DNA of 64,000 nt, taken from assembly GCA_000004985.1 (NCBI GenBank), contig GG738877.1. One strand, 5' to 3'. The notes beneath the pieces were generated by a model. It had not been told where the DNA came from and searched no databases. It worked only from the letters and a program-made list of their open reading frames with translations. Positions 1 through 64,000 of the stretch are shown piece after piece (within the stretch, counting starts at the first letter, position 1; each line of letters opens with the position of its first letter). The translations under genes and the position numbers were made by a program. Source of the stretch: Naegleria gruberi. Taxonomy: Eukaryota.

Positions 1-983
1 CTCAAAAGAAGATTAAGAAATACATTATCAAACACTTCTTGAATGTCAAGATGGATATTTACACAGATGTTACAGCAGTACCACCAAATCCTCACATTCC
101 AAAGAATATTCCAAAAGAAAAATTGGAAGAACCCCAAATGGATATCAGAAAGTGGAAGGAGGCCAAAAAGTTTACCAAACAATTAGATAATCCATTTGAT
201 GTCAAGTTTGAACTTTTGGATTGGCCAAGTTTAGAAATTGCTAGACAATTGACAATCATTGAGGCAAAACTCTTCAAAAAGATTGAACCAAAAGAATTTT
301 TCGGCTCAGCTTGGACTGACAAAGAGTACAAGCAAGAACTTGCACCAACACTGTGTGCAATAACTGAGAGAACTAACAATGTTAGTTTCTGGGTTAGAAA
401 CAAGATACTTTTGGAGCCAAATTTGGAAATTAGAAAGAAAATTATGAAGAAATTTGTGGACATCCTTAGAGAGTTGAAAGAACTTCGAAACTATACCTCA
501 ATCATTCAAATCACATCTGCATTTAATTCTGCCGAGATTCACAGACTGAAAAAGACAAAAGAAGGACTCAGCAAGCAAGATTTGGAACTTGTTGAAGAAT
601 GCAGTAATTTGGTGAACAATAATTCCAAGGCATTGAGAGAACAATTGGAACGAGAAGTTATCATTAATGGTGCCCCAGCAGTTCCTGTTGTAGCAATCTA
701 CTTTACTGATTTGGTATTTATTGAAGATGGTAATTTAGATTATTTTGAGCACAAATTGAACAAGAACAAGAAGCTAATCAACTTCCAAAAGAGAAGACTC
801 TACTATAATACTGTCAATACTATCAAGACTCTTCAAACCAAATCCAAATACATTCTACAACCTCTTCCTTATCTTCACTATGTACTCAAGGAAGAAATTG
901 TGCAAAATATCAAGACAGATGAGAAGGCCCTCTTTGATTTATCTCTCAAAGTTGAACCAAGAGCTCCAGCTACTAACAAATAA
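1..983 (+). CDS. RasGEF (Cdc25-homology catalytic domain) protein, 3' portion; the gene begins upstream of the window
   Basis: The frame is open from nt 3. The ORF-track start at 39 is TTG, not ATG. The sequence carries the RasGEF signature LEIARQLTIIEAKLFKKIEPKEF...FWVRNKIL...AVPVVAIYFTDLVFIEDGN. Stop is TAA at 981-983. Confidence 0.75.
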   Translation, partial: QKKIKKYIIKHFLNVKMDIYTDVTAVPPNPHIPKNIPKEKLEEPQMDIRKWKEAKKFTKQLDNPFDVKFELLDWPSLEIARQLTIIEAKLFKKIEPKEFFGSAWTDKEYKQELAPTLCAITERTNNVSFWVRNKILLEPNLEIRKKIMKKFVDILRELKELRNYTSIIQITSAFNSAEIHRLKKTKEGLSKQDLELVEECSNLVNNNSKALREQLEREVIINGAPAVPVVAIYFTDLVFIEDGNLDYFEHKLNKNKKLINFQKRRLYYNTVNTIKTLQTKSKYILQPLPYLHYVLKEEIVQNIKTDEKALFDLSLKVEPRAPATNK

Positions 984-1198
984 ACATTTATTTATGGTTA
1001 CTGTTGGTTTCAAATTTGGAATCTTTGATGCCTTATTTTTGGGTTGAATTGTGCAGTTCACACACTTTTCGCTCTTTCCTCACTCGTAATAAGTTCTGTT
1101 TTTTCAAGTGGAGTTCGTTGATTCGTTGGTTGCATAAGCAATGCAATTGTATCATTATTCTATTTGATGCACATCACAAGCAACGAGTAGATAACTCC

Positions 1199-1672
1199 TC
1201 AGCAAACCTCTGATGGACTAAGGTAATTCTCATCATCACCATCCATGAAGTAACTATTCGATAATCTCTTATGTGAGGCAAATTGAATGAAAATTGTTGG
1301 AATTGATTTGTTGTGAATAACTGCTCCTTTTTTGATTATTTTACAACCATCATAAGGCTTAGATGATGATTTTGCTGATGAGCCTTCTGATGATGCCGAA
1401 GGATCCACATGGTTATCTATTATACACACCGAGTCAGAACTTTCAGATGAAACTATCGATTCGATGCAGTGTGCCTCATAATGATCGATCTTATTTTCTT
1501 GAGCACATGTGCTTGGGATGGTTTCAACAATTGTAGACTCACCTCTCGAGATTTTCCTTGTTATTCCAGAATGATGTTGCTCCTCTTCTTTTGTCTCACT
1601 AGTTTGTTGTTCTGGACAACATGCCATTATTTGATTCTCGTTCAATGGTTCCATACTCATGCATACTCCCAT
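1199..1672 (-). CDS. hypothetical Ser-rich acidic protein (157 aa)
   Basis: True ATG at 1672. The N-terminus MGVCMS fits an MGxxxS myristoylation-type start. No recognisable domain. Codon usage is similar to neighbouring genes. Confidence 0.4.
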   Translation of the reverse strand: MGVCMSMEPLNENQIMACCPEQQTSETKEEEQHHSGITRKISRGESTIVETIPSTCAQENKIDHYEAHCIESIVSSESSDSVCIIDNHVDPSASSEGSSAKSSSKPYDGCKIIKKGAVIHNKSIPTIFIQFASHKRLSNSYFMDGDDENYLSPSEVC

Positions 1673-2886
1673 TTTTTTTCTCTATTTTTTTTATGTTGCG
1701 AGTTTGGATCTGTGAATTGAGTAAAATAATAGTTCTTGATCCTCAAGAAACAGTATTGTTCACCATTTGTGACAAAAAAACACAACATACCAAAAACTGA
1801 CCAAAGATGCGAAAAGAAATTTTCATCTCGTATTCCTAAGTGGATTAAGGAGAGGTAATATTATTGTATGTATTTCACTATAACATGCCACCAGTATTAA
1901 ACAGCAACGTAATTTGAAATGTCAAGTAAAACCATAACTGATTCTTGCTCTTCCTATCCTTTCCCTCTTTTTCGGGCGAAATATCATTGGAGGAAGTAGT
2001 ATATCAAATTAAATTAAGAATCCCTTAATGAGGAAGGTATCATTTCTATCATCCATAAGAATCTTTAAGGAAAATAAAAGAGGATCGTTTTTCACAACTA
2101 CCACAAGCAGCTGAAGTTTATCATCTATTCACGCCTTATCCTTTTTAAAACCAACCTAGGTTCACTGTACATGATCCGTTCCAATTCAATTTTGCTGTTT
2201 TATTTAAAACAGAATTCAGCAAAAAATCAAGAAGCACTGCTAGAACGTGGTGCTTATCCTCAAAAGGCAAAGCAATAAAAAAAATCTTGTTACTATGTCT
2301 CTCGTACTGGTTTTGACTTCCTTCTTCACATATTTCCTTCTTAGGGCTGGTTTTTCAAAGATCTATTTAAGAGAAATCCATTGTAGTGTCTTGTCAACTT
2401 ACCAATCGCCTCCATATTAAGCCCTTTTTATGCCCTTAATGAAAACTCAAAGGTCCCAAAATGTCTTTTTGCTCGGCTTAATATAATTTGAACGAACCCA
2501 TTGTTTTTACTGCTCATACTTTTATGTACCTTACCGTGTCAGAATTAAGAAATAAAATGGAAATAACGAATCAACGAATTAACATTGATTTTTCTTAGGG
2601 CACACAAACCTATTCAGCTCTTAAAAAAAGAAGAGAATAATCTCGCTTCCCATATTTCCTTCTCCTTCTTATTTCCTTAAACCTTGTAAAACACAATTTT
2701 CAAAGCGAATTGTGTTTCTAACATTAGGAAGGTACTGAAATAAGAAAAATTAACTCTATTTTATCCACCTCACTATTAGACTCTCTCTCTTCTCTATAAC
2801 CAAAAATTCTTCATCAAGCACAAACTTGTTGCGAGAACACAAAAAAAGAACCAAAAGAAAAACAGCTCTAATGCTACACTGTGCGT

Positions 2887-4266
2887 ATGACATTAAATAT
2901 TTCACTCGTAGCTTCCTCGTCATCGTCGAATCCACTATATTCACACAAAATGACCAATTCTACAATGAATCATCATTCGGTTCTGATAACCTCCCCAAAA
3001 CACATTAAACCCTCACTAACTCACCAAACTTCATTCACTAACTCATCTCCCAAGCATTTGCACTCAAAATCAACAAATTGCTTGACCATTCCATCTTCAC
3101 CTTCTTCATTCAACCAACAAAGTCCTTCTAATAACAATGCTAACAAACCAACACTAGGTCTCTCACCCAGTAATGGAAGAAGAAGAAATAGTGGTCTCTT
3201 TTCAGAGAAAATTGAGGTTCCAATTCCATCGTTTAACATTTCACCTAGTCATGAAACAACACCAAATCATGCCCAAAAGCTTCGAACATTTTCATTTCAC
3301 TCCTCCACAACAACTTCCTCTCACCTCAATATACAGGAACCATCGTCCAGTACCAAACTTCCTTCACTAGCATCTCCAAAATCTCCCTCTACAACAAACC
3401 AATCCAATACCAAACATTCAGTGCTGAAGAGAAATAATTCAGCACATATTGTCCTTATGAGAGATCATTCTCCAGTTCAAGTGCCAAAAAGACAACAAGT
3501 TTTTGCCTCTCCTTCCCCTACTCCTTCTTCAACTTCCAATATTTCCCCAACCAATCAATACTCGAATCAACAATATATCACTAATAGTATTATGACAAAC
3601 AATACTACAAACAATGTACACAATCAATCCTTAATGCCCCAACAAGATCAATCATCATTTAGTATCAATAGAAAGGTACGATCTGCCTCTCATACTCCTT
3701 CAACAATGCCCCCTGTTATTATAACTAGTGAGTATAATAACGTTACGAGCACAATCTCAAAAGAATCTAAGGGAGTGTTAGGACCAATTGATCGTACCAA
3801 TATGAGAGTAACATTCAGGAAAAAGGCCGCTTCAAAAAAGGACCTCTTTCGTTCAGCAACCCCAAATCAGTCTCCAAAAAAGGAGAATGGATCTGTTTCT
3901 TTTGCTGACAAGTTTACCATTGCTGTAGAAACACAAAAACAAATTGAGGCTCTCACGGATTATGTAAAACTTGATAGTTACTCTTTTGGATTGCAGAACG
4001 AGGAATACAAATCAACGTCAAACTATGATCTCAAGTATGATGAGGAAATGTATAAGGCCTATGTTGATCAAAATCAAGATATGAAGACACTATTTGATGT
4101 ACATAATTTGGTGAGGGAGTATGTTTCTTCACGAGGTGTTTCATCAATTAAGAAAATTGCAATTAAGGATAGTAACAAACTTGTTCTAGATATCATAAGA
4201 CGATACAATCAGAAAACATTGAAAAAGAACAAATCAGAGCAAACTTTAAAATCTCTATTAAAGTAA
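2887..4266 (+). CDS. hypothetical S/T/N-rich low-complexity protein with a more structured C-terminal ~150 aa
   Basis: The first in-frame ATG is at 2887 (the ORF-track start 2881 is GTG). The reading frame stays open for 1.38 kb with no stops. TAA at 4264-4266. Confidence 0.5.
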   Translation: MTLNISLVASSSSSNPLYSHKMTNSTMNHHSVLITSPKHIKPSLTHQTSFTNSSPKHLHSKSTNCLTIPSSPSSFNQQSPSNNNANKPTLGLSPSNGRRRNSGLFSEKIEVPIPSFNISPSHETTPNHAQKLRTFSFHSSTTTSSHLNIQEPSSSTKLPSLASPKSPSTTNQSNTKHSVLKRNNSAHIVLMRDHSPVQVPKRQQVFASPSPTPSSTSNISPTNQYSNQQYITNSIMTNNTTNNVHNQSLMPQQDQSSFSINRKVRSASHTPSTMPPVIITSEYNNVTSTISKESKGVLGPIDRTNMRVTFRKKAASKKDLFRSATPNQSPKKENGSVSFADKFTIAVETQKQIEALTDYVKLDSYSFGLQNEEYKSTSNYDLKYDEEMYKAYVDQNQDMKTLFDVHNLVREYVSSRGVSSIKKIAIKDSNKLVLDIIRRYNQKTLKKNKSEQTLKSLLK

Positions 4267-4267
4267 A

Positions 4268-5911
4268 TTATTCTTTACTTGAGGTGAATTCCATTTTCTT
4301 CTTTTTGCTATCACGATAATCTTCAGCATTTAGAGAGCTACTTCCAGCGGCTGCCTTCATGAATCCTCTTTGTCCAATATGATCCAAATTTGATCTCTTT
4401 TTAGAATCTTTAAGAAACTTGGAGAAACCAAAAGGATCATCATCTGAAGGTTCTTCTCTAGCAGCTGGTGCTTTGGATGCTGAAACAGAAGATGCACCAT
4501 CCCTTTCAAATACCACAGGTCCTGCTTGTCTTCTTGATTTAGAGGACTCATCCTCAGTCTCGAACTTGTCTCTCATATTTACATTTTCATCCAATTCTTG
4601 GAACATTTTGATTCTGTCCATATTTGGATTATAGAGTTTGCCATTGTTTGATTCTCCGAATAATGCCTTATCATATACATTGTAGTCATCGTCATCAAAT
4701 GAATCTTTGAGTCCTGATGCACGATTGAGCAATCTGCTATCAATTTGAACCTCTCCTGAAGCGACACTCGATCTTTGTGGTTGGTTAAAGTTGACCTTTT
4801 CAGAGACGGATCTACCCTCCGTTAAACCTCCAGTTCTTCTGTCTTGATTTCTTACCCTAGCTCTGTCCTCTTTATCTTTAATGTCTTTGTGCATCTTTTT
4901 GGCACGATTTGCCAATTCTCTAGTTCTTTGTAATTCTCTTTCTTGTTCCATTTCGTTGAGTCTCATTTGCATTTCAGCTCTTTCCTTAATTTCCAATCTA
5001 GCATTATGTTCAGCCAAATATAATGAAGATGTAAAGTCACCAAATTTAGGATTAACTGTTGATTGTTGTAAATTTCTACCATCAGCAAGAATTCTTTTAT
5101 CCAATGGAATAATAAGACCTTTTCTGTTTGTGTAATTAGAAATACAAGGTGGAATGTCCCAATTATCCTGGTCAGTCTTTGTAAGATTTCTAGGTGGGGA
5201 ATGCATTACAGTTGGAGGAGGAGAAGGTGGCCCAGTTGGCATCTTTTTCATTCGGAATTTAGCTGGTTCTACTGGATCGGTAGGAGCCTCTTCAATTTGT
5301 ATATACTTGATATCATCATCAGTACCTCCTCTAGGTTTATATCTAAAGAATTGTCTCTTTTCTATTTGATTTTCTTTTGATGCAGCAACAGAACGACTAA
5401 CAGCATTTCCAATATGAGCAGCTGTAATTTTACCACCAACTCTTAGTTCGAGTGCTTTCTTAGTTTCGAGTAAATTATCCGAAGTTTCTTCAATTGTTGG
5501 TTTTGCCAATTCATCCTCTTCCACATCAGCGCCGATCATATCTGAAAATTTAGTAAATGTTAAAGCATCCTTTCTCTGTCCTTGAGTAATAATTTTATCA
5601 AAATTAACATTTCCATCCGCATCCACTTGAACAGAAACAACATTTCCTGATGCATTTTTGTATTCCGATTTTCTACCCATATTCATAGGGAATTGAGAAA
5701 CAAATATTTCTGGATAGGCTCCTCCATCAGCAAAATCATCCTCAGTTTGTGGTATCCAATTTGAGTGTTCTCTTTTTCCGTAGAGTGGAATTTTAACTTT
5801 ATCCTTTCCTCGTTTTTCCTTTTGTCTTTGATCGTCCTGATCCGATGATGAATTGTTGTTCAAACCTAATTCTTTATGTTTTGGTGGCGGAAGAACAGCA
5901 AAGAGAGACAT
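4268..5911 (-). CDS. SNW1: SNW/SKIP-domain splicing factor (SNW1/Prp45 homologue)
   Basis: Single exon of 547 aa with ATG at 5911. It shows SNW-domain hallmarks: the N-terminal LPPPKH motif, a central basic helical region RLNEMEQERELQRTRELANRAK, and a PTGPPSPPP proline tract. Its stop lies 1 nt from the stop of the convergent gene at 4266. Confidence 0.85.
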   Translation of the reverse strand: MSLFAVLPPPKHKELGLNNNSSSDQDDQRQKEKRGKDKVKIPLYGKREHSNWIPQTEDDFADGGAYPEIFVSQFPMNMGRKSEYKNASGNVVSVQVDADGNVNFDKIITQGQRKDALTFTKFSDMIGADVEEDELAKPTIEETSDNLLETKKALELRVGGKITAAHIGNAVSRSVAASKENQIEKRQFFRYKPRGGTDDDIKYIQIEEAPTDPVEPAKFRMKKMPTGPPSPPPTVMHSPPRNLTKTDQDNWDIPPCISNYTNRKGLIIPLDKRILADGRNLQQSTVNPKFGDFTSSLYLAEHNARLEIKERAEMQMRLNEMEQERELQRTRELANRAKKMHKDIKDKEDRARVRNQDRRTGGLTEGRSVSEKVNFNQPQRSSVASGEVQIDSRLLNRASGLKDSFDDDDYNVYDKALFGESNNGKLYNPNMDRIKMFQELDENVNMRDKFETEDESSKSRRQAGPVVFERDGASSVSASKAPAAREEPSDDDPFGFSKFLKDSKKRSNLDHIGQRGFMKAAAGSSSLNAEDYRDSKKKKMEFTSSKE

Positions 5912-5978
5912 TTTTTTTAAATTAAAGTTTGAAGGTGTTGCAATATTTCTCTTGTTCTTTTAAATATTATTAAAACAC

Positions 5979-6001
5979 ATTAGAATGAGCATCATTCTAA
6001 T
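5979..6001. promoter_or_regulatory. 10-bp inverted repeat with a 3-nt loop in the divergent promoter between SNW1 and the PEPCK-like gene
   Basis: The element reads attagaatga-gca-tcattctaat. Confidence 0.25.
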
Positions 6002-6351
6002 AAATAATACTCTCTTGGAGATATATCTGATTAATTTGTTTCATCATATTAACTTGGTTGATGATTGACTTGCTTGGAAAAATTTTATGCAAAAAATAAC
6101 GGAAAGGAAAATAAAGTTTTATTCAATTTCAAAATTATGCAACAATTGATTATTACACAATTAATATCATAAACAATTTCATCATCATTAAGTATCACTT
6201 TCAATGCAATTAATACTTTTATTGCAATTTACCTTCAGTGTGCCTCCGACAGGAATGAAGGCTAGAAGAAATGGTATTGTAAAAAAAAATATCAGCGAGG
6301 CTCGTCATCTTCTCTCACTCTACCGCTCCGCTTCAAGAAAATATTTATAAG

Positions 6352-7956
6352 ATGAAGACAAGAAATACCCAAAAACTTCTTCTCTCTGTTGTTGGTAACA
6401 ATGGAAAATGTTGTTATTCCACAACAAATAGTAATCTTTCATTGAATGCTCTTAGACAACATCTTTCGAACCAACAACAATCAATGGAAAAAGCTAAAGT
6501 CTCCTACAATGAAAAAGTTGTTAATAACGCTGTTAATTTATATGAAGATAGAAAAGGTGATGAAGCTAAACACAACTGGAGTCTTTCTAAAGGATTAATT
6601 TTCCCACAATATGATGCTTATCGTAACGCTGATAATGAAACTTTATTGAAAAAGTCTTTTGGACAAGTCGACAGTGAAAAACAATTCTTGAAAGTCAAGG
6701 AAATTGCCAGTACCGAGTATGATAAGTATGTTGCCCATGCCGACAAAACTACACCTCTTGTTACATATACTGCCAAGGATGAAAAGTTCCACAAGCGTTC
6801 ACAACGTGAAGTTGGCTGGTATTTGTCATATGCTCCAAACTCTTTCACTCAAGATGGTTGTTTTGGTTCTGCCAATCAAAACACTTGTCTTGTTAGAGTT
6901 GTTACTGATAATAGTGTTTCTGGCTTGTTTTTGAAGAATATGATCTTGCCAACTAGAAAATTGGATTCCTCTGTTTTCAAATATGATTCTCTCGTTCTTC
7001 ACACTCCAGGTTTCCAATTTGTTCCAACTCACGTTGTTCAAGAATTTGGTGGTCCACTTCCAAAAGATTTGGGTTTGACAAAGGAACAATTTGTTTTTGA
7101 AAATGATCAAACCAATTCATCAGTAGTCAGTGGTGTTTTTAATCAAAATGTATTGTTGGATAATCTGGCCTTCTTTGGTGCTAGAACCATTTTCACAAAG
7201 AGTGGAGGAGCTGCTATTGTTTTGCCATCTGATTCTTTCATCAATAGTGACAAGTCATCAACAACTTTAATTATTAATTCTAATAATATTACTCGTACAG
7301 CTTTGACTGCTAGTAATATTACATTATACGGAGCTCACTACAATGTTCTCTCTGAATTAGGATTGAGTAGAGGTGTTGGTGGTGTTTTGGTTGAAGTTGA
7401 CGTTAACTCTGAATTGGCCAAGTCTCTCAAGAAGGGTGATTTGGTTGAAGAATCTGCTGATGGAAAGACTGTCAAGATTTCCACCAAAGTTTCTTCTACT
7501 GTTTTACCAAATATTGCACACACTCCAAAGAATATTGTTTTTGTTGTTGAAGATGCCAACTTTATTGTTCCAGTCCTTGGTAAGGTGAAGAATGCTCAAC
7601 AATTCTTCCAATCTGGTTTGGTTTCTGTTGGTAAGGACGCTACTTTCAACAAGTCATTCACTACTTTCGGAGCTCAAAGAGCTTATGCTGATGCCAAACA
7701 AGTTGCTGAATCATTTGCTAAACTTAACAAGGCTGCTAATGTATACATTGTCAATGGATCGTATGATGCCACCAAGATTCAACAAGCTCTCTCTTTGATT
7801 TCATCCGGTGAAGCTGCCTCCCTCAAGGAAGATCTTTCAAACTCTCTCTTCTCCACTCTTTCTCACAAAAGTCTTGAAAATAAGGCTTGGAAGGATCAAT
7901 CCAAGTATGCTGCTGCTATTAAGCAACTCGAAGAAAACGTTTCCAAAAGTTTGTAA
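6352..7956 (+). CDS. PEPCK(ATP)-like protein, divergent and apparently lacking the catalytic P-loop
   Basis: ATG at 6352, 534 aa, single exon. Several blocks align from memory with ATP-dependent PEP carboxykinase: DGCFGSANQNTCLVRVVTDNS vs DAFCGANPDTRLSVRFITE, LFLKNMILP vs HFVKNMFIRP, and VYIVNGSYDA vs AYLVNTGWNG. The kinase-1a motif GLSGTGKTT, the IGDDEH motif and the FLSGFTAK motif are not recognisable. Confidence 0.55.
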   Translation: MKTRNTQKLLLSVVGNNGKCCYSTTNSNLSLNALRQHLSNQQQSMEKAKVSYNEKVVNNAVNLYEDRKGDEAKHNWSLSKGLIFPQYDAYRNADNETLLKKSFGQVDSEKQFLKVKEIASTEYDKYVAHADKTTPLVTYTAKDEKFHKRSQREVGWYLSYAPNSFTQDGCFGSANQNTCLVRVVTDNSVSGLFLKNMILPTRKLDSSVFKYDSLVLHTPGFQFVPTHVVQEFGGPLPKDLGLTKEQFVFENDQTNSSVVSGVFNQNVLLDNLAFFGARTIFTKSGGAAIVLPSDSFINSDKSSTTLIINSNNITRTALTASNITLYGAHYNVLSELGLSRGVGGVLVEVDVNSELAKSLKKGDLVEESADGKTVKISTKVSSTVLPNIAHTPKNIVFVVEDANFIVPVLGKVKNAQQFFQSGLVSVGKDATFNKSFTTFGAQRAYADAKQVAESFAKLNKAANVYIVNGSYDATKIQQALSLISSGEAASLKEDLSNSLFSTLSHKSLENKAWKDQSKYAAAIKQLEENVSKSL

Positions 7957-8094
7957 AGGGAATTTTAAAATATAATAAAAAGGGCCCAGACTATAGAATA
8001 TAAAGTTCTTCCCAACCAAATAAAAAAACAATAAATTAAAAAAATTAATTCAATCAAATTTAAAATCAAAAATGGAAAAATAACAATTTAAAAA

Positions 8095-8394
8095 ATGAGC
8101 AAATTACTTGCTGTTGTTGTCGGCGCAGCTATTGTTGTTAGTGCAGCTGGTGGATGGAAGAAATTGTTGAGTGCTAGAAATGTTCAAAATGCTGCCAAAC
8201 ATATTCGTGAAACAAAGGAAGTTTTCTTGTCCGAACTTAGCAATAAGCCAACCACCGGAGAAACATCATCTCAAACTACTCTCCCACCAAATTATACTTT
8301 TACAAATCCATCGGAGACACCTAAACCACAAGAAAATGTGTCACCTACTACAAATTCATCCACAACAACAACAACACCTGAGAAGAAGGAATAA
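8095..8394 (+). CDS. small hypothetical protein with an N-terminal hydrophobic segment (99 aa)
   Basis: ATG at 8095. AVVVGAAIVVSAAGG looks like a transmembrane or signal segment, followed by a T/S/P-rich tail. It sits between two well-supported genes. Support is weak. Confidence 0.3.
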   Translation: MSKLLAVVVGAAIVVSAAGGWKKLLSARNVQNAAKHIRETKEVFLSELSNKPTTGETSSQTTLPPNYTFTNPSETPKPQENVSPTTNSSTTTTTPEKKE

Positions 8395-8539
8395 TTTTAC
8401 TTTTTTTGTTGTTTTGCTTCCTGTTGCTGTTTAACGAGCATTTTCTGTTTCTTGTCTCGCTCCACCATTTTCAAATATTGATCAAATTCAAAACTATGAT
8501 TATTTGAGGATAATTGGAATAAATATTTTGGATTATTAC

Positions 8540-9940
8540 TTACTCTTTCTTGGATTTCATTTCATCAACAACCTCTTCAGCATATTCTGAGAAATTGAGA
8601 TCCATCACTTCCTTGTTTGAATCATCTTCGTTTCCTTCATCCACTTCAGCAAACATTGCTTGATAAGAGTCAAACCATTTTTCAATATCCTTATCACCAA
8701 ACATTTTCATGATTTTTTCCTTAATTCTCTTTGGCTTTTCACTTAATTGTAAACTCTTAGATTGTACAGGAGGGTTTCCAATATTCTTATAGCTATCCTT
8801 TCCACAAATTACTTTCAATGGTTTTACAGGATCTTTTAGATTAAAATCACTCGTTGACAATTTGCCTCCCAGAATGAAATAATTGATAAAGTTTCTGAAA
8901 GAGGAATCGTTATTTTCGTTAATTTTCATGTCATTGTAAATTCCCATAAACATTGGACTTGTTGAGAAGGTATGACACAAAAATCTAAATGTTTGATTGA
9001 GTTGCTTGAGTTGTAAACTGTTGAAATATTATTATTTACGACTGGATTGATTTTTCAACTTACGGATTGTACTTTTCAGAAGCCTTATCAAAAGACGTTC
9101 CCACAAAGATTGTTTGAATGCCATTGAATTTGATTTTCTCTCTTTTTAAAGTAGTAGATCAATAATCATAAAATCAATTCAAAATACCTACATGTCTTCA
9201 TGTTGTTCTCCGAATCTTTTCTTGGCTCTTGATATCATCTTATCAGGAATATCAGAACCTTTTTGTTTAAGTACACTGTATAAATCCTCAGTAATCTTTG
9301 AAAGAATGTATTGGAAATAAATAAAATCCTCAAATAATTGCATTGGTTTTGTCAAATCCAATACAATAACAGCAATCATTGTATGAATATTTTCAGCTGT
9401 CACTGTTTCTTTCAATAATTTTACAAGAGAACGTCCTCCGGCTAATTCCCAAATGTTTGCTACATAGGTTTTTAATCCTTCGTCCTTCTTACCGAAGGTA
9501 AATTCCAGAGCAGTACTCCTCTCTGGGCGGTCCTTAATATACTCTCTCTTTAAAATTCTATGTACAATACTACTCTTTCCGGATCGTTCTCCTCCGAGTA
9601 CAAAAACATTACTCTCCACTGGATCACTATTACTTGCAATTACATCCTTTTTAGTTTCTAGAATTACATCCCACAGTGTTTTAATGTTTCTTGAGGCTGT
9701 AGGATTTGATGATGGTGGACCTCCGGAGGATGATGTAGTAGAGCCACCTGAGGTTACAACAACACTTCTTCTTTGGGTAACAGCACTACTGGTTGGTCTT
9801 CCTACTGATGATCCTGGTCTTCTTGATGCAGAACCAGGTCTGTTTTGAGTCATTGAAGGTCTCATTGTTGGTTTTTGACCTCCAGCTGTAGATGAATTGG
9901 CGCCATTCACACCGGTTGGTGAGGTTGGAGATTCAGACAT
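8540..9940 (-). CDS. DYNC2LI1: cytoplasmic dynein 2 (IFT dynein) light intermediate chain, D2LIC/DYNC2LI1-like; 3 exons
   Basis: Exons are complement(9192..9940), complement(9064..9141) and complement(8540..9017). Introns are 50 nt (GTAGGT..AG) and 46 nt (GTAAGT..CAG), and phases are consistent. ATG at 9940 (MSESPTSPTG); the ORF-track start at 10039 is not ATG. P-loop-like NVFVLGGERSGKSS is present. ALEFTFGKK....NIWELAGGRSLVKLL matches D2LIC ALEYTYGRR....HFWELGGGTSLLDLI. FRFLCHTFSTSPMF matches LRFVAHYYGASLMF. Confidence 0.8.
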
Positions 9941-10111
9941 TTTTATTTGAGGTTTATTGAAAATTTTGTTCGTTGTGTTGGTTGTATTATTAAATGTTTT
10001 TGGCACAACTGTTTGTTTTACAAGCTGCTTTGTTATCAATCAAATCAGTAATGTTGTATGTGTGCCTTGCAAATATTGGAACAAGATAAATTAATCCTTT
10101 TGTTTTTTTAT

Positions 10112-11471
10112 TTAAATCCAATTGAGAGAGTTAATGTACTTTTGTTTCTTGAAAGAAATGCCTTGATAGACCTTATGCTTCTTGACAATTTCCTTATGGA
10201 CAACATCTGGTGGAACATAGAAAGGTTCCTTCCATTGATTCTTTTGATAGAGTTCAGAAACACTCATATCATATTCAGTTCTGAAGAAACTCATACCTGA
10301 TGGCTTCTTGCTTTCACTGATCAACTTGCTCAAATCGAAATATCTTCTTTGATTAATTTCAAAAGTCTTTGCTGTTTGTTCTGGTGTTTGAATTGGTCTG
10401 TAATCACTTCCCTTAATTTCATAACCAGTTTCTCCATCTATCGAGACCAAGTTACTATGGGCTTTGAATTTCTTATCTATAATTTGGTCAATATATTCAT
10501 ATTCGTATTGGTAAGCATTTCTTCTCATCTTTTCCTTCATTTTCTTGTTAAGTTCTTGATCTTGCTTCAAAACTTCATATTGTTGTGGTTGTTTGTATGA
10601 TTCAGTAGTCAACAAAGTTTCTCTAACTTTTTCAACATTTTCAATCTTTCCATTTTGTTTGTACAATAAGAAAATATAACGGAATGTACCAGCACATTCA
10701 GTTGGCAATGGTGGAATGTATGAACAAACAGTTTCACCCTTTGTAGCATCAGCACTTTCACCAGGAATATTGGCAACCATCCAGTGAATGAAACTACCCT
10801 TATCAGGAATGAGTCTGAATGGATAATCAGGTGTCAACATTACCAATGTATAAAAAGCTCCCTTTTCTCCTTCAAATGAAACTTTTGGTACTTGTTCAGT
10901 TGTCTTTGATTCAATGAAATTACCAAGCAATGAAGTATTTGAGAAAGTCTTGGTTTCGTTTTCTTTAGCAAAGGTAACATTGAGTGGAGTAGAAAGATTA
11001 GAAAGCAAGTCTTGTTTGAAGGTAGATTCTTCAACTTGCTTTGGGAAAAGATCAACATGAAGATCCAATTGTTCAAAAGCAGTAGCAGTCTATATAATTT
11101 TCATCGATTAAATTAATCATTGTTATCATCACTTCCGCAAATATTAAACTCACCTGTTGTTTCTTCTTTTCTTGCCATTCCTTTCCCGATACTTCCTTAA
11201 CTACAGGCATGTTTGATGGAGCCTTGCCCATATTCAAAACATCAATTCTAGCGAGCAAGTATCTATTTTCCTTTTGGAAGTCTGGATGGTCAAAAAATTG
11301 TTGAGTACTTTCTTCAATCTTTTCGGTTTTTACGAAAGATTGTTGATGATGTTGTTTAGTTCCGTTGGTTGCCTTTGTTGACTTTTTAATTTTAACCCTG
11401 TAGGTCGAATATGGTCTAGCGCCGGCTGGTGCTGATGAGGCGGAGCGCAAAAGGGTAGAGAATTTCTTCAT
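10112..11471 (-). CDS. PEBP-domain protein, mitochondrial ribosomal protein L38-like; 2 exons
   Basis: Exons are complement(11154..11471) and complement(10112..11089), with a 64-nt intron GTGAGT..ATAG at phase 0. ATG at 11471. The N-terminus (MKKFSTLLRSASSAPAGARPYS) looks like a mitochondrial presequence. A PEBP fold signature is present (TLVMLTPDYPF...HWMVANIPG). The long C-terminal extension is typical of MRPL38. Confidence 0.65.
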
Positions 11472-11574
11472 TTTTTTATTTGCAAATTACAAAATATTTT
11501 TTAATTAAAATTTTAATTTTTACTTTCCATTGGCAAGAATATTAGGACCATGCTCAAAGAATTGAATTAATATT

Positions 11575-14324
11575 TTATATGGAATAGTCCTTAAGATTAA
11601 TACCATATTTTTTACAAATGGCTTTCACTGTAAGTCCTTTCTCATTTTTGATATCAGTTTTACATGCTTTGCTACTTGTTATGAAGGTTATCATTGCCTT
11701 CTCAGAGTTTGTGAGGTCTCTATCTTTGACATCAATGAAACAATAGTGGAGAGGTGTATTTCCTTTCTTGTCTGCAATATTAACATCTATGGCTCTGTAA
11801 AGTTTCTTCTTCTTGTCAATTAGTTCACCAGAATGACTCAAAGTTGTAAGTCTCAGTAATTCTCTTACCATGACTGCTTTCTTTGTCTTGGCAGCAATGT
11901 GGAGAGGTGTCATTTTTCTCATATTGTCCTGATAGTTCAGTAAGGTTTGGACTCGTTGACTCACCATATTCTTCTTATAGTTTGGTACATTGCTCATTGT
12001 TTGCTGCAATAACATTTTATGCTCTTGCGATTCTCGTTCATTGAAAATGTTAATTAACTCTGACAACATGTCAACATCGCCTGACTTGGCTACTATGTGG
12101 AATACGTTCTCTCCACTATTGGAAGAGTTGGAAAGTGAATTAAAGATTTGGGTTTGATATTTGGAAGTTAAGAGATACCTAATGACATCAATTTGTGAGT
12201 TCTGAATTGCACAAAATAATGCTGACCAACCATGATCATTTCTTACCATGGTCAACAGAGTATGTGAATCTGGAAGATCGTTAATGAGAAATTTAACAAC
12301 TTCCATATCTCCATTTCCGAAAAAGTCGTGTAAAATTGTGCTACCATCATAGAGCTTGAGATTTACATCTGCTCCAAACAATAGTAAATCCTTAGCCATG
12401 TCAAAATGATGTTGTTTCAAAGCTAATCCAAGTGGTGAGAATCCATATTCATCTCTCACATTTGGCTAATTGGTGGAGTATGAAACAGGGTTTAGAATAA
12501 TTGACAAATATAAAAACTTACACTAGCATCATGACCTAACAGTAAAACCATACAAAAGTGGGATCCTGATGAACAAGCAACATGAAGTGGTGTTCTTGAC
12601 ACTTTGTCTTTCATATTGGGATCAGCATTACGATCGAGCAATAATTCCATTAGCTCAGTATTGTTCTCCCTTGCGCAAAGATGGAGGAAGCCTTTCTCCA
12701 TATCTTGAGTATTTTTCCAATTAATATCTACATTAAATTCATCCAAAATGAGTGTAGATGTAATAGCATCATTTTCTTTACAGGCAGCATATAACCTTTG
12801 ATTGAGCTGCATCTTGTCAAATCCCGCCATCTCTTTTCTGAGTACATTCTTCTTTCGTTCCAGTTCCTCTGACTCCTTTTGCTCAATGGTTTTTTCAGGC
12901 ATTGGGGTGTCTTTTCTCTCTTGTTGTAACTGTAAAACAGCTTGCAATAAATCAGAACCCTTCATAGAGGTTTTTGCAAGTAAATTATTAGTACTGCTCC
13001 TATGTTCCAGTACTATTCCAATTGTTTCCAAACTCATAGAAAGTCTGTGATCATCTATAACAGATTTTGAGAACTTGCTTCGAGATCCAGCCTTGGAGTA
13101 TTTTCTCTTTAAGCTTTGAGTGATTGAGTCCTTTGTTTGAGGATCGAGATGGAAACTAGTAGAAAGAGCGGCTGGTGAATCTACACTTCCAGTGGTTTCT
13201 ACGCTCATAGCACCTGGTGATGCAGAAGGAGTATTGCTAAATTTTGTTTGCAAATGAGGAGGTAATGTATGCTTAAGAGAACTGTTTGTGGCATTTCTCA
13301 AAATAGCAAGCTTGGTTGGAGTAATTGGACTCATTTGATTCATAACTTCATTTTTCATAGGAGTAGCAGCACTGATGGTTGACTTGCTTCTTGATTTTCT
13401 TCCTCGATTATTTCCTTCCAAAAATTCATCAATAACCTTGTCGTCAGACGATGGAGATGGATAGACAGGAGTTACAACAAGAGTGGTTTGTTCCTGTTGT
13501 AATTTTGTTGGAGTGCATTCATGTTGATGAGACATTCTCCTTTTTGAGTTTAAATTTGGTGATTGTGTTGTTCCATGAAGTGGTAAAAAATCAATATTTT
13601 CTTCTTGCTTTTTTGGAGTTTGCTTAGAAATGGCTGGTGATGAAACTTTTTGTCCCATTGAAAGGAGCATAGTTGAGTTGCCAAATATTGATTCTTCATT
13701 TGTTCCAAATGTATAATCACCCAAGTTGTTTTCACTCATCACGAATGCAATATTTACAGCAGATAAAGCACTGGTTAAATTAGGAGCTGATTTGGACAAT
13801 AATTCATTCAAATCCCTTTTTCCAATTGATGAAGCACTCAATCTTTCATCATCCTCCAGTGGTATATTTACATTGGCAAATACTGGATCATTATCTGTAA
13901 TTCTTGGCGAGGGAGCTCCTGAATACAAGAGCTGTCCTGAAATATCCATCATTCCATTTTCCGATGATGTAAATTGGTATAAATTAACTTGAGAATTACC
14001 CAAACTACTATTACTACTGCTATTACTGCTTGTTCCACTCCTTGATGTTTCTTCTGATGATTTTGTTGTTAGAGATTTGCCACTATTTGATGGATAAATA
14101 GGCGACGAGATGGTAATATTTTCCATGGTCATCACGACAGGTTCATTTCGAATGAATGTTGAATTATTAGAAACTCGAGCTTCATCATTAGATGATGAAG
14201 TATTTTGTTTTAGTGCTACACTCAACTCGAGAGAAGGTTGATAGACTTTGTGTGTCTCCCTCATTGTAGTTGTATCATTCCTTGAGTATTGTTGTGTTGT
14301 TTCTTCATGTTGGTGGGATGACAT
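11575..14324 (-). CDS. ankyrin-repeat protein with a long S/T-rich N-terminal region; 2 exons
   Basis: Exons are complement(12522..14324) and complement(11575..12465), with a 56-nt intron GTAAGT..TTAG at phase 0. The junction reads ...GHDAS|PNVRDEYGF. ATG at 14324. There are several ankyrin repeats (TPLHVACSSG, TILHDFFGNGDMEVVKFL, TPLHIAAKTKKAVMVRELL, NTPLHYC). Confidence 0.7.
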
Positions 14325-14648
14325 TTTTTATTTAAAATTAGCCTTTGTTTTTTCAAATTCCCAATTGGGTGACACTACAACATACAGACGCTTTTATGCA
14401 CTTCCTAATTGGCATAATACACATCAGAGTCACGCAAAGTATCAACTGGTTCGAGGGCATAGAGAATGGAATTGTCAACTTGTTGCTCAAAGAGGGAGGA
14501 ATGTTTCATTTCTGATAATTCTCAATGTGATTTTGTATTAATTGTAAAGTGTTGAGAATGTTCATAGTGCATGGAATTTGAAAATGCAAAAAATACATTC
14601 GAATCATTTTAGTGTTTCTGTGAATAGGAAGATATGTGACTCTAGGTT

Positions 14649-14683
14649 TTCATAGAGATGGATTCGAATAATCTCTATGAAAT
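14649..14683. promoter_or_regulatory. perfect 12-bp inverted repeat (hairpin/cruciform) in the divergent promoter between the ankyrin gene and the Q/N-rich gene
   Basis: tttcatagagat-ggattcgaata-atctctatgaaa. The 11-nt loop contains the palindrome attcgaat. The TTCGAA core recurs about 53 bp either side, at 14610 and 14719. Confidence 0.3.
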
Positions 14684-14871
14684 TGAGCCTCTGCAAATGA
14701 GCAAGAAAATTTCCTTGTTCGAATTGAAGCACAAAACTGTTTGGTTCAAAATTGGAAAATCTAAAAAAAAATTGCTAAACATTTCTGCCAAGCCTTCCTC
14801 TAATTCTTAAGAATTTGTGAACAAAAAACAATTCCGAAGATTTCGGTTTTGATTCGGAAAAGAAAATCATC

Positions 14872-15738
14872 ATGTTTATGCAGCAACAAGAGCAGCAACC
14901 TCAGCAACAGTATGGAAATTATTGGGTGGACTATCAAGGCAGAAACAATGTGCAAACAGATTATTCTTCTGCACCTAACATGATGAATAATGATCATCAA
15001 AGAACTGATAGTCAAGAAAATGCATCGCGGACTTATGTCTATCGAGATAACTATTCAGGTCCTGAGAATGGTTGTGAGTATGTCTATCACCAAACACAAC
15101 CACATATTTATGAAAATGCAAATTACAATGTAAATAATAATCAACCTAATCTCATCATGACCCAGAATTTTGTCAACCAAAATGAAATTGTAAATAGTAA
15201 CAGTTCTTTGAGAGGATGTTTGGAGGAAAATATTCATAAGAGAAAATTCGATTCAATAGATGAAAAAGATGAAATCCTTGAAGATGACGAAGATCAATCA
15301 CCAACAGTAGCAAACAATGAATTTGCGAGAGATGCAAAAAGAGTGAAAAAGAGTCTTAGCTCTATTTTGGCAAACTTACAGGTTTCCGAAGAGGATAAAC
15401 CTCAACCTAATTCTAAATGCACACAATTAATGTGCTACAATGAAAATATTTCAACTCAAACACCTAAGATATTGAACCAACCAACCATAGATGAAACTGT
15501 GAATGATCTCCTTCGTAAAAAATTACTTTCCTCAATAATGGCTCAACCAAATGGAAAGTACATTCCAGATCCAAAAACTGACTTGAAACTTCAATCCACC
15601 AATGAGGAAGAAGAGGATGATAACCAAACAGCAGTTGTTCTTTACCGAGATGTAATTGGAAGAGATGAAGTATTAAGAAAACTTGCAGGACAACAAAATG
15701 AAAACCCTCAATCAACAAACCAAATGTCAGACGAATAA
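14872..15738 (+). CDS. hypothetical Q/N-rich low-complexity protein (288 aa)
   Basis: ATG at 14872, clean ORF, acidic C-terminal half. No recognisable domain. Confidence 0.5.
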   Translation: MFMQQQEQQPQQQYGNYWVDYQGRNNVQTDYSSAPNMMNNDHQRTDSQENASRTYVYRDNYSGPENGCEYVYHQTQPHIYENANYNVNNNQPNLIMTQNFVNQNEIVNSNSSLRGCLEENIHKRKFDSIDEKDEILEDDEDQSPTVANNEFARDAKRVKKSLSSILANLQVSEEDKPQPNSKCTQLMCYNENISTQTPKILNQPTIDETVNDLLRKKLLSSIMAQPNGKYIPDPKTDLKLQSTNEEEEDDNQTAVVLYRDVIGRDEVLRKLAGQQNENPQSTNQMSDE

Positions 15739-15995
15739 ATTATCATCATGTAAATATTACTCAAACAAAATTCCAGAAAAGTCATTTGCCAACAAGTCCA
15801 ATTTTGTACATATCATCCATAACAGATCCAGCAATGTTCTTATCTCACATCTTGCCAACAAATGCTCTAGCAACAACAACAATAAGTTAAATAGTGTGAC
15901 ACTCAACACTTCCTTTCAAATTGAAAAAATCCACCTTCACGTTCTCTCTCCAATTCATAACGTTCACTTCATCATCAAATTAAAAAGAAGAAAAA

Positions 15996-17573
15996 ATGTT
16001 TAGGCGTTTGCTGAGTATGATTGGTGTTACACCCAAGCAAGATACGACCCGAACCAATCTTCAGATCCTTGCTGATCAAGAGGCAAATTCACCTGAAGAT
16101 CAAGAAGCATCTAAAAGGAAACGAGAGTATGAATTAATAGAGGATTGTCCACCTAATTCAATAGTATTTCTTTTCGGAACAGAAAGTAATAGTGTTTATA
16201 ATCGATTGGTTAAATATATTGTCAAACAGGATAAGAGTAAGAAGGAAAATAGTGATAATTTATTATTTAATTCAGATTCTGTTGTTCAGTATGCTCCTCT
16301 TCCTTGTTCATCACATTCTATCATTCTTCTTCCTAAAATTGATGATGAGAAAAATCAGTTACAAGCCTCAAAGAGAATAATCATTTGGGGAGGAAAGAAA
16401 AATGTTCGTGATATTACTTCTAATATGAGTACAGCTTTAACGGTTAAAGAAGATAGTTTATTAACTTATTATGATTGTGATTTAAATATGTGGCGATATG
16501 CTGAAAGTGTTAGACATACTTATTCAAATAATCCTTATAGACCAAATCCGAGCCTATTCTATCATACAACAACATTGAATCCAAACAATATGTGTATTTA
16601 TATATTTGGAGGAAGTTCTAATGATAGCTCTTCTGCTGACACCTTAGTTTCAAACAAACTCTATTGTGTGAGCATTGCTGAAGATTGGAAATGGAGGTTT
16701 ATTCCACTTGAATCTCTTTATTTTCAAACAGCACCACCCGATTATGTAAAACCAGAGGATGAAGAACCTGTAACTAAAATTGTTGGAGTGAGAGGTCATT
16801 CATGTGTTTATAGAAGTCGTAAAAACAGTTTGATAGTTTATGGAGGTAATTTTGGTGGATCTAAACTTTCGTCCAATATGTTTGAGTTTGATTGTAACAC
16901 TGAAACTTGGTCCCTCATCCCTCAAGTTAATAAGGTTGCTCCAAGGGCATATCATAATGCTATTTATTGTAAAAACAGAGATTGTATGATAGTGTTTGGT
17001 GGTGAAGTGTTTGATAATACAACAGGAAGACTGGAAATCATCAAGGATATGTGTTTATTCTATTTCGAAGAGAAGAGATGGTATAATATATTATTTAGAG
17101 GCGATGTCCCTTCTCCAATTTGTACATTTGGTCACTGTACTACGATTGTGTATGATAGATTTATAATTTCATATGGAGGCTGTAACAGAGAATTCCAACC
17201 AAAGAATCAATGTTTAGTTTTCGACTTATTCGAGAGAAGGTGGATAAAGTTAAATGTAAAGCTTAAAGCTGTGGAAGTGAGTGCCAAGCATACTTTGGAA
17301 AATTCACAGAATGAAGAATATTGGGATTTATCCTACTCGACCATTTTACCACCACTTAATTGTTCTGCAATGACATATGATGAAGAAGCTGAATGCTTAG
17401 TATTTTATGGAGGTTATGTAACAGATAAGGAAAAGTGTGCTTCATTATTCAGAGTTAAATTGGATTTCTCTCTATTTTTTGTTGAGAAGCATTTTGTTTA
17501 CTGGAATTATATTCGATCCACGTTGAGCAATCCAGACAGATTTAATGACTTGGTTATTAAAGTGTCGAATTAA
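15996..17573 (+). CDS. Kelch-repeat beta-propeller protein (525 aa)
   Basis: ATG at 15996, single exon. Repeated Kelch-type blades are visible (IFGGSSND, RGHSCVYRSRKNSLIVYGG, RAYHNAIY...MIVFGGE, FGHCTTIVYDRFIISYGG, ECLVFYGGY). Confidence 0.7.
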   Translation: MFRRLLSMIGVTPKQDTTRTNLQILADQEANSPEDQEASKRKREYELIEDCPPNSIVFLFGTESNSVYNRLVKYIVKQDKSKKENSDNLLFNSDSVVQYAPLPCSSHSIILLPKIDDEKNQLQASKRIIIWGGKKNVRDITSNMSTALTVKEDSLLTYYDCDLNMWRYAESVRHTYSNNPYRPNPSLFYHTTTLNPNNMCIYIFGGSSNDSSSADTLVSNKLYCVSIAEDWKWRFIPLESLYFQTAPPDYVKPEDEEPVTKIVGVRGHSCVYRSRKNSLIVYGGNFGGSKLSSNMFEFDCNTETWSLIPQVNKVAPRAYHNAIYCKNRDCMIVFGGEVFDNTTGRLEIIKDMCLFYFEEKRWYNILFRGDVPSPICTFGHCTTIVYDRFIISYGGCNREFQPKNQCLVFDLFERRWIKLNVKLKAVEVSAKHTLENSQNEEYWDLSYSTILPPLNCSAMTYDEEAECLVFYGGYVTDKEKCASLFRVKLDFSLFFVEKHFVYWNYIRSTLSNPDRFNDLVIKVSN

Positions 17574-17667
17574 ACTTGAATATTGTAAATAAGTATCACG
17601 AACTGATCTTTAAGGATTTTATAGAGAAGTTAGTCCTTTCTATCCAACAGCTTGAGTTTACAAAAAA

Positions 17668-18561
17668 ATGACCGAAAGAGAAACTTGTCTTCGTTTGCAT
17701 TTTCCATTGTGGCAAGGTGGAAATAATCCTGCCTATTACTTTGGTGCTTCTTTATTGGCATGGCTAGCCCCCCAGAATACCACTGATGTGATTGAAACAG
17801 TGAATGTTACTGAACCTTTGGACGAAACTAATTGCTCATCTTTGGAAAAGGTTGAAGGTATAGTTGGTAAACATGAGATTCAACAACAACTCAGTAAGGC
17901 CAGATATATTATTGAACAACATTCTCCAGAAAAGATTGTCACTCTTGGAGGTGATTGTTTAGTTGATTTGGTTGAATTTGCACATTTATGTGAGAAATAT
18001 GGAGATGAATTAGGAATTCTTTGGATAGATACCCATCCAGATGTAATGACATCAAAGGAGTTTCAACACGCCCATGCCATGGTATTATCTGCATTGATGG
18101 GAAAGAATGACGAATGGTTAGTTGACTATGTCAAGAAACCAATTGCATCCAATCGAGTTATGATTGCTGGTTTAAATAATGAAACTGAGTATGAAAAGCA
18201 ATTCATTAAGGATAATTCTTTGAGAGTTTATAGACCAGAGGATATCAAAACGAAATTGGGATTAATCAAAAAGTGGATAGCTGAGGAAAAGATCAAATAT
18301 TTGGCAATTCATATAGATTTGGATGTATTAAGCACAATGCACTTTAAATCACTTTTATTCTCAAATCCAAATGTCCCTCTTAACCACTATGATGGTATTG
18401 CTCAAGGTCTTCTTTCATTAGAAGATGTTTCAGGTTTAATTGAAGAAGCCTCCGAAAATTCTAAAGTTGTAGGATTGGGCATTACAGAATTTTTACCTTG
18501 GGATTGTCTGAATTTGAGAAACATGTTGGCAAAGTTTCCTCTGTTCAACAATAATAAATAA
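17668..18561 (+). CDS. arginase/ureohydrolase-superfamily protein (arginase / agmatinase / formiminoglutamase-like), intronless
   Basis: ATG at 17668, 297 aa. Metal-binding signature blocks are present: GGDCLV, WIDTHPD and HIDLDVL(S). No intron. Confidence 0.7.
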   Translation: MTERETCLRLHFPLWQGGNNPAYYFGASLLAWLAPQNTTDVIETVNVTEPLDETNCSSLEKVEGIVGKHEIQQQLSKARYIIEQHSPEKIVTLGGDCLVDLVEFAHLCEKYGDELGILWIDTHPDVMTSKEFQHAHAMVLSALMGKNDEWLVDYVKKPIASNRVMIAGLNNETEYEKQFIKDNSLRVYRPEDIKTKLGLIKKWIAEEKIKYLAIHIDLDVLSTMHFKSLLFSNPNVPLNHYDGIAQGLLSLEDVSGLIEEASENSKVVGLGITEFLPWDCLNLRNMLAKFPLFNNNK

Positions 18562-18610
18562 TCAACAAATAGGGATATCACGGTTTGAATTATTTGCTGT
18601 TTATATACAA

Positions 18611-19594
18611 TTAAGCTTCGATTTGTGTATTATTTACATTTTTCATTTCAACTTCATTATCATTTGAATAGTTAGAATCATTGTTAGAAAATAATTGAAT
18701 GAATAGGTAGGAAAGTGGCTGAGCAAAGCACCAAACATTGCATTCATAATCGAATGATTCATTAACATCTGAGCTGTCTTGCTTTTTCTTTCCCTTTTTT
18801 TGAGGAGTTCCATCATTTCCTAGAGAAATTTCATGGAAATCATCATATTCATCGTCGTGTATTTGTTGATGTTCATCAATTGGTGGATTGGGTAACATGG
18901 TTGACCCTCTCAATGCACTTAGTCCAGGTATTATCGATTTTCCTATTTGTCTTGGAGAAAGTGATACTTCTACAGGTATCTCAACCTTGTTTTCCTGTAT
19001 TTCCAAATCGTCAGTCGAGCTACTCTCTGATATTACTGACGTATTAATGTTGACTGAACTGAATGGGTGAGTTGTTGTAATTGTATAATTTGTTGTAATT
19101 GTATATTCCTCACTTTCTACAGTATTCGAAACACTAATTTGACTATGAATCAATGGTTGCTCAACTGATTCATCCAAATTAGCAGAAGAATTCCCAAATG
19201 ATTCATTATGATTAATCGATGATGTTGTTGCTTGTTCTTTCTTTTCAGTTTCATAGTCTAATTGAGCCAAATGCTCAAACATTTTCAATTCATCATCGTT
19301 TAAAAGTTGTGGCGATGCTGTTCTATCATTACTGAGTTGAGATTCATCATCACTTCTCCCAACATTATTTGTACTTTCAATTTTCAATTCGGATAGTCGT
19401 TGATCATTATCAATTTGTTCTTCTTCATTATCATCCCGAACCACATCAAATGTTTGACTATCATCTGATGATCCATCCATTATTTTGTTTGATTCTTCCA
19501 TTGTTGTAGTTGAATGATTCGTTGTTGTTGTAGTAGCATCTTCTTCAGCAGCCACAATATCATCACTATCAACCATTACTACACTCTCGGTCAT
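18611..19594 (-). CDS. hypothetical acidic S/T/D/E-rich protein (327 aa)
   Basis: ATG at 19594. No domain recognised. It is tail-to-tail with the arginase-family gene, 49 nt apart. Confidence 0.5.
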   Translation of the reverse strand: MTESVVMVDSDDIVAAEEDATTTTTNHSTTTMEESNKIMDGSSDDSQTFDVVRDDNEEEQIDNDQRLSELKIESTNNVGRSDDESQLSNDRTASPQLLNDDELKMFEHLAQLDYETEKKEQATTSSINHNESFGNSSANLDESVEQPLIHSQISVSNTVESEEYTITTNYTITTTHPFSSVNINTSVISESSSTDDLEIQENKVEIPVEVSLSPRQIGKSIIPGLSALRGSTMLPNPPIDEHQQIHDDEYDDFHEISLGNDGTPQKKGKKKQDSSDVNESFDYECNVWCFAQPLSYLFIQLFSNNDSNYSNDNEVEMKNVNNTQIEA

Positions 19595-19845
19595 TTACAA
19601 AGGGTTTGAGTTGTTGTCTTTTTTTATTTTAGTTGAAAAACTAATAATAGCCAAAGACAAGATCTACGATAATAATATTTGAGGAGAATTGATGCGAAAG
19701 TGTGTTGATGATTGAAAGCTGCACTGTAGTACATGACAAACTTCAATCTTATTTTCCAAATTGTTACAAACATGACAATACAGAATGTTTTGGTAATATT
19801 TAATTCTGCAATAGTTGACTAGAGTCAATAAAAAAATAGCGCCAA

Positions 19846-20754
19846 ATGATTTCTTGTTTGTGCTCCGATTTGTGGTTGGAAATATTGAGTTTCATTCCTA
19901 TTGGTGATAGGAAAAGAGAGTGGAAGATGAGAGTGAAGGAAGTGGTCAATTTGGAACGAGTTTGTTCGGAAATTGCTGAAAAAGTGAATTGGCAAGTGGT
20001 GTTTTATCAGATTGCCAAAAGGTTGATGATGGAATGTGCTTCCGAATTTTGGATTAATTATTCTTCTTCCTTTCAATTGATGCAATCAATAGAGGAGGAA
20101 TGTTTATTAGGTAGAAGGGAAGGTAATTTGATTAAGAAGAAGTATGATAGAGGAGAATTGATGGAGATGTTTAATGACTTTAGGAGTGATATTGATTGGA
20201 GAAGAGTTGTGAAATTAATATTGCAGGAATCATTTGTGGAGAGCTATTTGGTTCGATTGACTGAAACATTGATATCAAAGATTTATAGTTGTGGATTCTT
20301 TTTGCGATGTCTATCGTGTGGATTTGTAACAACTAGAGAAAAGAAAGATTTACTTGAATTTAGGGAAAATTTGAATGAATTCAATCAGGATTTTGTATTG
20401 TCCTTTATGAACCAATTTATTGAATCAAAATTCAATTATAGATTATTAGACATTGCTCTTGTCTCAGAATGCATTACAGAATTTGATTATGATGAAATTA
20501 GTGAGGATGAGAGATTTAGGAGAAGGTTATTGGATTGGTGGTTTAACATTGCACGAGGTTGTTTCAAAGAATTAAGACAATGTATGAAAAGAAGGAGATT
20601 TGGAAAGTATCAAGAATTGAAACTTGTAGGAACAATTCAAAACTCAAATGTTGATAGAAACTACCCGACCTATCATTTCAAAGTTTCTTGCATATTAATG
20701 ATGAATAATAATTTTCTGATAGCGCTCATAATTCCTCGCAAAATGTTAATGTAA
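19846..20754 (+). CDS. F-box-like protein (302 aa)
   Basis: ATG at 19846. An N-terminal F-box-like motif DLWLEILSFIPIGD is present. The rest is helical with no clear domain. Confidence 0.5.
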   Translation: MISCLCSDLWLEILSFIPIGDRKREWKMRVKEVVNLERVCSEIAEKVNWQVVFYQIAKRLMMECASEFWINYSSSFQLMQSIEEECLLGRREGNLIKKKYDRGELMEMFNDFRSDIDWRRVVKLILQESFVESYLVRLTETLISKIYSCGFFLRCLSCGFVTTREKKDLLEFRENLNEFNQDFVLSFMNQFIESKFNYRLLDIALVSECITEFDYDEISEDERFRRRLLDWWFNIARGCFKELRQCMKRRRFGKYQELKLVGTIQNSNVDRNYPTYHFKVSCILMMNNNFLIALIIPRKMLM

Positions 20755-21045
20755 TGATGTTCCAAACCTTGGACAGTCAACCTAGGTTTTGAAATCTTTC
20801 CCGATTGTAAAGGTTGGAGCTATAAATAGTAGGTTGTAATTGGAAAAATATCTTGTTGAAGGAGAACAAAAAAAACCATCAACTTCAAGACACAAGCCAG
20901 AGGCTAGTATTGTTGTTTGGAAGCAATTATAAACATGTTTATATGTTGACATTTCTGTTAGTGGCCTTGAGCATTAGCGGGAATGTCTTCGATATAAACT
21001 GTGATATAATCTGAAACATCTCTTATTAAGAGCGAAATAAATAAT

Positions 21046-22245
21046 TTATTTCAATTCTCTTCTTTTAATTTCTGCTTGAATAAGCTTGTTAACATAATAT
21101 TGGTCATCTCTTATGAAATCCAAGGCATAAGCGTTCACTATGAATGAATCCAAGTACACACTTTGATCAAGAGGCTCCATTGTATTTACACTTCTGAGAT
21201 CTACAATGCCTTTGAGTGGAAATTCAGCATAAACTGATACATTGTCATCAAAGAAGATCTGCATTACATCATTATCATTTTCATCAATGAGGAAAATCTT
21301 ACCAGAATGAGTATACATACTATTGGCACACCACCAATAGTAAAAGTCACGAATTAATCTACTCTCACCAGTCTTTGACTTTTCAACGATATTATTGTAA
21401 ATATCTTTGAAACCACTAATTACTTTTCTAGAACCAAGATTCAATTTTTCCACTGGAGTAAATGAAAGCATTCCATCAACAAATTCCAAATGATTTGGAA
21501 TGAAATATGCATTCGTAGGACTATTTCTATACACATGACCAACCATTTCATCCTTGTCAGCAAGGATTTGCTTATTTTGGAAAAATTCTTTTTGCAAATC
21601 TGTAAGAGAAAAATCAGGATGGCTACCAGCACAAAAACTGTTAAATTCCTCAATCACTGAATCGATATCCTCTTTGGAGCCAAAAGTTCTAATAATTAAT
21701 TGAAAATCTCTCCTTGTTTCACATAAATGAAGCATTAATTGGAAGAATGCAGGTATAATATTTACAAAATCCTTTTCAGTTGCATTATCTATTGTTACTC
21801 CTCTATCCATAGAGCTCTTTCTCAAAAGTAATTTCTTCAATTGTTCAAAATCTCTCTTAAATTCACTTCCCAACTTGGAATCCAAAAATGTTTTAATCTT
21901 TTCAGTTCTCATTTGTTTAATTATTGCATTATTCTTTTTACGTTCAATCATTGAAACAGACTCGTCATATTCTGGATACGGATGAACATCATATTCCAAA
22001 TAATCATAATAACTCTTAATATTTTCATCATTTCCATCATTATATTTAGATTTCAACTCTGGATCCAAAAGTTTAAATTGTTTATCTTCGGAAACAACAC
22101 CCCACACAGAGGACATGATAATTTGATTTAAAATATCATCCATAGATTTTCCGGCAGCTGCATCAGCAATGAGCATTGTTTTGTTGACATCAAAATGGAG
22201 AATTAATTGTTTGTGTTGGAGGGAAGAAGGAGCTTGTTGGGACAT
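21046..22245 (-). CDS. hypothetical protein with a weak HAD-like N-terminal signature (399 aa)
   Basis: ATG at 22245, single exon. LILHFDVNKTML resembles HAD motif I (hhhhDxDxT) but has N in place of the second Asp. No confident family assignment. Confidence 0.5.
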   Translation of the reverse strand: MSQQAPSSLQHKQLILHFDVNKTMLIADAAAGKSMDDILNQIIMSSVWGVVSEDKQFKLLDPELKSKYNDGNDENIKSYYDYLEYDVHPYPEYDESVSMIERKKNNAIIKQMRTEKIKTFLDSKLGSEFKRDFEQLKKLLLRKSSMDRGVTIDNATEKDFVNIIPAFFQLMLHLCETRRDFQLIIRTFGSKEDIDSVIEEFNSFCAGSHPDFSLTDLQKEFFQNKQILADKDEMVGHVYRNSPTNAYFIPNHLEFVDGMLSFTPVEKLNLGSRKVISGFKDIYNNIVEKSKTGESRLIRDFYYWWCANSMYTHSGKIFLIDENDNDVMQIFFDDNVSVYAEFPLKGIVDLRSVNTMEPLDQSVYLDSFIVNAYALDFIRDDQYYVNKLIQAEIKRRELK

Positions 22246-22276
22246 TTTTTTTGAATAATAAATAGATTACAACATT

Positions 22277-25200
22277 TTATTCTACATCATCACTATCTTC
22301 ATCATCGCTATCTTCCAAAAGGATTTGCAAGGCCTCTTCTTTGGCTCTATTCTTTCCTGAATTCATAAATCCAAAGAAATCATCATCTTGTTTCACTTTG
22401 GATGAACTTCTCTCAATTTCATAATCTTGGAGAGAGGTTGAATGGACTTTCATGATTTCATCCTTTTCAAAATCTGATAAATAAGTTAGTACAATTACAT
22501 CGCCATCACTGAGATTGATTCTTCTCATTAAGTGAACTGGTTTTTTGATTTCTCCATGTTCTTCGACTTTTTCTATTGGTTTATCCTCTTCTATTCTAAT
22601 GATTCTACTGTCACCAAAGCTGAATTTGGACACTATGAATTCAGATACTGATCCAGAAGTATCAGAAATTGAGAGAATTCCTGCTTTGAAAGTGTCTACA
22701 GTATCCCATGATGAAATTTGAGAAATATTTACAATCAACTCCTTAGCTTCCATATATTCAAAATTACTTTCTGACCCTCTCTCAACGATCTTTCTCAATC
22801 TTACAATGATATGAAGTGGTGGAGGAATAACAAGTTTCTTCTTCTTTGCCTTTGGATCAATAACCTCAGGAGCAGAGGACAGCTTTTCATAAACATCGAC
22901 ATCATTATCCGTTAGTATCTTTACGGCAATTACCTTAGTATCTCTCCATCTTAGCTTTCCAAGAGATTTGTTCAAGTGAATTTTATCAGAGTAAACCTTG
23001 GTCATTCTCTTGAAACCTCCAGTGAAAGTGCAATCTCTTATTTGAAGATATTTGATATTTTCTACACTCTTGAAAGCATCAAGAGTTTTGAGTAAATAAA
23101 TTTTCAAGAACTCCAAAGACCAACTTTCAGAAGCTGTTATATTGGTATGGTGATAAATTTGGTTTTCATTCTCATTCCTAAAATATGAAAAGTGTTAAAA
23201 AAGTTAATAATTGAAACGTACAATATTCTTGAGGAACAAGTTTTTGGTGGGAAGTTGTGAACCAAATTAACTTTGACATGTATTTGGTTATTCAAAGGAG
23301 GCTTTCCAATTTCAATATATATTGTCTTTTCATTTGTTTGTTCGATCAATAAGGTAGAGAGGAGAGTTTCTTCATCCTTTATAATTTCTCGAGGTCTTTG
23401 GTTATGACATCCCCTAAATCTGAAATTATAGACATTGTCATACTGCCAATTTTCCTTTTTGAACTTTTGGGATAGTTTAGATTTGCTACCAATATTAGCA
23501 GATAAATTATTTTGTACACTTACATTATTTTAAGAGATGCCTCTTGGTCAACCTTTAACTCGAACATGTTAAGATAGTTGAATATTGGGCGTTCAGTCGT
23601 TTCATCATAGCCAGTATTCTTGGCTTCAATTTCAATGAACTTGATATCGACCTCCTTTTCTATGGAAAGCTTGATAATAATCTCTATTCTTTCTCCATCA
23701 CCAATATCTAAATCAGAGAGACTCTTTGTAGAATCCTCGTTTTTAAAGAATTGCTTCTTTTGCTTTCTTAACATCACACATTCTTTAATCCAATTTTCAC
23801 CTCCATATTTATGCAATTCTGATACAATACAATGAGAAGAGAACATTTCATCGAGAATTTTCTTCTTGAGTTGTTCCAGAGTGAAATTCAAATCCACTCG
23901 TACAATTTTTTCTCTATCTCCAAACTTTACAATTACAATATCTTCACAATCTTCGTTGGTTAGAGCTGCCTTGACGTTATGCTTTTGTCTTTCCAACTCC
24001 TGATATAATTCCTCTATTATAGAGAATTCATTGAATTCAAATTCTAGCCCTATGGAATCAAAGCCATCCAAAAAGTTTAGCATTTTCTTGTTCATATCTG
24101 TTACAAATATTGGCTTTTTGTTCTTATATCTGAGGTATGCCTTTAAAGGAAGGTCATCAATATAACCCATTCTTATTTTGGCCTGTCTGATAACATCTCC
24201 AATTGACATATCTACTCGGTATTCAATATCGAAAATGTTAGAATCCGTAAGTGTTTCATACATGGCACAAGTGACAGTCAATTTTTCAGGTGTGCTAAGG
24301 TTGAATCTTGGATCTGATACTGAGTGATCTGATTGATCCTCACTAGGCAGAACCAAAAGATACAAATATTTTGACTCCTTATCGCAATATTTTCTGATCA
24401 CTAAATCATCATCGTCAGAGTTTTTAGGAAGCGTTTGGTCTGAAATGGAATAAACTTTTCCTTCCTTGTTGAGCACTCGGAGTGAGAATGTATCGCCAAG
24501 CTTATCACCAAACTTTTCTCTAGTGATTTGATAAAATTCATCTATGTTAGAATCGTAATGAAATTCGAAAGATCTATATAAATTCTTCAAGTCTGATAAG
24601 TTGATTGGTGCTAGATGATTCTTCTCCACGGAGAAAAAGTTTGGAAGATAAACTACAGCTGTTCCAGTATTTTCTCTAAGAGAGTCTGTTTGCCTCTTCA
24701 TGTCAACCTGTTGTTCCTGATATTCTCTCATTACTTTAATTCCTTCATTCTCCCTATCAATATCATCTTTGAAATAAGATGGTATTGGAAAATCAAACTT
24801 GGTATTTTCGAAATCCATTTCCTTTCGTTTGTAGACCAACATGTATGCAGAGGCTCCCTTTCCACCATAATACTTTGGAATTTCCTCCTTTGGATCGATT
24901 TCAAAAACTCTCTCATCATTAAACTCGAACCAATGAGTTTGTCCTTCGAACTCCATTGCAAATTTCTTCTTTTTCTTTTCATTAGAAGTGTCCTCCTCTT
25001 CCAATAATCCAGTTCTTCCCTCCATTAAATGATCATGAATTAAGGAATAGTAGTGTCCACTATATGGACTACCACTGTGTATAATTATACCTATTAATTC
25101 ATACTCCTCTGGTTCACCTGGGTACTCTTTATATGGTGACATGTCTAGTACTGATTCAAATTTGATTTCCTTTTTAATTTTAATTCTGGACTCGGTTTTG

Positions 25201-26349
25201 AAGTCATAATCAAATCTTGTCAAGCTAAAGAATATTATTGGTGGGATAGCTCTCAAAGATGTGTTTCTAAATGCAAGATCCACCTGCTTGTTACATTTAG
25301 AACATGAATATTTGTTGTTTCCTTCGAATCGTTCAACTTCAACAAATTTTTCAAGACTTTCTCTCAAAGTATTTTCTACAGTGATAGTAATATCGTAGAA
25401 ATCCTCTTTTACACAGCTTGTATTTCCACATTCATTGCAGACAATCTTATTTACAGACACTCCTGCAAAGGTGTTCTTAATAAAATTGTCAATTTTCATT
25501 TTGGACAATTTAGTTTCCAAAGCACTGAAAAATACTCTACTCAATTCTTGAATATCATGTTGTACAGAAACTTGCCTAGATCTCCATCCAAATGCATCCG
25601 TTAGCTCTGTAGTTTCAATTGAAGGTTTCTCAATAGCCATCATGTAAGAAAATAATTTTTGCATTACAAAGAGTAAATTAGGTTGTTTTTGAGCTTTCTT
25701 TTTCTTGACAATCCTCTTACTTGAAAGTTTTTCATCATCGACTGAACATGGAATGCACGTATTGTCAAACAATGATCCAATCACACCATCTCGAGGTGGT
25801 ATGAAATCTTGCATTGTTGATTGTCTTTCTTGTTCTTCAAAGAGCCACATGATCATGTTTTCCTGAGTTCTGGTGTTCACATCTGTTGATCCAAAGGTAG
25901 GTTCTACAAATTTATGAAAGCATCTATTAATTAGACTGATTTCAAAACCCATATCAATCAATTGGCCATAATACGGAAAATCAGCAAAATCAATAGTAAC
26001 ATCCTCATATTCAGAATCAGATTGTTTTCCACTAACTTTCTTATATTTTTCCAAATTTAAATTCAAAATATTTGATCTAAAATGTGGGATCATATACAAT
26101 ATCTGGATCAAAGAGTTCAAGTAGCATGTAGCACCTCTTCTCAAAATTAAATATTGATCATGAATGTAATAGTACATACTGATTTCTAAGCCCAACAAAA
26201 TTCGAAGCTTGTCTTTTTAATTGATCCATAGAAGTTGAAACTCTGTAGGACTGATTAACTCCTTCCGATTCACTTGATGATGCAACATGTTGTTCAAACT
26301 CATCCATACCTCCAGCACCTGCAAAAATATCACCAAACAATTCAGACAT
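22277..26349 (-). CDS. ubiquitin carboxyl-terminal hydrolase (USP family) with a long C-terminal extension; 4 exons, ~1294 aa
   Basis: Exons are complement(26180..26349), complement(23524..26139), complement(23222..23419) and complement(22277..23177). Introns are 40 nt (GTATGT..GAG), 104 nt (GTAAGT..TTCAG) and 44 nt (GTACGT..TTAG). ATG at 26349. The exon 1/2 junction creates the Cys-box VGLRNQRGATCYLNSLIQ. The His-box is GSPYSGHYYSLI. The apparent stop at 23520 is inside a GTAAGT donor. The two downstream exons have no in-frame ATG and are phase-consistent only with this splicing. Confidence 0.75.
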
Positions 26350-26870
26350 TTTTTCTATTGGTATTTTTAGATGTAATTTGCATGGAAAGTTGAACTTTGA
26401 TTCAATACTGAAATCACAAGTTACAACATTTGTTTGCCATGGGAGATGACTTTTTTTAATTATTCAATTCTTAATCCCAAAGTGACCTTATATGCATGCA
26501 TATGATTCATGCACAATATCGATGTAACATTCAGATTCTTCCTTAAGGACCACCTCACAATTGTAAGCCAATCAACATTGAGTCAAAGTGAATGTAACAT
26601 TGCATTATTTCCTCAACAAAAACCTCAAAAGCTCTTTTCCAAGGTGACTTGTATGACGTTGGCAAAAACATATTTACGGCGTTGAATTTTTATTTTCACA
26701 GGTTGCTTCAGTCCACAACCCTTCACAGCTAAAAGATAAACAAAAAAATTCCACGGGTTGCGTTCCAACAATTTTAATAGAGAGTCACTTCTTCTGATTT
26801 TTGCTTTTTGTTGATAATACCATTTGAACCCGAAGAGATTTTGACGAGTTGATTTTAATATCTGATCAAG

Positions 26871-29135
26871 ATGTTCGATATTGCTATTGCTAGTCATACA
26901 CTCGTAACAACATCTACACCCTATGTACTATATTGTATTGCTATAAAAGTTGATGATATTGCTGAATGGAGTTTGGAACGTCGTTACTCTCAATTGAGAG
27001 ATCTACACACAGAGTTGTCATATTACTATCAAAATTTACCAGATTTTCCACCAAAGGTTTGTTTATTGTTGTTAGATATTTGATGAACTGACATTTTATC
27101 ATCATTATTATGATTATAATAATAATATTATTATTGTTATTATTGATTTTATATACAGTATTGGAAAGGAAACTTTAAAGAACAAAAGATCTCTGAGAGA
27201 CAAACATTACTCAATCAATACTTTAAAACTCTTACAAGAAGAGATGATATTTTCAAACCGGGTATGATTCCTCTCTTTGTTCTTCAATTCTTCTCCTCTC
27301 CAACACCTGTAAAGGAGGCATACCAGAACACATCCATAGTCATTCGTAAAAGTAGTGAAAAGTTAATTCAAAACGTACTTGGAGAATCTGATAAATCAGC
27401 AGCCAGTCCTTCTAGTAGCAACAATAAGAAAGAAGGATCTTCTGGACCTAGAAAATCAGGTGCTTCCGACTTGGAATACGAAAAAGCTATCAATGATTGG
27501 AGTGTTGATGATGTCGCTTCTTGGATCCTTCTTCTCAATCATCAATATAACAGTAATAATTCAATTATTCAATCCAAATTCACAGAAGTTTTAAAAACTG
27601 AGTCAATCGATGGTAGCGTTTTAATTTATTTAACAACAAGAGATTTTGTCAAAATGGGTACTAGAATTAGTGTACAAACAACTCCTCAGGTGAATTCAGC
27701 TGTTTCAGATGCTTTTGCAAGTGTTATTATAGAAAATATTTTGCGAGTGAAAGAACAACAAACAGAATCTGGTCTCTACAGAATTGACAAGAGAGACGAA
27801 ATGAATGATGAAGATGAAGATTATGAAGATGATCGTACACCATCATACATGACAACAACAACAACTACAACAACTGCTCAAGCTAATGATGATTATGACG
27901 ATGACGATGATGATGATTTGAAGCAGGATTTAATTGGAACTGTTGTCACTGGTTCTACAACTTCAAGATCTGATACTACATCAATTAGTACACCTACTGG
28001 TCAAAGTTTTTCTGGTCGTATTTGTCCTGAATTTAACTTGGATAGTGAATTAACAAAGGAGGAACAAGAAAGTTACAGTTATTGTATGAAAAAGATTATG
28101 AATTTGAAAGATCCTGTACCAGAAAGTATTAGAAGAAGATTATGTCAAGATCTTGTTATTCCACAAAGATTCAAATTTAAATATTTGAATCCAAGTTCAA
28201 TTCCTCAAGAAGTTTTAATGATGAATAGTCGTAGAAAAGAAGGTCCATATCTTAAAATCAAGTTAATCATCACAGAATTAGGTGAAGGATTTACTCACCG
28301 TACAATCCGTAGATTGGGTTCTTTAGTTGGTCACAATGAAATCAAGAGTTCAGAGTTCGGTCTTTTCCACAGTTCACTCATTATTGGACCTGTACAATTA
28401 GAATGGACAGATAACTCTATTGTTGTTCCAAGAAAGGAGAAGAGTAGTTCAAAGGCTGTTTTTGCTGTTGATGTTTGTAAAATTAGAGGTCAAGAAAATC
28501 TCAATGATGTTTATGACAAATTAGCTCACTTTTGCACGTTTTGGAATGGCCATCGTCTCTACGTACAAAAAGATACAAATTGTCAACATTTTGTTGTTGA
28601 ACTTCTTAAAGCTATTGGTGTTTACAATCAATTTAAAAAGAATATTGAATCAACAATCTTAGGAAAGTACTTGAACAGACTGAGGGAATATGGTACATGT
28701 GAAATGTCTTATATCATTCCTGAACATTTAGCTCAAAGAATGTTAAAGGAATGTAAGGATGAAATTTCTTCACAGCTCAAACAACTCTTACAAACTTCTC
28801 TCAAAGGAAAGGAAATTATTTTCGATTCTCATTGTGTTCTCGATGAATATTATGAAACTGTTTTGAGGATAGAACCAACTTACTTTGATTTGGGTGATCA
28901 CAAGAAAGAAGAAGAACTTCTTAAGGCATACGATCGTGCTTTCTGGCTTAGACGTCAATCAACCAAAATGGCCAATGATCCAAGAGTTAAACCACTTCAT
29001 GATCCATGTCCATTTGATACAAATGGAGGTGCAAATACTGTTAAGGAAGGTGCTTTTTATCTTGGAGATTACGCACCAGAATATCCAGTACCAACAACTG
29101 TTCTCAATCAACTCAAACAACAACGAAGGAGGTAA
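26871..29135 (+). CDS. PX-domain protein with a C-terminal LRAT/PPPDE-like permuted papain-fold domain; 2 exons
   Basis: Exons are 26871..27056 and 27159..29135, with a 102-nt AT-rich intron GTTTGT..ACAG at phase 0. The PX domain spans the splice: YVLYCIAIKV...RRYSQLRDLHTELS...LPDFPPK|YWKGNFKEQKISERQTLLNQYFKTL. The C-terminal region has the H...C motif pair LFHSSLIIGPVQLEW ... NCQHFVVELLKAIG, resembling the NCEHF box of LRAT/PLAAT or the NCNHF box of PPPDE. Confidence 0.75.
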
Positions 29136-29231
29136 AAAACTTTGTAATTTATGTAAATTTATTGAGTTCTTCTTGTTTTAGTACTGGAAAGATCATATTA
29201 AAAATAGACCAATACAATTCAAACAAAAAAA

Positions 29232-30362
29232 ATGCAAATAGTAGTTGTCTTTGAAGATAGTGGTGATATTTTTAATTTTGATGTGGATCCCAAGTCGGAT
29301 AATGTTGAGAATTTGAAAGCACTTTGCGAGATTGAAACCAAAATACCAATTTTGCAACAGGAAATGTTCTATCAGAATTTCCCTCTCAAAGACGATAATT
29401 TATTGGAAAAGTATGCCATTTCAGAGTCTGACATTATTGTTTTAAAAAAGAAGGCTCCACCAAGACAATCCCATCCAACTCCACAATCTCATCAATCCAA
29501 TGTAAATAGAAATCAACCACAACTAGTCGGCACTAATAATGTTGTCACTGAACAACAATTGCTTGACATATTCGGTGGTATTAATCATACTCCTCAATTA
29601 ACCAGACAACAAGAACTTGAAAGAAGAATACAAAACAATCCATTCGATATTGAAGCACAAAAATTATTGGAAGAGGAAATTCAAAGAAAGGAAATTGAGG
29701 AAAATTATTTGCAAGCTCTTGAACATACTCCTGAAACCTTTTTTGCTGTTCATATGTTATATGTTCCAGCTAAAATTAATGGTCATGACCTTAAGGCTTT
29801 TGTCGATTCAGGTGCTCAAATGTCAATCATGTCAAAACAATGTGCTGAAAAGTGTGGATTAATGAGACTTCTAGATAAGAGATATAAGGGTGTTGCAAAA
29901 GGTGTTGGATCTTGTGAAATTATGGGAAGAATTCACTTGACTTTGATGATTCTTGGCAAAACAGCTCTTCCTGTTACAATTACAGTTTTAAATCAAACAG
30001 GAATGAGCTTTCTGTTGGGCTTAGATATGCTCAAAAGGCACCAAATGATGATTGATTTGAAGGATAACTGCTTACGTGTTGGTGATGAACAGATTAAATT
30101 CTTGCCTCAAAATGAATGTCCAAATGAAATGACTGATTTGGAGAGTCCAAAACCGACTTCTGCTGATATATCCAGACCGAATCCATTCGATATGACTCCT
30201 TCCAATTCTAACAATACAGAAAGAGAAATAGTCATAACACAATTGATGGAAACAATTGGAATAGATAGAGAAAGCGTAATGAGGGCATTGGAAATGGCAA
30301 AAGGTAATGCTGAAGTTGCAGCCTCAATTCTTTTTGACATGAAGGAAAGAATGCAAAAGTAA
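29232..30362 (+). CDS. DDI1: DNA-damage-inducible protein 1 (Ddi1): ubiquitin-like domain, retropepsin-like aspartyl protease and UBA
   Basis: ATG at 29232, 376 aa. The protease active site reads VDSGAQMSIMS. The C-terminal UBA is ...VMRALEMAKGNAEVAASILF. Confidence 0.85.
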   Translation: MQIVVVFEDSGDIFNFDVDPKSDNVENLKALCEIETKIPILQQEMFYQNFPLKDDNLLEKYAISESDIIVLKKKAPPRQSHPTPQSHQSNVNRNQPQLVGTNNVVTEQQLLDIFGGINHTPQLTRQQELERRIQNNPFDIEAQKLLEEEIQRKEIEENYLQALEHTPETFFAVHMLYVPAKINGHDLKAFVDSGAQMSIMSKQCAEKCGLMRLLDKRYKGVAKGVGSCEIMGRIHLTLMILGKTALPVTITVLNQTGMSFLLGLDMLKRHQMMIDLKDNCLRVGDEQIKFLPQNECPNEMTDLESPKPTSADISRPNPFDMTPSNSNNTEREIVITQLMETIGIDRESVMRALEMAKGNAEVAASILFDMKERMQK

Positions 30363-30404
30363 ATATTGTACATAAGCCTAGATTGTTTTATTGTATATTT
30401 ACAC

Positions 30405-33120
30405 TTAGATGTTCTTTACTTTCAGTGGAGCTCTTTCTTGATTATTGTTGCTTGGTTGTTGCAAATAGAGATTCTTATATTTTCTCAAATCCAAGTTCTC
30501 CTTTTCTAATTGTAAAATGTCTCTTGAATAAGTATTCTTAATTAATTCGTGGTTTTCTTCCTCCAATTCACGAATTCTCTTTTCCATCTCCACAAAATCT
30601 TCATTACATCTTCCTAACTCTGATTGTTGGGTTATTACTTGTTCGTGAAGCAGCTTGTTTTGAGCTGTCAACTTTTCAATCATGTCTGACATGGCAGTAA
30701 ACTTTTCTTGCTGTTGGAGCTCTTGAGGTCTTGCAATACTTCTCTTTTCGTTTAGCATTACTTCATATGTTTCCTTAGATCTCTTCAGAATCAAGTTGGA
30801 AGCCTCTAATTGTTCAACCTTGTCCTTCATACCTTTCATATCTTCAACTGTAAGTTTGAGATGATCATTTTGCTTGAGAAGAGTTTCAATTGTAACTTCA
30901 TTTGAGAGTCTCTTGGCTTCACTCTTTTCCAAACTAGATTTTAAGAGATCAATCTCTGCAGTCAAATTATGAATACGTTCGTTGAGCTCTGATGTGTCAG
31001 ATACTGAGACTGCTGGTCTTGAGGACAGATAATCATTAACACTTTCCAGTTCTGTAATTGTCTTCTTCAAATTTTGATTATTTCTTTCTAGGTGATCAAT
31101 CTTTTGGGATTGAGTAGTAAGCAACGAGTTTAACCTTGTATTAGCTTCTGTGAGTTCAGAATTACGAGTTTGCTCATTGAGGAGGTTCGACCCAACAATT
31201 TGTAACTCTGCTTCCTTTTGTTTGAGAGTAACAATTTGACCTTCATAAATATTAATTTGTGATTGCTTTTCTTGGTTGTCTCTGATTGCTCTTTGAAGTT
31301 GGTCTTGTAGTTGATCGAGTTCAGCAGCAAAAGACTTGGTTTGCTCTTCACGTTCTTCCAAAGAACGGATAGCAGCATGTAATTGAAGAGTGGCTTCCTC
31401 CAACTTGCAAGAAATATTTTCACAAAAAGCTGACTTTTCTTTGAGTTCTGATTCCACTGCTTCACAATGTTGTCTTCCACTGTTGAGTTCTTCACTCAAA
31501 TGATTAATATCAGATTGCTTGTTATCAATTTCTGACATTAATTGCTTATTGTGAGCATCTAATTGGTCAAGAGCAGACTCTAACATCTTTGTGTGGTTTG
31601 TAGCAGATTGGTATTCTTGAATAAATGCAGATAAGTGAGCTTGTTTTTCTTCATTTTCTCTTGTGAGTGTTTCATTAATTTCTCTATACTTTTCAGAAGC
31701 TTCTCTTTCTCTTTCGAATGAATTTTTCACTTCTTCAAGCTCATTTGTCATTCTTTCCAAGTCTTTGAGCAACTTTTGTTGATTCAAAATCTTTTCTTGA
31801 TGTCCCTCAAGCTTGACATTCTTTTTCTTCAATTCTTTGAGCTCCTTATCAAGGACTTGTTGAGTCTTTTGGAGATCTGATTTCTCTTGAGTGATTTTCT
31901 TACACTTCTCTTCAATCTTTGCATACTTCTTCTTCATATCAGCTATTTCAACAGCAAGTGGATTCTTTTTCTTTTCCTTCTCAAGTAAATTCTTTTGCTT
32001 CAAGATATCTTGATTGGTATTGTTAATTTGATTAATAACATCTCTGAGGTAGTTATTTTCATTTTGGAGTTCGCCCAAAACACTATCTCTTTCAAGAATA
32101 CCTTGTTCCAAGAAGAATAACTGTTCTTGGAATTGCATGAGTTGTTGTTGAGCTCTGATTTCAGAAGGGTCAGTGGAAGAATGGGATGAATGAGTGGAAG
32201 TGTTTAACAATTGATTTTGATCTGAAATAACACTGGAATTAGATGTTGGTGTGACAGTAGGGGTAACCTTTTGTGTAGGTTGCTTTGGAATGTTTGGTTT
32301 CTTTCTCAGTTTTGAATTATCAGCATTGTTAGTTGAGTTAACCATAGATGTATTTGGTTTAATTGCTGGAGCAGTAATATTCGAAAGGGTGGATTGACTA
32401 ACAGAAGCTCTTCTAGAAATACTCTTTCTAGAAGCCAAGCTTAATCTGTTTGATGAAGCACCAGAGGATGTTGTGGAGGAAGATGATTGGGAAAGTCTTG
32501 ACGAATTCATATTAGTGGACGAAACAAATGATTTCTTATCATTCAAAGTGTTAAATTTTCTCTTCTTTGCCACTTGTTCTTCTTCATAGGAAGAGGAGGA
32601 AACAAGCAATGGATTTGGCGAATGTGGATAAAAAAAGTTTTGAGCATCATTAAACCCATCTCCCACCGAATTGTGTTGAAAGGCAAGTTGTTGTGGTTGC
32701 ATCATCATTTGATAGTTGTTGTTGTTGTTGTGGTTGTTGTGGTTGCTGATGATGATAATTACTCGAATCAGAAACAGCATCGAATATATTATCAGATAAG
32801 GGATGATGAAGGGAGGAAGGCATTGGTGTGGAGACATATTCTTGATATTCTTGTTGATGGTCTACTTCTTCTCTAGCCACCTGTTGTTGTTGTTGTTGTT
32901 CATTGTTATTATTATTCATCATCATTTGTTGTTGCATCATCATTACATATTGTTGATGTTGTGCTTCGATTGTGGAGGCAGCAGATGGAGGCGAATCAAA
33001 TACTGAGGCCGGATCGATATTGTGGAGGATGGGTGTTGTTTCTTCTCCTTGTGATGAGAGGCATGGGCTTATCACAAAGTCATTGTCTGCTGCAGGGGAT
33101 GTTGTTTGATGTTGTTGCAT
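30405..33120 (-). CDS. long coiled-coil protein with a Q/N-rich N-terminus; the reading frame is interrupted once inside a CAA/AAC repeat (probable indel)
   Basis: ATG at 33120 (MQQHQTTSPAADN). The sensible frame runs to about 32700 (..SDSSNYHHQQPQQPQQQQQ). It then shifts by 1 nt into the frame of the 810-aa ORF 30405..32837 (..YQMMMQPQQLAFQHNSVGDGF.. then about 600 aa of heptad-rich coiled coil). No phase-compatible intron is available; the only GT..AG candidate is 17 nt and gives the wrong frame. Confidence 0.55.
32708..32746. repeat. imperfect (GTT/CAA)n trinucleotide microsatellite inside the coiled-coil gene
   Basis: The plus strand reads gttgttgttgttgttgtggttgttgtggttg. This is the site of the frame discontinuity in the coiled-coil gene. 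Confidence 0.7.
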
Positions 33121-33709
33121 TTTTTTTGTTTAATTTTTTTTTAACGAACCAAGTTGGCGGGAAACTTTTTTAACTGTCATCAAACGCCAATCTGTTAACA
33201 GCTTAATGTACAGCATGTAATGATTGTAAGAATCAATTCTCAATGTCATCTAAGTTGATGTTTATTAATTAATGAGATGGCAATAGTAAAAGTTATCCTT
33301 TTTTTTCCACCAAAAAGCGAGGGATATCTTTATTCGTTCTTTGGTTTTAAATAGCACTTCACCAGAACTACGATACTTTGAATTTATTTGATTTACTTTC
33401 ACCAGTTTGATTTCAAGTTTCAACCTCCTGAAAGATTCCAGTTTTTTGAAAGAAGGTCCTTGTTCTAATTTTAAACAACAACATCGAAACATTGAGGAAA
33501 AGATTGATACAAAAAGAACCCTGTTCCAACTGTTCCAATTCATTATCGAAAATGAAACAAACAATATCCAGTTTTCAATGGCATTTGAAGTTTTGTCACT
33601 GCAGAGTGACGTATGACTTGTTATTCGTTGAGACAATGCGAATAATTGTCCTGACCTAGCTTCTGTTAAACACAAACTAAAAAAAATATCATCATACGAA
33701 TCACACAAA

Positions 33710-36700
33710 ATGCCACCAAACAAAACACTCCCACACATAATTTTACTTCTTGCACTCCTCATTATGACATGTTCTGTTGTTCATTCTCAACTCGTGCTCT
33801 ATAACATGACAACTATAGCAGGAGGTGGAATTGATTTAAAAAATAGTAATTTAGCATTGTATTTCAAGTTGTCAAATCCGCACAGCATGGCTGTTAACAC
33901 AATTGGTGAAATTTTCATTTCAGATACGGCCAATCATCGAATTCTAAAGGTTTTAACGAATGGTACTGTGGAAGTAATTGGTGGAAATGGAATTTCTGGA
34001 TTTAGTGGAGATGGTGAATTGGCAATTAATGCCAAGTTGAATCGTCCAACTAAAATTGTCGTAGATTCAGCAGGGAGAGTTGTTTTTTGTGATAATTCGA
34101 ATAATAGAATTCGTATGATTTCGAATAATGGTACTATTTCAACTATTGCAGGAAGTGGTACTGGATTTGTACTGGGGGATGGTGGGTTGGCTACTAATGC
34201 AATTTTAAATATGCCTACAGGTCTGACAATCAATTCAATTGGTGAAATTTTGATTGCTGACACTAGTAACTTTAAAATTCGAAAGATTGATCTGAATGGA
34301 ATCATTACCACAATTGCTGGATCTGGAAATCAAGGTTTTGAAGGAGATGGAGGATTAGCAACAAGTGCCCCACTTAATTTTCCAGCTGATGTTTCTGTTC
34401 ATCCCACTACCAATGAAGTTTTCATAGCAGATTCGAATAATCATTGTGTCCGTAAAATCTTGACTAATGGTACCATTTTTACAGTTGCAGGAATATGTGG
34501 TGCTCAGGGCCAATCATCAGATGGCGGACTAGCTATCAACTCACGTCTAAATTACCCAATTGGAGTTGCAATCAGCTCAACAGGTGATATTTTCATTGCT
34601 GAAAGAGACAATAGCAAAGTTCGTAAGGTTTCTTCTAGCACTGGAATAATTTCAACTTTTGCAGGAAATGGAGTTTTTGGATTTATGGGAGATGGTAAAG
34701 CAGCTGTGAATGCATCAATCTACAATCCTTACAATGTTGCTTTCAATTCTGCAGGTGAAGCTTTCATTTCTGACTATGGTTCAGGAAAGATTCGTAAAGT
34801 TTCTCTGAATGGAATAATAACAACAGTTGTGGGAGAGTACTTGCAGAGTCAAGATGGTAAATTAGCAACTGATGTTGTATTAAATACCCCAAAGGGTGTT
34901 GCAATTAGTCCATCTGGAGAGGTTTACTTTGCCGATTCTGATAAATATGCTATTCGAAAGATAACACTTTCTGGAACGATAATAACAATTGCAGGATCTG
35001 GATTATATGGATTTGCTGGAGACAATGGATACTCTTCACAATTGAGTAATTCATATGACATTTTCATCAACTCGCTTGGTGAAGCATTCATTGCTGACAC
35101 TTATAATCATAGAATTAGAAAGATTGATGTTAACGGAATAATAATGACAATTGCAGGTATTGTAACTTCAGGATTTAGTGGAGATGGTGGTTTAGCAACA
35201 AAGGCAGAACTATTTGAACCGTATGGAGTTGTAACTAGCTCTTCAGGAGATGTATTTATTGCAGACACGAGCAATTGTAGAATTCGTAAAGTTTCGTCAA
35301 GTACTGGAATAATTACTACAGTGGCCGGTGGTACATGTGGGTTTGGAGATAATGTTTTGGCTGTCGATGCTCAATTGAACACTCCGTATGGAATTTCAGT
35401 CAATTCGAAAGGAGAATTATTCATTGCTGACACTAATAATCATAGAATTAGAAAGGTTTCGTCTAGTGGGTTTATTTCTACCATTGCTGGTAATGGAGTT
35501 GGAGGATTTAGTGGAGACGGTGGATTGGCAACTAATGCTAACTTATTCAAACCAAGTAAGGTCGTGGTCAACTCTATTGGTGAAATTTTTATTGCTGACT
35601 CTTCCACAAATAGAATTCGTAAAATTTTGACAAATGGAACAATTATCACAATAGCAGGAAATGGAAATAGCGGATTCAACGGTGATGAAGCAGATGCTAC
35701 AAATTCTCAATTGGGTTCTCCATATGGAATTGCACTAAGCTCAACTGGAGAAATTTATATTTCTGATCAAGGTAATAATAGAATTCGTAAACTAGTTCCA
35801 TATTGTGTTAATCAGGGTACATTAGTGAACGGATCTTGTTTCTACACAGATTACAATAATAATTCAACCAAGGATAATTCCAATGTATCCAATAATAATC
35901 AAATATTGGCAGTAGTGTTACCATCCGTTCTCGTTCCTGTATTTTGCATTGTTGCTGGTATAGTTGTGGTTTTATTGATTTGTTGTGTTATTTTCAGTAA
36001 GAGAACAAGAAAAGAAAAGTCAACTGAAAAAGTAGAGTCTGTTCCAAGAGATTTGGAAATGGCAATAGAAAGTCAAACACTTCAAACAATGGAAAGTGTC
36101 AAATCAGAACCCACAGATTTCCCATCAGAGCAAAGTTTGTACTTCCAATCAATGGTATCAAGCCAGTACAAGTCAGTAGCTTCAGAATCTTCCAGTAATA
36201 ATGCAGCTTCCAAATATAATATATTAGAAAAGATTGGATCTGGTGCATTTGGTTCTGTTTTCAGAGTAGAAGTCAAGAAAACAGGTGATATTAAGGCAGT
36301 TAAGGCACTGAAATATGTTGATCACGATGATTTGAACAATATCATGAAGGAAGGAATTCAACTTTTGAAAATGGATCATCCAAACATTGTCAAAGTCAAT
36401 GATATGTTTGTAGATAGTTCTCAATTGGTATTTATTGAAATGGAATTCTATGCCTATGGTGATTTAAGCACCCTGATTCAAGACACGAATACCATTCACT
36501 CAGAAATATTATTACGAAAAATACTTGAACAATCATGCCAAGCTCTCCAATATATTCATGAAAATCTTAAGATTGTTCACAGAGATATCAAACCATCAAA
36601 TATCTTCCTCAAATCAATTGATTTAGCAAATGATGATATTCATATTGTATTGGCTGATTTTGGATTAGCCAAGGATACACAGGGATCCATGGCCAAATCA

Positions 36701-37000
36701 TTTGCTGGAACTCCTCTTTACATGCCACTTGAATTGAGTCTAGGAGTTAATTACACATTCAATGCTGATGTCTATTCACTTGGTGTCACCATGTATCAAC
36801 TCATGACTAAGGATGTACAAACCTCAATAAGCTATCTCTACATGAACAAAAATTCTATTGAAACCAAACAAATATTGAGAAGTAAGATGGAAGCACCGAA
36901 TACTTATTCAGATCAATTGATTGATGTTGTTTTAAATATGATTGAAAAGGATATGGAAAAGAGACCATCAGAAGTTGACGTTCTCAATCAAATGAAATGA
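33710..37000 (+). CDS. receptor-type Ser/Thr protein kinase with an extracellular NHL-repeat beta-propeller region (1096 aa)
   Basis: ATG at 33710, signal peptide MPPNKTLPHIILLLALLIMTCSVVHS. About 14 NHL-type repeats follow the pattern (hydrophobic)xxADxxNHRIRK...GxIxTIAGxGxxGFxGDGGLAT. A transmembrane segment ILAVVLPSVLVPVFCIVAGIVVVLLICCVIF follows. The kinase domain reads GSGAFGSVFRVEVKKTGDIKAVK...HRDIKPSNIFL...DFGLAKD...GTPLYMPLE. Confidence 0.85.
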   Translation: MPPNKTLPHIILLLALLIMTCSVVHSQLVLYNMTTIAGGGIDLKNSNLALYFKLSNPHSMAVNTIGEIFISDTANHRILKVLTNGTVEVIGGNGISGFSGDGELAINAKLNRPTKIVVDSAGRVVFCDNSNNRIRMISNNGTISTIAGSGTGFVLGDGGLATNAILNMPTGLTINSIGEILIADTSNFKIRKIDLNGIITTIAGSGNQGFEGDGGLATSAPLNFPADVSVHPTTNEVFIADSNNHCVRKILTNGTIFTVAGICGAQGQSSDGGLAINSRLNYPIGVAISSTGDIFIAERDNSKVRKVSSSTGIISTFAGNGVFGFMGDGKAAVNASIYNPYNVAFNSAGEAFISDYGSGKIRKVSLNGIITTVVGEYLQSQDGKLATDVVLNTPKGVAISPSGEVYFADSDKYAIRKITLSGTIITIAGSGLYGFAGDNGYSSQLSNSYDIFINSLGEAFIADTYNHRIRKIDVNGIIMTIAGIVTSGFSGDGGLATKAELFEPYGVVTSSSGDVFIADTSNCRIRKVSSSTGIITTVAGGTCGFGDNVLAVDAQLNTPYGISVNSKGELFIADTNNHRIRKVSSSGFISTIAGNGVGGFSGDGGLATNANLFKPSKVVVNSIGEIFIADSSTNRIRKILTNGTIITIAGNGNSGFNGDEADATNSQLGSPYGIALSSTGEIYISDQGNNRIRKLVPYCVNQGTLVNGSCFYTDYNNNSTKDNSNVSNNNQILAVVLPSVLVPVFCIVAGIVVVLLICCVIFSKRTRKEKSTEKVESVPRDLEMAIESQTLQTMESVKSEPTDFPSEQSLYFQSMVSSQYKSVASESSSNNAASKYNILEKIGSGAFGSVFRVEVKKTGDIKAVKALKYVDHDDLNNIMKEGIQLLKMDHPNIVKVNDMFVDSSQLVFIEMEFYAYGDLSTLIQDTNTIHSEILLRKILEQSCQALQYIHENLKIVHRDIKPSNIFLKSIDLANDDIHIVLADFGLAKDTQGSMAKSFAGTPLYMPLELSLGVNYTFNADVYSLGVTMYQLMTKDVQTSISYLYMNKNSIETKQILRSKMEAPNTYSDQLIDVVLNMIEKDMEKRPSEVDVLNQMK

Positions 37001-37947
37001 ATTTGATATTTATTGGAATGAGATCCAGTCCTTCCAAGTGAGCTCGGGTGGATATGATATTTAATCTTTTCATTAAAATATTAAACCTTCCTTCATGTAA
37101 TTCTTCAAAACTAGTTGTTTTCCAATACATAATCCTCCAAATGGGTTCATTCACTTTTGCCAATGATTAATTCAAAAAATTTTAGATGACTTGGTAATCA
37201 GATCTCATAATCCATAAGGCACACATGGTTCTGTATCCGAAACCAAGCCTCCACAGAAAAGCAAACAAGTATCAATGTAGCAGAGGAATAGTTGAACCCT
37301 TTCGAGACCAACTAAGATGAAGGTGAAGAGAAAGAGACCTGATCCGAATCGCAGTTTCGTGTTTAAAAGCGTAAAGTTGTACATCAGGTTGCAGAAGAGT
37401 AGTCATCTCCGAAAATTCAAACCTAAATTGAAAGTGTTCTTGGTGCAACTGTTCAACAATAATTGAGAGAACATGTGGTTTGAAATTAATAAAATATTTG
37501 ATTTTTACTAATTTTATAAAAAAGAAATAAAGATTTTTCTCTCTTTCTTAATGCCACCAATTTCCCGCCACTAACAAGACAGATTGTGAAAATGAAATAT
37601 TTAAACAATAACAATATCATGTGTTTTTTCTCAAGTGACTCCAATTTTACAACAGAAATATAAATGGAAAAGGAAAGTGGGTTATTAATGTTTGTTTGCC
37701 AAATGAACAATTAGCAAGTTGTTTCAGTTTTGAATAGTTCTTAAAAGAAAAGTAGATGCCAACTGTATTCTCTTGATGAAATTCTTTTGCACCATTAACA
37801 ACCACAAATTCCTTTTATTGGATAACCAGCATTGCATGTCATTCCAATTCTTTGATGTTTGACTTTTCAAGTCCCGTTAAAACCAACATTGAATGGTAGC
37901 AAGAAGCAATCATCAACATCATCCTTTATTCTCTACAACAAAAAAGA

Positions 37948-39947
37948 ATGTCCCATCATCACTACACAGACTCCTCACAAATGACTGATGACGTTGTTAA
38001 TCAAGTCATTCAAGACGAAATGTCCATCGATCAAGATATGATGAATAATAATCAAGGCTCATCATCAGAACAACAACAACAAGCACATCACCAAGAACAT
38101 TTCGAAGAACAAATCCAACAATCTATATCTCAATCCAAAATACCGGCAACTTCCTTTTCTAAATTAGCCAGATTGCAACAACAACAAGAACCTGAATATG
38201 ATCAATTAGAGGCTAAGGAACTTGATGGAGAAGTATTTGATGTTCAGAGAAAGTATCAATTAGAAGCAATTAGAGGACAGGTATGTTTTATTAGAAGAAT
38301 ACAACAAGTGTTTATCAAAACTTTTTAATTATTCATGATAATGATGATACTGCTTGTTGTTGTTTAATGTTTGCTACAATCATGATTCTTGAACCACACA
38401 ATTCACAACACGTTTTATTTTGTATAAATCGTTACAATCATCATTATCAATTGACTATTTGATGATTTTACAAATATTAATAATAATAATTATCAAATCT
38501 ATTTAAAATTATAGGGAAGTTATGGTGTAGTTGCAAGTGCCATGAATACAAGAACTGGTCACAAATGCGCCGTTAAAAAGAACAAGAATGTCTTTCCAAG
38601 AGTTTCAAAGAATAATGAAGCCACTGTTCCTCACCGATCCAAAATGTCACAGAAGAGAATTTTGAGAGAATTGAAAATCCTCCAACACTTGTATCATCCA
38701 AATATTGTCAGATTGGTTGATGTTGTTCCTCCAAGAGATTACGATAGTTTCGGTGATGTTTACTTTGTTACAGAATTGATGGAAGGTAAGTACTGAATTG
38801 AGTAATAGTTTGGGAAAATGTTTTGTAACAATTATAACAATTATTGAATAACTATGGAAATGAATAGCCGATTTAAGAGATATCCTTTCCAGTGATCAAC
38901 CATTGACCGATCAACATGTTAAATATTTTGTATATCAAATTTTATTAGCTGTACATTATACACAAAGTGCAAATATTCTTCACAGGTATGTAGTTGAGTT
39001 GTTGAATAGTTTTAAATTTATTCTTTTAATGCAGAGATTTGAAACCAGAAAACATTTTATTGAATAGCAATTGTGAATTAAAGATTTGTGACTTTGGACT
39101 TGCCAGAGGAATTGATTTTGATCAAGATCCTAGAATGAGTACAAACTATGTACAAACTCGTTGGTACAGAGCTCCTGAATTGATTTTAAATAATGATATT
39201 GTTTCTAAGGAAACTGATATGTGGTCAATCGGATGTATTATGGCTGAATTGATGGGAAGAAAGGTTTTATTTAGAGGAACTTGTGCAGTTGACCAAATGA
39301 GACGTATTGTCACAACACTGGGTACACCAAATGCTGAAGATATCAAGGGATCTGATCAAGGTATTGAATTCATGGCAACTCTTCCAAAATCTGAAGGAAA
39401 AGATTTTTTCAAACTCTTCTCCAATTGTAATGTACTTGCCATTGATTTGTTAAAGAGAATGTTAGAATTCAATCATGAAAAGAGAATTACAACAGAACAA
39501 GCTATTCGTCATCAATACTTTGCTGACTTGTTCGAAGAAAGTGATATTGTCAATTGTGATGCTCTCTTTGATTTTTCATGGGAAGATAAGTTAATTGACT
39601 CTGAAGATATCAAACGTGAATGTTATGATTCAATTATCAAATATAGGAAGGATAAGACAAATAATAGAAATTCATACATGTATCCAAATATTTCACTTAT
39701 TGAACAAAAGAAGAAGATGATCAGAGAAAGAAGACAAAAAGAACAATTAGCTAAGCAACAACAAGAAGAAGTTCTGAGAAAGCAAAAGGAAGAACAATTA
39801 AAGAAACAACAAGATGAAGAAGATGAAAGAAATAGACAAGAACAATCCAATTCAACATCAACAAGCTCTCAAACCAGAGAACGAAAAGGAACAGGAACTG
39901 GAGGTAAATTCAAACTTTTCAAGAAAGTTAGAGAATTACTTCAATAA
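37948..39947 (+). CDS. mitogen-activated protein kinase (ERK-like) with a T-N-Y activation-loop motif; 4 exons, ~545 aa
   Basis: Exons are 37948..38280, 38515..38785, 38868..38985 and 39035..39947. Introns are 234 nt (GTATGT..ATAG), 82 nt (GTAAGT..ATAG) and 49 nt (GTATGT..GCAG), and phases are consistent. The splices restore kinase subdomains: IRGQ|GSYGVVASAM, HRDLKPENILLN and KICDFGLARG. The activation loop reads RMSTNYVQTRWYRAPE. There is a His/Gln-rich N-terminal extension and a K/E/Q-rich C-terminus. Confidence 0.85.
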
Positions 39948-40083
39948 TCCAAGTTTAGTTCCATACCATGTAAAAAGTAAATAAAAATTGAAAAATCTCA
40001 AAGCTGGTCTTGGTTAATTTGTAATTATGTTTTTCTAATTCAAATGAAAATTTCAAAAATCATAAAAGTATTAAATTAAAAAA

Positions 40084-40400
40084 ATGTTCAACATTGTCAA
40101 AACGAGGAAAGACATCTCACCACAAATTATCGAACCAAACAAGCTGAGAGCCACAGGAGATGAGGCTTGGGCTTCAGCATTTATTTATCCTAACAGGTAA
40201 GGATTAATTAATTGTGCAATAATATTCAACATATGATGATCGGAAGTTGGAAGATGAGTAATGCCTCTAAACGTGTACTATTGAAGGAAAATTATCAAAC
40301 TAGCTTACCTTTCATTGCTTTCTATACGAGAGAATCATTAGTATTATTTATTCTGCTATTGTTGATTGTTATTTATTTATTATTTAAATTCTTGTTCTAA
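40084..40400 (+). CDS. small tail-anchored membrane protein, Sec61-beta/Sbh1-like (88 aa); 2 exons; absent from the ORF track
   Basis: Exon 1 is 40084..40196 (ATG, MFNIVKTRKDISPQIIEPNKLRATGDEAWASAFIYPN) and ends at an AG|GTAAGG donor. A 50-nt intron and a TTGGAAG acceptor follow. Exon 2 is 40247..40400 (SWKMSNASKRVLLKENYQTSLPFIAFYTRESLVLFILLLLIVIYLLFKFLF*). The phase (2) is consistent only with this acceptor. FYTRES plus a C-terminal transmembrane segment resembles Sec61beta (FYTEDS + TM). Confidence 0.45.
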
Positions 40401-40443
40401 TCAAGAAAACAACAACTAGGATTTTCCGAGAATGATAGTATAT

Positions 40444-41043
40444 TTATTCATCATCTAATCTTTTAGACTCTTCTGTATTATTACAGAAGAAAACCTGTTG
40501 CTTTTGATAAAAATCGTCAACATTATTGGTTGACAGAAATGAAGACGGAAGAAGCACACTAAGTATTGACAATGATAAAACAAGATCACTCGAAAGAGTG
40601 TCTGAATTAATTTCATCAATTAATTGTGTTTTGATTTTCTCTAGGAATAATTCTATCAACTCCTTATCGAAATAGTACAGTATTGATTTTGTTGGATATT
40701 CATGTAATAATACTCCATCAAATGAAGAAGGAGTATTGGAATTTGTTGATGAATGAATTGGCATTGTAAAATGATTATTTCCAAAGAATGGTGATCGGAA
40801 TGTCAAGGCTTCATCACTAATAACTTTACAATTTGAACATTTAGCATAGAGTGGCATAGAATGATTGGAAATCGTCTCGGAAATGCTTTGTATTATTCCA
40901 ATAATTTGATTAGTCTTTTTAATTAAATCCTTTTCAATAATTGATTTATGAATCACCTTCTGTAGCTTTCTAAATTTCCTCTTCAAATCATCCTCCACAG
41001 TACTCAATGTGTTCTTTTCGTTCATATTTTTGAGAGAAAGCAT
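40444..41043 (-). CDS. hypothetical protein (199 aa)
   Basis: ATG at 41043. No recognisable domain. It is tail-to-tail with the Sec61beta-like gene, 43 nt apart. Confidence 0.45.
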   Translation of the reverse strand: MLSLKNMNEKNTLSTVEDDLKRKFRKLQKVIHKSIIEKDLIKKTNQIIGIIQSISETISNHSMPLYAKCSNCKVISDEALTFRSPFFGNNHFTMPIHSSTNSNTPSSFDGVLLHEYPTKSILYYFDKELIELFLEKIKTQLIDEINSDTLSSDLVLSLSILSVLLPSSFLSTNNVDDFYQKQQVFFCNNTEESKRLDDE

Positions 41044-41362
41044 TTAGAAAGTGCACAAGAGAAAATGTTTGAAAATCTTGTATGCGGTTTCTTTTGAAAA
41101 TTGCACCACTTGTTCATTTTCCAATATCCATAATAGCGAAGTCAAGGACTCACTTGGCAATGAACATTGTCACAAAAAACAACCTTGCTCATGATTGCTT
41201 GAAGAACAAGACAATAAAATTCCCCATAACAGAATTCATCAACAACAGCCATCACTAAAAACAAAATTTCTATTTTTTTGACGATTTAAAAAAAAAATTA
41301 CATCAACACGTCTCTTCTGGACAAGTCTTTTTCTTCGAATCCTTTGAGAGCAGCATTTTCCG

Positions 41363-44300
41363 ATGGACGAACAATTCAAATCATCATTGGAAAGGGCTAT
41401 TCTTTCGCAAACAGATGCGACAGCAAACCAAGCTGTAAAACAGGATGCTTTTAATTATTGCGAGCAATTAAAACAAAGAGAGGATATTTGGAAGATATGT
41501 CTTCAATTTGTCTTGGAATCAAAGTATGATCAAGTAAAATTATGGTGCTTTGGAATATTGGCAAGTTTTATTACGGAAAGGTATGTTTTATTATTGAAGG
41601 CTTGATTTTTAACCTAGGCTTTGGAAAACAACGACAATAACAACAATATTAGGTCTCAATTCTTGACCGATCAAGACAAGGATACTATAAAACAAGCCTT
41701 GATGCACTGGTTTGTAAATATTCTAACACCAAGAACAGAAGCTTTTATCAGAAACAAGTTTTGTGAAGCATTAATTGCAATCTTTAGAATTGAGTATTAT
41801 GCTCGTTGGCCAACATTCTTCAAGGATTTATTTTCTATTCTTTCAAATTCACCAAGTGAATTAATGATTGATATGTATCTCAGAATACTAGACACTATTG
41901 ACTTTGAATTTGTTGCTAGATTTGTTGAAAGATCGGAAGTTAATCACAAAAGGGCTATTGAAATTGTAAGTTTGAATTCATCACTAAATTTGTTAATAAT
42001 TTGAAATAGAAAGATGCAATGCGTGAAGACTGTATTCCACAAGTTATAGGCACTTTTTACACTATTTTGACAGCTAAACATGTTGTTTTATCAAATAATT
42101 GTCTTAACACTATGTCAAATTATATTGATTGGATAGATATTAATCTTGTGACAACTGAACAATTTGTTCAACTCTATTATCAATTTTTAAACACAGCAGA
42201 ATTTAGAACTAAGGCTTGTGAGTGTTTATGTGTATTGGTAGAAAAGGGTATGAATGACAATGACAAACTCAAATTAATCACTTCTCTTCAAATTCCACAA
42301 ATTTTAATGAACATGGTAGTTGACAGCTCCAAAGATGATGTCTTTGCAGAGGCAGTTTCTACTTTAGCTGCTGCAGTAGCTAATCAACTCTTGGAAATAT
42401 CCTCAAGACCAAATCAAGAAATGTTTCTTGCCACAACAGCTTCCAAACTTTTACAAGATATTCTTCCATTCATCTTGTCATTGTTTGCTGATCAATACGA
42501 CCAAGTTTCTTCCTCAGCATCTAATTTCTTAAATGATTTCATTTCAGTCATTAAGAAATCCAAATCCCCTCATCCGGAATCACTTCCAGCACAACTTCAA
42601 AATATGCTTACAACCATTCAAAATAAGGCTAAATATACTGAAGATTTCGATTTTGATCCATCCCAACGTGACGATTATGAAAATGGATTTTTAGAATATA
42701 GAAGAGAACTCTTTGTTTTGTTTAAGAATATTGGAGTTATTGCTCCAGATTTGGTAAAACAATATGTTCAAGCATTGACAAAACACGTTGTTACAAATGT
42801 TACTAATTTGGGTTTTGCAGATGTTGAAGTTTGTCTCACTTTACTCTTTTTATCTGCAGAAATTTTCTCAGATTTGCTCAAGTCAAATAAGGAGGACAAT
42901 ATTTTCCTTCCATTAATTTTAGATATTGTCACAAATAATATTTCCTCTTATCCACACTCCTCTGTTCAACTTGCCTACTTTGAACTTCTTTCCAGATTTG
43001 CTCCTCTTGTTCCAAGATTCCCAGATGAAGTTATTACTTCTATGCTTCAATCATTTGTTGATCAAAGAGGTTTGAGAAATAACAATGAACAAGTTCAAAG
43101 TAGAGCCAAATTTTTATTGGCCAAATTCATCAAACCTCTCAGGGATAGATTGAGTGGATTCGTGGAACCATTGTACACTTTTGTAAAAGATATTATACAA
43201 GTCAACTTACCAACAGATGAGGAATTGACTGAGAACGACTCCACTAGTGACAAATTCTTTTTATATGAGGCTATTGGATTTTTATTAGCCTGCCAAAATA
43301 TTAAAACAGAAACTAGACACAAGATTTTCCAAGAAATTTTCATTCCATTTTCCAAGAATATTGAAGATGTTTTAAATCAAAAGCTTTATCTTTCAGATAC
43401 TCCCGATAAACCAAGATTCAAGAAGTACATTAGTACAATGATTCGTGCTGCAGCTATTTTGAGCAAGGGGTTCGATGACAATTCTAATAAGGCACACATC
43501 AAGGATTCAGTGGTATTTTTCAAACATTTCCTCGCTTTGGTTACCAGAGTGCATTCAGAAATTCCTAAAAATAAGGAAATTCAATCCAATGTTATTCTTT
43601 ACTACCACAGAATGATTGTTTTAATGGACGCTGAACTTTTAGAAATAATTCCAGGTACACTTTCCCATCTCTATCAAACCTGTACTGAAATTAGTCAAAT
43701 GAAAGATATTCTTATCCTTTTAGGTCAATTAATGCAAAAGCACAAAGAAAAAGTGAATGGGCTCATCAATGAACTCTTGACACCAACATTAACCAAAATT
43801 TATCAAATGATAAATAATGGTGTCTATGACTACTCATTGAATAGCAGCAGTGAAGAAATTAGAGAAATTGCTGACTTGCATAAGAATTACTTTACATTCA
43901 TTCACACAATATTGGCTAATAATTTGAGTCCTGTATTAATCTCTGATGCTAACAGACATTTATTCAATTCAGTCTTGGAGACTGTTTTTAAGGGTTGCCA
44001 ACACTTGTCTGTTCATCACAAAAAATCAGCTCTGTTATGCATTGAATCATTTGCCAATTCATATGCCAACAATTTAGGAAAAGAGTTTAACGAGTATATA
44101 ATTTCTAATGCAGTTATGGAGACTTTCCAAATGTTACTCAGTCCTGATTTTGATATTAGTGATGGAGCTTCTTTCAATGTTATTGTTGGAGTTTGTCAAG
44201 TTTACTCTGTTTTTGTTCAAAAGTTTGGTCCAGAATTTTTGAATTATTTAGCCAATAATTTCTTACCTCGAGTTCCTCTCTCTGTGGATGAAATTCAAAA

Positions 44301-44409
44301 CTTTTGTCTTACTCTTCAAGATATTCATGTAAATAAGGTGAATGGTTTTGAAAGATTCAAACAATCTTTCTTCAATTTAATTCAATCAAGAAAGACTAAG
44401 AAGAAGTAA
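41363..44409 (+). CDS. XPOT: exportin-T (tRNA exportin, XPOT/Los1 family); 3 exons, ~976 aa
   Basis: Exons are 41363..41580, 41653..41965 and 42010..44409. Introns are 72 nt (GTATGT..TTAG) and 44 nt (GTAAGT..ATAG). It starts MDEQ like metazoan XPOT. TEAFIRNKFCEALIAIFRIEYYARWPTFFKDLFSIL matches EKTFIRNKAAQVFALLFVTEYLTKWPKFFFDILSVV. AMREDCIPQVIGTFYTIL matches TMREQCIPNLVESWYQIL. DQRGLRNNNEQVQSRAKFLLAKFIKPL matches DHRGLRHSSAKVRSRTAYLFSRFVKSL. Confidence 0.85.
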
Positions 44410-44472
44410 ATTTTGAAATTCTTTTGCAATTCACTTTTATTATTAATAGCAAGGCAAACCCTTATTAAAAAA

Positions 44473-47273
44473 ATGGATAAATTTGACTTTGGGGTTGTCA
44501 TTGAGAAGGCAAAACAGTTTGGTGTTGCTCTTGCAGAGGGAGAACTTCAAACAACAAAGAATTTGGAAAATGTTAGTTCGGAAATCCATAATATTCAATC
44601 AAAGAATACATTACTACATAATCAAATTACAACTCTCTGTTCCGCACAAGTAGAAGAAGCACAAATTGCTTTAGGCTTAATTAATTCATCACAAGTTGTT
44701 TTGAAGGAAGTTAAAAAAGAGTAAGTATGAAACATCTTTGAAATCAAGATCATTGTTAAAATCTAGATTTTCAGGATTAAAAGAAAAGGCAAAGAAAGGA
44801 CAAGAAATTATTAGACGTTATTCAACAATTAGACAAGCTTTTACAACCCTTAATACCCTAGGGAAAACAAGAGAGTGGATTGCCAGATTACTTCACTTGA
44901 AGAAGGAAATTGCGGAAATTAAGTCAATTCTAAAATCACAAATTGAAGAGTTTGGAGATGAAGAAAATGAGGAAGAGGAAGAAGAGGAGGAAGAAGACGA
45001 ATTTGGAGATATTGATTTATCAGTTTATGGATTTGATGATTCTGGTATTGATGGAGACTCTCATAATATTCTTATCGTGATTTATGAAAGATTATGTGGA
45101 TTGGAAGAATTTAGAATGAAAGTGTTGGAAGAGACTTCAGATAACCAAGGAATCAAGAATGTTTTTATGAGTTATTTGGCAGTTATAGATTCTGCATCCA
45201 GACTATTCTCAAAGACCTTGGAAAAACATTTTGATCATGCTGTTGGATTGTCAAGTGAGGAACCAGAAAAATTAATGCAGGCAATAAGAATTATGGAAAG
45301 AGAAGAGAAGAAGAAGAGTTTGGTTGATGCTGGCCTTAATCTAGGAGATGAGGACGAGGGTATTACTATGTATTCATATAAGAATTATAGACAAATGTTT
45401 AGTGACTCTCTGCAACGATACATCAGAAATACCCTTCGATATGAAGTTCAGAATGATGAAAATGTGGAGGAAATTACTTCTAAAATGTATAATTTAATTG
45501 AAGGAGAAATGGAAATTATTGAAAGAAATATGGTTCCTTGTTTCCCATCAAAGTACAAAATTATTGAAACCTGTATTTATTACTTTGACACTGAAGTGAG
45601 GTCAATTCTTGGAGAATTCATACATGAAGATGCAGACAATATTACAAGAGCTCAAATACGTAAGTTTTTATTAGTATCAAAAGAGTAACAAATCTGTAAT
45701 ATAGTTGCTTGGCTCGGTAATTATCCTAAAGTTTACGAAATCTACAATGATGATTTGGAAAATGTTAAAATTGATTATAGTGCATTAATAATGGATCTTC
45801 AGTCAACAATTAATATTACCTTCTTTGTAAGTTTGTTATTAGAACATTGTTGACCCTTGATTTTAAGAATTCCTTATTAGAATGGAGAGAGAAATTGGTT
45901 AACAACCTTTTCAACACAATTAAGAAAGACTCTAGTGATGAAAAAGGTTTTCTAATACAGGATGATATGCTGTACACATATGGACCAATAGATTTTTTCA
46001 GTTTCTTAGATCAGGCATTCAGATCGATTGCAGAATGTGGAATTATTCCTGTACGTAGTTTTGTAATTTTTGATTTGGAAAACAATTATTTGAAAAGCTC
46101 ATGCAACAAGTTATTTTGAATATCAGACAAACATTGTCTGACTATGCTGCAACACTTCTTGATGGTGTTAAAAGTAAGTAGATGTGATTTTATAGAATTT
46201 ACAAAAGTGTTAAAGAACATGTTGATAAGATTACAATCAAAAGATTGATAGCTCTAACAAACGACTGTTCGAAATGTATCCTATTCACCAATGATTTGCA
46301 AGAACAAATTATTGAGGCATTGCCTTCTGTAAAATTATCAGAAATTACAATGGAAGAAGTCACTCTAGGATTCACAAATCTTTCAAAAGAGTTGATGAAT
46401 CTTATTTGTAATGTATTCATATCTAAATCTTCACCACTATTAGAAAAGCTGTTTACAAAGGATTGGTATGTCAACAAAGGAGAGAGAACCTGTGTTACTG
46501 ATGCTCTTTCATTGATGCAAGATGATATCCAGCTCCCAATTGACTACATGGAATGGGAAAATGTCGTTACAATTGTTACCACCGTTTTTAATGATTTTGT
46601 ACAAAAGTATTTTGATGCATTCATGACAAGGAAGTTTGTTTTATCAGAGGCAGAAAGAGAGATTGTGATCAGTGAGGTTCATGCTAGTGAAGAGTTTTTA
46701 CCTCCTGAAGATGATCATGATTGGGTATCAGGAATCCTCAAACCATTAAGAATGTTATTGGATGTTTTTAGTACCATTGATGATGAAGATCTTTTACAAT
46801 GCATGTCAGACTCAACAAGCACATTCCCAGACCTTGGTGAAATTGTATTTGACACCTTAATTAGAAAGTCTGGTTTTTCAAAGGAAGCTACTGAGCTGTA
46901 TCTTTCAACTTGTGCAAGCTTTTTTAAAACCAAAAGCAAACTCAACCAAGGTAAAAACACAAAGAAATCAATCTTTGGAGCTTACAACCCAGTTGAAAAA
47001 CCAATTGAAAAAGTCGATCCAAAGAAGAAAGCTCCAGAAAAGAAGAAAAAGAAGAAACTTTTGGACAAAATGTTCTCTTCTGAGGCTCCACAACCAGTTA
47101 GTTTGAGTTTGTCTGGCTCAGTTGACATGGATGATGAAATTGAGGAAAAGAACGAAATTCCAAAGAAACCTGAACCAACCAACACTGGCTCAACAAGCTC
47201 TTCCAACCCTAAAACCAAAAAAGACAAAGTACAAGAGATGAATTTAATGGATTTCCTTGGAGATGACGATTAA
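44473..47273 (+). CDS. EXOC3: exocyst complex component Sec6 (EXOC3 homologue); 6 exons, ~859 aa
   Basis: Exons are 44473..44720, 44767..45659, 45705..45826, 45868..46050, 46098..46173 and 46216..47273. Introns are 46, 45, 41, 47 and 42 nt, all with GTAAGT or GTACGT donors, and phases are consistent. IRIMEREEKKKSL matches VRIIEREEKIDRR. VPCFPSKYKII matches VQCFPPHYEIF. LMQQVILNIRQTLSDYA matches LCLQQMNSFLSRYKDEA. FNDFVQKYFDAFMTRKF matches FNDFAKIKKPYKKRMT. A poly-Glu tract lies at 44958-45000. An alternative 28-nt first intron, with acceptor at 44748, is also in phase but shorter than any other intron here. Confidence 0.8.
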
Positions 47274-47319
47274 TCAAATGTACAGTTAAATTAAGGTTTA
47301 TTAAAAAGACAGTTAGTGA

Positions 47320-48818
47320 TTAGTTTTTGTCAGTTAGTTTTTCAGCTAGGATTTTTTCAATCCAATAAATCCATTTATCAACACACCCTTTCACATCTTC
47401 AATAATATAATCTCTACCAGGTGTCTTGATAATCATGTCTTTGTCGGATTTCTTCACGAGCTTGACAGATTTTGAAAGGGGAATAAAACCCTTGCAAACT
47501 CTTGCATCAAAGTCTATGTACATAAGTCTTGGAAAATCAGTTAGAATGAGTTGTCTCTTCTTGGCAGTTAATTTTCTTCGCTTAACTACCTTTCTTGTGT
47601 ATACAACAGACTCGTTTTTGAGTAAAAATAGTGAGTATTTCTCATTGAGCTTCTCAACAATAAATGGATTCAGTTCATCGAATTCATCTTGCTTATCTTC
47701 AATTTCCAAACTATCTAAATTAGCGAAAGGAACAATGCTTGGAGGTGTTTGATTTTTCAAATTCGAAAAATCAATTCCTTCAAAGAATGGATGAGCCTTC
47801 AATTGTTTGTAACCATCTGAACCAACACCCAATCTTTGAGTAGCATCCAATTGAATCAATTTGTCAACTAAATCTCTAGCGACATAAGGGAATTCAGGTG
47901 GATATTCAAACTCTCTTTTCAGGATCTTTTGGAAAATTAGATATTCAGAATCAGCTTTAAATGGATGAGCTGCAGTTAGTAATTGATAAATAATACAGCC
48001 AAGAGCCCACAAATCAGCTCCTTCATTACATTCTTCATCTTTTAATATTTCTGGTGAAACGTATTGTACAGTACCACAAAATGTTCCCTTTTTACTCTTG
48101 AGTGGCGAATCTCCAACCATCACTTCTTCTTCTTCTGCCTTTTGAATTTTAGCTGTTCCGAAATCAGTAATTTTTACATGCATATCTTTGCTCAGGATGA
48201 TATTCTCAGGCTAAATGATAACAATATGAATATTATTTTAAAACAATGTAAAACAACATACCTTGAGGTCTCTGTGTATTATTCCAAGAGTGTGCATATA
48301 TTCCATGGCATTAACAATTTCGGCTGTGTAAAATTGGGAAGCTTCTAAAGAGAATGGTCCATAATTCTTAATATATGAATAAAGTTCGCCTCCGGGAGCA
48401 AGTTCTAAAGCAAAATCTATTCATCACAAATTCATAATATTAATAATAATAAGTATGTTAGTAATGATGATGATAATAACTTACATAAATGATTGGCATC
48501 TTGGAATGTACAGAATAATTTAATGATGTTATCGTGATCCATCATATTCAGAACTTGTTTTTCCATCTTGACAGTCTTGGTCTTATTCTCCTTCAGAATA
48601 AGTTGCTTCTTGATGATTTTGAGAGCATACTTCTTTCCTGTTGGTTTAAAAGTTGAAATGACAACTCTACTATATGCTCCTTCACCTATTTGTTCTCCCA
48701 TTTCAAAATCCTCTACACTATAGGATTTTCTCTGTGGTTCGCCTCCAACAGAGTGTCTATGTAGTTGGCTATTAACGGCCGTGCTTGTGCTCGTCGTGGA
48801 GGCTACTATAAGACTCAT
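47320..48818 (-). CDS. PDPK1: 3-phosphoinositide-dependent protein kinase 1 (PDK1) with a C-terminal PH domain; 3 exons, ~459 aa
   Basis: Exons are complement(48485..48818), complement(48262..48416) and complement(47320..48210). Introns are 68 nt (GTAAGT..ATAG) and 51 nt (GTATGT..TTAG). [74 protein letters not shown] matches human PDK1 almost residue-for-residue (YFGLSYAKNGELLKYI...[46 protein letters not shown]). The C-terminal PH-like region ends ...KGFIPLSKSVKLV...DKWIYWIEKIL. Confidence 0.85.
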
Positions 48819-49977
48819 TTTTTCTTCCGCACAATTATACTATTTCTTTTCTTTGTGATTGGTTATTGTTTTTCAATCGAGTTGCCAAGTGTAGAATGTT
48901 CTTCTTATCTTGAAGAGAAAACTTCTTGTTCTACTACTGAATTATGTAAGGATTAATTCTCAACAACAAACACAGTGTTTGAGGTTTGTTGTTTGTTTTT
49001 TTGAGCTTTAAAATGAACCAACGACAAATTGAGAAAGTCGAGAGTTCAGATTAGAAATTCACTGGTCACAGTGAGGAATGAGGCAATATATTTGGCAAAT
49101 TGTTGGAAAAAGCTCCAATAATAAATTGCTCTGTCTTTAGAGGCACACGTATATAAAAGATAAGACACTTGAACAGTAAATGTTTAAATGTCTTAAACGG
49201 TTCCTGCAAGATAACAATAAGGGCGGTAAAACTCTTGTAAAAATCTTTCACTGAAAATGTTGTTGTACAGTATCAGAGAGGGTGACAATGATCTTGGACA
49301 CGTATTATTATTCAGCAAAAACGATTTGCTTGGGCAGTACTGCTTGTTGGTTGGTTGGCAGTAGAGAAAGAATTCTTTCACGTGTTGGATGTTTTTTTAG
49401 GTTTGTTTCCTTAATATTGACCGATCCAAACAACTATTAAAGCCATTCATGATGTATACGCAGTGCACAGAATAAATCAACATCACTATAGATTGTGAAG
49501 AGAGTTATTTCGTATTCAGTGGATTCGGTTGAATACATTGATGGATCTCCATTCAATGCCTCGCAGGAGGCTTTAGAGACAAGAAGGAAAGAACACAATT
49601 GATACGGTTTAATAGAGTCAATTGAGGGTATTAACCTTTCAATAATTTTGACAGTTTGATAGAGAGAAAATATCTACTAGGAACTTGTTCCAAATATTAG
49701 AGAGATGAATGTTTATTATTTCACAAAATGACAGATTGTGATGTATATACTTGATCTCTCTTGACAATTCCATCCGTGTTGTATGAGCGGGGATGAGATT
49801 GGATATTGAAGGTAATAGGAGTCAGTTTTTGGAAATCCCTTTTTGAATTTTTACAACGTATCAATTTTGTAACTTTTAATTATTAAGCAACAGTTTAATT
49901 AAGATCAATAGTAATATATTCTTGTTTTACAGAAATGCAAATCTAATTCTTCCAACTGTTGGTTAACAATCAAAAAA

Positions 49978-50957
49978 ATGAGTGAAAATCGTGGCCTCCC
50001 ATTTTCTCTCGCCAACGATTTTCAAGTTGAAAGGATTCTTGGTTATGACGCAAAACAAAAATTAATTGTCTTGTTGGGAAATGTAAATTCTGTGCGTACG
50101 ATTGTTCTGATGGAAAAGACACAATTTCCAATCGATTCCCATGAAATTATTCAAGATTGGATGAGTTTAGTGGGAGAGCCTTCGGGATTAGGATTGCAAC
50201 AAGTGATTGGAAATGATAAATATTACATGCTCAATCTTCCAGTGAGAGCTTCCGATGATTTTAATTTAATTAAATCAACCATGTATGTTTTTGGATGATT
50301 AATGTGGAATTAAAACATAATAGAATTTATCCTGCTGATGAGAGTGACATTCAAAAGTATTCAATTGAAAATTATGTTTTAATTCAGGAAACACCACTTA
50401 TTTTCAATACAATCACAAAACCTTACATTGATAATATACCAAAGGAGCAATTGAAATGGGTTGATAACTTGCTAGCAAAGGAGAGTGAGGTGGAACATTT
50501 AATTTTTGAAGATACAGAGTCTGATGAGGATTTACGGTTCATGCTTCATCCAGATATGAAGTTTGACAAGGTTGATAGAAATCAATTATACTGTATTGCT
50601 TTCTGCTTTAACCCTGAAACCAAAAGTTTACGAGATTTAAGTACTGAAAGACATTTATTAATGCTAAAGAATATTCGAGATAAGGGATGTGATGTCATTT
50701 TGAAAGAATTTGGAGTGAAGAGAGAAAAACTGAGAATTTTCGTACATTACTGGCCTTCATTCTTCAAATTCCATGTCCATTTCACAAACATAGATAACGT
50801 AAATGTGAATAATGCTGTGGAGAGGGCTCATTTATTGGATGACATAATTGAAAATATGGAACTTTTTGGATTGGATTATTATCAAAAGAAAACGTTAACT
50901 GTTGCATTGAAAAAATCGCACAAACTTTATCCCAAGCTCAGTTCAGATAAAGAATAG
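49978..50957 (+). CDS. DCPS: scavenger mRNA decapping enzyme DcpS (HIT family); the frame is broken once at a T5 homopolymer
   Basis: ATG at 49978. The N-terminal domain reads LPFSLANDFQVERIL...LIVLLGNV...TIVLMEKTQF. The frame then jumps +1 at 50288-50292 (GTTTTTGG) into the second ORF (NVELKHNRIYPADESDIQKY, matching DcpS NDVKTTVVYPATEKHLQKY). That ORF carries the HIT region KLRIFVHYWPSFFKFHVHFTNI....VERAHLLDDIIENME (DcpS: [20 protein letters not shown]....VERAHLLAEVIENLE). Adding one T gives the continuous reading ...STMYVFWMINVELKHN.... Confidence 0.75.
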
Positions 50958-50961
50958 TTTA

Positions 50962-53451
50962 TTACCTTTCCTCTACTTTCCATTCCTCATAGTATTTCAG
51001 CTGGGATGGCTTTAGAGATGGAGAAATCATTTGAAGAGCCTTTTCAAAATCTTCCACCCTTATAGAGCCTTTTTCATCATTATTCGATAATATTGTTCTT
51101 GAGAGAGCATTCAAACCAGCTCTTTGACAAATATTTGAAATATCAGCACCTGAATAGAATTTTTCAGTATTTTCCACAAAATTTCCTATTCTTTCAATTA
51201 CATCACTATCCACTCTCATACCCTTAATGGACATTTCAAAAATAGACTTTCTAGCTTCTCTATCTGGAGGACCAACATAGAGTGTATGCTCAATTCTTCC
51301 AGTTCTTAGTACAGTTGGATCTAATTTATGTGGTACGTTTGTGGCTGCAATCACAATAACACAACCTTTCGATTGACTTGAATTATCATTTGAAAATTCT
51401 GCACTTTCCAAAGAGTCTAGCTCCAAAATTAGTTGAGAAATTAAACGTTGTTCTCCACTAGAGGAATCCATTCTGTCACCAAAAATGGCTTGAATTTCAT
51501 CAAAGAAAATGACACAAGGACTTGCCAATTTGGCTCTCCTAAAAACTTCTGCTAGGGTTTTCTCAGATTCACCAACTTCTGCTTTGATAAGATCTGGAAT
51601 ATTTATGGAAATGAAGTTAGAACTAGATGCCGTGGCAACAGCTTTTGCAATTCTGATGAAATAAGAATAATTCAAACAAAAATCAATAGTACTTACAAAG
51701 TCTTACCATTACCTGGTGGTCCATAGAGCAGCAGACCAGTAGGTGGCTTAATTCCCATTCTTATGTATGACTCGAAATGTTTTAGTGGCCAAACAATCAT
51801 CTCATTCAGTTTTTTCTTCACCTCATAAAGACCACCAATATCTTCCCAATTAACCTTTGGTATTTGAGGAATGGTGAGAGTTTGCGAAGCTTGTCTGATT
51901 GAATACGGTTCAATTTCTTTCAATTCCTCCATAATTTCAACTCTTTGTATTGACAATTTATCACCTCCACTCTTCAGACGATTAATATTGGCTCTATGTA
52001 CGCATTTAGCACAAACCATAGCAATGTCTGCTTGTACCATACCATGGAAATGGTTGTAGCTGATATCCTTCAAGCAACCATCTACGTCTCCATAAGTTTT
52101 TGAATCAGCTTCACTCATTTGAATGGTGATTGGTTTGGTATTAAGTAATAATGATTTAAATATTTCGAAACGTTCATCATTACTTGGAACATCAATGGTA
52201 ATATGCTCTTCAAACTTTTGTTTTACAAATGAATCTAATCTATCCGCATGACTTGTAATACCAATCAAACAAATAGGATATCGTGACATTTCCAAATTAT
52301 GGAACACTGAAACAAGTTGGTTAATTAACAATAAGTCTTTTGATTCTTCATCATCTGGAAACAGAATATCAATCTCATCAATTACAACTATTAATTATTT
52401 TAGGTTTTCAGTAGAAATATTATAGCACTTACACAAACATGGGTAGAGGCTTTCAGCTTCTTTCATTTGGGTTTCTAAATTGAAAACTCCTTCCTCCTCT
52501 TGATATATTTTCTCGTAGAGAGATGATGGAGAAAGTTTCTTAATATTAACATTCAAGTCTTTAGCAATATTGAAAATGAGTGAACTCTTTCCATTTCCTC
52601 CAGCTCCACTGATTAGAAAACTCCTAATTGGATTAATTCCAGCTAATCCACTAACTGAATGTTTAATGATGGAAAGTATGGTATTATACTGCTCTCCTTT
52701 CCAATAATTATTTTCTTTCAAACTCTCAGTATTCAGTTTATCAAAATCAAATATTATTCTCGTATTTTTAATTGAAATCCTTCCCCATTCATTGGATTCT
52801 GATTTATAATATTTAAAGAATATTTTAAAGTGGATGAAATCTGTTGTGTCAGGGTTGAAAACATCAATTGGTATAGAAATTATTGATGCATTCTTTACAA
52901 AACACATTTGTGTTAAAAATTCTTTGACGTCTGTCTTGTTAAATCCACAAATTCATAGAATACCTACAATTTTTGTTCAAATTGACAATTTTCTCAGATC
53001 CTCCTTCAAAATGAGGTGTCAAAATGATCCTCTGAATTTTATCAATTTCACTCTTTAATCCAATTTTAACAATTTCCAACTTGGTTCCTTCAGTAAATTT
53101 AAACTTCCTCATTGCAATTTCATTCATATATAATTCCTTGTCCACACTCTCGGATTTAAAATTCGATTTCAAAAGACCCAATGATGGATCAATATATAAC
53201 TTGAACACCAATTCTTCCTTTTCATCATCATGATTAATTTCTTTAATTTTAATAAATAATTGTTTGTGATGGTGCACATTTTGTGCTGGTGATTCAGATG
53301 ATGATTTGGAAAATATATTCAAAATTCTGGCAACAGCAGGAGAGATGATGACTGTGAAAATATCGGATACTTTGTGTTTTCCAACCAATTCTCTTTTTCG
53401 TTTTGTTAATTGAGAGGGATAGTATCGGAGTGAATAGCTTTCTTGTTGCAT
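50962..53451 (-). CDS. two-ring AAA+ ATPase of the Pex6/Pex1-like type; D1 is degenerate and D2 canonical; 4 exons, ~787 aa
   Basis: Exons are complement(52968..53451), complement(52433..52930), complement(51697..52387) and complement(50962..51652). Introns are 37 nt (GTAGGT..ACAG), 45 nt (GTAAGT..ATAG) and 44 nt (GTAAGT..ATCAG), and phases are consistent. ATG at 53451 (MQQESYSL). D1 Walker A is the degenerate ISGAGGNGKSSL, with Walker B VIDEIDILF. D2 Walker A GLLLYGPPGNGKT|LIAKAVATAS is split by an intron. D2 Walker B is VIFFDEIQAIF, with a sensor/Arg finger in ATNVPHKLDPTVLRTGRIEH. It is tail-to-tail with DcpS, 4 nt apart. Confidence 0.8.
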
Positions 53452-53592
53452 TTTTTTGATACAAACAAAAAGTGAATTATTCACTAAAACAATGAATTTG
53501 CTATATTCACTTTATTAAATTGAGAATATTTTGAAACAAATTATTGAAGAACAAAAATTGAACTTTGAAATCAAATAAATGATTGTAAAAAA

Positions 53593-54677
53593 ATGTCTTT
53601 ACTTGAATTACCAACCGAGTTGTTGATTCACATTATAAACTTTCTTCTTCCAATGCCATCTGCTAGTTTTCCCTATTTATTAATGAAAAATTCTATTAAA
53701 CAAATGGCAATATTGCAGTCAGTGAATTCAAAGATTCTTTCGGAACGAATTTCTGATTTCACAAATGAATTTTGGTGGAATTTGATAGAATGTGAATGTG
53801 GAATCCGATTGGATGTACAAAAAGAAAAACAATTACTAATCAATAACAAACAAATGAAGAGGAAATGTTTACTTTTTCTTAGGATTCGACAGTTGGCAAG
53901 ATTAAAAAAGAAAGCACAAGTTACCAAGGAATTGGATATTCACAACAGAAAACAAGATATTCTCATTCTTGTATTTGGAAATGGTTTGTAATCATATGTG
54001 TATTCATAAATTCTCAAAAAAACAAATAGATGGAGCAAGTGGACAATCAAATATGGTTGAAAATTATATTTACAATAATTTCCAAATGTCGTATGATCCC
54101 ACAGTGGAAGATACGTTCATAAAAATAGTGGAAATGGATAGTGTAAAGTATGTGTTAGAGATTGTTGATTTAGGTAGGTGGAATAAATTATTTCGATAAA
54201 CATCTGATTTATTAAGCAACTTCTGGATCTTTGAGGGACTTGCAGAATGCTCAGAATGAAATTCGATCAACAAATTCTTTCATTCTCCTTTCAAGCTTGA
54301 GTTTGGACATTCAGCAGTGTGATTCAGATTATAAAAAGTGGATGGAGCAGATCAAGTCAACCAAGCAAAACATATCTGCTTGTCCCTTAATAGTACTCAT
54401 TAAGAACGAGGCCAACGTTGAACAAAAAAGTACAATATCACAATGGGTTAATTTCTTTAGTCCACTTTTTCAATCTCTTTCAATGAATAATTATTGTTTC
54501 ATGGAAATGAAAACAAGAAAAGATGTTCCACTTGTGTTTTTAGAGTGTGCCAGAAGAGTTATCAATGCTCGGGATTTTGATTTGCCATCGGTCATACAAG
54601 AATTGAAAGATGTTATCAAGAATGATTCTCTACTTTTAAACCCATCTACCAATAAGTCACGATGTGTACTAAATTGA
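53593..54677 (+). CDS. F-box-like / Ras-like small GTPase-fold protein with degenerate nucleotide-binding motifs (putative pseudoGTPase); 3 exons, ~332 aa
   Basis: Exons are 53593..53986, 54030..54182 and 54226..54677, with two 43-nt introns (GTAATC..ATAG and GTAGGT..TAAG) in consistent phase 1. The N-terminus has an F-box-like LPTELLIHIINFLL. The Ras-like core reads ILILVFGNG|YGASGQSNMVENYIYNNFQMSYDPTVEDTFIKIVEMDSVKYVLEIVDL|ATSGSLRDLQNAQNEIRSTNSFILL...CPLIVLIKNEANV...FMEMKTRKDVPLVFLECARRVI. The G1 lysine is replaced by Gln. In G3, DxxG is replaced by DLAT. G4 NKxD reads KNEA. G5 SAK reads MKT. An alternative first donor at 53984 (GTTTGT, 47-nt intron) gives a less P-loop-like FGNDGASGQS. Confidence 0.6.
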
Positions 54678-54706
54678 AAATAGTATTCAAGGTAAAAAAC
54701 TAAAAT

Positions 54707-56084
54707 TTACTCATGTTTTGTCTTCTTTTGTCGTGGTGCCAAATCAACTTCATCATCTTCGGCAGGTATTGAGGCAATTTGTTCAGGAGTGAGTTCTTTA
54801 GATAAATCTTCATTGTCATTGAAATGGAGAGCCTTGTGTAAATCGTCGAAGCCTTTACATTTGGCAAGTCGTTCGTATAATTTGGTTTTGGCATGAGTTT
54901 CAAACATTCTCTTCAGAATATATTTGGAAAGCCCAGAGTGATAATTATACTTGATCAATTCGTCCAAAAGTTCTTTTGCAACAACCAATTTATCCAATAA
55001 AACTTTTTCCTTTCTGAAAATACTCAAATTCCACATAGCTCCTCTTGCTGTTCAATTAAGTGAAAATTTTTGAATTAATTATTTAAATGAAACGCAGACA
55101 CTTACCAATCATGACAGAGGAACACCCTGTTAAATCCTTAATTCGGTCAATATCTTCTGGTTTAAAAACATCACCATTGGCAATGATTGGAACTTTGGTA
55201 ATCTTTGAAACTGGATCTACTAAATGGGAATGGGCTTTTTCTCTTGGTCTTTGTGGAATATATCTGGCATGAACACAAATGGCTGTGACACCAGTAGCTT
55301 GTAATTTTTCGTATAATTCTATAGTATTTTCGGTTGTATCTAAGAGTCTGATTTTGCATGTCACAGGTTTTCCGTGCTTTTCTTGAATTCCCTTTACAAG
55401 AGCTCTCAAAATTGCAAATGCATTTTCTTGATTTTCTGGTCGTAACAATGCAGAACCCATTCCTCCTTTAACTGAAAATTTCTTTGGACATCCCATATTT
55501 ACATCAATAGCATCATAACCATCTATCATCAATTCAGCAACTTGTAAAGCAAGCTCTGGAGATGAAGTACCAAGTTGAAGGACTGTTGGCACTTTTTGTG
55601 ACGCAGTCGGAGAGTCACTTTCTTTATCTACAACTTCCACTTGATAAACAATATTTCCATCATGACCAATGTAATCTATGGTTTTCAATTTTTCATTATA
55701 TACAGGTTTACATTTAATAAGTTTCTTATCCACTAATTCCTCAGAGTAGACAATATCTGCACCAAAACGAGCAGCAAGTCTACGGAATGGAAGACCATTC
55801 ACTCTTACCATAGGTGCTAGAATTACTTTGTTTGTGTAATCGATAGGAATGACTGGTCTTTTCGGAATGTTACTATTTGTTGTGGTTGTTGCCTCTGTTG
55901 CAACAGATGATGCTTGTTGTTCCGATAACATGATGTTATTATTATTCAAAGTAGTGGTCACTGAAAACTTTCTTCCAACAGAATCAACAGAATGAAGATT
56001 AAAAGGAAGAGCAGCAAAACCCAACTTGTTATTGGTGGTGAGAATTTTTTTAGGGTGGAAGTGCTTGGAGAGGATGCTCTTCAT
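54707..56084 (-). CDS. tRNA-dihydrouridine synthase (Dus family); 2 exons, ~439 aa
   Basis: Exons are complement(55106..56084) and complement(54707..55047), with a 58-nt intron GTAAGT..AACAG. ATG at 56084. Dus motifs ILAPMVRVNGLPFRRL, IDVNMGCPKK and ICVHAR are present. The splice recreates the conserved ...SVMIG|ARGAMWNLSIF motif (compare GVMIGRGALWNPWIF). The ORF-track ORF 54707..55036 is therefore the terminal exon, not a separate gene. Confidence 0.85.
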
Positions 56085-56349
56085 TTTTTGGATTGCACTT
56101 CAAGTTTTTCATGGTAACACAAAAACCTTCATCTGTTTAATTCAGTATTGAATAATAATGTTCGATATTTTCAACATTGGAAGGTGCAACACACAAGTGA
56201 ACAGTTCAAACTTGTTATGATTATTGTTGAATAGAATGGACGACGCACTGAAGGGAGTGAATTAAAGTACTGACATACAACCACCTATATCAACTTACAA
56301 ACTACAATTAGGCGGGAAGCCGGGAAGGAAAAAACAACAAACAAAAAAA

Positions 56350-59300
56350 ATGCCTCTCAGTTTTAATGATCCTCGAGTTGAAGTCATCAAAGACTGGATT
56401 AAGCTCGCGTTCTCATCCACACTCTCTCAAATAAAGAACACAATAGACGTGCTTCATATGGATGATTGCGTTTCGAACTTTCTTGATGGAAATGAAACGT
56501 TTTTAGAAATTTGTCTTTTAGAAAATAATAAGGTTTGTATAGTACAATAGTTATTTTGTAGTGAGATGATACTAATGTTGTATAGTTGAAAATTTCTAAT
56601 GCAGCAACTGGAGTACAATACATCAATGAAATTCACTTCATCAAGAGAAATGAATATCCGATTCAATCAGTTGAGGAAATGAAGATGGATAGCAAGGAAA
56701 ATACAATTAAAGTAGGATCACTTACAAATAATGATTTATCTGCAGGAGTAGACCTTCTTAAAATGTTGCAAAAAGTTTATGGTCCACTTCTCTCAGGAAA
56801 TTCAAAAATTAGTAACCCAACAATTCAAAATTTAATGAACCAATTAGAAATGGGACTTCAATCACTTGTACAGAAACAAACTAATGAGAGGATTAAAGAA
56901 TCAGAAGATTCTGAACAATATTTTTTCCTTACACCTCAAGAAGAATTTCAATACTGGAGCGACACTAGTTCAAGAAGTGAACAGGCCCAACAAATTCATG
57001 ATATTCTAGACCAAAAGAACCTTCTATCAGATTTTTCAAGTCTTCATCAAAAAAATTTAGATGATTTGATTGGAGAGTATGGTTTAATTGACAAGGTAAA
57101 GGATGCTGTGGATTCGATATGGGTAGAGGTTTTGGATCCTAAACCATATCCTGAAGGCAGAATGAAACGTTTGTTGGATGTAATTGGAGGTTCTATCGGA
57201 AGGTTTATTCAAATGAAAATCGGTCAAGTTGATATTTGGCGAGATGATTACCTTTCCATAAAGAAAAAGTTGGACTCTGGTATTGAAATTTGTTATCACT
57301 GGTTAAAAACAGTAGAGGAATTAATTACAATATGGCAAAACGAAGGAAGTCATAGATGGAAATCAGGAAATACAAAAGATATATTTATTCAACAATTACT
57401 ACAAAGATTAGAAGAAATTGAACGTATTAGAAGTAGCTACGAACAATTAGCAAATAATTTATCAGCAGAAGAATGTGCTAGAATTGATTGTTTCTCTCCA
57501 TTTTCAGGTTTAAATCCAGTTTTTATTACTCCATATTCTGAACAATCTTGGAAATCTGGTGTTGTTAGATTTGAAGAAATAATTGAACCTCTTGAAAAGA
57601 GAATTTCCGAAAAGTTAAGAACCAGACTTTCAGCTCTTTCATCAAAACCATTACTATTGTTATTGGAATTTGATAAGAATAGAGATTTAATTAGAAGAGA
57701 CAATGTTAAGAAAGAATTAACTCAAGAAAGAGCTACATTACTAGGACAACTCAGAGCTCACGTACAAACACTCAAAGCAGATTTGGATAACCAAAAATAT
57801 GAAAGTGGAACAAACTCTGATATTGTTAGAAGGATTGTTTCTGTAAAACAAATTGAAGAAAAAATCAAATCTACAATCATTACTGCAGCAACATTTTTGG
57901 ATGATTTACCTGAATCCACAAAATTACAAGAAATTTGTAATTCCATCCAAAATGAAGTTGAAACTTTTATTAATTCAGAAAAGTCTAAATGGGAAAAAGA
58001 AGTTGAAAGAGCAAAGGATGATCTTTCACTGAATGGATCAATGATTAGCCTAGATAGAAATAAGAAAATGGTTGTAAATTATAACGAACGTCTTATTTCA
58101 CTATTAAGAGAAGTAAGACAATTATCAGTTCTGGGATTCCAGTTATCTTCAAGTGTATTGAAGTTAGCAGAGGAAGCAAAGGACTTTTATACTCAAGCAA
58201 TTGCTTTAAAACAAATCGCCAATTTTTATAACAATGTCCATACACAAGTTATTAAGAGTCAATCTTCAATGCTTATTGATGCTGCCTCAAATTTTGAAAG
58301 AGTTATTTTTGAATTCCAAAAAGAGGATAAATCATGGAGCAAGGCTAATGGTGAAAAATATATTGCAAAATTGAAGAGTGCTGCAGAACAATTCACTACA
58401 GAAAATAGAAAATTGAGAAAGTATCACATTCTTATTGGTGATAAAGTTGCTCAATTGATGAATATTGATTTATTAAGAGAAAAAGAATCTTGGGTTGGAA
58501 AAGTTAATGAAATTACCAAAATATTTTCATTTTTGAGAACCCAAAACTATACCAATATGGACAGCTGGAAAGTTCACTGGGATTATAATATATACAAATC
58601 TCTAGATTACCAATATAAAGTTGGTCTTGAAACCTTGAATGAACAATTGCCAGAAATCAAATGCGAGTTAGTTTTCAAGGATAAGAGAGTTCAATTTTCT
58701 CCTGCTTTTGAAAAAATCAAACAAACATACTACGAGAAAATGAGAGATTTTATTGCCTTCCCAGTAATATTTAGAGGCCTAAGCGAGATTGATATTTTCA
58801 AAAATATCACCTATACTAACAATGAAGGAATCAAAACAGTTTACCATAAGGCAACAATTTTATTCACTAGGTTGGCAAAGGTAAAGAAACGTTTTGCTGA
58901 CTATGTTATTTTGGGAATGGTAGATAACGAACTTGAAGAAATTGTTTCACAAACTTTGAATGATACCAATCAATGGGAAGCAAACTTTAGAATGATAAAG
59001 GAAAAGGGTAAGGAAATTGAAAGACTTGAAAATGTTATCAAGATTGATTGTATTTCTGTATCAACAGATACTATCAAAGATACCATTCAAGATCAATTAC
59101 AAAAACTAGGTGATTTACTTGTAAAGACTTTGAGAGCTAAAACTCAAAAACATCTTGATGTTATTGAGCAGTTTATTGTTCAATCATTGGCAAGCTTGTT
59201 GAAGGATCCTCAAAGTATGGATGAAATAGGTAAATCACATGCATACTGTAGAAAACTAAGTGAGGAAAAGTCTGTTTTCTATGCAGAGTTTGATAACTTT

Positions 59301-62300
59301 GAAAAGAAGAATAGATTATTGAGAAGTGTTGCTGGTGTTGCAATTGATGGTTCCTCTATTAAAGAAAAATGGAATGATTTCGATGATACATTACAGGCAC
59401 ACGAACTCTACTTGAAAGATAAGACCAATAACCTTCAAAAGGAAGTGGAGGCAAAACTTATCAATTTCAAGGGAGAACTGGCCAAGTTTGCAAGCAAATG
59501 GCACGAGTTGAAACCTAAGGATAATAGCTTTGTTGATGCTGAAAGTTCAAAGAAGCAAATTGCCTTCATTAAAGAAAAGAGAGAATCATTCCAAGAATTA
59601 CGAAAGAGAGGTGATGAAATCTTAACAGAATGTTCATACTTTGGTGTAATTACACAACCACCAAAGGAATTGACAGAAATTGATGAAGATATTGGTAGAT
59701 ATGAAAAGATTTGGGGTATTTATGAAAAATTCCTAAATGACTTGGAAAAGTTGACATCACAAGAATGGCTTGTTTTCAAAAAGCAAATATTTTCATTCGA
59801 AGATTTTGTTATGGAATGGATTTCTGAATTGAAGGAAAAGGACAAGAATAGTATTACTTTATACATTAGAGAGGAGATTGAAAAGTACAACCAATTCAAG
59901 GATTACTTAAAGTTCATTACTGGTGATGGTTGGCAAGCTGAACATTGGGATAGCTTCTTCAGATTGATTGGTTTAGAAAAAGTTACAGTAGAAGATTTAA
60001 AGTTTGGTCATTTACTACCAAGATCTGCAATTATTATTGAGAAAATTAATAGTATCAAGGAATTGAGTTCTAGAGCTACAGGTGAACAACAAATCAGAGA
60101 CGCCCTCAATGAACTCAAAGCGTGGGGTCTTTCTACAGAGTTTTCTACTTTCGAATACAAGGGTAACAACAAAGTACTTCAACTCATTAAGGAGTGGAAG
60201 GATCTTTTGACTCAAATTGGTGATAACCAATCACTTGCTCAATCTATCAAGGATTCACAATGGGCAGAACCATTCATTGAAGAAATTAAGTCATGGGAAC
60301 TCAAGCTTACCAATTTGGCTGAATATTTGGATTATTTAATGGCCATCCAAAGAAAGTGGTTATATCTAGAACCTATTTTCTCTAGAGGTTCACTTCCTTC
60401 GGAACAACAAAGATTCAATCGTTTAGATAAGGACTTTATTGATATTATTACCAATATCAATGATAAAGGAGGTATTGGTAAACGTGTAGTTATGTTGGAT
60501 AGAATTATTGGCTTGAAAGATAGATTGAAGGGTATTTCTGATGGACTTGATGTTTGTCAAAAGGCTCTTAACAAGTTCTTGGAAGAAAAGAGAAGCGCAT
60601 ATCCAAGATTCTATTTTATTGGTGATTCTGATTTGTTAGAAATTCTTGGTCAATCACAAAACCCAACAGTTATCCAAACTCACCTTAAGAAATTGTATGC
60701 AGGTATTTACAAAGTCCAATTCAATAAGGAACAAGATACAATTATTGCCATGTGCAGCAGTAAGGGTGAAGTTGTACAACTTAAACAACCTGTGAAGATA
60801 ACTGACAAGGTAGAGCAATGGTTAGCCAACCTAGATCAACAAATGATCTTAACCTTACAACAACTTTTATTAGAATGTGATAAGTCAAAGGAATTCGATA
60901 TGGATGCTTTCCCATCCCAAATTCTTTGCTTGCAAGAAAGTGTGAGCTTTACAAGAAAATGTGAACTTGCTATTCAAAACAATGCTTTACCACAACTTTT
61001 GAACAGTGTCAAGTCTCAATTAAGTCAATTTACATCCATCAATGCTAAAGATGACGAAGTTGTTTCTATGAAAGTTAAAGCGCTTATTCTTGATATTATC
61101 CACAATATTGATGTTGTTCAATGTCTTATTGATGGAAACGTTTCTTCTATTCAACATTGGTTATGGCAAAAGCAACTTAGATTTTATATTGAAAATGGTA
61201 AATGTGTAATCAAGATGAGTAATGCCAAGTTTGATTATACTTATGAATATCAAGGAAATGTTTCTAAACTTGTACACACACCATTAACAGATAAGTGTTA
61301 TTTGACTTTAACACAAGGTATGCTTTTAGGTTATGGTGGTAATCCTTATGGACCTGCTGGTACAGGTAAAACTGAAAGTGTTAAAGCGCTTGGACATCTT
61401 TTTGGTAGACAAGTATTGGTTTTCAACTGTGATGAAGGTATTGACTTTAACAGTATGGGTAGAATTTTCATAGGTCTTGTAAAGTGTGGTGCTTGGGGTT
61501 GTTTTGACGAATTCAACAGATTGAAACCAGATCAATTGTCAGCTATTTCACAACAAATTCAAACTATCCAAGTTGCCATTAAAGAAAAATCAGCAAACCC
61601 AATAGAAATTCTTGGAAGCAAAGTTAAAGTAGATTTGAATGCTGGTATTTTCGTTACCCTCAACCCTGCAGGTAAGGGTTATGGTGGTAGATCTCAACTT
61701 CCAGACAACTTGAAACAATTGTTCAGAGCTGTAGCAATGGCTGCTCCAGATAATGAATTGATTGCTGAGGTAATCTTGCTTTCAGAAGGTTTTGAACATG
61801 CCAAGTTTTTGGGTAAAAAGATTGTCAGTGTATTCCAACTTAGCAAACAATTATTGAGTTCACAACAACACTACGATTGGGGCTTGCGTTCTCTCAAGAC
61901 AATTCTTAACATTGGTGGATCTCAAATTAGACAATCTAAAAAACATGGAGCTTCCCTTTCCAAGGAAGCAGAAGCTCAAATCGTTATTAAGGCTCTTCGT
62001 GTTAACACTCTATCAAAACTCACTCATAAGGATGCTGTTCTATTCAATGGAATTATCAAGGATGTATTCCCTGGTATTGATGCTCCTGATATTTCTTACA
62101 TTGAATTGGAAAGAGCTATCAAGGAAGTAATGACAGAGTTGGGATTGATACCGATTCCAAATATGATCAAGAAAATTGTTCAATTCTATGAAGCATGCAA
62201 ACAAAGAATGGGTGTAGTACTTGTTGGTCCTAGTGGTTCTGGTAAGACAACTATCTGGCATGTTCTTTCAGAAGCCCTTAAGAAAATTAATCAAAAGCTC

Positions 62301-64000
62301 AAGAGTTATGTTGTAAATCCAAAGGCAATGCCAAGACACCAACTTTTGGGTCACATGGACATGGATACTAGAGAATGGTTTGAAGGCATTATTACAGCTA
62401 ACTCTCGTATTATTTTGAAGGAAGAGCCAGATGTCATGTCTTGGATGGTTTGTGATGGTGATATTGATCCAGAATGGGTTGAATCATTGAATTCTGTTCT
62501 TGATGATAACCACTTGCTTACAATGCCAACAGGTGAAAGAATTCAATTCGGTTCAAATGTTAACTTTATTTTCGAAACTCACAGCCTCAAGTTTGCTTCT
62601 CCAGCTACTGTCAGTAGAATGGGTGTTATCTTCTTGTCAGATAATGATGTTGATGTAAAGAGCTTTGTACATGCATGGATGAATAGACATGAAGATTTAA
62701 CTGATAATTTAAAGTCACTGGTTGACAACTATTTCTACCAAGCTTTAGATGCTGTTCTCGCTGTTGATCAAAGTGAGTTTGTTATTGAGTCTACTAGTAT
62801 GGGTATTATAATGAATGGTTTATCACATATAACTCCTGATATTTCTACAAAGGGAGAATTTGCTAATTCATTGGTTAAAGGTTTGGGATCATCCTTAAAT
62901 ATCAAGGCAAGAGAAAAGCTTGCAAAGGATATCTATACACTTTGTTCTGAAAGTTCACTCGATTTGAGAAGACCTCTTGATTATTACTACTCTAAACATG
63001 ATTCCTGTTATACCCAATACTCTTTCACTGATTCTGAAGAAATTACATATGAAAGTCTCCAAAATAGTCCTATGATTAGAACTGTAGATATTCAAAGAAC
63101 AACAGATATTATTTATCCTTGGTTACACAATATGGAACCTTTCATTCTTGCTGGTCCTGAAGGTGCAGGTAAAGGTATGCTCTTGGAAAATCTTTTCCTC
63201 GACTTGCACTCTGTTCAAATTGCCAGAATCCACTGTAATTCTCAAACTAATGAGAGCCATGTTATTCAAAAATTGAATCAAACTTGTGCTGTATTCACTA
63301 CAAACACTGGTCGTGTTCTTAGACCAAGAGAAGGAGAAAGACTCATTTTGTTCTTGAAGGATATTAACTTGCCTTGTCCAGATAAGTATGGTACAACCCA
63401 ATTAATTTCCTTCCTACAACAACTTATCACATACAATGGCTATTATGATGATGAACTAAAGTGGGTAGGTTTAGAAAGAATTCAAATTGTTTGCTCTATG
63501 AATCCTGCCACAACTGTTGGTAGATATGAGCTTACAACCAGATTTACATCTATTGTAAGAATTGCTTACATGTCATACACAGACAAGCAACAATTGAAAC
63601 AAATCGTATTTACTTATCTCAAATGTGCTCTATCTAAAGAATTTTCAGGACACGCTGTTTGGAAGCAAACACAAAATATTGATTTGTTGACTGAAGTTAT
63701 GATTGATTTGTATGATAGTGTTTCTAAGAAGTTTACTGTAGATGAATATGCTCATTACCAATTCACTCCAAGAGATCTCACTAGATGGATTCTTGGTTTA
63801 TTGAGCTTTACTATTCCTGCTTCTAGTAATAGATGCACAGAACTTCTAGATGCTTGGACTTATGAAGCAAGAAGAATCTTTAGAGATAAACTTGTAAAGG
63901 ATATTACAGCCTTTGATAATATGGAAGCTGCTATTCATATGAAGTTAGAATCTATTGGATACTCACCTAAGATGCTTGGTAAAATTCTCTTCACTACTTT
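56350..64000 (+). CDS. DYNC2H1: cytoplasmic dynein 2 heavy chain (IFT/retrograde dynein, DYNC2H1), 5' part; the CDS continues beyond the window end; at least 2 exons
   Basis: Exon 1 is 56350..56532 (ATG; ends ..LLENNK|GTTTGT). A 53-nt intron ends at acceptor TGTATAG. Exon 2 runs from 56586 to the window end, about 7.4 kb with no stop, so it is absent from the ORF track. The AAA1 P-loop block [62 protein letters not shown] matches the dynein-2 block ([62 protein letters not shown]) rather than dynein-1. AAA2 reads GVVLVGPSGSGKTT and AAA3 reads FILAGPEGAGKGM. Confidence 0.9.

What the first reader, a model, noticed from the sequence alone, without database searches (positions are those of the whole stretch)
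26871..29135. PX (phosphoinositide-binding) domain fused to a C-terminal LRAT/PLAAT- or PPPDE-like papain-fold domain
Exon 1 plus the start of exon 2 encode a textbook PX domain (..RRYSQLRDLHTEL..LPDFPPK|YWKGNF..RQTLLNQYFKTL). The C-terminal roughly 250 aa contain an ordered His motif (LFHSSLIIGPVQLEW) and a Cys motif NCQHFVVELLKAIG. That Cys motif is the NCEHF/NCNHF signature of permuted papain-fold LRAT/H-rev107 phospholipase-acyltransferases or PPPDE/DeSI peptidases. A lipid-targeting PX domain tethered to a lipid- or ubiquitin-like-modifier-processing thiol hydrolase is a functionally suggestive and uncommon architecture.
Basis: partly seen in the sequence, partly recalled or inferred. Interest (0 to 1): 0.55.

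Follow-up and report, generated by a model that had tools for sequence, protein, structure and literature searches.

The report
PX-SAM protein with PPPDE-like thiol hydrolase
This is a real, already annotated Naegleria gruberi gene whose protein joins a membrane-lipid-binding PX domain and a SAM domain to an unannotated cysteine-hydrolase domain related to the PPPDE/DeSI enzymes, and that domain belongs to a large uncharacterised protein family known so far only from Naegleria and its relatives.

Summary
Exon 1 (26871-27056), a 102-nt GT..AG intron and exon 2 (27159-29135) encode a 720-aa protein. It is identical to the N. gruberi 'PX domain-containing protein' XP_002675546.1 / D2VK52.

The PX domain passes Pfam's threshold (44.8 bits) and carries all four canonical PtdIns3P-binding residues. 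A SAM domain follows.

The C-terminal 371 aa hit no LRAT or PPPDE HMM at any reportable score. Even so, other evidence places the domain in the permuted papain-like (NlpC/P60) group, closest to PPPDE/DeSI:
- Relatives hit Pfam Peptidase_C97 and DUF4796_C.
- His466-Tyr530-Cys537 reproduces the PPPDE His-Tyr-Cys triad with the same spacing.
- The triad is 96-99% conserved across 144 diverse family representatives.

The family has at least 1,343 representatives. Every named one is from Heterolobosea. Members carry a conserved extra C-terminal module (DRAFWLR and CPF motifs) and are recurrently fused to SAM, PH or PX domains.

The most likely function is a phosphoinositide-recruited thiol acyl-hydrolase. 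A ubiquitin/SUMO isopeptidase is the main rival. The finding is a new variant of a known kind, of moderate interest.

The parts
26871..27056 (+). Exon 1 (aa 1-62): the start codon and the first half of the PX domain, ending ...LPDFPPK
   Evidence: The spliced product is identical to XP_002675546.1. The same exon is present in orthologue contig L001 at 3299-3484.
27057..27158 (+). Intron, 102 nt, GT..AG, phase 0
   Evidence: It is 17% G+C with in-frame stops. The orthologue has a diverged 64-nt intron after the same codon.
27159..29135 (+). Exon 2 (aa 63-720 plus the stop codon)
26871..27302 (+). PX domain (about aa 1-110, interrupted by the intron). The PtdIns3P residues are Arg38-Tyr39 (26982-26987), Lys62 of LPDFPPK (27054-27056) and Arg76 (27198-27200).
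   Evidence: Pfam PX E = 1.8e-11, 44.8 bits against a gathering score of 21.6. PDB hits to KIF16B/SNX23 and SGK3 PX domains. The four-residue rule comes from PMC6449406. The region is 85% identical to N. fowleri and 55% to Willaertia.
27468..27758 (+). SAM domain (about aa 166-262), with an insertion of about 14 aa before the last helix
   Evidence: Only a weak SAM_PNT hit on its own. hhalign of the orthologue SAM region against the SAM of paralogues that hit Pfam SAM_1/SAM_2 gives probability 96.7%, E = 4e-10. The model predicts five helices at pLDDT 60-68.
27759..28019 (+). Low-complexity acidic and Thr-rich linker (aa 263-349), predicted disordered
   Evidence: pLDDT below 50. Identity to Willaertia is 22%.
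28020..28244 (+). Family-specific N-terminal helical sub-domain of the catalytic module (aa 350-424)
   Evidence: Helices at pLDDT 77-91. Identity is 96% to N. fowleri and 63% to Willaertia.
28245..28652 (+). PPPDE-like permuted papain-fold core (aa 425-560). The predicted triad is His466 (28368-28370), Tyr530 (28560-28562) and Cys537 (28581-28583). Glu477, Asp500, Asn525 and Asn536 are also conserved.
28653..29042 (+). Family-specific C-terminal helical extension (aa 561-690). Near-invariant residues are Gly574, Phe617, His620, Asp624, Lys651, DRAFWLR (aa 654-660, 28932-28952) and CPF (aa 679-681, 29007-29015).
   Evidence: Conservation table. Helices at pLDDT 82-95. No Pfam or PDB sequence match.

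Best explanation
This is one two-exon gene of Naegleria gruberi encoding a soluble 720-aa protein with no signal peptide or transmembrane segment. Its layout is PX, then SAM, then a disordered acidic linker, then a catalytic module.

Shown here:
- The PX domain has the complete Arg-Tyr / Lys / Arg pocket that defines PtdIns3P binders.
- The catalytic module is a circularly permuted papain-fold domain of the PPPDE/DeSI-CLN5-DUF4796 neighbourhood.
- It has an intact, strongly conserved His466-Tyr530-Cys537 triad, wrapped by a family-specific N-terminal helical part and a 130-aa C-terminal extension.

Inferred mechanism:
- The PX domain, possibly helped by SAM-mediated oligomerisation, recruits the enzyme to the cytosolic face of PtdIns3P-rich endosomal or phagosomal membranes.
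- There Cys537, activated by His466, attacks an acyl group on a membrane-anchored substrate and forms an acyl-thioenzyme. Water (hydrolysis) or an acceptor (transacylation) then resolves it.
- I commit to an acyl-(thio)ester substrate, meaning S-acylated protein or membrane lipid, and so to a depalmitoylase- or lipid-acyl-hydrolase-type activity. The substrate class is inference only.
For: - Gene model and identity.
- PX domain: Pfam 44.8 bits against a gathering score of 21.6. The sequence aligns with the PtdIns3P-binding KIF16B and SGK3 PX structures. All four critical side chains defined in PMC6449406 are present: R38, Y39, K62 in LPDFPPK, and R76. They are kept in the N. fowleri and Willaertia orthologues.
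- SAM domain: hhalign probability 96.7%.
- Sequence bridges: 9 of 13 close relatives hit DUF4796_C (best 8e-7) and 5 of 13 hit Peptidase_C97. Among broad representatives, 10 of 94 hit Peptidase_C97. One N. gruberi paralogue copy scores 43.4 bits against a gathering score of 29.2. The family-core profile against DeSI-1 gives probability 87.6% and aligns His, Asp, Tyr and Asn-Cys.
- Triad: PPPDE1 has His38-Tyr101-Cys108 (PMC9012467). This protein has His466-Tyr530-Cys537. The spacings are 63/7 and 64/7. Conservation is 96%, 99% and 97% over 144 representatives. The core is the most conserved part of the protein.
- Substrate inference: PPPDE1, PPPDE2 and CLN5 show efficient palmitoyl-thioesterase activity but weak or no SUMO/ubiquitin cleavage (PMC9012467). 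CLN5 is regarded as the lysosomal BMP synthase, a transacylase. The family's fusion partners are membrane or oligomerisation modules, with SAM in 19, PH in 5 and PX in 3 of 94. No ubiquitin-binding module was seen.
- No transmembrane segment.
Against: - The window protein itself gives no Peptidase_C97 or LRAT hit at E <= 10, and only 13.5 bits to DUF4796_C.
- The family profile finds no solved structure by sequence at a significant E-value.
- I could not read model coordinates. The Cys-His geometry and the position of the conserved extension residues relative to the active site are therefore unverified.
- Nothing here measures lipid binding or catalysis.
- The substrate class rests on analogy with in-vitro data on artificial substrates, and on the absence of ubiquitin-related fusions in a sample of only 94.
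- The gene sits between a USP deubiquitinase gene and a DDI1 gene. This weakly favours a ubiquitin link.
Confidence: 0.5

Rival explanations
1. The architecture is the same, but the catalytic module is an isopeptidase. On this reading it is a DeSI-like deubiquitinase or deSUMOylase, recruited by the PX domain to PtdIns3P endosomes to edit ubiquitin or ubiquitin-like marks on cargo or sorting machinery.
For: - The closest solved fold is DeSI-1, deposited as a deSUMOylase.
- Pfam's nearest named family is Peptidase_C97.
- PPPDE1/2 have reported, though weak, deubiquitinase and deSUMOylase activity.
- The flanking genes are a UCH/USP and a DDI1 homologue, and the DDI1 neighbour is conserved in an orthologous contig.
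Against: - PMC9012467 reports very low or absent SUMO and ubiquitin cleavage for PPPDE1/2 and CLN5, against strong thioesterase activity.
- No UIM, UBA, UBX or ZnF-UBP fusions appear among 94 representatives.
- Eukaryotic gene neighbourhood is weak evidence, and the upstream neighbour differs in the orthologous contig.
Confidence: 0.25
2. The C-terminal domain is a member of the LRAT/PLAAT (H-rev107) family and acts as a phospholipase A1/2 or O-/N-acyltransferase on glycerophospholipids.
For: - The NCQHF motif resembles the LRAT NCEHF motif.
- The profile gives a marginal hit to HRASLS2 that aligns His and Cys.
- Two of 94 relatives hit the LRAT HMM, the best at 23.9 bits against a gathering score of 24.3.
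Against: - This protein gives no LRAT HMM hit.
- The LRAT second histidine, about 12 residues after the first, is replaced by Glu477-Trp478.
- The conserved Tyr seven residues before Cys, and the His-Cys spacing, match PPPDE.
- There is no C-terminal transmembrane anchor.
- PPPDE and CLN5 score much higher in both fold searches.
Confidence: 0.08
3. The C-terminal domain is a catalytically dead scaffold (a pseudo-enzyme). The protein would then act as a sorting-nexin-like adaptor through its PX and SAM domains.
For: No activity has been measured for any member. Papain-like pseudo-enzymes are common.
Against: - His, Tyr, Asn-Cys and Gln are 95-100% conserved across 144 representatives.
- The core is 99% identical between N. 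gruberi and N. fowleri.
- A few representatives have lost Cys or His. This is the pattern expected if most members are active.
Confidence: 0.05
4. The PX exon and the long ORF belong to two separate transcripts, and the fusion is an artefact of gene modelling.
For: Prokaryote-style gene callers report the downstream ORF alone, starting at Met98.
Against: - The PX domain is split by the intron, and its alpha-2 and alpha-3 helices lie in exon 2.
- The reading frame is open from the acceptor site to the stop codon.
- The intron position is conserved while its length and sequence have diverged.
- PX-SAM-domain proteins are annotated in N. gruberi, N. fowleri and W. magna.
Confidence: 0.02

Closest known systems
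PPPDE / DeSI family (Pfam Peptidase_C97, PF05903; DESI1/PPPDE2 PDB 2WP7, DESI2/PPPDE1 PDB 3EBQ)
   Same: - His-Tyr-Cys triad in the same order, with 64/7 spacing here against 63/7 in PPPDE1.
- Similar motifs: G-x-[FW]-H-T-[AS] and Y-x6-N-C-x-x-F.
- Some family members hit the HMM, and one exceeds the gathering score.
   Different: - The window protein does not hit PF05903 at all.
- The module is about 370 aa against about 150 aa, with an added N-terminal helical part and a conserved 130-aa C-terminal extension (DRAFWLR and CPF motifs) that PPPDE proteins lack.
- It is fused to PX and SAM domains.
CLN5 (PDB 6R99), lysosomal cysteine S-depalmitoylase / BMP synthase
   Same: - PPPDE-like His-Tyr-Cys centre plus additional helical elements.
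- Associated with the endolysosomal system.
   Different: - CLN5 is a lumenal, glycosylated lysosomal protein. This protein has no signal peptide or transmembrane segment and would act on the cytosolic face through its PX domain.
- No detectable sequence similarity.
DUF4796 / MKRN2OS family (Pfam PF16044, DUF4796_C)
   Same: - It is the only catalytic-domain HMM the window protein touches (E = 0.062, aa 498-554).
- Nine of 13 close relatives hit it, the best at 8e-7.
- It has been classified as papain-like, in the NlpC/P60-like cluster (PMC10318531).
   Different: - The score is 13.5 bits against a gathering score of 28.
- MKRN2OS proteins are small (for example the 178-aa GVD-1) and lack PX, SAM and the extension.
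- The function of DUF4796 is itself unknown.
LRAT / PLAAT (H-rev107) phospholipase-acyltransferases (PF04970)
   Same: Permuted NlpC/P60 fold with His before Cys, an NC-x-HF motif, and activity at membranes.
PX-domain enzymes and sorting nexins (for example KIF16B/SNX23, SGK3/CISK)
   Same: A canonical PtdIns3P-type PX domain is used to place an effector domain on endosomes. These are the best PDB sequence matches.
   Different: The effector here is a PPPDE-like thiol hydrolase. No paper in the searched library mentions both PPPDE and a PX domain.

Membership tests
PX domain (PF00787) | Match to the Pfam PX HMM above the gathering score | tested here: met
   44.8 bits against 21.6, E = 1.8e-11, aa 31-89. 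The Willaertia orthologue scores 42.7 bits.
PX domain (PF00787) | The four PtdIns3P-coordinating side chains: the Arg-Tyr pair at the beta3/alpha1 junction, the Lys of the PsiPxxPxK loop, and an Arg in alpha2 (PMC6449406) | tested here: met
   R38-Y39 (ERRYSQL), L56-PDFPP-K62 and R76 (ISERQ). They are conserved in orthologues.
PX domain (PF00787) | Actual binding to PtdIns3P membranes | not testable with these tools
   Needs a liposome pelleting or ITC assay.
SAM domain | Match to a SAM HMM, or homology to proteins that match one | tested here: inconclusive
   On its own the protein gives only SAM_PNT at 12.2 bits against a gathering score of 24. The region aligns to the SAM_1/SAM_2-positive region of paralogues with hhalign probability 96.7%, E = 4e-10.
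PPPDE / Peptidase_C97 (PF05903) | Match to the Pfam HMM above the gathering score (29.2 bits) | tested here: not met
   The window protein gives no hit at E <= 10. Relatives do: 5 of 13 and 10 of 94 at E < 0.01, and one N. gruberi paralogue copy scores 43.4 bits.
PPPDE / Peptidase_C97 (PF05903) | Permuted His-Tyr-Cys catalytic centre (His38/Tyr101/Cys108 in PPPDE1) | tested here: met
   His466/Tyr530/Cys537 in the same order and spacing. Conservation is 96-99% across 144 representatives. The residues align.
PPPDE / Peptidase_C97 (PF05903) | Permuted papain fold superposable on 2WP7/3EBQ | tested here: met
   [not shown]
PPPDE / Peptidase_C97 (PF05903) | Cys-dependent thioesterase or isopeptidase activity | not testable with these tools
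   Needs a biochemical assay.
LRAT / PLAAT (PF04970) | Match to the Pfam LRAT HMM | tested here: not met
   The window protein gives no hit. The best relative scores 23.9 bits against a gathering score of 24.3.
LRAT / PLAAT (PF04970) | His-His-Cys triad, with the second His about 12 residues after the first | tested here: not met
   Positions +11 and +12 are Glu477 and Trp478, conserved as E/D and W.
LRAT / PLAAT (PF04970) | C-terminal hydrophobic membrane anchor | tested here: not met
   The highest 19-residue Kyte-Doolittle mean is 1.02, so there is no transmembrane segment.
DUF4796 / MKRN2OS (PF16044) | Match to the DUF4796_C HMM above the gathering score (28 bits) | tested here: not met
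   13.5 bits, E = 0.062. The best relative reaches 8e-7.

The most novel reading that the evidence does not exclude
The C-terminal module may define a previously undescribed enzyme family. It would be a PPPDE-derived cysteine acyl-hydrolase or transacylase with its own obligatory C-terminal module (His620, Asp624, DRAFWLR, CPF). The family is massively expanded in Heterolobosea and repeatedly wired to phosphoinositide readers (PX, PH), SAM domains and even a kinase. This would be a cytosolic, phosphoinositide-addressed counterpart of CLN5-type chemistry. Candidate activities are organelle-specific S-depalmitoylation or lysophospholipid transacylation on endosomes or phagosomes of an amoeba that lives by phagocytosis.
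Probability: 0.3. Interest if true: 0.65.

Novelty: new variant of a known kind. Interest (0 to 1): 0.42.

Why it matters
- Only a handful of PPPDE-superfamily proteins have been studied biochemically, and their true substrates are disputed. The candidates are isopeptides, palmitoyl thioesters and lysophospholipids.
- This family has at least 1,343 representatives at 50% identity, an intact triad, and built-in address labels (PX, PH, SAM). The labels say where the enzyme works, so the family is a natural test case for what this fold does at membranes.
- The family has no model of its own in Pfam. In N. gruberi the gene is labelled only 'PX domain-containing protein'.
- The close N. fowleri orthologue is 99% identical in the catalytic core. 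Any chemistry found would therefore carry over to the brain-eating amoeba.
- The family looks lineage-restricted, which matters for anyone considering selective inhibition.

Tried and rejected
- Foldseek against afdb50 was not available on the machine.
- Full-domain and core profiles searched against PDB sequences gave nothing significant. There were only marginal hits at E about 1 to HRASLS2 and DeSI-1, which I used solely to see which residues align.
- The third homologous-protein search, run with the 144-sequence alignment, was swamped by low-complexity words. It returned only three orthologues, although that did reveal the N. fowleri one.
- Pattern-based scans of viral contigs and of 185,579 prokaryotic genomes found no relative.
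- The full-length AlphaFold model was poor in the PX region (pLDDT below 50) because only three sequences cover it. The Foldseek search on it was uninformative: the top hit was the SNX23 PX domain, but at E = 2.5. I do not use it as evidence.
- Model coordinates are not exposed. I could not measure the Cys-His distance or the placement of the extension residues.
- There is no second copy of the domain in the window and no tRNA.
- I considered and rejected LRAT membership, a pseudo-enzyme, and a split gene (see the rival explanations).
Full report
**1. The observation**

The + strand between 26871 and 29135 holds a two-exon gene.
- Exon 1 runs 26871-27056 (62 codons) and ends ...NLPDFPPK.
- The intron runs 27057-27158. 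It is exactly 102 nt, GTTTGT...ACAG, 17% G+C against 34% for the exons, and contains in-frame stops.
- Exon 2 runs 27159-29135 and begins YWKGNFKEQK...

The spliced product is 720 aa. An exact-sequence look-up shows it is already in the public databases as XP_002675546.1 / EFC42802.1 / UniProt D2VK52, 'PX domain-containing protein [Naegleria gruberi strain NEG-M]'.

Independent comparative support comes from an orthologous metagenome contig, L001.
- It has the same exon 1.
- It has a 64-nt GT..AG intron after the same Lys codon. The sequence is unrelated and the length is not a multiple of three.
- It has the same exon 2, which gives a 729-aa protein.

Full-length orthologues with the same architecture exist in N. 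fowleri (722 aa, 84% identity) and Willaertia magna (719 aa, 51%).

**2. The N-terminal half**

Pfam PX matches at E = 1.8e-11, 44.8 bits against a gathering score of 21.6. The best PDB sequence matches are the PX domains of a designed CISK, KIF16B/SNX23, nischarin, SNX16 and SGK3.

Chandra et al. (PMC6449406) showed that canonical PtdIns3P binding needs four side chains. These are an Arg-Tyr pair at the beta3/alpha1 junction, the Lys of the PsiPxxPxK loop, and an Arg in alpha2. Here they are Arg38-Tyr39 (ERRYSQL), Lys62 (LPDFPPK) and Arg76 (ISERQ). All are kept in the orthologues. The intron splits the PX domain immediately after the PPK lysine, so the PX domain cannot belong to a transcript separate from exon 2.

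- The region gives only a sub-threshold SAM_PNT hit on its own.
- It aligns with the N-terminal SAM of the Naegleria and Willaertia paralogues, which hit SAM_1/SAM_2 at about 1e-10.
- An hhalign of the two groups, aligned independently, gives probability 96.7%, E = 4e-10.

A disordered acidic and Thr-rich linker (aa 263-349) follows. No 19-residue window is hydrophobic enough for a transmembrane helix.

**3. The C-terminal module (aa 350-720)**

*HMM and sequence searches.* By HMM the window protein hits neither LRAT nor Peptidase_C97, even at E <= 10. It shows only 13.5 bits (E = 0.062) to DUF4796_C. The other evidence contradicts a refutation.

*Structure.* An AlphaFold model built on 11 homologues has mean pLDDT 80.7 and pTM 0.80.
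- Its secondary structure runs strand, helix, His-strand, hairpin, two more strands, a long helix, then the Cys-helix. This is the permuted papain arrangement.
- YiiX, PLAAT4 and the C92 lipid amidase 3KW0 are the next specific hits.
- Foldseek independently puts PPPDE1 3EBQ (probability 0.99) and 2WP7 (0.87) first, with nothing else above probability 0.05.

*Sequence bridges to known families.*
- Nine of 13 close relatives hit DUF4796_C (best 8e-7), and five hit Peptidase_C97 (best 4.2e-5).
- In a broader set of 94 representatives, ten hit Peptidase_C97, two hit LRAT and two hit DUF4796_C.
- One copy in the N. gruberi paralogue D2W575 passes the Peptidase_C97 gathering score, at 43.4 bits against 29.2.
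- A 124-sequence profile of the core aligns to DeSI-1 residues 24-119 with hhalign probability 87.6%, pairwise E = 3.5e-6.

DUF4796 is the MKRN2OS family. Ozhelvaci and Steczkiewicz place it in the NlpC/P60-like cluster of papain-like proteins (PMC10318531).

*Catalytic residues.* Luebben et al. (PMC9012467) describe the PPPDE centre as a permuted His-Tyr-Cys triad. It is His38/Tyr101/Cys108 in PPPDE1 and His166/Tyr258/Cys280 in CLN5. The window protein has His466, Tyr530 and Cys537. The order is the same and the spacings are 64 and 7 residues, against 63 and 7 in PPPDE1.

Conservation over 144 representatives that share less than 50% identity with one another:

| Residue | Conservation |
|---|---|
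| His466 | 96% |
| Tyr530 | 99% |
| Asn536 | 100% |
| Cys537 | 97% |
| Gln538 | 95% |
| Phe540 | 99% |
| Glu477 | 88% (a further 10% Asp) |
| Asp500 | 94% |
| Asn525 | 99% |

The LRAT-type second histidine is absent, because Glu477-Trp478 occupy that position. The core (aa 425-560) is the most conserved part of the protein. It is 99% identical to N. fowleri and 77% to Willaertia, against 85% and 55% for the PX domain. This pattern fits an active enzyme.

**4. What is not PPPDE-like**

The module is about 370 aa, not 150. It has a family-specific helical N-terminal part (aa 350-424) and a 130-aa helical C-terminal extension. Residues in that extension are as conserved as the triad. They are Gly574, Phe617, His620, Asp624, Lys651, Asp654 (100%), Arg655, Trp658 (the DRAFWLR motif) and Cys679-Pro-Phe681. 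Neither part matches any Pfam family or PDB sequence. Their role is unknown because model coordinates could not be inspected.

**5. The family**

An exhaustive HMM search of 1.84 billion representatives found 1,343 proteins at E <= 1e-3, 825 at E <= 1e-10 and 269 at E <= 1e-30.

Fusion partners among 94 representatives:

| Partner | Members |
|---|---|
| SAM | 19 |
| PH | 5 |
| PX | 3 |
| Protein kinase with two tandem copies of the domain | 1 |

No ubiquitin-binding domain was seen.

Every member for which a source gives an organism is heterolobosean. The organisms are N. gruberi, N. fowleri, N. lovaniensis, Willaertia magna, Acrasis kona and Pharyngomonas kirbyi. The remaining members come from unnamed metagenome or read-archive assemblies. 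Pattern scans of viral contigs and prokaryotic genomes found no relative. No paper in the searched library mentions PPPDE together with a PX domain, and MKRN2OS has no described biochemical function.

**6. Mechanism**

Shown here:
- This is one gene.
- It has a PtdIns3P-type PX domain and a SAM domain.
- It has a PPPDE-superfamily domain with an intact, selected triad.
- The protein is soluble.

Inferred:
- The PX domain places the enzyme on the cytosolic face of PtdIns3P-rich endosomes or phagosomes.
- The SAM domain may oligomerise it.
- Cys537, activated by His466, forms an acyl-thioenzyme with a membrane-anchored substrate.

For substrate class I favour acyl (thio)esters, meaning S-acylated proteins or lipids. 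There are three reasons.
- PPPDE1, PPPDE2 and CLN5 are efficient palmitoyl thioesterases but poor or inactive isopeptidases.
- CLN5 is now regarded as the BMP synthase, a transacylase.
- The family's fusion partners are lipid readers, not ubiquitin readers.

The main rival is a DeSI-like ubiquitin or SUMO isopeptidase. Two weak points favour it: the nominal function of the best structural match, and the flanking USP and DDI1 genes, of which the DDI1 neighbour is conserved in an orthologous contig. I put the acyl-hydrolase reading at about 0.5, the isopeptidase at 0.25, LRAT-type membership at 0.08, a pseudo-enzyme at 0.05 and a split gene at 0.02.

**7. Novelty and verdict**

The gene model and its PX label are already public.

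What appears to be undescribed is the family itself. It is a large PPPDE-derived family, so far seen only in Heterolobosea. It has its own conserved C-terminal module and recurrent fusions to phosphoinositide readers, and no existing HMM captures it at threshold. I classify this as a new variant of a known kind, with moderate interest (0.42).

If the family proves to be a phosphoinositide-addressed depalmitoylase or transacylase, the interest would be higher. I put that probability at about 0.3.

Noticed in passing
window 23520-26198 (-) and 29232-30362 (+): The gene is flanked by two ubiquitin-system genes. Upstream, head-to-head, is a UCH/USP deubiquitinase (PF00443, E = 2.6e-43). Downstream is a DDI1-type protein with a ubiquitin-like domain and a retropepsin-like Asp_protease domain (E = 1.5e-45). 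The DDI1 neighbour is conserved downstream of the orthologue in contig L002 (2193-2654). The upstream neighbour in L001 is a Kelch-repeat protein instead.
   Followed up: partly
P0040 = N. gruberi D2W575 / XP_002668523.1 (not in the window): This N. gruberi paralogue combines a protein kinase domain with two tandem copies of the same PPPDE-like module. The first copy passes the Peptidase_C97 gathering score. The second hits LRAT at 23.9 bits.
   Followed up: partly
family-wide: All family members that carry an organism name are Heterolobosea: Naegleria species, Willaertia, Acrasis and Pharyngomonas. Several distinct paralogues occur per genome, which suggests a lineage-specific expansion. Unnamed metagenome members could not be placed.
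   Followed up: partly
window 27640-27720 (aa about 224-250): The SAM domain of the PX-bearing orthologues carries an insertion of about 14-17 residues (TRISVQTTPQVNSAVSD) before its last helix. The SAM-only paralogues lack it.
   Followed up: no
window 30405-32837 (-): An 810-aa ORF rich in coiled-coil-like sequence and Asn/Gln runs has no Pfam match at E <= 0.001.
   Followed up: no
window 26158-26349 (-): A short ORF (63 aa, starting MSELFGDIF...) lies just upstream of the long USP ORF on the same strand. It may be the first exon of the USP gene. If so, the intergenic region shared with the PX gene is only about 520 bp.
   Followed up: no

What the first reader, a model, noticed from the sequence alone, without database searches (positions are those of the whole stretch)
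33710..37000. Type-I receptor kinase with an extracellular double NHL beta-propeller
The protein has a signal peptide, about 14 NHL repeats (enough for two 6/7-bladed propellers), a single transmembrane segment and a cytoplasmic Ser/Thr kinase. This is the topological mirror of the mycobacterial PknD sensor kinase (kinase inside, NHL propeller outside). It is not a common eukaryotic receptor-kinase architecture. The ligand-binding propeller suggests an environmental or cell-cell sensing role.
Basis: partly seen in the sequence, partly recalled or inferred. Interest (0 to 1): 0.5.

Follow-up and report, generated by a model that had tools for sequence, protein, structure and literature searches.

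The report
Naegleria receptor kinase with double NHL propeller
This is a real, intact gene of the amoeba Naegleria gruberi for a cell-surface receptor kinase whose outer part is two six-bladed NHL propellers; it is one member of an undescribed receptor-kinase family known so far only from Naegleria and its relative Willaertia, and it is analogous to bacterial PknD rather than related to it.

Summary
Window 33710-37000 (+) is one uninterrupted 1096-aa ORF. It encodes a signal peptide, 12 NHL blades (not about 14), one transmembrane helix and an apparently active Ser/Thr kinase.

An AlphaFold model (pLDDT 86.8) and Foldseek indicate two six-bladed propellers.

The gene is Naegleria gruberi NAEGRDRAFT_58454, annotated only as 'predicted protein'. 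The public model starts 59 residues too late and so lacks the signal peptide.

It is not an isolated oddity. An exhaustive profile search found at least 13 further NHL-TM-kinase proteins in N. gruberi, N. fowleri and N. lovaniensis. They share 47-53% kinase identity with this protein. Most also carry a juxtamembrane motif of the form DFPS[DE]xSxxF.

The same kinase cassette also sits behind EGF-like, GPS-motif, RCC1-like and Cys-rich ectodomains.

The kinase profile is closest to NEK, CaMK and ULK kinases. No TKL or receptor tyrosine kinase is among its best 60 matches to solved structures.

The PknD sensor is only a weak match (E 2.7e-13, against 1e-74 for a bacterial long-blade NHL domain). 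The resemblance to PknD is therefore convergent architecture.

A bacterial origin of the NHL array is plausible but could not be resolved. The ligand and the function are unknown.

Verdict: new variant of a known kind, moderate interest.

The parts
33710..37000 (+). Complete single-exon CDS (1096 aa plus stop) of the receptor kinase, equal to N. gruberi NAEGRDRAFT_58454 / XP_002675547.1 extended by 59 N-terminal residues
   Evidence: ORF list. 100% identity to P0001 over 95% of the query. Accessions.
33710..33787 (+). Signal peptide, aa 1-26 (MPPNKTLPHIILLLALLIMTCSVVHS, then Q)
   Evidence: Hydrophobic segment at residues 5-31. Small residues at -3 and -1 (V, S). The predicted mature N-terminus, LVLYNMTTIAGGG, resembles that of paralogue P0255, SLLLYNITTIAGGG. 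Rule-based only; SignalP was not run.
33788..34801 (+). NHL propeller 1: blades 1-6, aa 27-364
   Evidence: Blade boundaries. AF2 predicts four strands per blade, and pLDDT dips at the propeller junction. Half of the model superposes on six-bladed NHL propellers: 6gc1 at 2.2 A and 7djl at 2.6 A.
34802..35794 (+). NHL propeller 2: blades 7-12, aa 365-695
   Evidence: The best PDB sequence match (9ifo NHL domain, 1026-1255) falls at aa 466-696.
35795..35902 (+). Short Cys-pair linker (PYCVNQGTLVNGSC) and an Asn/Ser-rich glycosylated stalk, aa 696-731. Paralogues carry EGF-like modules at this position.
   Evidence: Cys699 and Cys710, with four sequons between 707 and 725. Equivalent 'PYC...' linkers followed by EGF-like repeats occur in P0244, P0255 and P0026.
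35903..35995 (+). Single transmembrane helix, aa 732-762 (ILAVVLPSVLVPVFCIVAGIVVVLLICCVIF), followed by SKRTRKEK
   Evidence: Kyte-Doolittle maximum 3.44 in the window 729-767. Its uninterrupted hydrophobic stretch is I732-F762 (read from the sequence). The 'VVP' start of the TM is shared with the family.
35996..36214 (+). Juxtamembrane region, aa 763-835, predicted to be disordered, carrying the family motifs
   Evidence: AF2 pLDDT is 30-45 across this region. Family alignment.
36116..36151 (+). Conserved juxtamembrane linear motif DFPSEQSLYFQS (aa 803-814)
   Evidence: Regex hits and alignment in most close family members and in loci L001 and L002.
36215..36988 (+). Ser/Thr protein kinase domain, aa 836-1093, with G-loop GSGAFGSV, beta3 Lys (AVK), HRDIKPSN, DFG and a PLE variant of APE
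   Evidence: Pfam Pkinase E 1.7e-50. Motifs. AF2 pLDDT is about 90 over the domain.

Best explanation
The gene encodes a single-pass type-I receptor serine/threonine kinase of Naegleria gruberi.

Anatomy. After the signal peptide is cut off, about 700 glycosylated residues face outward as two tandem six-bladed NHL beta-propellers. A short disulfide-type linker and stalk lead to one TM helix. Inside the cell, a disordered juxtamembrane segment with a conserved DFPS[DE]xSxxF motif is followed by a catalytically competent kinase.

Family. It is the minimal member of a receptor-kinase family seen so far only in Naegleria and Willaertia. It has no EGF-like module and no GPS motif. In this family one TM-juxtamembrane-kinase cassette is combined with interchangeable ectodomains.

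Inferred mechanism. The propellers bind an extracellular ligand or surface, whether protein, glycan or another cell. Binding clusters or re-orients receptor molecules. The kinases then trans-phosphorylate their activation loops and the juxtamembrane segment, which recruits or phosphorylates cytoplasmic targets.

Status of each step. The architecture, topology cues, fold, intact catalytic residues and family membership are shown by sequence and prediction. Ligand binding, dimerisation and downstream signalling are inferred.
For: Architecture:
- One ORF.
- NHL, TEN_NHL and Pkinase all score far above Pfam cutoffs.
- Only two hydrophobic segments are present, with positive charges after the second.
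- Sequons number 10 outside and 1 inside.

Fold:
- AF2 gives pLDDT 86.8 and 12 four-stranded blades.
- Foldseek superposes about 340-350 columns on six-bladed NHL propellers at 2.2-2.6 A. TM-score normalised to the query is about 0.42, meaning half of the model.

Kinase:
- All catalytic motifs are intact and the catalytic loop is of the Ser/Thr type (HRDIKPSN).
- The kinase domain is modelled confidently.

Family:
- The profile search returns long proteins with a C-terminal kinase of this type.
- Thirteen have NHL repeats plus a TM (P0242-P0248, P0253, P0255, P0257, P0262, P0271, P0277). P0390, P0393 and P0400 are longer models from the same clusters.
- The ten with the closest kinases (48-52% identity to the query) carry the juxtamembrane motif. 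P0262 and P0277, with similar kinases, have only a degenerate form of it. P0271, whose kinase is divergent (38% identity), lacks it.
- They come from N. gruberi, N. fowleri and N. lovaniensis.
- Metagenome locus L002 shows a smaller NHL-TM-motif-kinase gene.
- Pfam confirms NHL, EGF and kinase in the paralogues.
Against: - There is no experimental or expression data.
- The signal peptide and TM are called by hydropathy and simple rules only, not by SignalP or DeepTMHMM.
- The relative arrangement of the two propellers is uncertain (pTM 0.57).
- No ligand is known.
- No one-to-one orthologue was seen in N. fowleri or N. lovaniensis. All family kinases are at most 53% identical. This particular paralogue may therefore be lineage-specific and dispensable.
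- The APE motif is PLE here, against SPE in the rest of the family.
Confidence: 0.8

Rival explanations
1. It is primarily an adhesion or recognition molecule, for example for prey bacteria, substrate or other amoebae. By analogy with the teneurin NHL domain, the NHL propellers would mediate binding. The kinase would only tune adhesion locally rather than relay a soluble-ligand signal.
For: - The closest solved NHL domains are those of teneurins and teneurin-like surface proteins.
- N. gruberi has a kinase-less paralogue, P0026, with 16 NHL blades, a stalk and a C-terminal hydrophobic tail.
- Paralogues combine NHL with teneurin-type EGF repeats and GPS motifs, which are typical of adhesion receptors.
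Against: This does not exclude the receptor-kinase model; it differs only in the kind of ligand. The kinase is fully intact and the juxtamembrane motif is conserved, which argues for signalling output.
Confidence: 0.3
2. It is a PknD-type sensor kinase gene acquired from bacteria and rearranged, that is, homologous to PknD rather than convergent with it.
For: - Bacteria hold the closest NHL arrays outside Naegleria, at 44-47% identity over about 670 aa.
- Bacterial Hanks-kinase models hit the kinase: PknB-type E 2e-31 and mad6 1.3e-62.
Against: - The domain order is reversed.
- The PknD sensor matches at only E 2.7e-13.
- All bacterial NCBIfam kinase models score far below their cutoffs, for example 110 bits against 450.
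- The family profile's best solved relatives are eukaryotic NEK2, CaMK1 and ULK.
- The same kinase cassette sits behind non-NHL ectodomains in Naegleria and Willaertia. The fusion therefore arose inside the eukaryote.
- GC3 is like that of neighbouring genes: 0.21-0.29 against 0.22-0.33.
Confidence: 0.03
3. The ectodomain is an extracellular enzyme, a lactonase-, lyase- or phosphatase-type six-bladed propeller, rather than a binding module.
For: - There are weak Pfam hits to Vgb_lyase (E 2.6e-10) and PhoX (1.3e-5).
- Bacterial homologues carry the automatic label 'sugar lactone lactonase YvrE'.
Against: - The Vgb_lyase score is below its cutoff (40 bits against 50), and it comes from blade-level similarity.
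- PhoX barely reaches its cutoff (25 bits against 24), with no stretch significant on its own.
- The best matches are non-enzymatic NHL domains.
- No active-site residues could be identified.
Confidence: 0.05
4. It is a gene-model or assembly artefact that joins two genes, or a decaying pseudogene.
For: The public model differs at the 5' end. Two N. gruberi relatives, P0121 and P0124, are annotated as kinase-only fragments.
Against: - The frame stays open for 3.3 kb, with all domains intact.
- The same order of parts is found in at least 13 other proteins of three species and in an independent metagenome contig.
Confidence: 0.02

Closest known systems
Mycobacterium tuberculosis PknD (Hanks kinase, TM, extracytoplasmic NHL propeller; sensor structure 1RWI/1RWL)
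   Same: Kinase inside, one TM, NHL beta-propeller outside. It presumably signals by ligand-driven clustering of a rigid propeller.
   Different: - The N-to-C order is reversed: PknD has its kinase at the N-terminus.
- PknD has one propeller; this protein has two, with 54-57-aa blades.
- Sequence similarity of the sensor is weak (E 2.7e-13).
- The kinase is not specifically PknD-like.

The relationship is analogy, not membership.
Uncharacterised Naegleria/Willaertia receptor kinases, e.g. N. gruberi XP_002678153.1 (P0243), XP_002673894.1 (P0255), N. fowleri XP_044563041.1 (P0393), N. lovaniensis XP_044550582.1 (P0248)
   Same: - NHL-type ectodomain.
- TM beginning with 'VVP'.
- Juxtamembrane DFPS[DE]xSxxF motif.
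- Kinase 47-53% identical.
   Different: - This protein has 12 near-consensus blades and no EGF-like or GPS module.
- Most relatives have degenerate NHL arrays (28-35% identity to this ectodomain) plus one or more EGF-like repeats.
- Only P0255 (47.7%) and the kinase-less P0026 (44.7%) have similar arrays.
Bacterial long-blade NHL surface proteins, and the NHL domain of the Bacillus inaquosorum teneurin-like protein (9IFO; PMC13018210)
   Same: The blade consensus is the same (GxGxxGFSGDGGxAxxAxLxxPxGVxVDxxGxxYIADxxNxRIRKV). Identity is 44-47% over about 670 aa.
   Different: Those proteins have no kinase. They are linked instead to Ig-like, PKD-type, FN3 or YD-shell domains (PMC13018210).
Plant RLK/Pelle receptor kinases and animal receptor Ser/Thr and Tyr kinases
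   Same: Type-I single-pass receptor kinase logic: signal peptide, ligand-binding ectodomain, TM, juxtamembrane region, kinase.
   Different: The kinase is not TKL- or TK-like. The best profile matches are NEK2, CaMK1 and ULK1/3. To my knowledge, none of those receptor families has an NHL propeller ectodomain.
Tandem beta-propeller sensors: LRP5/6 YWTD pairs and the Bacteroides BT4663 hybrid two-component sensor
   Same: Two consecutive propellers form an extracellular or periplasmic ligand-binding unit. Both appear among the Foldseek matches.
   Different: They use a different repeat family and a different output: a co-receptor tail, or a histidine kinase. TM-scores are low (0.26-0.29).

Membership tests
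NHL-repeat beta-propeller (Pfam PF01436 / TEN_NHL PF25021) | Repeated NHL motif scoring above the Pfam gathering cutoffs | tested here: met
   NHL scores 216 bits against a cutoff of 20. TEN_NHL scores 237 bits against 27.1. Twelve blades were delimited.
NHL-repeat beta-propeller (Pfam PF01436 / TEN_NHL PF25021) | Six four-stranded blades closing into a propeller | tested here: met
   This rests on a predicted model only. AF2 pLDDT is 86.8, with 12 blades of four strands each. Superposition on NHLRC2 gives 2.2 A over 350 columns and on SOQ1 2.6 A over 336 columns, each covering half of the model.
Eukaryotic-type protein kinase, active Ser/Thr kinase | Pkinase domain with G-loop, beta3 Lys, alphaC Glu, HRDxKxxN, DFG and an APE-like motif | tested here: met
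   Pkinase E 1.7e-50. GSGAFGSV, AVK, HRDIKPSN, DFG and PLE are present. Catalytic activity itself was not tested.
PknD-type bacterial sensor kinase | N-terminal cytoplasmic kinase, then TM, then a C-terminal NHL propeller | tested here: not met
   The order here is signal peptide, NHL, TM, kinase.
PknD-type bacterial sensor kinase | Sensor domain specifically similar to the PknD propeller (one six-bladed propeller) | tested here: not met
   1rwi matches at E 2.7e-13, ranked below teneurin-like, SOQ1, NHLRC2 and TRIM NHL domains. This protein has two propellers with 54-57-aa blades.
PknD-type bacterial sensor kinase | Kinase domain orthologous to bacterial PknB/PknD kinases | tested here: not met
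   NCBIfam PknB_PASTA scores 110 bits against a cutoff of 450, and the PknD model (PRK13184) 42 bits against 839. The best solved relatives are NEK2, CaMK1 and ULK.
TKL-group receptor kinases (plant RLK/Pelle-IRAK, TGF-beta receptors) and receptor tyrosine kinases | Kinase domain grouping with TKL or TK kinases | tested here: not met
   The top 60 PDB matches of the family profile are NEK, CaMK/CDPK, ULK and STE20 kinases, with single STK33 and PKR entries. No TKL or TK kinase is among them. No kinome-wide tree was built.
Naegleria/Willaertia receptor-kinase family (undescribed; defined here) | C-terminal kinase at least about 45% identical to family members and clearly separated from other kinases | tested here: met
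   Identity to family members is 47-53%, then drops to 35% or less. Profile scores of the top members are 365-474 bits.
Naegleria/Willaertia receptor-kinase family (undescribed; defined here) | Single TM followed by the juxtamembrane motif DFPS[DE]xSxxF | tested here: met
   DFPSEQSLYFQS lies at residues 803-814. The motif is aligned in about 14 of the 21 other family sequences compared, including L001 and L002, and is absent or degenerate in the rest.
Teneurin | Type-II TM with EGF repeats, FN-plug, NHL and YD-shell superfold | tested here: not met
   Only the NHL part matches. No YD, FN-plug or TTR hits were found, and the topology is type I.

The most novel reading that the evidence does not exclude
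Naegleria and its relatives (Heterolobosea) invented receptor kinases independently of animals and plants. They did so by wiring one NEK/CaMK-like kinase cassette, with its own TM and juxtamembrane motif, to shuffled ectodomains.

Those ectodomains include bacterial-type NHL arrays, possibly acquired by lateral transfer. They also include GPS-motif modules resembling the autoproteolytic site of adhesion GPCRs.

The window gene would be the simplest member of the family, with a pure double NHL propeller. That would make it the best entry point for finding the ligand class sensed by the whole family, for example bacterial prey or kin surfaces.
Probability: 0.35. Interest if true: 0.6.

Novelty: new variant of a known kind. 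Interest (0 to 1): 0.38.

Why it matters
Receptor kinases are best understood in animals (TK and TKL kinases) and plants (RLK/Pelle). A family in Discoba, a deeply separated eukaryotic lineage, built on a different kinase type would be another independent origin of the 'ligand-binding ectodomain, one TM, kinase' design. Its NHL, EGF-like, GPS-motif and RCC1-like ectodomains would add to that diversity.

N. fowleri, the brain-eating amoeba, has members of the same family. These surface kinases are candidate sensors or adhesion receptors, and they are potentially druggable.

On a practical level, the public gene model should be extended by 59 codons at its 5' end so that it includes the signal peptide.

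Tried and rejected
1. Paralogue loci. I looked for the genomic loci of the N. gruberi kinase-only paralogues P0121 and P0124, to see whether they are truncated receptor models. They are not on record.

2. Metagenome scan. The scan with the kinase family alignment used patterns that were too generic. It returned only distant kinases (41% identity or less) and did not even recover L002.

3. Literature. The N. gruberi genome paper (Cell 2010) is not held. Searches for Naegleria with NHL, receptor kinase or kinome found nothing that describes this family.

4. AlphaFold database. The afdb50 Foldseek library was unavailable. I therefore could not survey tandem NHL propellers across eukaryotes by structure.

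5. Lateral-transfer test for the NHL array.
- The ectodomain is 44-47% identical to bacterial arrays. It is 45-48% identical to the two N. gruberi canonical arrays, P0026 and P0255.
- Its own blades are about 44% identical to each other. This level of identity may therefore reflect little more than the shared blade consensus, and cannot date or direct a transfer.
- GC3 is native-like.
- Result: inconclusive.

6. Repeat history. There is no 6-blade periodicity in blade similarity, so no evidence that propeller 2 is a recent copy of propeller 1. There is no DNA tandem repeat.

7. Local paralogues. There are no NHL paralogues and no close kinase paralogues elsewhere in the window. The only others are a MAPK-like kinase and a kinase with a PH_3-type PH domain (PDK1-like in my reading).

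8. PADLOC and NCBIfam. The defence-system kinase hits (mad6, PD-T4-6, PglW) are generic kinase-domain similarity and do not bear on a eukaryotic gene.

9. Juxtamembrane motif. It does not fold onto the kinase in the AF2 model, where pLDDT is 30-45. I treat it as a linear motif in a disordered region.
Full report
**What is there.**
- Window 33710-37000 (+) is one uninterrupted ORF of 1096 codons plus a stop. It is the longest ORF in the neighbourhood.
- The window is AT-rich, at about 34% GC.
- It carries ordinary eukaryotic genes: a DDI1-like ubiquitin/aspartyl protease, a USP, a MAPK-like kinase, exportin-T, Sec6, and a kinase with a PH_3-type PH domain that I read as PDK1-like.
- The protein is 100% identical to Naegleria gruberi 'predicted protein' XP_002675547.1 / NAEGRDRAFT_58454 / UniProt D2VK55.
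- That public model has 1037 aa and begins at Met60 of the window ORF. It therefore lacks the signal peptide and half of the first blade. The exact 1096-aa sequence is not in the protein collection.

**Checking the observation.**
- Pfam gives TEN_NHL (E 3e-70), NHL (4e-66, 8 stretches) and Pkinase (1.7e-50, residues 836-1093). All are far above their cutoffs.
- A hydropathy scan finds only two hydrophobic segments.
  - Residues 5-31 have the shape of a signal peptide: a basic n-region, a Leu/Ile core, and VHS before Gln27.
  - The second segment is the window 729-767, whose hydrophobic stretch is I732-F762. It is followed by SKRTRKEK.
- N-glycosylation sequons number 10 in the ectodomain and 1 in the cytoplasmic part.
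- The repeats number 12, not about 14. They are 54-57 aa long and each ends in the (R/K)I(R/L)K(I/V) strand.
- The blades average about 44% identity to each other, with no 6-blade periodicity. There is no DNA-level tandem repeat. The array is therefore old, not a recent amplification.

**Fold.**
- An AlphaFold2 model of residues 27-735, built with 19 homologues, has mean pLDDT 86.8 and shows 12 blades of four strands.
- Confidence dips at the blade 6/7 junction. The pTM of 0.57 suggests two well-defined bodies whose relative orientation is uncertain.
- Foldseek against the PDB superposes about 340-350 columns on single six-bladed NHL propellers. NHLRC2 (6gc1) fits at 2.2 A and SOQ1 (7djl) at 2.6 A. 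TM-score normalised to the query is about 0.42, meaning half of the model. TM-score normalised to the target is 0.80 for SOQ1 entry 7djj and 0.84-0.87 for the designed Pizza6 proteins.
- The ectodomain is therefore best described as two six-bladed propellers: blades 1-6 (aa 27-364) and blades 7-12 (aa 365-695).
- A Cys pair (PYCVNQGTLVNGSC) and an Asn-rich stalk connect the propellers to the membrane.

**Kinase.**
- All catalytic signatures are intact: GSGAFGSV, the beta3 Lys, HRDIKPSN (the Ser/Thr-type catalytic loop), DFG, and a PLE variant of APE.
- The domain is modelled with pLDDT of about 90. The juxtamembrane region is predicted to be disordered.
- A profile of the family matches NEK2 best (5e-35), then CaMK1, ULK3, NEK1, ULK1 and MST3. 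No TKL or TK kinase is among the best 60.
- Bacterial kinase models of NCBIfam score far below their cutoffs.

**It belongs to a family.**
- A word-based search with the cytoplasmic part found only four close relatives (47-53% identity) and then dropped to 35% or less.
- Two of those four lie on metagenome contigs.
  - L002 encodes a signal peptide, five NHL repeats, a TM, FDFPSDESNYF and then the kinase.
  - L001 encodes a GPS motif (Pfam GPS, E 8.6e-5), a TM, SDFPSEFSMKF and then the kinase.
- An exhaustive HMMER search with the family profile against 1.84 billion representatives returned many long proteins with this kinase at the C-terminus.
- Thirteen of them have NHL repeats and a single TM (P0242-P0248, P0253, P0255, P0257, P0262, P0271, P0277). 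P0390, P0393 and P0400 are longer models from the same clusters.
  - The kinases of twelve are 48-52% identical to the query. That of P0271 is divergent, at 38%.
  - The ten with the closest kinases carry the juxtamembrane motif. P0262 and P0277 have only a degenerate form of it, and P0271 lacks it.
- These proteins come from N. gruberi, N. fowleri and N. lovaniensis. All are annotated as hypothetical or as generic kinases.
- Other members carry different ectodomains.
  - Some have EGF-like plus GPS-motif ectodomains.
  - Some have RCC1-like propellers plus an EGF-like repeat.
  - One, from Willaertia magna, has a Cys-rich ectodomain.
- The alignment of the TM-to-kinase segments shows a shared 'VVP' start of the TM, a basic stop-transfer sequence, an (I/V)E(L/M) element, the DFPS[DE]xSxxF motif and a DP(L/F)SRY lead-in to the kinase.
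- The window gene is the minimal form. It has 12 near-consensus blades and no EGF-like or GPS module.
- No NHL paralogue lies in the window.

**Relation to PknD and to bacteria.**
- The PknD sensor domain (1rwi) is only a weak match (E 2.7e-13). A Bacillus teneurin-like protein matches at 1e-74, and SOQ1 and the Pizza designs at about 1e-30 (PMC13018210 for the 9ifo protein).
- Taken with the reversed domain order, the double propeller, the 54-57-aa blades and the eukaryote-like kinase, this makes the similarity to PknD one of design rather than descent.
- The NHL array itself is of the type that dominates bacterial surface proteins. It is 44-47% identical over about 670 aa to many bacterial proteins. 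That is about the same as to the two N. gruberi proteins with canonical arrays, P0255 (47.7%) and the kinase-less P0026 (44.7%).
- It is far more similar to these than to the degenerate NHL ectodomains of the other Naegleria receptor kinases, at 28-35%.
- The protein's own blades are also about 44% identical to one another. These figures may therefore reflect little more than the blade consensus, and they cannot establish or date a transfer.
- Codon composition is native.
- A bacterial origin of the array is plausible but not shown.

**Mechanism.**
- Shown by sequence and prediction: a type-I membrane protein with an extracellular glycosylated double propeller and an intracellular kinase with every catalytic residue.
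- Inferred: the propellers bind an external ligand or surface. Clustering of receptors then leads to trans-phosphorylation of the activation loop (DTQGSMAKSFAGT) and of the disordered juxtamembrane segment. The conserved motif in that segment would act as a docking or regulatory site.
- An adhesion or recognition role is a variant of the same model. It is suggested by the teneurin-like NHL and EGF modules and the GPS motifs in paralogues, and by the kinase-less paralogue P0026.
- An enzymatic ectodomain, a PknD-derived gene and an artefactual fusion are all unlikely, for the reasons given under the rival explanations.

**Novelty and verdict.**
- The sequence is public but uncharacterised, and its public model is slightly truncated.
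- I found no paper in the accessible library that describes Naegleria NHL receptor kinases.
- It is not a member of the PknD, plant RLK/Pelle or RTK families.
- It is a new variant of the general receptor-kinase kind, and one of a genus-wide family.
- Interest is moderate. It is a tidy case of convergent receptor-kinase architecture in a deeply separated eukaryotic lineage, and its relatives in N. fowleri are worth following. It is not surprising enough, nor functionally defined enough, to rank high.

Noticed in passing
window 33710-33886: The public N. gruberi gene model (XP_002675547.1, 1037 aa) starts at Met60 of this ORF. It therefore lacks the signal peptide and half of blade 1. The ATG at 33710 is the first start codon after an upstream stop and restores a type-I topology.
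   Followed up: yes
L001 96-1605; also P0249, P0255, P0257, P0265, P0270, P0272: The same kinase cassette sits behind a GPS motif, C..HL(T/S)xF(A/S), placed just before the TM. This resembles the autoproteolysis site of adhesion GPCRs and polycystin-1. Pfam GPS scores E 8.6e-5 for L001 and 3e-4 for P0265. A single-pass receptor that pairs a GPS motif with a kinase would be an unusual architecture and deserves its own look.
   Followed up: partly
P0260, P0261, P0263 (N. lovaniensis and relatives): Some family members have an extracellular RCC1-like propeller plus an EGF-like repeat in front of the TM and a more divergent kinase (about 35% identity, with an insert in the activation segment).
   Followed up: partly
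P0026 (N. gruberi XP_002670673.1): A kinase-less paralogue. It has 16 canonical NHL blades, the same Cys-pair linker, a Ser/Thr/Pro-rich stalk and a C-terminal hydrophobic tail. The tail could be a GPI-anchor signal or a tail anchor.
   Followed up: partly
P0241, P0252, P0273: These are cytosolic proteins with two to four tandem kinase or pseudokinase domains that match the same family profile. P0252 looks as if it also carries Sel1-like repeats, judged by eye only. Their source organisms were not looked up.
   Followed up: no
window 37948-39947 (+): There is a MAPK-like kinase gene split over several ORFs, presumably by introns. Its first part is Gln-rich and includes a short poly-Q run. It lies about 950 bp downstream of the receptor kinase on the same strand and is unrelated to the family (32% identity over 90 aa).
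   Followed up: partly
window 30405-33120 (-): The upstream neighbour on the opposite strand is an 810-aa protein that looks coiled-coil-rich by eye. It has poly-Asn and poly-Gln runs and no Pfam match. It diverges from the receptor gene across an intergenic region of about 600-900 bp.
   Followed up: no
window 36140-36997 (kinase domain): The PADLOC model mad6 (methylation-associated defence system kinase) scores 210 bits on the kinase domain. That is higher than Pfam Pkinase at 172 bits. I treated it as generic Hanks-kinase similarity, but the reason for the high score was not examined.
   Followed up: no

What the first reader, a model, noticed from the sequence alone, without database searches (positions are those of the whole stretch)
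53593..54677. Ras-like protein with every GTPase motif degenerate, fused to an N-terminal F-box
After splicing, the protein has a clear Ras/Rab-like fold order (P-loop, switch I with YDPTVEDTF, then G3, G4 and G5 positions). The P-loop reads GNGYGASGQS, so the invariant Lys is Gln. DTAGQE is replaced by DLATSG, NKxD by KNEA and SAK by MKT. That pattern suggests a non-hydrolysing or non-binding pseudoGTPase. The N-terminal roughly 130 aa carries an F-box-like LPTELLIHIINFLL. An F-box plus dead-GTPase scaffold could act as an SCF substrate adaptor. I do not recognise this as a described family.
Basis: partly seen in the sequence, partly recalled or inferred. Interest (0 to 1): 0.6.

Follow-up and report, generated by a model that had tools for sequence, protein, structure and literature searches.

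The report
Dead Ras-like protein with F-box-like head
This is a real, spliced Naegleria gruberi gene for a Ras-fold protein that has almost certainly lost nucleotide binding and carries an F-box-like N-terminal domain; it is an extreme member of a large amoeba-specific Ras family that was already catalogued, so it is a modest rather than a new-family finding.

Summary
The window is Naegleria gruberi NEG-M DNA. At 53593-54677 (+) there is a three-exon gene (GT-AG introns of 46 and 43 nt) encoding a 331-aa protein. It has an N-terminal helical domain that starts with LPTELLIHIINFLL, then a Ras-family G domain (Pfam Ras, 47 bits), a helical C-extension and a CaaX-like end, CVLN.

G1, G3, G4 and G5 are degenerate: GNDGASGQS (K16Q plus a one-residue insertion), DLATSG, NEAN, and SAK lost. 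Switch I (YDPTVEDTF) is intact.

The protein is not an orphan. It belongs to a Heterolobosea-specific Ras paralogue family with the same architecture, most of whose members keep GKS and NKxD. F-box homology of the N-terminus holds at family level but not for this protein alone.

A second strain keeps the reading frame and the splice sites, with dN/dS 0.15, so the gene is under purifying selection.

Herman et al. 2021 already list this gene, N-terminally truncated, as a Ras. [quoted passage not shown]

Best reading: a nucleotide-independent, probably membrane-anchored, SCF-adaptor-like pseudoGTPase. Skp1 binding and loss of nucleotide binding are inferred, not shown.

The parts
53593..53983 (+). 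Exon 1 (residues 1-130 plus the first base of codon 131): N-terminal helical domain, strand beta1, and the start of the P-loop
   Evidence: ORF starts at ATG 53593. It is homologous over its full length to the N-termini of paralogues. It is conserved in a second strain, which has an in-frame +1 codon.
53599..53649 (+). F-box helix-1 motif LLELPTELLIHIINFLL (residues 3-19)
   Evidence: hhalign of the family profile against canonical F-boxes: probability 90%, P=1.5e-6 over these columns; the reversed control gives 0.1%. L6, P7 and I14 are nearly invariant in the family.
53593..53946 (+). Whole N-terminal six-helix domain (residues 1-118): divergent F-box plus helical linker. It includes the family-conserved LQSxN (S43), FWW (W61) and KR (R90) positions.
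53984..54029 (+). Intron 1, 46 nt, GTTTGT...ATAG, phase 1, inside the P-loop codon for D131
   Evidence: It is the only in-frame GT-AG combination. It is identical in the second strain.
54030..54173 (+). Exon 2: rest of the P-loop, helix alpha1, switch I, strands beta2-beta3, and the start of G3
   Evidence: The Ras HMM alignment runs continuously across both exon junctions.
53977..54049 (+). Degenerate G1/P-loop GNDGASGQS (residues 129-137, interrupted by intron 1): K16 replaced by Q, plus a one-residue insertion; S17 kept
   Evidence: Alignment to HRas and 21 paralogues. Coordinates.
54092..54118 (+). Intact switch I / effector loop YDPTVEDTF (residues 152-160; T35 equivalent kept)
54174..54216 (+). 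Intron 2, 43 nt, GTAGGT...TAAG, phase 1
   Evidence: The second strain has GTAAGT here. Herman et al. used the same junction in their manual model. A Naegleria-like paralogue has a phase-1 intron one codon away.
54167..54227 (+). Degenerate G3 DLATSG (residues 177-182, interrupted by intron 2): G60 replaced by T, Q61 by S
54217..54677 (+). Exon 3, including the TGA stop codon
54405..54416 (+). Degenerate G4 NEAN (residues 242-245) in place of NKxD
54504..54518 (+). G5 region EMKTR (residues 275-279): the Ser-Ala of SAK is missing
54573..54641 (+). Family-conserved helical C-terminal extension (residues 298-320, DFDLPSVIQELKDVIKNDSLLLN)
   Evidence: Alignment A1. Helices 279-298 and 301-319 in the model.
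54663..54674 (+). CaaX-like C-terminus CVLN (probable prenylation signal, with an atypical X residue)
   Evidence: Paralogues end in CLLQ, CSIM, CLLM, CMVM and similar. CVLN is identical in the second strain.

Best explanation
The locus is an expressed-type, selectively maintained Naegleria gruberi gene. It encodes a 331-aa member of a Heterolobosea-specific family built as: F-box-derived N-terminal helical domain, Ras G domain, helical extension, CaaX.

In most paralogues the G domain keeps GxxxxGK[ST] and NKxD, so they should bind GTP. Many have Q61P or a degenerate DxxG, so they are probably poor hydrolysers. In this paralogue the P-loop Lys, G60/Q61, K117/D119 and the SA of SAK are all gone and the P-loop carries an insertion. 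It most likely cannot bind guanine nucleotide at all, which makes it a class-I-type pseudoGTPase. The Ras fold and a near-canonical switch I effector loop are preserved.

Proposed mechanism (inferred):
- The C-terminal Cys is prenylated and anchors the protein to a membrane.
- The F-box-like head docks on Skp1-Cul1.
- The locked Ras-fold domain acts as a constitutive, nucleotide-independent binding module for a Ras-effector-like partner.
- That partner is then ubiquitinated, or sequestered away from the GTP-gated paralogues.

Shown: the gene structure, the Ras fold, the motif losses, family membership, purifying selection and family-level F-box homology. Inferred: loss of nucleotide binding, prenylation, Skp1 binding and any substrate.
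For: Gene model and organism.

Ras homology and fold: Pfam Ras 47 bits; PDB Rap/Ras hits at about 1e-10; AlphaFold pLDDT 81.7 with Foldseek TM about 0.8 to Rap1b and KRas.

Motif states. Of 22 family members compared, only this gene and XP_002671156 lack both GK[ST] and NKxD.

Family with the same architecture in N. gruberi, N. lovaniensis and Willaertia magna.

F-box evidence:
- 13/22 N-termini hit F-box-like, 5/22 hit F-box and 2/22 hit F-box-like_2, while no unrelated Pfam family is hit by more than one member.
- Willaertia P0073 scores 22.3 bits on Pfam F-box, above the 20.5 gathering score, across profile positions 2-42 of 43.
- hhalign gives 90% probability against 0.1% for the reversed control.
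- In profile searches against PDB sequences, F-box proteins (FBXL5, FBXO42, AnkB; also MAX2) make up most of the weak hits, and FBXL5 is the best hit with the larger profile.

Selection: a second strain keeps the ORF, the splice sites, all degenerate motifs and CVLN. There are 11 synonymous and 7 non-synonymous changes, dN/dS 0.15, binomial P=1.5e-4.

Precedent for GTPase-cullin adaptor fusions: Herman et al. 2021 supplement; RhoBTB (PMC4931677) and Rab40-CRL5 (PMC8129794), both found.
Against: - The protein itself gives no Pfam F-box hit at E<=1.
- In Naegleria members only helix 1 matches confidently, and about 15-20 residues are inserted between helices 1 and 2.
- There is no transcript evidence. 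The 331-aa product is not in the 15-billion-protein collection, and the spliced junctions were not found in JGI metagenome contigs.
- X = Asn is an unusual CaaX ending, and the polybasic stretch of the paralogues is reduced to NKSR.
- Selection was estimated from only 18 substitutions.
- No orthologue was found outside N. gruberi, so long-term conservation of the dead motifs cannot be shown.
- Nucleotide binding, Skp1 binding and substrates were not tested.
Confidence: 0.5

Rival explanations
1. The N-terminal domain descends from an F-box but no longer links to an SCF ligase. It is a family-specific helical module that packs on the G domain or binds some other partner. On this view the protein acts as a membrane-bound decoy. 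Its intact switch I titrates effectors or regulators of the GTP-binding paralogues, as a built-in dominant-negative or scaffold, and no ubiquitination is involved.
For: - Only helix 1 of the F-box is confidently recognisable in Naegleria members, and there is a long insertion before helix 2.
- The protein itself has no F-box hit.
- The structural matches are weak.
- The full-length model has pTM 0.76, which is compatible with the two domains packing together.
- Switch I is conserved while all the nucleotide-contacting motifs are lost.
Against: - The LPxE(I/L)(I/L)xxI(L/F)xFL motif, the part of an F-box that contacts Skp1 (my own knowledge), is the best-conserved feature of the whole family: P7, L6 and I14 are conserved in at least 90% of members.
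- A Willaertia member retains a complete F-box above Pfam's threshold.
Confidence: 0.25
2. The gene is a decaying copy in a birth-and-death family. It lost GTPase function recently and is drifting towards pseudogene status, so the degenerate motifs carry no function.
For: - Herman et al. describe birth-and-death dynamics and disrupted copies in Naegleria GTPase expansions, and several Ras paralogues are flagged as pseudogenes in their Table S8.
- No orthologue was found in N. fowleri, N. lovaniensis or Willaertia.
- The gene is not in the official N. gruberi gene set.
- There is no transcript evidence.
Against: - The ORF and both GT-AG introns are intact in two strains, and the only indel is in frame.
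- dN/dS is 0.15 overall and 0.11 in the G domain, significantly below neutral expectation (P=1.5e-4).
- The fold is predicted confidently, with core pLDDT about 90.
- Switch I, the family-invariant N-terminal residues and the CaaX cysteine are all retained.
- Herman et al. did not flag this gene as a pseudogene.
Confidence: 0.15
3. The protein still binds a nucleotide in a non-canonical way and remains a regulated switch. Possibilities include a different base, because D119 is now N, or phosphate binding through S17 and D57.
For: - G10, G15, S17, T35, D57 and N116 equivalents are retained.
- In Ras-like GTPases, D119N is known to shift specificity towards xanthine nucleotides (my own knowledge).
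Against: The following changes occur together: loss of the P-loop Lys, a one-residue insertion in the P-loop, G60T, K117E, and deletion of the Ser-Ala of G5. In known pseudoGTPase domains such as those of p190RhoGAP (PMC5593906), comparable combinations go with no nucleotide binding.
Confidence: 0.1

Closest known systems
Heterolobosean Ras paralogues with an N-terminal extension (for example N. gruberi XP_002674532, XP_002668509, XP_002675968; N. lovaniensis XP_044545843; Willaertia magna KAL9647619), listed as plain 'Ras' in Herman et al. 2021, Table S8
   Same: - Same architecture from end to end: the LPxEIIxxILxFLL head, the LQSxN and FWW motifs, a KR-rich linker helix, the Ras G domain, the helical C-extension and CaaX.
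- 25-33% identity over the full length.
- The window gene itself is in that table as ACER01000338.1**.
   Different: - Nearly all paralogues keep GxxxxGK[ST] and NKxD. This one has GNDGASGQS and NEAN and also lacks DxxG and SAK.
- The published model lacks exon 1.
- No F-box was recorded for any Ras row of the table.
Naegleria F-box-GTPase fusions (Rab-like clades RabX13 and others, plus Rho, Ran and G-alpha), Herman et al. 2021, Supplementary Material 4
   Same: - An N-terminal F-box followed by a Ras-superfamily G domain.
- One Rab-like clade also ends in CaaX.
- Lineage-specific expansion with birth-and-death dynamics.
- The authors proposed GTPase-dependent ubiquitination.
   Different: Those G domains are Rab-, Rho-, Ran- or G-alpha-type. 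This one is Ras/Rap-type, with YDPTxED in switch I and best PDB hits to Rap and Ras. Its nucleotide motifs are dead.
RhoBTB proteins (atypical Rho GTPase + BTB domains; Cul3 adaptors; PMC4931677)
   Same: A small-GTPase-fold domain with atypical or defective nucleotide handling, fused to a cullin-adaptor domain. This is the same logic of 'G domain as part of an E3 substrate receptor'.
   Different: - The adaptor domain is BTB (Cul3) at the C-terminus, rather than an F-box-like domain (Cul1) at the N-terminus.
- The G domain is Rho-type rather than Ras-type.
- RhoBTB is not prenylated (my own knowledge).
Rab40 (Rab + SOCS box; CRL5 adaptor; PMC8129794, PMC10509765)
   Same: A prenylated small GTPase carrying a cullin-adaptor box that recruits substrates for localised ubiquitination.
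   Different: - The adaptor is a SOCS box binding Elongin B/C-Cul5, placed C-terminal to the G domain.
- Rab40 is a working GTP-binding Rab.
TbFRP of Euglenozoa (FYVE + F-box + Ras-like GTPase; PMC3593210)
   Same: An F-box placed N-terminal to a Ras-like G domain, in another excavate lineage.
   Different: - TbFRP has a FYVE domain for membrane targeting instead of CaaX.
- Its G domain is Rab18/Ypt6-like.
- The authors found no N. gruberi orthologue.
Class I pseudoGTPases (p190RhoGAP pG1/pG2, PMC5593906; AAGAB, PMC12490416)
   Same: The Ras-like fold is retained, the G motifs are lost, and the domain serves as a nucleotide-free protein-interaction module.
   Different: These are unrelated lineages and architectures. 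None of them is fused to an F-box or carries a CaaX signal.

Membership tests
Ras family (Pfam PF00071; small GTPase superfamily) | Sequence match to the family profile above the curated threshold | tested here: met
   47 bits against a gathering score of 21.6, covering residues 127-293 and profile positions 4-160 of 162. Best PDB relatives are Rap2A, Di-Ras2 and Rap1b.
Ras family (Pfam PF00071; small GTPase superfamily) | G-domain fold (six-stranded sheet with five helices) | tested here: met
   AlphaFold model with pLDDT 81.7. Foldseek matches Rap1b and KRas with TM (target) about 0.8 and E about 1e-9. This is a prediction, not an experimental structure.
Ras family (Pfam PF00071; small GTPase superfamily) | G1 P-loop GxxxxGK[S/T] | tested here: not met
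   The sequence is GNDGASGQS: Lys is replaced by Gln and there is a one-residue insertion.
Ras family (Pfam PF00071; small GTPase superfamily) | G2 switch I threonine and the Ras-type effector loop YDPTIEDSY | tested here: met
   The sequence is YDPTVEDTF, with T35 kept.
Ras family (Pfam PF00071; small GTPase superfamily) | G3 DxxG(Q) | tested here: not met
   The sequence is DLATSG: G60 replaced by T, Q61 by S.
Ras family (Pfam PF00071; small GTPase superfamily) | G4 NKxD and G5 SAK (guanine recognition) | tested here: not met
   G4 is NEAN, and the G5 region reads EM--KT.
Ras family (Pfam PF00071; small GTPase superfamily) | Guanine-nucleotide binding and hydrolysis | not testable with these tools
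   Requires purified protein and mant-nucleotide, ITC or thermal-shift assays.
F-box proteins (Pfam F-box clan; SCF substrate receptors) | Sequence match of this protein to an F-box profile | tested here: not met
   No F-box, F-box-like or F-box-like_2 hit at E<=10 for the full protein, nor at E<=1 for residues 1-118.
F-box proteins (Pfam F-box clan; SCF substrate receptors) | Homology of the family's N-terminal domain to the F-box | tested here: met
   - 13/22 members hit F-box-like, 5/22 hit F-box and 2/22 hit F-box-like_2; unrelated Pfam families are hit by one member each.
- P0073 scores 22.3 bits on F-box, above the 20.5 gathering score, over profile positions 2-42 of 43.
- hhalign probability is 90% against 0.1% for the reversed control.
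F-box proteins (Pfam F-box clan; SCF substrate receptors) | Three-helix F-box fold | tested here: inconclusive
   - The N-terminal model has pLDDT 88.
- Foldseek finds nothing with E<1.
F-box proteins (Pfam F-box clan; SCF substrate receptors) | Binding to Skp1 and assembly with Cul1 | not testable with these tools
   No multimer prediction or experiment was available.
CaaX-prenylated proteins | Cys at position -4 followed by two aliphatic residues and a permissive X | tested here: inconclusive
   The C-terminus is CVLN. The Cys and the aliphatic V and L are present and are conserved in the second strain. X = N is atypical compared with the M, Q, L, V and C endings of the paralogues.
Class I pseudoGTPase (nucleotide-free G-fold domain) | G fold retained, G motifs lost, no nucleotide binding | tested here: inconclusive
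   Retention of the fold and loss of the motifs are shown. Absence of nucleotide binding is only inferred.

The most novel reading that the evidence does not exclude
Heterolobosean amoebae possess a whole family of membrane-anchored SCF substrate receptors in which a Ras-fold domain takes the place of the WD40 or LRR substrate-binding module. Substrate capture would be gated by GTP in most members. The window gene would be a naturally 'locked', nucleotide-free version that recognises a Ras-effector-like target constitutively. This would be a Cul1 counterpart of RhoBTB (Cul3) and Rab40 (Cul5), and a natural experiment in turning a switch into a fixed adaptor.
Probability: 0.3. Interest if true: 0.6.

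Novelty: new variant of a known kind. Interest (0 to 1): 0.4.

Why it matters
If the model holds, Naegleria and its relatives couple Ras-type switches directly to Cul1 ubiquitin ligases at membranes. This gene would then show what happens when such a switch is frozen: the effector face is kept and the nucleotide pocket is discarded. That would add a third, independent case of a small GTPase fused to a cullin adaptor, beside RhoBTB-Cul3 and Rab40-Cul5. It would also provide a compact natural pseudoGTPase for studying nucleotide-independent effector recognition.

There are practical results too. The N. gruberi gene model is corrected: exon 1 is added to the published partial model. The F-box annotation is extended to the Ras-clade expansion (80 Ras family genes in N. 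gruberi according to Herman et al.), where it had not been recorded.

The finding is not a new protein family, and the general idea of GTPase-dependent ubiquitination in Naegleria has already been published.

Tried and rejected
1. Other donor/acceptor pairs around both introns were checked by hand, and none is in frame.
2. Word-indexed protein searches found almost nothing: no hit with the protein itself, 3 hits with the N-terminal profile, and mostly ordinary Ras proteins with the full-length family profile. The exhaustive HMMER search was needed to find the family.
3. Exact look-up of the 331-aa product and of the exon ORFs found none of them in the protein collection.
5. Foldseek of the N-terminal model against the PDB gave no meaningful match.
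6. Spliced-junction searches for both junctions in JGI metagenome contigs gave 0 hits, so there is no transcript evidence.
7. Intron-position conservation was tried as a check on the gene model. The Willaertia paralogues have three introns at different positions. One Naegleria-like paralogue has a phase-1 intron one codon away from intron 2. This gives only weak support.
8. No other copy of the family lies in the window (tblastn).
9. Orthology to TbFRP is rejected. There is no FYVE domain, the G domain here is Ras/Rap-type whereas TbFRP's is Rab18/Ypt6-like, and the TbFRP authors found no Naegleria orthologue.
Full report
**Organism and context.** Flanking ORFs of the window are identical to Naegleria gruberi NEG-M proteins XP_002675625, XP_002675541 and XP_002675543, which lie on a 394.7-kb scaffold. 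The window is about 33% G+C and gene-dense, as expected for this amoeboflagellate.

**Gene model.** Three ORF pieces lie on the + strand: 53593-53991, 53969-54199 and 54231-54677. They join into one reading frame through two GT-AG introns, giving exons 53593-53983, 54030-54173 and 54217-54677.
- Intron 1 is 46 nt (GTTTGT...ATAG) and intron 2 is 43 nt (GTAGGT...TAAG). The product is 331 aa.
That position reads TG. I checked the other GT and AG positions near both junctions by reading the sequence, and none keeps the frame.
- Independent support for the model comes from four observations. The Ras profile aligns without a break across both junctions. Exon 1 is homologous to the N-termini of paralogues. 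A second strain keeps both introns, with intron 2 improved to GTAAGT. Herman et al. used the same second junction in their manual model.
- No transcript evidence could be obtained. The product is not in the protein collection, and neither spliced junction occurs in JGI metagenome contigs.

**The G domain.** Residues 127-293 score 47 bits on Pfam Ras (gathering score 21.6) and 27.7 bits on Roc. The closest solved relatives are Rap2A, Di-Ras2, Rap1b and H/K/N-Ras, at E about 1e-10 to 1e-7. An AlphaFold model built with an 18-sequence family alignment has mean pLDDT 81.7 and pTM 0.76. It superposes on Rap1b and KRas with TM about 0.8, normalised to the target.

Aligned to HRas and to 21 family members, the motifs read as follows.

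| Motif | Sequence here | Change relative to HRas |
|---|---|---|
| G1 | G-N-D-G-A-S-G-Q-S | K16Q and a one-residue insertion; G10, G15 and S17 kept |
| G2 / switch I | YDPTVEDTF | essentially intact; T35 kept |
| G3 | DLATSG | D57 kept; G60T, Q61S |
| G4 | NEAN | N116 kept; K117E, D119N |
| G5 | EM--KT | the Ser-Ala of SAK is missing |

The G4 register was off by one, and 'every motif' is too strong, because switch I is intact. From established knowledge of Ras biochemistry, K16, G60, K117/D119 and A146 contact the phosphates and the guanine base. Losing all of them together predicts no guanine-nucleotide binding. This is an inference, not a measurement.

**It is not an orphan.** An exhaustive HMMER search of 1.84 billion representative proteins gave 426 hits at E<=0.001. 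After three exon fragments from a near-identical strain, the best hits align over the whole length, N-terminus included, at 25-33% identity. They come from N. gruberi (annotated 'ras family small GTPase'), N. lovaniensis and Willaertia magna. All share the same build:
- an LPxE(I/L)(I/L)xxI(L/F)xFL head;
- a conserved LQSxN stretch;
- an FN(E)FWW motif;
- a basic KR-rich linker helix;
- a Ras G domain;
- a helical C-extension (xxLLKxVIxxD);
- a polybasic stretch followed by CaaX (CLLQ, CSIM, CLLM, CMVM and so on).

The window protein retains the nearly invariant N-terminal residues L6, P7, I14, S43, W61 and R90, and it ends in CVLN.

In a table of 22 members, all but two keep GxxxxGK[ST] and [N/T/M]KxD. 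The exceptions are this gene and XP_002671156. G3 is degenerate in about eight members. Q61 is Pro in many (DTAGPE), which suggests that weak hydrolysis is common in the family. The window gene is thus the extreme end of a trend, not a separate invention.

**Is the N-terminus an F-box?**

For this protein alone the test fails. There is no hit to any Pfam F-box-type model (F-box, F-box-like, F-box-like_2) at E<=10 for the full protein, or at E<=1 for residues 1-118.

At family level the signal is consistent.
- Of 22 N-terminal regions, 13 hit F-box-like (best E=6e-4), 5 hit F-box (best 1.2e-4) and 2 hit F-box-like_2. One each hits Elongin_A and PRANC, which are F-box relatives (my own knowledge). 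Every unrelated family is hit by a single member only.
- The Willaertia member P0073 scores 22.3 bits on Pfam F-box, above the 20.5-bit gathering score, across profile positions 2-42 of 43. It lacks the 15-20-residue insertion that Naegleria members carry between helices 1 and 2.
- In Naegleria members only helix 1 matches confidently.
- A profile-profile comparison of the family N-terminus with eight canonical F-boxes gives 90% probability (P=1.5e-6), against 0.1% for the reversed alignment.
- Profile searches against PDB sequences give only weak hits (no E-value below 0.1). Most of them are F-box proteins: FBXL5, FBXO42 and Legionella AnkB in both searches, plus MAX2 in the first. FBXL5 is the best hit with the larger profile.

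I conclude that the domain is F-box-derived (confidence about 0.75). Whether it still binds Skp1 is untested.

**Is the gene functional?** A metagenome contig (ENA ERZ929261; locus L002) carries the same locus from a strain about 98% identical.
- The ORF is intact, and the one indel is an in-frame extra codon.
- Both introns keep GT-AG.
- All the degenerate motifs and CVLN are identical.
- The exons differ by 11 synonymous and 7 non-synonymous changes. dN/dS is 0.15 overall and 0.11 in the G domain. Seven of 18 changes being non-synonymous, against a neutral expectation of 0.80, has binomial P=1.5e-4.
- The sample is small, but it argues against a drifting pseudogene.

No orthologue above about 33% identity exists in other species in the database. 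Herman et al. assign the gene to no N. fowleri orthologue. Deep conservation of the dead motifs therefore cannot be shown.

**What was already known.** Herman et al. 2021 (BMC Biol 19:142, PMC8296547) re-annotated Ras-superfamily genes of N. gruberi and N. fowleri.
- Their Table S8 lists this very gene as a newly created Ras model on ACER01000338.1. The sequence runs from GQSNMVENY... to ...SRCVLN: it starts after the first intron and lacks exon 1. It carries no pseudogene flag and no extra domain.
- The paralogues found here are listed as plain 'Ras', and no Ras row carries 'F-box'.
[quoted passage not shown] It describes three Naegleria-specific Rab-like clades with an N-terminal F-box extension, one of them with CaaX. 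It notes birth-and-death evolution and suggests 'GTPase-dependent ubiquitination'.
- TbFRP of trypanosomes is a further F-box-GTPase fusion, and no Naegleria orthologue of it was found.

New here, then, are the complete gene model, the extension of the F-box-type head to the Ras clade and to Willaertia, and the recognition of a nucleotide-dead but selectively maintained member.

**Mechanism.** The best-supported picture is this. A probably prenylated C-terminus places the protein on a membrane. An F-box-derived head may dock on Skp1-Cul1. A Ras-fold domain that can no longer read nucleotide state, but keeps the effector loop, acts as a constitutive binding surface. It would either deliver a partner to the ligase or compete with the GTP-gated paralogues. 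The logic parallels RhoBTB-Cul3 (PMC4931677) and Rab40-Cul5 (PMC8129794), and the G domain resembles class I pseudoGTPases (PMC5593906, PMC12490416).

The rivals are:
- a non-SCF scaffold or decoy (confidence 0.25);
- a decaying copy (0.15);
- non-canonical nucleotide binding (0.1).

**Verdict.** The claim of an undescribed family is not. Interest is moderate (0.4): a new variant within a known kind of Naegleria F-box-GTPase fusion and within the pseudoGTPase class.

Noticed in passing
L001 and L002 (ENA ERZ929261, PRJEB11402 metagenome contigs); window 4268-5911 and 53193-55077: A public 'metagenome' assembly contains contigs of a Naegleria gruberi-like strain. One contig encodes a SKIP/SNW protein identical to the window's, and another is about 98% identical across the target locus. 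These contigs give strain-level polymorphism data for this scaffold.
   Followed up: partly
L003 1-9216 (Willaertia magna JBEGDK010000117.1): Two tandem F-box-Ras-CaaX paralogues (4001-5216 and 6459-7681) are interleaved with two RCC1/RLD-repeat genes (1-831 and 5409-6338, minus strand) and are followed by an LRR gene. RCC1-like proteins are GEF-like, so the arrangement might be functional or might just be a local duplication.
   Followed up: no
Family alignment; not in the window: Many family members have Pro at the Q61 position (DTAGPE), and about eight of 22 lack DxxG altogether while keeping GKS and NKxD. This suggests that much of the family binds GTP but hydrolyses it poorly. XP_002671156 is a second member that has lost both the P-loop and NKxD.
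   Followed up: partly
L003 and L004 compared with window 53984-54029 and 54174-54216: Intron positions are not conserved in the family. The Willaertia paralogues have three introns at other sites. A Naegleria-like paralogue (L004) has a phase-1 intron in the G60 codon, one codon from the window's intron 2, and no P-loop intron. The metagenome-derived protein P0123 appears to contain an unspliced in-frame intron inside its P-loop (GMSRYSLEIQLLNWKVGSGKS).
   Followed up: partly
window 53593-54677: The official N. gruberi protein set appears to have no model for this gene. The exact product and the exon ORFs are absent from the protein collection, and the only published model (Herman et al., Table S8) lacks exon 1.
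   Followed up: yes
window 54707-55036 (-) and 55083-56084 (-): The downstream neighbours are a 109-aa ORF and a tRNA-dihydrouridine-synthase-like ORF. They are far more conserved between the two strains (1 substitution in 400 nt) than the target gene or its 5' flank (about 2-3%).
   Followed up: no
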